From an uncultured virus (IMG/VR IMGVR_UViG_3300042540_000681) (taxonomy: Duplodnaviria > Heunggongvirae > Uroviricota > Caudoviricetes): a stretch of 20,000 bases of DNA. The translations under genes were made by a program, and so were the position numbers. Below, piece by piece: positions 1-20,000 of the stretch; within the stretch, counting starts at the first letter, position 1, and each line of letters opens with the position of its first letter. The stretch lies in the IMG/VR virus record IMGVR_UViG_3300042540_000681, positions 53,574 through 73,573 of that record. One strand, 5' to 3'. The notes under the pieces were generated by a model. It was not told the origin of the DNA, did not search any database, and saw nothing but the letters and a program-made list of their open reading frames with translations.

Positions 1-1
1 T

Positions 2-55
2 CTTACGATGGTCAAAGGAATGTCCGGTGAAAATGGTGGAGTGTATCATTCGTGA
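2..55 (+). CDS. 3' end of an upstream gene (partial, ...KGMSGENGGVYHS*)
   Basis: Frame 2 is open from the window edge to TGA at 53-55 and overlaps the next GTG start (GTGA), like the coupled junctions elsewhere in this island. Confidence 0.45.
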   Translation, partial: LTMVKGMSGENGGVYHS

Positions 56-732
56 AACTAGCAATCTTTTATCATATAGGACAAATGGGAATAGGTGCTT
101 TCATTTACCAGCAACAATTACATAGATTATATGCTTCAGGATTACTTCAAAATGCTGATTATACTTATTTTAGTGTAAATGGAAGTCAAGAACTTTTTAA
201 TGTTCCTGATAAAGTAATAGTTAAGTATAATAAGGAGGAAGATTGGGGAACTGAAAAAACCACCTTATTAGCACTTAATGATTTCTGTAAGAATAATCCA
301 GATTATAAGGTTCTTTATTTTCATACCAAAGGAGCAACAAAGAATGAACTTTCGGTTCAATCTTGGAGATTAATGATGGAATATTTTGTGATTGATAAAT
401 GGAAGGAATGTATAAAGTATCTAGATACTTATACTTGTGTTGGTTCTCATTTGGGAACTATTGGGCCAAGTATTTGTGCCGATGGTTCTTTAATACCAAA
501 TGATAAGACTTATGCTTATATGGGAAATTTTTGGTGGGCAAATGCTTCCTATATTAATACAATCAAATCACGATACTTAAACTCTGAGTGTAGAATGGAA
601 AAGGAAAGATGGATTGGTGATAGTGATAGTTGCTATCCAAAGACTTTATATAATGATGTATTATTTGAAGAAAATCCTTTTGAGTTTAATAATTATAGTT
701 ATTATTTTAAGGAGGGTGATTATGTTTCGTGA
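52..732 (+). CDS. Hypothetical protein, possibly glycan-modifying or glycosyltransferase-like
   Basis: 226 aa, GTG start with GGAG upstream. Motifs VLYFHTKG, WRLMMEYF and GNFWWANASYI. Function is suggested only by context. Confidence 0.7.
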   Translation: MKLAIFYHIGQMGIGAFIYQQQLHRLYASGLLQNADYTYFSVNGSQELFNVPDKVIVKYNKEEDWGTEKTTLLALNDFCKNNPDYKVLYFHTKGATKNELSVQSWRLMMEYFVIDKWKECIKYLDTYTCVGSHLGTIGPSICADGSLIPNDKTYAYMGNFWWANASYINTIKSRYLNSECRMEKERWIGDSDSCYPKTLYNDVLFEENPFEFNNYSYYFKEGDYVS

Positions 733-1075
733 GTGTGGAGAATGTACTGCCTGCTGTTCTTGGTTGGTGGGCGATGCTTTTGGATGGAAGTTTGGGTGTA
801 GTCAATCTTGTAGATTTCTAGAAGAAGGTGGTTGTGGAGTTCATAAGGCACGACCAGAAGTCTGTAGGAATTATCAGTGTGCTTGGTCTCAACATTTACT
901 TCCAGAAGAAATGAGACCTGATAAGTGTAATGTATTGGTCTCTGTAGAACAAAATGAGAACGGGCAGTATCTAAAGGCAGTTGGAATAAATAATAAAAAG
1001 ATATCTGCTGATGTAAAAGATTGGTTTATAAAGTGGGGAGAGAAAATGAATACTCCAATTATGATATCAGAGTAG
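722..1075 (+). CDS. CxxCxxCC (YkgJ-like) Zn/Fe-chelating cysteine-cluster protein
   Basis: True start is probably ATG 722 (AAGGAGG upstream), not 614. Sequence CGECTACC...CRFL...CGVH.ARPEVCRNYQCAW. Confidence 0.8.
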   Translation: MFRECGECTACCSWLVGDAFGWKFGCSQSCRFLEEGGCGVHKARPEVCRNYQCAWSQHLLPEEMRPDKCNVLVSVEQNENGQYLKAVGINNKKISADVKDWFIKWGEKMNTPIMISE

Positions 1076-1099
1076 TTTCCAAGTCTTTAGAGGTCCCTA

Positions 1100-2278
1100 A
1101 TGCCTACATTTTATAACTTTACGGAAAATGGAGTTGTCTATAGTTTTGATGATGTCTTTGTGCCTGCTGATTTGTTTCGTGATGGGAACTTATTCACTTG
1201 GGGTGCTGGAGGTACTGGAATACTTGGAAATGCAGCAACAACCGATAGATCCACTCCAGTCACCACATCTGCTGGAGGAACCAACTGGAAACAAGTCAGT
1301 GGTGGGGCCGCGCATACAGCAGCAATAAAAACCGATGGAACTTTATGGGTTTGGGGTTCGGGAACTTATGGAAGACTTGGAAATGCATCAACAACCAATA
1401 GATCCACTCCAGTCACCACATTTGCTGGAGGAACCAACTGGAAACAGGTAAGTGCTGGAAATGGTTTGACAGCAGCAATCAAGACCGATGGAACCTTATG
1501 GACTTGGGGTTATGGTGCTAATGGAAGACTTGGAAACGCAGCAACAACCGATAGATCCACTCCAGTCACCACATCTGCTGGAGGAACCAACTGGAAACAG
1601 GTAAGTGCTGGAAATGGTTTGACAGCAGCAATCAAGACCGATGGAACTTTATGGGTTTGGGGTAATAATGCTAGTGGACAACTTGGAAATGCTGGCACAA
1701 CTAGTAGATCCACTCCAGTCACCACATTTGCTGGAGGAACCAACTGGAAACAAGTGAGTTCTGGATTTGAGTTTACAGCAGCAATCAAGACCGATGGAAC
1801 TCTTTGGCTTTGGGGTAAAGGATCTAGTGGTCAACTTGGAAACAATAGTAATGGCGATATATCTACTCCAGTCACCACATTCGCTGGAGGAACCAACTGG
1901 AAACAAGTGGGTGCTGCTGGATACTCTCCAGCAGCAATCAAAACCGATGGAACTCTATGGGTTTGGGGGTTTTCTTTTAGTGGAAGACTTGGAACTGGTG
2001 AGCCGCCATTTACCACTAAATTCACACCAGTCACCACATTCGCTGGAGGAACCAATTGGAAACAAGTCAGTTCTGGATTTAATCACACAACAGCAATCAA
2101 GACCGATGGAACCTTATGGACTTGGGGTTATGGTGCTAATGGAAGACTTGGAAACGCAGCAACAACTGATGTATCCACTCCAGTCACCACATTTGCCGGA
2201 GGAACCAACTGGAAACAAGTGAGTTCTGGAGATAGTGCTCATACAGCAGCACTCACCTACCAAGACCCAGGCATCTAA
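1100..2278 (+). CDS. RCC1/BLIP-II-like repeat beta-propeller protein (7 repeats)
   Basis: About 51-aa repeats W.WG....G.LG......STPVTTFAGGTNWKQVS.G...TAAIKTDGTL, matching the RCC1 pattern. GAGG upstream of the start. Confidence 0.9.
   Translation: MPTFYNFTENGVVYSFDDVFVPADLFRDGNLFTWGAGGTGILGNAATTDRSTPVTTSAGGTNWKQVSGGAAHTAAIKTDGTLWVWGSGTYGRLGNASTTNRSTPVTTFAGGTNWKQVSAGNGLTAAIKTDGTLWTWGYGANGRLGNAATTDRSTPVTTSAGGTNWKQVSAGNGLTAAIKTDGTLWVWGNNASGQLGNAGTTSRSTPVTTFAGGTNWKQVSSGFEFTAAIKTDGTLWLWGKGSSGQLGNNSNGDISTPVTTFAGGTNWKQVGAAGYSPAAIKTDGTLWVWGFSFSGRLGTGEPPFTTKFTPVTTFAGGTNWKQVSSGFNHTTAIKTDGTLWTWGYGANGRLGNAATTDVSTPVTTFAGGTNWKQVSSGDSAHTAALTYQDPGI
1180..2255 (+). repeat. Intragenic tandem repeat, about 7 x 153 bp (one 159-bp unit)
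   Basis: The anchor just before 'CCAGTCACCACAT..GC.GGAGGAACCAA.TGGAAACA' recurs at about 1251, 1404, 1557, 1710, 1863, 2022 and 2175. Confidence 0.95.
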
Positions 2279-2281
2279 ATA
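2275..2281 (+). promoter_or_regulatory. Possible T4-type late promoter (CTAAATA)
   Basis: Variant of TATAAATA about 20 nt upstream of the sulfotransferase ATG. Short AT-rich motif, so weak. Confidence 0.35.
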
Positions 2282-2301
2282 CTCATAACAATCAAAATAT
2301 T

Positions 2302-3084
2302 ATGAAGACATTATATTTTCTTGGAGGACTTCCAAGAAGTGGTTCTACATTATTAGGGTCTATACTCAATCAACATCCAGACATTTATGTATCACCAACA
2401 TCTCCATTAGGTGATGTGGTGACTGATATTGAGCAATCATTCAATAAAGTAGACCAGCAGTTTACCTTTGACCGTAAAGCAATATCTTATAATGTCTACA
2501 AGGCAGTTCTTGCGAACTTTTATAATCATATTCCAAAGTCAACAATCCTAGACAAGCACAGATTTTGGGGTAAGAACCTTGATACGGTTCAAATGTTTCT
2601 TTCAAACAAACCAAAGATTGTAGCAACTTATCGTTCTATTCCAGAAGTTCTTACATCTTATATCTCACTGATAGAAAGAACCAAGCACGAAGATAATTTT
2701 ATTGATAATCATTTGAGACGAGACAATCTTCCAATCACAAATAACAATCGTGCTGATTATATTTGGAGATATTATGTTGCTCCATCTTATGAGAGTATGG
2801 TATATGGTCTCACAAAGTATCCAGACTGGGTTCATCTGGTAGAATATAGTCAACTCATTTCTAATCCACAAGAAGAACTCAATAAGGTCTATGAGTTTTT
2901 AGAAGTTTCTCCTCAAGACAATAACTTCAATGAGATTGAGAATGCTTGTGGAGAACAGAAAGACGAAGCCTGGGGACTAAAAGACCTTCATACCATTCGT
3001 CCAAAGTTATCTAAAATCTCACAAAATCCTATTGATATAATAGGAGAAGAAAATGTAAAACTATATTCCAAGTTTGATTTATGA
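2302..3084 (+). CDS. Sulfotransferase family protein
   Basis: N-terminal PAPS-binding loop GGLPRSGSTLL, and YRSIPEVLTSY resembling the 3'-phosphate-binding R...S motif. Confidence 0.85.
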   Translation: MKTLYFLGGLPRSGSTLLGSILNQHPDIYVSPTSPLGDVVTDIEQSFNKVDQQFTFDRKAISYNVYKAVLANFYNHIPKSTILDKHRFWGKNLDTVQMFLSNKPKIVATYRSIPEVLTSYISLIERTKHEDNFIDNHLRRDNLPITNNNRADYIWRYYVAPSYESMVYGLTKYPDWVHLVEYSQLISNPQEELNKVYEFLEVSPQDNNFNEIENACGEQKDEAWGLKDLHTIRPKLSKISQNPIDIIGEENVKLYSKFDL

Positions 3085-3881
3085 AAACTCATTTGTTAGT
3101 TGTTCTTCAGTCTCATTCAAAAGGAAACCGAGATGATAGTCACGAAAGATATTGTGAAGCACCAAAGATAGAAGTATCATCAAGATGTATTTTTTCTGTA
3201 ATTGATAGTCTTAACTATGCTCAAGAACAATATCCAGATTATGAAATAGAACTCCAAATTTTTGACGACCATTCAGACCAAGAGTTTCTAGATATTCTTC
3301 AAAGATTGATTGATACGGCAAAGTTCAAAGTTAATTTGACCCATCTTGAAACTTATGGTATAATGCCTTCTATACTTCGTTGCTATGAACACGGCAGAGA
3401 TTATGGAAAAGATTGGGTCTACTTTATTCAGGATGACTTTCTTCATCAACAAAACTCTGTTGAGTTGATGATAGATGCTATTAATCAGTTTAGTTGTAAT
3501 CTAGGAAAACCTGCGAGTATCTTTCCATTTAATAAACCAGCAGAGTATCACGATCCTCAAAATACTGCTGTTCCCTGTAATCTTGTTGTTGGGAAAGACC
3601 GTTACTGGAGAACCAACATTCATCCAGCAGTGACTTTGATGACCCATAGTAGTATTATAAAACTTCACTGGGACTTGTTTTATAAAATGGGAACAAGTGA
3701 AGTGAGTGAAACGATGGAAATGGAGAGTATAGATAAAATCTATTATGAAAGAGGATATTATTGCTTTACTCCTATTCCCTCACTAGCACTTCATATGCAA
3801 ACAGAATGGGATAAGGATTTCTTCCTTGATTGGAAGTCTTGGTGGAACGAATACGATTTGGAGAAACTGAATGAAAATTAA
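3081..3881 (+). CDS. Putative GT-A fold glycosyltransferase
   Basis: QIFDDHSD and VYFIQDDFLH acidic motifs. ATGA overlap with the upstream gene. Confidence 0.7.
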   Translation: MKTHLLVVLQSHSKGNRDDSHERYCEAPKIEVSSRCIFSVIDSLNYAQEQYPDYEIELQIFDDHSDQEFLDILQRLIDTAKFKVNLTHLETYGIMPSILRCYEHGRDYGKDWVYFIQDDFLHQQNSVELMIDAINQFSCNLGKPASIFPFNKPAEYHDPQNTAVPCNLVVGKDRYWRTNIHPAVTLMTHSSIIKLHWDLFYKMGTSEVSETMEMESIDKIYYERGYYCFTPIPSLALHMQTEWDKDFFLDWKSWWNEYDLEKLNEN

Positions 3882-4566
3882 TGTATATCTAAGGCACTGT
3901 TATTATTCTAAGATACAGGAAAGTCCGGGAAAACAAAGACCAGAATGGTGGGATAAGGAAAAGGTATTTCAAAACTTCAAGAACACTCTCAATCCAGAAA
4001 CCACAAACTATACACTCATTTACGATGAACACTATGGTAAGATAGAAGATACTTTCCTATCACAAGAAGAGAATGTTCATATTATAAATGCTGGTGGAGA
4101 AGCAAAGAGTTTTATTGAGACTTTGAAGTATATTCAAACTCAAAATCATTCAGCAGAAGATATCATTTATTTTCTTGAAGATGATTATGTTCATCGTCCA
4201 AACTGGGATAAGATTTTGATGGAAGGATTTGAACTTGGTGTTGATTATGTAACTCTTTATGACCACGGTGATAAGTATATGGAGTTTTATAGTGAGTTTA
4301 GAACCAAGGTCTTACACTCAAAATCATCTCACTGGATGGCAACTCCTTCCACCACAAATACTTTTGCTGTGAAGTTTTCAACTCTTATGAAGGACTTTTC
4401 GGTTCATCATAAATATTCTACAGGAGTGGAACCATCAGCAGACCACCAAAAGTTTTTAGAATTAGCACAAAAGGGAAGAGTTCTTATATCTTCAATTCCC
4501 GGTTATTCTACACACTGTCAAGCAGATTTATTATCTCCCTGTATTGATTGGAAAGAATTTTTATGA
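3871..4566 (+). CDS. Putative GT-A fold glycosyltransferase
   Basis: IIYFLEDDYVHRP motif, similar to the preceding gene. C-terminal IPGYSTH. Confidence 0.7.
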   Translation: MKINVYLRHCYYSKIQESPGKQRPEWWDKEKVFQNFKNTLNPETTNYTLIYDEHYGKIEDTFLSQEENVHIINAGGEAKSFIETLKYIQTQNHSAEDIIYFLEDDYVHRPNWDKILMEGFELGVDYVTLYDHGDKYMEFYSEFRTKVLHSKSSHWMATPSTTNTFAVKFSTLMKDFSVHHKYSTGVEPSADHQKFLELAQKGRVLISSIPGYSTHCQADLLSPCIDWKEFL

Positions 4567-5135
4567 AAGTGATGCAGATAGGGTCTAACAAAGGCGACGA
4601 CCATCTATCAAAATATCTTAAAGACAACTATAAAGAATTAGATTTTGGTTTATTTGTAGAAGCAAATCCTCTTCATATTGGTAGTTTACTAAACTGCTAT
4701 TCTTGTTATGAGAATGTTATTGTAGAGAATATTGCGATAAAAGTTCCATCATATCCTGATGATAAAGTAAAACTATATTATCATGAAAATGATGGTCCAA
4801 TGTATCATGTTGCATCATTAGTTAAAGAACATATATTAGTGTATTATTTCCCAGAAGGATTAAGAAGTTTTGATATTCCTTGTATAACACTTGAACAATT
4901 ATTTCACAAATATGAGATTACAACATTAGATTGGTTACTTCTTGATATTGAAGGTATTGATGCTGAGATATTATTAACTACAGATTGGACTAAATACGAT
5001 ATTAACAAAATAGAGTATGAGAAACTGCATTTAGGTTCTCACGAAAAAGAGATTGAAAATTTATTTAAACAACTTGGTTATGCTCAAGTTGAATCTCTTG
5101 ATAAAAAATACGATGTTGCTTGGGAAAAATTATGA
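4563..5135 (+). CDS. FkbM-family SAM-dependent methyltransferase
   Basis: Start at ATG 4563 (ATGA overlap). Motifs MQIGSNKG, FVEANP and LDWLLLDIEG.D. Confidence 0.8.
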   Translation: MKVMQIGSNKGDDHLSKYLKDNYKELDFGLFVEANPLHIGSLLNCYSCYENVIVENIAIKVPSYPDDKVKLYYHENDGPMYHVASLVKEHILVYYFPEGLRSFDIPCITLEQLFHKYEITTLDWLLLDIEGIDAEILLTTDWTKYDINKIEYEKLHLGSHEKEIENLFKQLGYAQVESLDKKYDVAWEKL

Positions 5136-6664
5136 ACATTACACTATATGCTATCTCTAAAAACGAAGAGAAGAACATTGGGAGATTTATTGAAATCTCC
5201 AAGAAGTTTATAAATACCGTTGTAGTTGATACTGGAAGCACAGATAATACAGTAAAACTACTGAAGGAAGCAGGCATTGAAGTCTATGAGCATCCACAAA
5301 CGAGAGATGAATTTGATTTCTCCAAAGTAAGAAATCTGGCACTGTCTTATGTGAAGACTGACTGGGCATTTTCTTTAGACTTTAATGAGGATGTTGATGA
5401 GTTCTTTCCAGAAGGTCTTGATGTGATTGCTGAAGAGTTCACAGCATTCAGGCACGAACGATATGATAAGGTAGGAGACCAAGAACCAACTCCAGGTCAA
5501 ACTGCTCATACTCGGTTTCATAGAACCAAGAACTATACTTGGGTAAATGCCGTTCATGAAAGTCCAGTCTTCATTCCAACTGAAGAACATTTGAATGAGA
5601 GTGCAGTTGATACTACAATTAAGATTACTAAAAATGTTCATAACACTGTAGACAAGCAACTCTTCTATCTGTCTATTTGCGAAAGAGAGTTTGAAAAAGA
5701 TAAGTCAAACACTTATTACCTTTGGTTTATTTTCAAGCATTATTTTGAAGTCAAGAACCTCAATAAGGCACTTGAACTTGGTCAGGAGTATCTAAATCTT
5801 TCTAGAGCATACTTTGACCCCACCAGAATTGATGTGTTTATGATGTGTAGTATTGCTCTCATTAGCACTCAAAATATTCAGCAAGCATCCAACTATGCCT
5901 TTCATGCAGTAAGTGAGGCAATGAATGTTGGTGGAGATGTTATGGGTAAGGCATTTACTCATCTACTTAACATCGGTAAACTCACACAGAACCCAAACAT
6001 TATTGTCTTTGCTTCGGGATTTAATCCAGAGACTTTAAGACTTAAGGAAAGAATGGATGCCATTGATAAACTTTTCCTGACTAATCTAGATGATACTCCA
6101 GCAACTGCTTGGTCTGGCCATCGTCAGTTTGCCGAATGGTTAGTTTCTTATATGAAACCAGAAGTTACTGTTGACCTTGGTGTTGATTGGGGATTTTCCA
6201 CATTTTCACTAGCAATTCCTAGAATTGGTAAAGTATATGGTATTGATAACTTTGTTGGTGATTCCTTTGTTGGAACCGATGAACAAAGACTTAAGTACCA
6301 GTTTGTAACGACAAAAAGAGAAAAACTTCATCTTCAGGATAATCTAACTCTTATTGAAGGTGACTTTAACGAAGTTGCAGAAACCTGGGATAAAAAAATT
6401 GATATTCTTCACATTGATGGAAGTCATAAGTATGAAGATATTAAACAAGATTTTGAAACCTGGAGTAAATTTTTAAATGATGATGGTGTAATTTTAATGC
6501 ACGATACTTGTGTAGAAAATTATAATGGAAATGAATATGGAGTAAAAAGATTTTTTGAAGAGATTGATTTACCTAAAGTAACCTTTACTCATTGCTTTGG
6601 TCTTGGTGTTGTTTCTAAAAATGCACAATTAATTGAAACTATTAAAAACCAATTTAATCTATGA
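5132..6664 (+). CDS. GT2 glycosyltransferase + TPR-like helices + class I (Methyltransf_24-like) methyltransferase fusion
   Basis: N-terminal ISKNEEKNI..., VVVDTGSTDNT, FSKVRNLAL and VHE (GT2). Helical middle region. C-terminal VDLGVDWGFST, IDILHIDGSHKYE and GVILMHD. Confidence 0.85.
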   Translation: MNITLYAISKNEEKNIGRFIEISKKFINTVVVDTGSTDNTVKLLKEAGIEVYEHPQTRDEFDFSKVRNLALSYVKTDWAFSLDFNEDVDEFFPEGLDVIAEEFTAFRHERYDKVGDQEPTPGQTAHTRFHRTKNYTWVNAVHESPVFIPTEEHLNESAVDTTIKITKNVHNTVDKQLFYLSICEREFEKDKSNTYYLWFIFKHYFEVKNLNKALELGQEYLNLSRAYFDPTRIDVFMMCSIALISTQNIQQASNYAFHAVSEAMNVGGDVMGKAFTHLLNIGKLTQNPNIIVFASGFNPETLRLKERMDAIDKLFLTNLDDTPATAWSGHRQFAEWLVSYMKPEVTVDLGVDWGFSTFSLAIPRIGKVYGIDNFVGDSFVGTDEQRLKYQFVTTKREKLHLQDNLTLIEGDFNEVAETWDKKIDILHIDGSHKYEDIKQDFETWSKFLNDDGVILMHDTCVENYNGNEYGVKRFFEEIDLPKVTFTHCFGLGVVSKNAQLIETIKNQFNL

Positions 6665-7017
6665 AGATTACAATTCCAGTATCAGTCGGTGAATTATTAG
6701 ATAAGATTACTATTTTACAAATTAAATCTTTATTCACCGACGATGAATATGTTCAAAAGGAATTGGAAGAACTTTATAGAATTAAAAGTACTCTTACTCA
6801 ATACACTTTAGAATATGAAGTGAGATTGAAGAAAGTTAATGAAAAACTTTGGAAAATAGAGGATCAGTTGAGAAAGTTGGAGAAAGAACAAAGATTTGAT
6901 GAAGAGTTCGTTGAACTTGCTCGTAGTGTTTATAAATTAAATGACCGAAGAGCACAGATAAAAAAAGAAATAAATGAACTGACTAATTCAAACTATAAAG
7001 AAATTAAGATTTATTGA
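6661..7017 (+). CDS. Conserved coiled-coil hypothetical protein (DUF6165-like)
   Basis: IPVSVGELLDKITILQIK...VNEKLWKIED..R..E...F...FVELARSVY..ND.RA.IK.EIN, a family commonly found beside GT/TPR genes. Confidence 0.75.
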   Translation: MKITIPVSVGELLDKITILQIKSLFTDDEYVQKELEELYRIKSTLTQYTLEYEVRLKKVNEKLWKIEDQLRKLEKEQRFDEEFVELARSVYKLNDRRAQIKKEINELTNSNYKEIKIY

Positions 7018-7020
7018 AAC

Positions 7021-7049
7021 TTGATTTTTATATAAAAATCAGTTATAAT
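7021..7049 (+). promoter_or_regulatory. Sigma70-type promoter with a 20-bp perfect palindrome in the -35/spacer region
   Basis: TTGATT (7021-7026), 17 nt, TATAAT (7044-7049). TGATTTTTATATAAAAATCA (7022-7041) is self-complementary. Confidence 0.65.
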
Positions 7050-7085
7050 GCTAAGTAATAAATAATCCAAATCATTCATATTTTT

Positions 7086-8744
7086 ATGGCAGTAGATGAA
7101 CTGAACTTTGTAAAACTTGCTTTAGAGAATGGAGGATCAATTCATCCACTTATTCTTCCACACGAAGAACTTAAGGGACCAGCACTCACAAACCCTTCAA
7201 TTTATCTTGATGGAGATAAGTTACTAGTTAATCTTAGAAACATTAATTACACTCTTTATCATTCAGAAAAAAGAAAATTTGAACATCCTTGGGGCCCTCT
7301 CGTTTATATTCATCCAGAAAACGATTGGCGTCTTCGCACTTGGAATTATCTGTGCGAAATGGATGATAATATGAGAATCAAATCTTATCATCGTATAGAC
7401 ACCTCAAGTTTTCCCGATAAAGAACTTTGGGATTTTGTGGGATTAGAAGATTGCCGTATTGTTCGTTGGAACAATAAACTCTATATGACTGGAGTAAGGA
7501 GGGATCTGGATACGATTGGAACGGGTCGTATGGAACTTTCCGAAATTGAATTTACCGAAAATGGTGTAAAGGAAGTAAGTCAACATCGTATTCCTGCCCC
7601 ACCTCCAGACCAAGAGTATTGCAACAAGAACTGGATGCCTATTCTTGATATGCCATATCATTATGTGAAATGGACAAATGGTACTGAAATTGTTAGATAT
7701 AATATTGATACGAATACTACAGAGACTGTTCTAAGAAGAGATTGGAAAGATTTTGGAACCACTGATCTTCGTGGTGGTTCTCAGATTATTCCTCTGGGTG
7801 ACAATTATAGATTCTGTTTGACTCACGAAACTTATCTGACTCAAAGTGCCGCTGGAAGAAAAGATGGTGTGTATCGTCATCGTTTCATTGTCTGGGACAA
7901 GGAATGGAATATTGTTAAAGTATCAAGGCAATTCTCATTTATGAATGCCGAGATTGAATTTGCCGTTGGTATGGTAGAATATAAAGGTAATTATCTGATT
8001 ACTTTTGGGTATCAAGATAATGCAGCATATTTGGTTAAGGTATCCAAAGAATTTGTATTGGATTTTATTGGGATTGAAAATACATCAGAATCTCAACCAG
8101 AATCATTTCCGCCATTCACTGGATATCCTACAGAATCATTAGAAGGTCATATCTATTATACAAATGAAGAATGGACTTCACGACCTTTTTATGTCAACAT
8201 TATTGAATTTCTCAAAGAAAGACAAATCAAATCAGTTCTAGATGTAGGTGGATGCACTGGGGAAGTTCCTAAAATTATGTTTGATAAAATTTCATCATTG
8301 GAGACTGCTTTGATTCTTGAACCAGTATCAGTAAACTTTAATTTTATTCAAGATAGATTTAAGAACGAATATCGTATTAAAGTAATTAATAAAGCACTTT
8401 ATTATGGTGCTGACTTCATTTCATTGGGTCAATCTGATGGAAATGTAGGTGGATATAATATGCATTCCGATAATCATAATGTACAGTTCAACGACATTCC
8501 TACAACGACTTTAGAGAATCTTCCGAAATACGATTTCCTTAAGATTGATATTGAAGGTGCCGAAAGAAATATACTAGAAAATGCAAGTTGTTTTGTAGAC
8601 TTCAAATATATTGCAATTGAATTCCACGATGAAATGGGAAGTACTTGGCCAGAATTGGTTGAGAAATATATTCCCACTCATAAGATTGCGGTGGATGGTA
8701 GATTGTATGGAAACCCAGAATCAGTATTGCTTGAATTGAAATAA
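7086..8744 (+). CDS. Glycoside-hydrolase-like beta-propeller (GH43/GH130/DUF377-like) fused to an FkbM methyltransferase
   Basis: N-terminal NPSI, GLEDCR, KNWMP, LRGGS and IEFAVG blade motifs. C-terminal VLDVGGCTG, ILEPV and FLKIDIEGAE...EFH. Confidence 0.75.
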   Translation: MAVDELNFVKLALENGGSIHPLILPHEELKGPALTNPSIYLDGDKLLVNLRNINYTLYHSEKRKFEHPWGPLVYIHPENDWRLRTWNYLCEMDDNMRIKSYHRIDTSSFPDKELWDFVGLEDCRIVRWNNKLYMTGVRRDLDTIGTGRMELSEIEFTENGVKEVSQHRIPAPPPDQEYCNKNWMPILDMPYHYVKWTNGTEIVRYNIDTNTTETVLRRDWKDFGTTDLRGGSQIIPLGDNYRFCLTHETYLTQSAAGRKDGVYRHRFIVWDKEWNIVKVSRQFSFMNAEIEFAVGMVEYKGNYLITFGYQDNAAYLVKVSKEFVLDFIGIENTSESQPESFPPFTGYPTESLEGHIYYTNEEWTSRPFYVNIIEFLKERQIKSVLDVGGCTGEVPKIMFDKISSLETALILEPVSVNFNFIQDRFKNEYRIKVINKALYYGADFISLGQSDGNVGGYNMHSDNHNVQFNDIPTTTLENLPKYDFLKIDIEGAERNILENASCFVDFKYIAIEFHDEMGSTWPELVEKYIPTHKIAVDGRLYGNPESVLLELK

Positions 8745-10087
8745 TGGAACATATTTGCGGAAGTGATAATTTTGGTGAAGGTTGGTTTTCTTATCCCAAT
8801 CTTTACTCTAGAGTTGCAAAACGATTTCCTTCGGGAAGTCGTTTCGTAGAAGTTGGTTGTTGGAAAGGTAAATCGGCAGCATATATGTGCGTTGAGATTG
8901 CCAATTCCAATAAGGACATTGAGTTCTTCTGTGTAGATACTTGGGAAGGAAGTGTTGAGCACGAAGGAATGAAAGAGTTGCCAAAACTCTATGATATTTT
9001 TATTGACAACATGAGACCTGTTGAGCAATATTATTTTCCTCTCAAGATGACTTCTCTTGAGGCAGTAAATAAATTCAAGGATAATTCTCTTGACTTTGTT
9101 TTCATTGATGCTTCTCATGAGTATGAGGATGTTAGAGATGATATTATTGCTTGGTATCCTAAAGTCAAACCAGGTGGAATTATTGCTGGTCATGATTATT
9201 ATCACGAAGAATACGATTGGTTTCCAGGTGTAAAACGAGCAGTTAATGAATTGCTGACTGAATTTATTTCCGATGAAAAGTGCTGGATTCACTATAAACC
9301 AGATCCATCTAAACTGAAAAATCTACCTCCAGTTCATTATATTAGTGTTGAGTATTGTACCGAAAGAAGAGAAAAACTACATCAAAAGTTTGCTCAGTTT
9401 GGTATTGAGAATATTACAGGTCACATTTTTCAAAAGTATGATGATACTCAGCACGAAATTATATCAGATTATATTGATTATCTGACTATCGGTAGTAGAG
9501 GTCCTGTTACTTCACACCTGAAGGCAATTAAAGAATGGTATGATAATACTAAGGAGGAAGTTGCTTTCTTCTGTGAAGATGATTTAAGTATGGACTTAAT
9601 CCAATATTGGAACTTTACTTGGGATGATTTTTATAATAGTCTTCCTGATGACTGGGAGATTGTTCAACTTGCTTGGTTGAGGTATGAGTTTAATACATTT
9701 AAGATTGGTTTCCGCAATCGTTGTTGGTGCGATTGGTCTGGTTGTGCGTATCTTATTAAAAGAGGATTTGTCAAAAAACTAATTGATACATATTATTATG
9801 ATGGTAAGTTTCATCTAGATGTAAAAGGTGAGGATATTCATCTTAGAGAAGATTGGGCAAAGGTTCCTGTAATTGAAACAATTATATTCTCAGCATTAGG
9901 TAAAGTCTATACTGCTCCCTTATTCACTGAAGATTTGAGTTTCCTACCTTCATATCTAGACCCAAATACAGAGGAGGGAAAGAAACAACCAATTCACGAG
10001 GCTCATTATGAATCTTATGACAATAATGTAGATTGGTGGAGAAATATTGGTTCTACTCAAACAATTGAAGAATTTATGAGGGAATGA
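8744..10087 (+). CDS. Methyltransf_24-like methyltransferase + GT25-like glycosyltransferase fusion
   Basis: FVEVGCWKGKS, VDTW.GS, LDFVFIDASHEYE and KPGGIIAGHDY, then PVHYISV...RR..., SHLKAIKEW and FFCEDDL. Confidence 0.8.
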   Translation: MEHICGSDNFGEGWFSYPNLYSRVAKRFPSGSRFVEVGCWKGKSAAYMCVEIANSNKDIEFFCVDTWEGSVEHEGMKELPKLYDIFIDNMRPVEQYYFPLKMTSLEAVNKFKDNSLDFVFIDASHEYEDVRDDIIAWYPKVKPGGIIAGHDYYHEEYDWFPGVKRAVNELLTEFISDEKCWIHYKPDPSKLKNLPPVHYISVEYCTERREKLHQKFAQFGIENITGHIFQKYDDTQHEIISDYIDYLTIGSRGPVTSHLKAIKEWYDNTKEEVAFFCEDDLSMDLIQYWNFTWDDFYNSLPDDWEIVQLAWLRYEFNTFKIGFRNRCWCDWSGCAYLIKRGFVKKLIDTYYYDGKFHLDVKGEDIHLREDWAKVPVIETIIFSALGKVYTAPLFTEDLSFLPSYLDPNTEEGKKQPIHEAHYESYDNNVDWWRNIGSTQTIEEFMRE

Positions 10088-10133
10088 TTAATAAACTAAT
10101 AAAAATGAACAAAATTACTAATCGCATAAAATA

Positions 10134-13013
10134 ATGAAAAATAACAAACTTGAAAACTTTCCATCAGTCTACTATGTTTCATTAGAAGAAAGCGTAGATA
10201 GGCAGCAAAATTTAGAGAAGCAGTTTGCCGAATATGGAATTACTCCAAAGGCAGTTATATCCAAAAGATATTCTGAGTCTGATGATGAAATTACCGGAAA
10301 ATTTTTAGACCAAATGAATGGAGGGACAATTGGTTGTGCAGTCTCTCACATTAAGGCAATTCGTAGATGGTACGAAGAAACCGATGAAGATTATGGATTC
10401 TTTTGTGAAGACGATTTAAGTCTTGAAACCATTCAATATTGGGACTTTACATGGGAAGAGTTTATTGAAACAATTCCCGAAGATTCCTTATATGTGCAGT
10501 TACTAGTAATCAGAGATAACTATGAAACATTTGAAATAAGAAAAAAATTATGGGATGATTGGGCGGCAACTGCATATATTCTTACACGAGATTATGCAAA
10601 ACTCTTGATTGATAGCTATTGTCGGGGCGAAAAAAAGTTTCATCTTGAAATTCCCGGTGTTAATAATTATGCAGTTCCTCTGGTTGAAAATATTTTATTT
10701 GAAACAATTAATAAAGGTGGTTCCGTAATTCCTTTATTTGTAGAAGATATCAAGTTTGCTACTACATTTTCCCCAGAGGAAGATGGGGAAGTTGAAAATA
10801 ATCAAAAAAGAGGTCATTATGAGTCAAGAGAAACTGTTCTAAATTATTGGAAAAACAAAGAACAAATGAAATCATTTGCAGTTGAGAAAGTAGAAGAAAA
10901 AGAAGAAGAACCTCAAGATTTTACGATGAATCAGATTGAGTATCTTCTTACACAATATACTAATGACCCAGAAAATGCCGAAAATAATCTCAAAGTGGGT
11001 GCTTGGTATTGGAATCAAAGGCATACTGCACCTGCACTTTCATACTTTTTAAGATGTGCAGAAAGAGCAGAAGATCCAAATCTTGCTTATGAGGCACTAT
11101 TATGGGCTCATTTTTGCTATGAAATGCAAGGAACAAGAGATTTGACTTCCCGTGGTTTACTTCAACATGCAGTATACACCTTACCAAATCGTCCAGAAGC
11201 ATATTATCTTCTTGCTAAGTTTCATAGTAAGAGAGAGCAGTGGACTGATGCTTATATTATAGCAACTCAGGGTTTGAATTTAACAGAAAAGGATTTACCT
11301 CCACTTAAACATGATGTTGGATATCCTGGAACTTATGGTCTTCTGTTTGAAAAAGCAGTTTCTGGTTGGTGGTGGGGTAAAAACGAAGAGTCTGGTTTAA
11401 TCTTTAAGGATTTGTATGAGAACCACGATATGCAAAATGAGTATCGTGGTTCGGTTTTGGACAATCTTAAAAAGTATTTTCCAAGTTATTTGGTTCCGGA
11501 CAATTTTGATTGGGGAGGAACAGATCCAGAATATGCTCAGATGTTTACCAATGAGAATTTTATTGAGAGAACATATGAGAAACATTGTCGTATTAAGACG
11601 GGAGACATTGTAATTGATGCCGGTGCAAACTGCGGTTCATTTACATATTCAATTTTAGGTAAAAATCCCAAGCAAGTATATTGTGTTGAACCTTCCAATA
11701 CTCTTATTCATTCTCTGAAAAAGAATGTTGGGCATGGTCCAGTAACTTTCATTAATAAGGCAATTTCAGACTTTGAAAGTGATAGTGTTGTGATTGCTGA
11801 TAGGGGTGTCTACATCTATGAAAATAATGGAAATGAATATTCCACAACAACATTTAAAAAGATTATTGAAGAAAACAACATTACCCAAGTTGATTTTTTA
11901 AAGATTGATTGTGAAGGTGGAGAGTATTCTATTTTTACGAAAGAAAACTACGATTTTATTATTAAAAATGTCAAGCACTGTGCTGGAGAATGGCACATTA
12001 ATGACCATAAAGATGCAATAGAGAGGTTCATTGAATTCCGAGATTTATATCTCACCAAATGTAACTTACTTCACGTTTATGAAAGAAGCGGTAAGGAAGT
12101 TACCGAACACATCTTTGATGATACCTACCTCTACGGATTCAGAGAATATTGGAAAGATACTTATCTTGGACAGTTTATTATCTACTTTACCTTTAATAAT
12201 TCAACCGAAGATAGTGTAGATGTTGTTGAAGTCAGTGAAAGTGAGAAAATAGACATTATTCTTCAAGGTAAATATACTGAATACACTGATGAGATTATTG
12301 ATGAGTATTTAAGAGTACCTTTTGTAAATAATATAATCGTTTCTTGTTGGGGGGATGATAGGCCCGACCATTATCGCTCACCAAAAGTTAAATATGTTAG
12401 AAGTGTATATCCATTAACTCCGGGAACTTGCAATAAAAATTTACAGATTACAACATCTTTTGCCGGAATTAAACTCTGCGAAACAAAGTTTTCTGTAAAG
12501 ATGAGATCCGATCAAAAATATAATTACAATAGTATGATGAGTATGTATGAATTTTTTATGAAAAATCATACAAATGATAATATTTTTGTTGCAGGAATGT
12601 TTCCTTCATTACTTTTTCATCCAAGAGATCACATTTATTGGGGAGAAACAAAGGATCTTTATTGCTTGTTTGATATTCCTTTGGAGTATAATAGTCTTAT
12701 TGATAAAGTTCGTATTGGAAAATATGAACTTGCAGAATATTCAAACTATTTGACACGACCTGAGACTTATATTGGAGCACATTACTGTGCTAAATTTGAT
12801 GACTGTGTTAAGAAAATGCTGATTGAACCTGAGAAATACCTTTATGATGATGCAATTAATTGGCAATATGCTAAGGATTTTAGTGATAGAATAACTCCTT
12901 TAATTTTTAAATCTTTTTCAAGAAAATGTATAGATTTTGATTGGACCTGCAAACCGGGATTTACAATTCAATCATATCTGGATGTCTGTTCTTGGCACGA
13001 AGATGGTTTTTAA
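10134..13013 (+). CDS. Multidomain protein: GT25-like + TPR + FkbM methyltransferase + WavE-like domain
   Basis: VYYVSLEES.DRQ, GCAVSHIKAI and FCEDDL (GT25-like). AYEALL and PNRPEAYYLLA (TPR). VIDAGANCG, VEP and FLKIDCEGGE (FkbM). IDIILQG, NKNLQITTS..G, KMRSD and FHPRDHIYWG (WavE-like). Confidence 0.8.
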   Translation: MKNNKLENFPSVYYVSLEESVDRQQNLEKQFAEYGITPKAVISKRYSESDDEITGKFLDQMNGGTIGCAVSHIKAIRRWYEETDEDYGFFCEDDLSLETIQYWDFTWEEFIETIPEDSLYVQLLVIRDNYETFEIRKKLWDDWAATAYILTRDYAKLLIDSYCRGEKKFHLEIPGVNNYAVPLVENILFETINKGGSVIPLFVEDIKFATTFSPEEDGEVENNQKRGHYESRETVLNYWKNKEQMKSFAVEKVEEKEEEPQDFTMNQIEYLLTQYTNDPENAENNLKVGAWYWNQRHTAPALSYFLRCAERAEDPNLAYEALLWAHFCYEMQGTRDLTSRGLLQHAVYTLPNRPEAYYLLAKFHSKREQWTDAYIIATQGLNLTEKDLPPLKHDVGYPGTYGLLFEKAVSGWWWGKNEESGLIFKDLYENHDMQNEYRGSVLDNLKKYFPSYLVPDNFDWGGTDPEYAQMFTNENFIERTYEKHCRIKTGDIVIDAGANCGSFTYSILGKNPKQVYCVEPSNTLIHSLKKNVGHGPVTFINKAISDFESDSVVIADRGVYIYENNGNEYSTTTFKKIIEENNITQVDFLKIDCEGGEYSIFTKENYDFIIKNVKHCAGEWHINDHKDAIERFIEFRDLYLTKCNLLHVYERSGKEVTEHIFDDTYLYGFREYWKDTYLGQFIIYFTFNNSTEDSVDVVEVSESEKIDIILQGKYTEYTDEIIDEYLRVPFVNNIIVSCWGDDRPDHYRSPKVKYVRSVYPLTPGTCNKNLQITTSFAGIKLCETKFSVKMRSDQKYNYNSMMSMYEFFMKNHTNDNIFVAGMFPSLLFHPRDHIYWGETKDLYCLFDIPLEYNSLIDKVRIGKYELAEYSNYLTRPETYIGAHYCAKFDDCVKKMLIEPEKYLYDDAINWQYAKDFSDRITPLIFKSFSRKCIDFDWTCKPGFTIQSYLDVCSWHEDGF

Positions 13014-13026
13014 TATAAATTAAATA
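13014..13026 (+). promoter_or_regulatory. Possible T4-type late promoter (TATAAAT / TTAAATA)
   Basis: Lies in the gap upstream of glutaredoxin, ahead of a GAGG SD. Confidence 0.4.
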
Positions 13027-13049
13027 TACTTACTAAAGAGGAAAATAAA

Positions 13050-13286
13050 ATGAACTTTGCCGTATATACTAAGAATGATTGCCCATATTGCTATAAAGTC
13101 AAACAGGTACTAGAGTTGACAGGAAAGAACTTTGTGGTGTATAATTTGGGAGATGACTTCACTAAACAAGAGTTCTATGCGGAGTTTGGGGAAGGTTCTA
13201 CATTCCCACAAGTTATTTGTGATGATAAAAAACTTGGCGGATGTACTGATACTGTTAAATTTCTGAAGGAACAACAGATTGTATAA
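13050..13286 (+). CDS. nrdC: Glutaredoxin
   Basis: CPYC active site, TFPQV and LGGCTD. Confidence 0.92.
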   Translation: MNFAVYTKNDCPYCYKVKQVLELTGKNFVVYNLGDDFTKQEFYAEFGEGSTFPQVICDDKKLGGCTDTVKFLKEQQIV

Positions 13287-13462
13287 TGCCAGACATAAAT
13301 AATAGCATAACACCCAATCGTGGTGTAGAACTTATACTTACTGGAGGAAAAAGAAAACAACCTAAACTTTTTCATCTTATATTCGAGAAGATAATTTCCT
13401 TTTTCAAACGAGAAGTAACCATCTATCTTGAATTTTCGATAAAGTCAAGGAAAGTCGAGTAG
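13286..13462 (+). CDS. Small hypothetical protein, 58 aa (MPDINNSITPNRGVELILTGGKRKQPKLFH...SRKVE); not in ORF track
   Basis: ATG overlaps the nrdC TAA (TAATG) and the ORF fills the gap to the next gene. Resembles the small gene that follows nrdC in T4-like cyanophages. Confidence 0.7.
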   Translation: MPDINNSITPNRGVELILTGGKRKQPKLFHLIFEKIISFFKREVTIYLEFSIKSRKVE

Positions 13463-13480
13463 TTTCCCAGGAGAACAAAA

Positions 13481-13726
13481 ATGTTGGCAACTAGTTTAGT
13501 TATAGGTTCATTCTTAACCGTACTATTTTTTGTAATGGGTCTATTGTTAGGTTGGGTCAGTAGAGAATATATGATGACTCATCAGGAAGGACCAAAGCAA
13601 ATTGCCTATCATCCGGAGTTTTATAATAAGGACGGAGATCTTATTGATGAAGAAATTGTTTCTGTAAGATTTGAGCCAGGATATTTTGATGATGGAGATG
13701 AAGATCTTGACGACGATGAAGAATAA
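13481..13726 (+). CDS. Small membrane protein with acidic tail (cyanophage-type hypothetical)
   Basis: AGGAG SD, N-terminal hydrophobic helix, HPEFY..DG and a D/E-rich C-terminus. Confidence 0.8.
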   Translation: MLATSLVIGSFLTVLFFVMGLLLGWVSREYMMTHQEGPKQIAYHPEFYNKDGDLIDEEIVSVRFEPGYFDDGDEDLDDDEE

Positions 13727-13729
13727 ACT

Positions 13730-13736
13730 CTAAATA
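13730..13736 (+). promoter_or_regulatory. Possible late promoter (CTAAATA)
   Basis: Intergenic, upstream of ATG 13769. Confidence 0.4.
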
Positions 13737-13768
13737 TCATTACAATTATAATTACATATTAAACAATT

Positions 13769-14350
13769 ATGACAGCGACAAAGGCAAAAGCAAAACCAAA
13801 AACAACCGCCTCAGTAAACGAAGATTTACCGGCAAATCCTTTTGTATTTGAGATTTTAAATCTTGTATCCAAGCAGAGGACCAACATTAAAAAAGTTGAG
13901 ATTCTGAAAAAATATGCAGATCCATCACTCAAAGCAATTTTTATTTGGAACTTTGATGAGAGCGTAATATCTGCTCTTCCAGAAGGAATTGTTCCATACT
14001 CAAGTGTTGGGGAGCAAAATTCATTCAGCGGAACTCTAAGTGAAAAAATAGAAGATGCCGTGGGTAAAATGAGTGAAATGGGTTCTAATTCACTTGGTTC
14101 TCAAGACCAAGGATTTTCTTCAATTCGTAAAGAGTACACTAGATTTTATAATTTTGTAAGAGGTGGAAATGATGGACTGAGTTCTCTTCGTAGAGAAACA
14201 ATGTTTATTAATGTACTGGAGGGTCTTCATCCTCTAGAGGCAGAAATTCTATGCCTAGTAAAGGATAAGAAACTTCAAACTAAATATAAGATTACAAAAG
14301 AAATTGTTGCTCAGGCATATCCAGAAATTGTGTGGGGAGGTCGTTCGTGA
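13769..14350 (+). CDS. Conserved T4-like cyanophage hypothetical protein (DUF6433-like)
   Basis: LP.NPFVFEIL, IWNFDESVISALPEG.VPY and RRETMFINVLEGLHPLEAEIL.LVKDK.L. Confidence 0.8.
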   Translation: MTATKAKAKPKTTASVNEDLPANPFVFEILNLVSKQRTNIKKVEILKKYADPSLKAIFIWNFDESVISALPEGIVPYSSVGEQNSFSGTLSEKIEDAVGKMSEMGSNSLGSQDQGFSSIRKEYTRFYNFVRGGNDGLSSLRRETMFINVLEGLHPLEAEILCLVKDKKLQTKYKITKEIVAQAYPEIVWGGRS

Positions 14351-14700
14351 GTAGAGTTCGTAATGTAGAAAGCAATATCACCGAGGAGAAAACTACTATG
14401 GAATGGACTCCGGAAGAAAAGAAAGATATTCCTCCTCGTTATGGGTGTGAGATTCTGATTGAAAACGCATCACTTGCTCAGGTTAAAGATCCTTCTTTTC
14501 CTAATGATGCATATATCGTATCTTATACATTAAAGGGAAACTCTTATATGGATTTGTGTCGTGGTACAAGAGTTAAAATCTTTGATATGTATTATGATAA
14601 GTTCGGCCCAGATGTAGTTACAAAAATTGATTGGGGATATGGAAGAGTGTCTCCTAAGATTTGGGGATACAGAGCACCCGAAAAGAAAAAGAGAAAGTGA
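14347..14700 (+). CDS. Cyanophage-type hypothetical protein
   Basis: Start is GTG 14347 (GTGA overlap) or ATG 14398 (GAGGAG SD). Motifs DLCRG..V.IFD.YYDK and GYG.V.PK.WG. Confidence 0.75.
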   Translation: MSRVRNVESNITEEKTTMEWTPEEKKDIPPRYGCEILIENASLAQVKDPSFPNDAYIVSYTLKGNSYMDLCRGTRVKIFDMYYDKFGPDVVTKIDWGYGRVSPKIWGYRAPEKKKRK

Positions 14701-14782
14701 TTTCCCATATCGGGCAAAAAAATTCCCCCAAAATTTTTGCTCCTTAAGGTTTTTAAAACAGTAGCGTACTGATACATTTTTA

Positions 14783-14796
14783 GTATCGGTTGCTAC
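14783..14796 (+). promoter_or_regulatory. NtcA-type binding site GTA-N8-TAC
   Basis: GTATCGGTTGCTAC matches the established NtcA consensus and overlaps the -35 of the promoter below. Confidence 0.65.
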
Positions 14797-14818
14797 TTTT
14801 TTGATTTTGTGGTAATAT
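14790..14818 (+). promoter_or_regulatory. Sigma70-type promoter for the riboswitch / micro-ORF unit
   Basis: TTGCTA (14790-14795), 17 nt, TAATAT (14813-14818). The predicted TSS of about 14825 sits just before the aptamer. Confidence 0.6.
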
Positions 14819-14825
14819 ATATTGT

Positions 14826-14927
14826 ATCGTTCATCTGGAATAATCCAGACGGAAGTAAGCCGACGCGGAACGGATCGTTCATTCGCTATTCGCAAATAGC
14901 GAACGCAAACGCCGACTGAAGGAACGC
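14826..14927 (+). ncRNA. Glutamine riboswitch-like leader (glnA-motif class), doubled or nested aptamer
   Basis: ATCGTTCA, P2 hairpin TCTGGA/TCCAGA, CGGAAGTAAG ... CTGAAGGAACGC are glnA-motif hallmarks (P1 CGTTC/GAACG, E-loop AGTA/GAA). A second ATCGTTCA and a 9-bp hairpin lie inside. Located upstream of a YRGV peptide gene. Confidence 0.8.
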
Positions 14928-14958
14928 TCTTTAACCTAAAAACTAAGGAGAAAACCTA

Positions 14959-15093
14959 ATGTCACAAGTCGTATATCGTGGTGTCTCTTATGACACCGAA
15001 GTTCGTCGCCAGCAACAACAGCAGGCGCAACAGCAACCCCAACAGTATAATGAGACTTATCGTGGGGTTAAGTTTGTAAAGGAGGCGAAGTGA
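14959..15093 (+). CDS. DUF4278-like YRGV peptide, 44 aa (MSQVVYRGVSYDTEVRRQQQQQAQQQPQQYNETYRGVKFVKEAK); not in ORF track
   Basis: AAGGAG SD at 14945-14950. Two YRGV motifs, typical of the peptides found downstream of glutamine riboswitches. Confidence 0.85.
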   Translation: MSQVVYRGVSYDTEVRRQQQQQAQQQPQQYNETYRGVKFVKEAK

Positions 15094-15191
15094 TGAAAAA
15101 ACTCAACTTCCTACAACTTATCAAAGAACAAAAACAAAAAGAACAGCGTCGTCATTTAGCACAATTAGCACAACTAATCGGAGCAAAATAA
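15093..15191 (+). CDS. Micro-ORF, 32 aa (MKKLNFLQLIKEQKQKEQRRHLAQLAQLIGAK)
   Basis: TGATG overlap with the upstream stop, AAGGAGG SD inside the upstream ORF, basic helical sequence. Confidence 0.7.
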   Translation: MKKLNFLQLIKEQKQKEQRRHLAQLAQLIGAK

Positions 15192-15277
15192 TGGCAAATC
15201 TCATAGTCTCAATGAGTGCCGGAATAGTTCTTTTGACTATTATTTTATCAATGTATATTCAGTGGCTTTATAAGTGA
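15191..15277 (+). CDS. Micro-ORF, 28 aa single transmembrane peptide (MANLIVSMSAGIVLLTIILSMYIQWLYK)
   Basis: TAATG overlap, GGAG SD, and a stop just before the terminator. Confidence 0.6.
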   Translation: MANLIVSMSAGIVLLTIILSMYIQWLYK

Positions 15278-15286
15278 TATTTTTCT

Positions 15287-15318
15287 AAAGAGAGGATTGA
15301 CAAGTCCTCTCTTTTTTT
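15287..15318 (+). terminator. Rho-independent terminator
   Basis: Stem AAAGAGAGGA (15287-15296) / TCCTCTCTTT (15305-15314), running into a T7 tract (15312-15318). Confidence 0.8.
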
Positions 15319-15325
15319 GTATAAT
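15297..15325 (+). promoter_or_regulatory. Perfect consensus sigma70 (early-type) promoter
   Basis: TTGACA (15297-15302), 17 nt, TATAAT (15320-15325). Confidence 0.85.
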
Positions 15326-15346
15326 CAAAACAGAATATTAATCTAA

Positions 15347-15490
15347 ATGGATAAGGACAAACTTAAATTAATTATTCGGAATATGGAACTGCTCTTGGAC
15401 GCACTCAAGGCAGAAGTATATCCAGATACTCAGCAATATAAGTATGATGATATTCGTCCAGAAGAAGTTGACTATGATGAGGTTTTTTAA
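15347..15490 (+). CDS. Small hypothetical protein, 47 aa (MDKDKLKLIIRNMELLLDALKAEVYPD...DYDEVF); not in ORF track
   Basis: First ORF after the consensus promoter. Resembles the small gene upstream of thyX in T4-like cyanophages. Confidence 0.75.
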   Translation: MDKDKLKLIIRNMELLLDALKAEVYPDTQQYKYDDIRPEEVDYDEVF

Positions 15491-15493
15491 CTA

Positions 15494-15658
15494 ATGTCTT
15501 TAAGAGCAAAAAAACTTGTAAAATTGTTGGAAAGATTGATTAGGCAGGACCACCTATATTCCGATGAACAACTTAAGCAAATGAAATCACAACTGCGAGT
15601 TGTAAAAGAAGAACTTGCGGAACTAGAAGCAAAAACATCAAAAGGATTTGGAAAATGA
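15494..15658 (+). CDS. Small coiled-coil hypothetical protein, 54 aa (MSLRAKKLVKLLERLIRQDHLYS...TSKGFGK); not in ORF track
   Basis: GAGG upstream, ATGA overlap with thyX, C-terminal KGFG motif. Confidence 0.75.
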   Translation: MSLRAKKLVKLLERLIRQDHLYSDEQLKQMKSQLRVVKEELAELEAKTSKGFGK

Positions 15659-16410
15659 AACCAATTAAAGCAAAAGACCTTCTTGAACTTGACCAACATA
15701 TGAAAGTTGTGATGCTTCGTCAGACACAACTTCCTCAAACTCTGGTTTATCAGGGAGGTAAGAATGATTATAGTGAAGACCCCATTCATACTAAGTTTCC
15801 TCCAAGTGAGAAGGACTGTGGTAAGTGGGTGATTGAACAACTCCTGGCAAATGAAAGAGGGCACTGGGGACCGCTGGAGCACCCTGCCATTTCTCTGGAC
15901 TGTGTTGGATTCGTTCATAATGTCATCGTACAGGCACGAACTCATCGTGTTGGTGTAAGTTTTGATGTTCAGTCGCAGCGTTATACCGGTCGTCGTGTAC
16001 TTAAAGTTGCCAAGGGTGAACTGAAACCTGAAGAAGTTTATTATGTGCGTCCAGAAGGTCTCTACCTGGACCGTAAAGGGCACAAGTATGAGTGGACTAG
16101 GGAAGACTACGAAAGGCAGTTAAAGTTCTGTCTGGCAGCATCTGAGAGGTATGCTGAGGGTTACGAACAGCGTGGTATGGCAGAGGAACATCTCCGTGAT
16201 TATCTTCCTCAGAATATCCGCCAGAACTTTGTAGTTTCATTCTCTCTTCGTGCCGCACTTCACTTTCTTGACCTTCGTGCTAAACTGGATGCTCAGGTAG
16301 AAATTCAGGCTCTCTGTGAAGGAATGGTTCCTGTAATGAAAGAATGGGTTCCTGAAATCTTCAGTTATTATGAGGAAAAGAGGCTTAGAAAAGCAAAACT
16401 TTCACCTTAA
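15655..16410 (+). CDS. thyX: FAD-dependent thymidylate synthase
   Basis: GHWGPLEH, ThyX motif QARTHRVGVSFDVQSQRY, EHLRDYLPQ and SLRAALHFLDLRAKLDAQVEI. Confidence 0.95.
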   Translation: MKPIKAKDLLELDQHMKVVMLRQTQLPQTLVYQGGKNDYSEDPIHTKFPPSEKDCGKWVIEQLLANERGHWGPLEHPAISLDCVGFVHNVIVQARTHRVGVSFDVQSQRYTGRRVLKVAKGELKPEEVYYVRPEGLYLDRKGHKYEWTREDYERQLKFCLAASERYAEGYEQRGMAEEHLRDYLPQNIRQNFVVSFSLRAALHFLDLRAKLDAQVEIQALCEGMVPVMKEWVPEIFSYYEEKRLRKAKLSP

Positions 16411-16458
16411 ACAAAACCTAAATAAAAATGCCTGAAGTTGACTGCAATCTCTACAGGT

Positions 16459-16479
16459 GGGAGAGGTTAAACTTCTCCC
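16459..16479 (+). other. GC-rich hairpin between thyX and the homing endonuclease gene
   Basis: GGGAGAGGT-TAA-ACTTCTCCC with one G:U pair and only a short T run after it. Confidence 0.6.
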
Positions 16480-16480
16480 T

Positions 16481-16488
16481 TATAAATA
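16481..16488 (+). promoter_or_regulatory. T4-type late promoter TATAAATA
   Basis: Exact T4 gp55 consensus, 26 nt upstream of the endonuclease ATG. Confidence 0.75.
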
Positions 16489-16514
16489 TTAATGCAGTCA
16501 ACTAAAGAGCAGTT

Positions 16515-17249
16515 ATGGTAAATCTTAACAGATTTTATACTTATGCTTATTTGCGTGAAGATAGAACTCCTTATTATGTCGGTAAGGGAAATGGTGATAG
16601 GGTTTATAGAAAAAGATTAAAGGGGGTTAATGCTCCTAAAGATAAATCCAGAATAATCTTCCTGAAACAAAACATAACAGAGGAAGAAGCGTTCAAGCAC
16701 GAGAAGTATATGATTGCTGTCTTTGGTAGACTAGATTTAGGAACTGGTATTCTTCATAATAGAACTGATGGTGGTGAGGGAATGTGTGGATATAAACATT
16801 CTGAGGAGACTAGAAAAAAAATTGGAGAACTTAGTAAAGGTAGAAAATGTAAAGATGAAACTAGAAAAAAATTAAGTAAAGCAAGTAAAAATAGAGTTTG
16901 TAGTGAAGAAACTAGAAAAAAATTAAGTGCATCAAAGACTGGTAAAAATAATCCTATGTATGGAAAAGAAATGAGTGAAGAACATAAACAAAAAATAAGT
17001 GAAGCAAATACGGGAAATAGTTCTTGTTCTTGGAATAGAGGTAAAAAAATGGATCCTTTCAGTGAAGAACATCGAAGAAAACTGAGCGAATATGCAAAAA
17101 ATAGAAGTGAAGAACATAAACAAAAATTAAAAGAAACGGCAAAAGGTAGAACATCTCCTAATAAAGGTAAAAAAATGAGCGAAGAACATAAAAGAAAAAT
17201 AGGTGAAGCAAATAGAAAAAGATGGGAAGAAAGAAAAAAAATAAATTAA
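16515..17249 (+). CDS. Free-standing GIY-YIG-type homing endonuclease with NUMOD3 repeats (Seg-like)
   Basis: FYTYAY..PYYVGKG...R..E..I..N.TDGGEG catalytic domain, then repeated SEETRKK.S / SEEHK.KI units. More A-rich than the flanking genes. Confidence 0.85.
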   Translation: MVNLNRFYTYAYLREDRTPYYVGKGNGDRVYRKRLKGVNAPKDKSRIIFLKQNITEEEAFKHEKYMIAVFGRLDLGTGILHNRTDGGEGMCGYKHSEETRKKIGELSKGRKCKDETRKKLSKASKNRVCSEETRKKLSASKTGKNNPMYGKEMSEEHKQKISEANTGNSSCSWNRGKKMDPFSEEHRRKLSEYAKNRSEEHKQKLKETAKGRTSPNKGKKMSEEHKRKIGEANRKRWEERKKIN

Positions 17250-17256
17250 TATACCC

Positions 17257-17263
17257 CTAAATA
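17257..17263 (+). promoter_or_regulatory. Possible late promoter (CTAAATA)
   Basis: Intergenic, upstream of ATG 17286. Confidence 0.45.
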
Positions 17264-17285
17264 TTTTTGTAAATTATTATAACTT

Positions 17286-17528
17286 ATGTGCCCTACTTAT
17301 AGATTTGAGAATACGGAAACGGGTGAAATCTTTGAGAAATGGATGTATATGGCGGACAAAGACCCATATCTCAAAGAAAATCCTCACATCAAACCACTTA
17401 TTCCAACACAAATGAATGTTGGTGAAGTAGGTGATTGGCGGAATAAACTAACCTCCAAGCACCCTTCGTGGAACGATGTCCTAGGTCGTGCCCAAAAGAT
17501 GCCCGGATCAAAAGTACAAAAACTCTAA
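17286..17528 (+). CDS. Conserved T4-like cyanophage hypothetical protein (FmdB-like N-terminus)
   Basis: PTYRFENTETGE...YLKENPHI...EVGDW..KL....P.WNDVL. Usual position upstream of phoH. Confidence 0.75.
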   Translation: MCPTYRFENTETGEIFEKWMYMADKDPYLKENPHIKPLIPTQMNVGEVGDWRNKLTSKHPSWNDVLGRAQKMPGSKVQKL

Positions 17529-17534
17529 ACACTT

Positions 17535-18287
17535 ATGGCAAGAAGAAAAAGAGCAGAGCAACCAATCGGTGTTGATCTTACTACTCGTCAAGCAAAGCGT
17601 AAAAAACCGTTAAGTGGTGAATATCTAGTAGATATTGATCCACTTACCGAAAATCAAAAGAAACTTTTTGATTCTTATGCCAATCAAAAACATTTAGTTG
17701 CCTACGGGTGTGCCGGTACTGGTAAAACTTTTATCACCCTTTATAATGCTCTTCGTGAAGTCTTAGATGAAAAAACACCTTTTGAAAAAATCTATCTTGT
17801 TAGGTCATTAGTTGCCACAAGAGAAATTGGATTTCTTCCCGGTTCTTATGATGACAAGTCGGATATTTACCAGATTCCTTATAAGAATATGGTGAAGTAT
17901 ATGTTCCAACTTTCAAATGATGTTGAATTTGAGATGCTTTATGGCAATCTTAAGTCTCAAGAAACCATTAAGTTCTGGAGTACTTCATTCCTCAGAGGAA
18001 CCACGCTTGATAATTCTATTATTATTGTGGATGAGTTCCAAAATATGTCATATCACGAACTAGATTCTATTATCACTCGTGTTGGTGAGAACTCAAAGAT
18101 TATGTTCTGTGGAGATGCGTCTCAGAGTGACCTTCAAAAAACAAATGAGCGTAATGGAATCGTTGATTTTATGACAGTATTGCGTAAAATGCCATCTTTT
18201 GATATAATTGAGTTTGGTGTAGATGATATTGTTCGTTCCGGACTTGTCAAAGAATACATTATTGCTAAACTAGAAGCAGGTTTTTAA
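17535..18287 (+). CDS. phoH: PhoH-family ATPase
   Basis: PLTENQ, Walker A GCAGTGKT, IGFLPG, FLRGTTL, IIVDEFQN, FCGD..QSDL and DIVRSGLV. Confidence 0.95.
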   Translation: MARRKRAEQPIGVDLTTRQAKRKKPLSGEYLVDIDPLTENQKKLFDSYANQKHLVAYGCAGTGKTFITLYNALREVLDEKTPFEKIYLVRSLVATREIGFLPGSYDDKSDIYQIPYKNMVKYMFQLSNDVEFEMLYGNLKSQETIKFWSTSFLRGTTLDNSIIIVDEFQNMSYHELDSIITRVGENSKIMFCGDASQSDLQKTNERNGIVDFMTVLRKMPSFDIIEFGVDDIVRSGLVKEYIIAKLEAGF

Positions 18288-18964
18288 TGTTTAATCATCT
18301 TGATAATGTACTTCCTCAACTTGAAAGAGAAACGATTGATGGAGTCCGATATTATTCTGTGCCAGATGAGGACCAACTGCTGAAGTTGGTCTCCATCACT
18401 TCGGTAACCAGTCATTTTAATAAGGAAATCTTTGTCAAGTGGCGTAAGAGAGTTGGTGTAGAAGAGGCAGATAAAATCACCAAGGCAGCAACCAGTCGTG
18501 GAACTGATATGCACACCCTGGTTGAGAACTATCTTTACAATAGAGACCTTCCTCCGGTTCAACCCATATCAGATTTTCTTTTTAAGATTGCAAAATCAGA
18601 ACTGAATAGGATTAATAATATCTACTGTCTGGAAGGAGCTCTATATAGTAAACAACTTGGTGTTGCCGGTACTACTGACTGTATTGCCGAGTTTGATGGA
18701 GAACTTGCCATCATAGACTTTAAGACTTCTAAAAAACCAAAACCAAGAGATTGGATTGAGAATTATTTCGTTCAGGCTATGTTCTATGGAATGGCACTTT
18801 ACGAGATGACAGATATTAAAGTTAAAAAACTTGTAATTATTATGGCGTGTGAAAATGGTGAATGTGTTGTTTATGAAGAGAGAGACCTGAACAAATATAT
18901 GAAACTTGTTGTGGAATATATTAAAAAGTTTGTGAATGATAAACTTGAACTAATGTCTGCTTGA
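18287..18964 (+). CDS. PD-(D/E)XK exonuclease (RecB/Cas4-like) of T4-like phages
   Basis: SITSV, RGTDMH, AGTTDCIAEFDGELAIIDFKTS and YFVQ..FY. Confidence 0.88.
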   Translation: MFNHLDNVLPQLERETIDGVRYYSVPDEDQLLKLVSITSVTSHFNKEIFVKWRKRVGVEEADKITKAATSRGTDMHTLVENYLYNRDLPPVQPISDFLFKIAKSELNRINNIYCLEGALYSKQLGVAGTTDCIAEFDGELAIIDFKTSKKPKPRDWIENYFVQAMFYGMALYEMTDIKVKKLVIIMACENGECVVYEERDLNKYMKLVVEYIKKFVNDKLELMSA

Positions 18965-18989
18965 CTAAACGATTATTTTATTTTATAAT
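18961..18989 (+). promoter_or_regulatory. Sigma70-type promoter upstream of gene 33
   Basis: TTGACT (18961-18966), 17 nt, TATAAT (18984-18989). Confidence 0.7.
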
Positions 18990-19010
18990 ACATATTATTA
19001 CTCTTAAATT

Positions 19011-19325
19011 ATGGCAAATATATTAGAGACATTTCTAGAAATTAATATAGAATCTATGGAACAAACGGAAACGAACAAAGAATTAGAAAAAGCAATAGAA
19101 GATAAGTTTCTTACTCCTTCCAAGTTTGCTTTAGAAATTGAAAAAATAGTTGCAGAAGAAAACTGCAATTATATTGATGCTATTTGTCATTATTGTGAAA
19201 TCAACGGTATTGATGTAGAATCGGTTACTAAACTAGTTTCTAAACCTCTTAAAGAAAGACTAAAGTATGATGCGATTAGTCTTAACTTTATGAAGAGAAC
19301 CTCTAAAGCGAAATTGCCTATCTGA
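19011..19325 (+). CDS. 33: Late-promoter transcription coactivator gp33
   Basis: FALEIE.IV.....YIDAI.HYCE.N.ID.ESV.KLVSKPLKERL...A..LNF. The start may instead be ATG 19056. Confidence 0.88.
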   Translation: MANILETFLEINIESMEQTETNKELEKAIEDKFLTPSKFALEIEKIVAEENCNYIDAICHYCEINGIDVESVTKLVSKPLKERLKYDAISLNFMKRTSKAKLPI

Positions 19326-19912
19326 TGTCACCTTTTGAAACTTATCAAGCATATTTGGGAATCAAGAATCATTTCACCAATCCCAAATATGATTACTTTA
19401 AATATAAAAAAACAAGAGCAACACTTACATCATTTAATAAACGCAAAGACAAATATTTTTTCGAGAAAAGTTCTCGTAAATATTCGGACAAAGAAATAGT
19501 AGATTTTTTAGTATCAAACTTTATAGTAGCAGATAATCCCCAAAGCATATGGATTGGCGAAATTATCAATTCTGGAGAAAGAAACTACCAAGAATGGATG
19601 AGAAGACAACAGAGTTTGAGTTACTTATTCAAGGAACAATCAACAGAATTGTTCTCGGAAGTAAAATTAGAAGATGCTTTGAACTGCTCCAAAGGACATC
19701 CACCAATTCTAAAAAAATTCCTGAGCGGGAAGATTTGTATTGAAACTCTGGTAATTTATGATAGAATATTCCTGTTCGGGAAACAATTTGACAAGAAACT
19801 TCTGGACCCAATATGGGAAACCGTAAGTTTAAAAATTAAGAAGTATACGCCATTTCTAAATATTGATGTGTTTCAGTACAAGCGAATTTTGAGGGATATT
19901 ATAAATGAGTAG
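19325..19912 (+). CDS. 59: Helicase loader gp59
   Basis: FETYQ.YL..KNHFT..KYDYFKY, F.KRKDKYFFEK and HPPILK.FL. Follows gene 33, as in T4-like phages. Confidence 0.9.
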   Translation: MSPFETYQAYLGIKNHFTNPKYDYFKYKKTRATLTSFNKRKDKYFFEKSSRKYSDKEIVDFLVSNFIVADNPQSIWIGEIINSGERNYQEWMRRQQSLSYLFKEQSTELFSEVKLEDALNCSKGHPPILKKFLSGKICIETLVIYDRIFLFGKQFDKKLLDPIWETVSLKIKKYTPFLNIDVFQYKRILRDIINE

Positions 19913-20000
19913 TTTTTTTGATTCTGAACTTATTCAGGAAGAACTAAAAGAAATTAATGAACTTCAGGAGTTTATATACAATAGTATTTTAACTTTTGGT
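19905..20000 (+). CDS. DUF1825-like protein, 5' part (MSSFFDSELIQEELKEINELQ...)
   Basis: ATG 19905 with GAGG upstream, open to the window end. FFDSE..QEE N-terminus and the usual position after gene 59. Confidence 0.7.
   Translation, partial: MSSFFDSELIQEELKEINELQEFIYNSILTFG

Follow-up and report, generated by a model that had tools for sequence, protein, structure and literature searches.

The window, by which we mean the whole 20,000-nt stretch of DNA analysed here, is the final 20 kb of a viral record 73.6 kb in length and represents a fragment of a T4-like cyanomyovirus. Its nearest named relatives are the Kyanoviridae T4-like cyanomyoviruses S-SRM01, S-CREM1, S-PM2, P-TIM68 and DSL-LC02. 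Genes for a glycosyltransferase/FkbM/WavE protein, a glutaredoxin, a DUF6433 protein and ThyX, together with a NUMOD3 endonuclease-like ORF, surround a cassette of three tiny ORFs, whose 5' leader is a putative riboswitch element (Table 1). The 44-aa product of the first ORF has a good match to phrog_5049 (E = 7.9e-14) and a weak one to Pfam DUF4278 (E = 8.7e-4; 20.1 bits, under the cut-off of 25.3). DUF4278 is the domain of IF17, the glutamine-synthetase inactivating factor, and represents the gene class that usually follows glutamine riboswitches (accessible part of PMC6212724). The 33-aa ORF has a weak match to phrog_545 (E = 0.0051) and, since the start of each overlaps the preceding stop, the 33-aa and 28-aa ORFs are probably translationally coupled.

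A transcript driven by the putative extended -10 element would start at ∼ 14825–14826, immediately 5' of P1, and TATAAT-like hexamers are found in the relatives 6–8 nt 5' of (A)CGTTCA. This element was not among the listings of the sigma-70 promoter scan. A GTA-N8-TAC sequence at 14783–14796, which is not claimed as an NtcA box, lies within the upstream terminator hairpin and only 16 nt 5' of the putative -10 element. Lake-water metatranscriptome contigs from three runs cover the region from 14846/14850 to 15247/15265; the same three runs have no RNA contig over 14636–14839 or 15282–15500, a gap that in itself proves nothing. This span fits a single short transcript extending from ∼ 14826 to the terminator, which is a weak hint at best, as the ends of a transcript cannot be read from contigs and the signal may include carried-over DNA.

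Table 1. Features of the putative glutamine riboswitch element and its cassette (coordinates are those of the window).
Feature	Positions	Strand	Basis
Terminator-like hairpin and T-run, at the end of the upstream gene (14332-14700) and upstream edge of the cassette	14768..14790	+	Consensus scan only
Putative extended -10 promoter element (TG-n-TAATAT)	14810..14818	+	Read from the sequence
Outer P1, 5' strand CGUUC; partner 14922-14926	14828..14832	+	Invariant (43/43); RNAalifold; linchpin, E-loop, P3
Outer P2 hairpin, 6 bp (TCTGGA/TCCAGA), loop AUAA	14834..14849	+	Predicted fold and covarying pairs
Outer junction CGG, with G14851 as counterpart of the triple-forming G22 and G14852 as putative linchpin (partner C14927)	14850..14852	+	Roles from the accessible part of PMC11477058; covariation
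E-loop 5' strand AAGUA (AGUA, 14854-14857), in unit 1 only	14853..14857	+	Invariant in alignment
Shared P3, 5' strand AGCCGACG, pairs with 14917-14910	14858..14865	+	Covariation
G-GAACG-G, the inner 'P1 3' strand'; 14868-14872 pair with 14880-14876	14867..14873	+	CGGAACG invariant (43/43)
Inner P1' CGUUC strand, joined to 14868-14872 by a 3-nt loop (G14873, A, U)	14876..14880	+	Invariant; hairpin predicted
Inner P2' hairpin, 9 bp, loop CGCA	14882..14903	+	Predicted fold and covariation
Inner junction CGC in the linker CGCA (14904-14907): C14906 is the putative linchpin, partner G14873	14904..14906	+	Alignment
Shared P3, 3' strand, CGCCGACT / CGCCGACU	14910..14917	+	Covariation
E-loop 3' strand GAAG (GAA, 14918-14920), in unit 2 only	14918..14921	+	GAAG in 99/120 and AAAG in 21/120 doublets listed
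Outer P1, 3' strand GAACG, and C14927 (partner of linchpin G14852)	14922..14927	+	Alignment
Anti-Shine-Dalgarno strand CUCUUUA; C14927 is common to the aptamer	14927..14933	+	MFE fold, energies
Shine-Dalgarno region UAAGGAG of the first ORF	14944..14950	+	Sequence, MFE fold
Putatively regulated gene: 44-aa YRGV-repeat peptide, DUF4278/IF17-like	14959..15093	+	Pfam and PHROG matches
Second and third tiny ORFs, 33 aa (15090-15191) and 28 aa (15191-15277)	15090..15277	+	ORF list
Terminator-like hairpin (12 pairs) and T-run, end of the cassette	15287..15314	+	Consensus scan

The leader consists of two units resembling glutamine aptamers, and the original prediction had proposed that they are nested, one within the other, rather than arranged in tandem. 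All motifs and coordinates on which this proposal was built are correct, base for base, at 14826–14930. At the gathering threshold Rfam has no matches across the window. In the E-value mode the two halves score 26.9 bits (14826–14872) and 33.1 bits (14874–14930) against RF01739 (glutamine-I), both under its gathering cut-off of 35 bits, and a second pipeline gave 36.8 bits for 14826–14876. Each half aligns to RF01739, with the first half lacking the 3' strand of the E-loop in that alignment and the second half lacking AGUA. The glutamine-II family, RF01704, has no match in 14700–15050 at E-values of up to 10.

In the literature, such doublets have been described as two aptamers in a row. The alignment of Weinberg et al. 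(2010) treats the halves of the S-PM2 and P-SSM2 elements as separate glnA RNAs, each with a two-pair P3 (PMC2864571, supplement file 5). Sherlock et al. (2022) placed 157 glutamine doublets and 4 triplets among the pseudo-cooperative tandem systems, and the words 'nested' and 'circular' are absent from the accessible portion of their main text (PMC9481103). Reviews likewise count glutamine riboswitch doublets as independent tandem switches. In the S-CREM1 paper, a 99-nt copy is annotated as one glnA element, with its structure left uncommented. Our literature search, which did not reach Ames and Breaker (2011) and Ren et al. (2015), found no nested, permuted or interlocked glutamine riboswitch. 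Read as two independent tandem glutamine-I aptamers, the element of the window would have its P1 helices at 14828–14832/14868–14872 and 14876–14880/14922–14926, with tiny AG[CCGA]CU hairpins for P3. Identical P1 strands make such pairing chemically feasible, and its energy is -20.1 kcal/mol in the nearest-neighbour model versus -24.4 kcal/mol for the nested one.

The double unit is more than a chance arrangement because it recurs in at least 120 viral contigs and in the five named cyanophages S-CREM1, S-PM2, P-TIM68, S-SRM01 and DSL-LC02. The pattern used in the search of viral contigs fixed only AAGTA, GGAACG and CGTTCAT and left the linchpin positions free; every homologue was thus collected through a pattern that requires the junction between the units. 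The matches listed, together with the five named phages and the window, make up 125 doublets; 43 distinct compact forms were aligned. The 3' half could be parsed in 120 of the 125, four others being cut by contig ends and one (L063) escaping the regular expression although its 3' half is present; 108 distinct sequences remain after de-replication. Almost all matches listed from a junction-pattern search of genome contigs are chance matches, and this search is uninformative on host genomes: 8 of the 120 loci listed pass a stricter core pattern that adds the CG-N junction, and three of these (L165, L196 and L213) are still chance matches. One of the five real loci, L185, has both E-loop strands in both units and is hence not of the window's form.

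The partners of the two units can be read from their linchpins. In the solved glutamine-I aptamer, ligand binding inserts G23 into P1, where it forms the linchpin pair with C60, the base that follows GAACG, and G22 forms a base triple (accessible part of PMC11477058). Matching 5' halves and 3' strands can therefore be recognised by the nucleotides that follow 'CG' and 'GAACG'. Unit 1 of the window reads CGG and unit 2 reads CGC, with G following the first GAACG and C following the last, so that the nested pairing yields G14852:C14927 and C14906:G14873 and the tandem pairing yields G.G and C.C. Among the doublets listed, the outer linchpin of the nested fold is a Watson-Crick pair in 120/120 (82 C:G and 38 G:C), or in all 108 of the 108 distinct sequences, and is paired in 43/43 of the aligned compact forms (CG:30 GC:13). 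The inner linchpin is Watson-Crick in 116/120 doublets listed (114 C:G and 2 G:C), the rest being two G.U and two C.A, and in the compact forms the pairing of G14873 with alignment column 89 gives GC:40 CG:2 UG:1. Under the tandem reading, Watson-Crick linchpins are found in only 81/120 doublets listed for unit 1 (with 34 G.G) and 82/120 for unit 2 (with 36 C.C), and each linchpin is unpaired in 14 of the 43 compact forms.

The covariation test that had been suggested along with the proposal also comes down on the side of nesting. Across the 43 homologues, which are related to one another, the nested structure scores 0.150 for covariation versus 0.049 in shuffled alignments (0/500 shuffles reaching it), with 91.3% of its cells paired and 48 cells changed on both sides versus 13.3 in the shuffles; copies of the structure slid along the alignment all score far lower. 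The tandem structure stays at the shuffled level (0.008 versus 0.009 in the same 43 homologues, with 284 of the 500 shuffles reaching it), and the outer pairs of its mini-P3 hairpins form in only 12/43 and 12/35 cases. Changes on both sides are seen, for example, in the outer P2 (alignment columns 15/25, CG:20 GC:10 UA:7 AU:5) and in the inner P2' (columns 68/83, GC:20 CG:11 UA:10 GU:2). RNAalifold, given no input structure, predicts the outer P1 (14828–14832 with 14922–14926), the outer P2, the inner GAACG/CGTTC hairpin and P2', that is, the nested topology; P3 is absent from its prediction for the 43-form alignment.

The shared P3 was predicted to contain two symmetric mismatches, and it does so: C14860/A14915 and A14863/C14912 are non-standard and are conserved mostly as C/A and A/C, with the respective positions unpaired in 42/43 and 27/35 cells. 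P3 is 77.2% paired overall, and 3 of its 8 pairs change on both sides. Its first pair is AU:32 GC:9 GU:1, and its closing pair occurs in three Watson-Crick forms (GC:13 UA:12 AU:10). In eight alignment rows, the P3 strands are GGACGG and CCGCCC, which are complementary between the units and show no self-pairing, so that these variants are unable to form the mini hairpins of the tandem reading.

The division of the E-loop, with its 5' strand found only in unit 1 and its 3' strand only in unit 2, had been seen in the window and turned out to hold in 124 of the 125 doublets listed. AGUA is present in unit 2 in 1/120 and the 3' strand in unit 1 in 1/125; the lone exception, L074, has both strands in both units. 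Half an E-loop is thus missing from each unit of the window, which sets it apart from independent tandems, in which the units are complete. As a control, we collected doublets with the full GAAG strand in the first unit and found 16 distinct ones with both units complete. Eleven of them are true tandems, in which P3 is a self-pairing hairpin of 3–4 bp and complementarity between the units is low. Such true tandems, seen in the marine phage contigs L250–L294, have two units that are both complete, with a self-pairing P3 and the two E-loop strands in each; therefore, real tandems differ from the window's form. In the other five, the P3 strands are 8 nt long, show no self-pairing and form 6 of 8 pairs between the units. 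By this pairing, a symmetric interlocked form with two E-loops exists as well, and the window's form resembles what that design may have become after loss of the inner E-loop.

Both P1 helices are invariant, and 10 of the 20 nested pairs tested never vary; in the outer P1, CGUUC and GAACG are present in 43/43 forms and show no covariation. Because the P1 helices never vary, the choice of their partners is inferred from the adjoining linchpin, E-loop and P3. The folding energy of 14826–14930 is ordinary (z = -1.31, with 21/200 shuffles folding equally well), and the folding-energy values of z = -1.31 and -2.41 are unpersuasive as evidence on their own. In a rough tree of 94 downstream flanks (260 nt), the outer linchpin changed nine times, four of them on supported branches; all four supported changes were concerted, which is too few for significance (sign test, p = 0.125). 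The same tree, which is noisy, has over 20 changes of the P3 closing pair. Taken as a reading of the aligned sequences, the nested fold is well supported and the tandem one disfavoured.

In its outer part, the element resembles the glutamine-I aptamers of RF01739, such as the leader of Synechocystis gifB, which encodes IF17: the outer unit appears to have the P1, P2, CG(G/C) junction, linchpin, E-loop and P3 of this class. As in the gifB leader, it precedes a DUF4278-type gene and has a 3' tail that can pair with the ribosome binding site (accessible part of PMC6212724). In contrast to glutamine-I, the window has no hairpin P3: 44 nt separate the two strands, and the second, putative glutamine pocket connects them. 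The presence of two units within ∼ 100 nt upstream of one gene is shared with the tandem glutamine-I doublets (accessible part of PMC9481103) and the true tandems of L250–L294. As the units of the window share an E-loop, a P3 and one expression platform, they would not be 'pseudo-cooperative' independent switches.

The inner unit, with its CGUUCA, hairpin, CGCA and G-GAACG-G, its C:G linchpin and its lack of an E-loop, is similar to glutamine-II, which has the same pocket with a reversed linchpin (C19:G41) and a CGCA linker (accessible part of PMC6698751). The original prediction had compared the CGCA linker with Downstream-peptide (glutamine-II) RNAs, and the sequence printed in that paper, as far as it is accessible, agrees with this. 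The residues 14876–14880, 14904–14906 and 14867–14873 correspond to C1–C5, C17-G18-C19 and G35–G41 of glutamine-II, with G14905 as the counterpart of the triple-forming G18, G14867 as the equivalent of G35 and G14873 as the inner linchpin partner (residue roles from the accessible part of PMC6698751); across the alignment they are fixed or almost fixed. The inner unit therefore retains every pocket residue of glutamine-II in permuted order and without an E-loop. The circular permutation of the junction that caps P3 was part of the original proposal, and it stands: GAACG (14868–14872) lies 5' of CGUUC (14876–14880), the loop between them is at least 3 nt in 125/125 doublets listed, and the nested covariation includes the inner linchpin. 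Unlike glutamine-II, the inner unit has this permuted strand order, has no H-type pseudoknot with a downstream P2 and is closed by the P3 of another aptamer. It would work as a glutamine-II-like pocket and is not a member of RF01704.

The pocket residues and the DUF4278-type gene suggest that this RNA binds L-glutamine and controls the downstream gene. We consider it probable that a small cyanophage transcript begins with one composite nested glutamine riboswitch (14826–14950) that has an ON mechanism. The outer unit would be a complete three-way junction of the glutamine-I (glnA) type, with P1, P2, CGG, the E-loop and P3. Where a normal aptamer has a loop, P3 would end in a second, circularly permuted glutamine pocket, and each pocket would have its own ligand-stabilised linchpin, G14852:C14927 in the outer and C14906:G14873 in the inner one. 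C14927 would have two roles, as the partner of the outer linchpin and as the first base of CUCUUUA, which may pair with UAAGGAG. Glutamine in the outer pocket would capture C14927 and weaken the anti-Shine-Dalgarno helix, which would allow the DUF4278/IF17-like peptide and the two coupled ORFs to be translated; the inner pocket, if glutamine-bound, would stabilise the outer pocket through the shared P3.

The element is likely a translational ON switch, because C14927 is common to the aptamer and the anti-Shine-Dalgarno strand, as in the competition proposed for Synechocystis gifB by Klahn et al., and because both glutamine riboswitch classes have been shown to be ON switches (accessible part of PMC6212724). 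The hairpin between the anti-Shine-Dalgarno and Shine-Dalgarno strands is found in the MFE fold of the window and also in 29 of the 34 distinct tails of the clade with a G:C outer linchpin. The larger C:G clade has a different, less clear expression platform.

Binding of glutamine by the inner pocket as well, which may stabilise the P3 and the E-loop of the outer pocket, is suggested because its pocket residues are invariant in 43/43 compact forms and its own linchpin covaries. Taken further, the element may be a naturally occurring riboswitch with two sites and a new architecture, in which both pockets bind glutamine and are coupled cooperatively through the shared helix and E-loop; we put this forward tentatively, as something possible but rather doubtful. 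If true, two coupled pockets acting on one platform would give a steeper, cooperative response to the host nitrogen state. The two aptamers of the tandem glycine riboswitch lie side by side and are docked via tertiary contacts; unlike in that arrangement, in the window one core would sit, in permuted form, within a helix of its partner. In both cases two cores for the same amino acid, connected by RNA-RNA contacts, precede one expression platform (for glycine, see the accessible part of PMC9481103, Table 1), and the glycine riboswitch provides a precedent for cooperative or mutually stabilising aptamers.

The same inner unit can be read more simply. There may be only one working sensor, the outer glutamine-I aptamer, with the inner unit being a former aptamer that now serves as a ligand-free rigid cap holding the P3 strands together. 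Such a cap would explain why the inner unit lacks both E-loop strands, why its linchpin base sits in a 3-nt hairpin loop and why the linchpin is C.A in 2/120 doublets listed, and in the relatives the inner 3' half also provides codons (..DAKAD-stop), which could account for part of its conservation. We regard this as unlikely: 43/43 compact forms, which have no embedded ORF, keep CGUUCA, ACG and G-GAACG of the inner unit unchanged, the inner linchpin covaries, the exact pocket residues of glutamine-II are needless for a mere cap, and the symmetric relatives keep a full E-loop on their inner unit.

A further alternative is a switch between the two folds, with a tandem-like pairing in the ligand-free or early co-transcriptional state, the nested pairing in the ligand-bound state and the exchange of partners as the regulatory step. 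With four identical P1 strands both pairings are possible, the two folds are only ∼ 4 kcal/mol apart in the nearest-neighbour model, and unit 1, being transcribed first, could close on the first GAACG before the remainder exists. Against this, no tandem-specific pair shows any covariation, the local hairpin of GAACG, loop and CGUUC should win fast once it is made, and the anti-Shine-Dalgarno helix already offers a simple alternative state, all of which makes such an exchange highly improbable. Two independent tandem aptamers, as in the published alignments, are hardly credible given the split E-loop, the linchpins, the shuffled-level covariation and the P3 of true tandems.

The nested element adds a new structural form to a known riboswitch class; this form occurs commonly in cyanophages, and existing models capture it poorly. 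Should the common form in cyanophages be one nested two-pocket RNA, the catalogue and the Rfam model mis-describe it, and routine scans will miss it or split it in two. Nature would then offer an example of one aptamer placed, in circularly permuted form, within a helix of another, in which the coupling between ligand sites can be tested directly on an RNA of ∼ 100 nt. It would also show that widespread marine and freshwater cyanophages read the nitrogen status of the host to time the expression of tiny IF17-like peptides.

In relatives of the window, the inner P2' hairpin encloses an ORF of 49–69 codons. If the same hairpins do close around real small genes there, sensing and translation would compete on one RNA.

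In many relatives of the window's glutamine-riboswitch doublet, the inner P2' hairpin (14882–14903 in the window) encloses a small, real-looking gene of 49–69 codons. Among the matches listed, 61 loci had an inner hairpin of extended length, and such a gene was found in 60 of them. Its ATG lies 3–5 nt 3' of the inner CGTTCA and, in 56 of these 60 listed cases, the riboswitch's own CGCAAA-P3-UGAAG doubles as the last codons (..DAKAD) and the TGA stop of the gene. The encoded protein has two conserved Cys residues; neither PHROGs nor the records gave a function for it.

The outer P2 hairpin (14834–14849 in the window) is likewise able to enclose a gene, of 59–73 codons and with two Cys residues, which was present in 23/23 of the listed matches with a long outer hairpin (e.g. 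L006, L017, L036, L037 and L092). This gene starts 4–7 nt 3' of the outer CGTTCA, in some cases with a signal-peptide-like sequence, and its stop codon is either located within the 3' strand of P2 or supplied by the TAA in AAGUAA. The basal pairs of P2 are preserved and show covariation (TCCAAT/ATTGGA, TCCTAT/ATAGGA, TCTTATG/CATAAGA).

Contigs from three lake-water metatranscriptome runs (X15–X17) cover positions 14846–15265 of the window, with the riboswitch and all three small ORFs. Relatives with a gene in the inner or outer hairpin occur in these runs too: there is a joint at 14882/14903 carrying 138 additional letters, and loose ends lie at 14848 and 14882.

In the larger, C:G outer-linchpin clade (e.g. 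L008, L009 and L022), the base that follows the last GAACG pairs, together with the next GG(G), with a CCC located shortly downstream rather than with the Shine-Dalgarno sequence; thus, the expression platform of this clade differs from that of the window.

True tandem glutamine-I doublets (L250–L294) came from about 11 distinct viral contigs. Each of their units is complete, with P3 formed as a hairpin. The doublets precede a small gene of an unrelated kind (MTKYQ...) on marine, non-cyanophage contigs that perhaps belong to the pelagiphage or Melnitz-like group treated in PMC9004378. Each unit of the symmetric interlocked doublets has both AAGUA and GAAG. Their 8-nt P3 strands show no self-pairing, and 6 of the 8 positions pair between the strands; since the strands pair only with each other, these doublets may form two E-loops about one shared helix. 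In the L272 type, the inner junction reads CGA, so that the linchpin becomes A.C.

Upstream of the riboswitch, the window has a terminator hairpin that is also carried by S-SRM01 and that includes a GTA-N8-TAC word, as in NtcA boxes, 16 nt from a putative -10 element; the usual spacing in NtcA-activated promoters is longer than this. Elsewhere in the window, the ORF with NUMOD3 motifs looks like a homing-endonuclease-type gene.

Features of the window and of related viral contigs
Feature	Sequence	Coordinates	Remarks
Gene enclosed by inner P2'	L001	483–650	
Gene enclosed by inner P2'	L005	338–490	
Gene enclosed by inner P2'	L014, L016, L039		Further examples
Symmetric interlocked doublets	L248, L258, L272, L290, L291, L295		Viral contigs
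GTA-N8-TAC word	Window	14783–14796	Inside terminator hairpin; region 14761–14797
ORF, 959 aa	Window	10134–13013	Glycosyltransferase family 25, FkbM methyltransferase and WavE-like domains combined
ORF, 244 aa	Window	16515–17249	Three NUMOD3 motifs (E = 3.7e-29); adjoins thyX (15655–16410)
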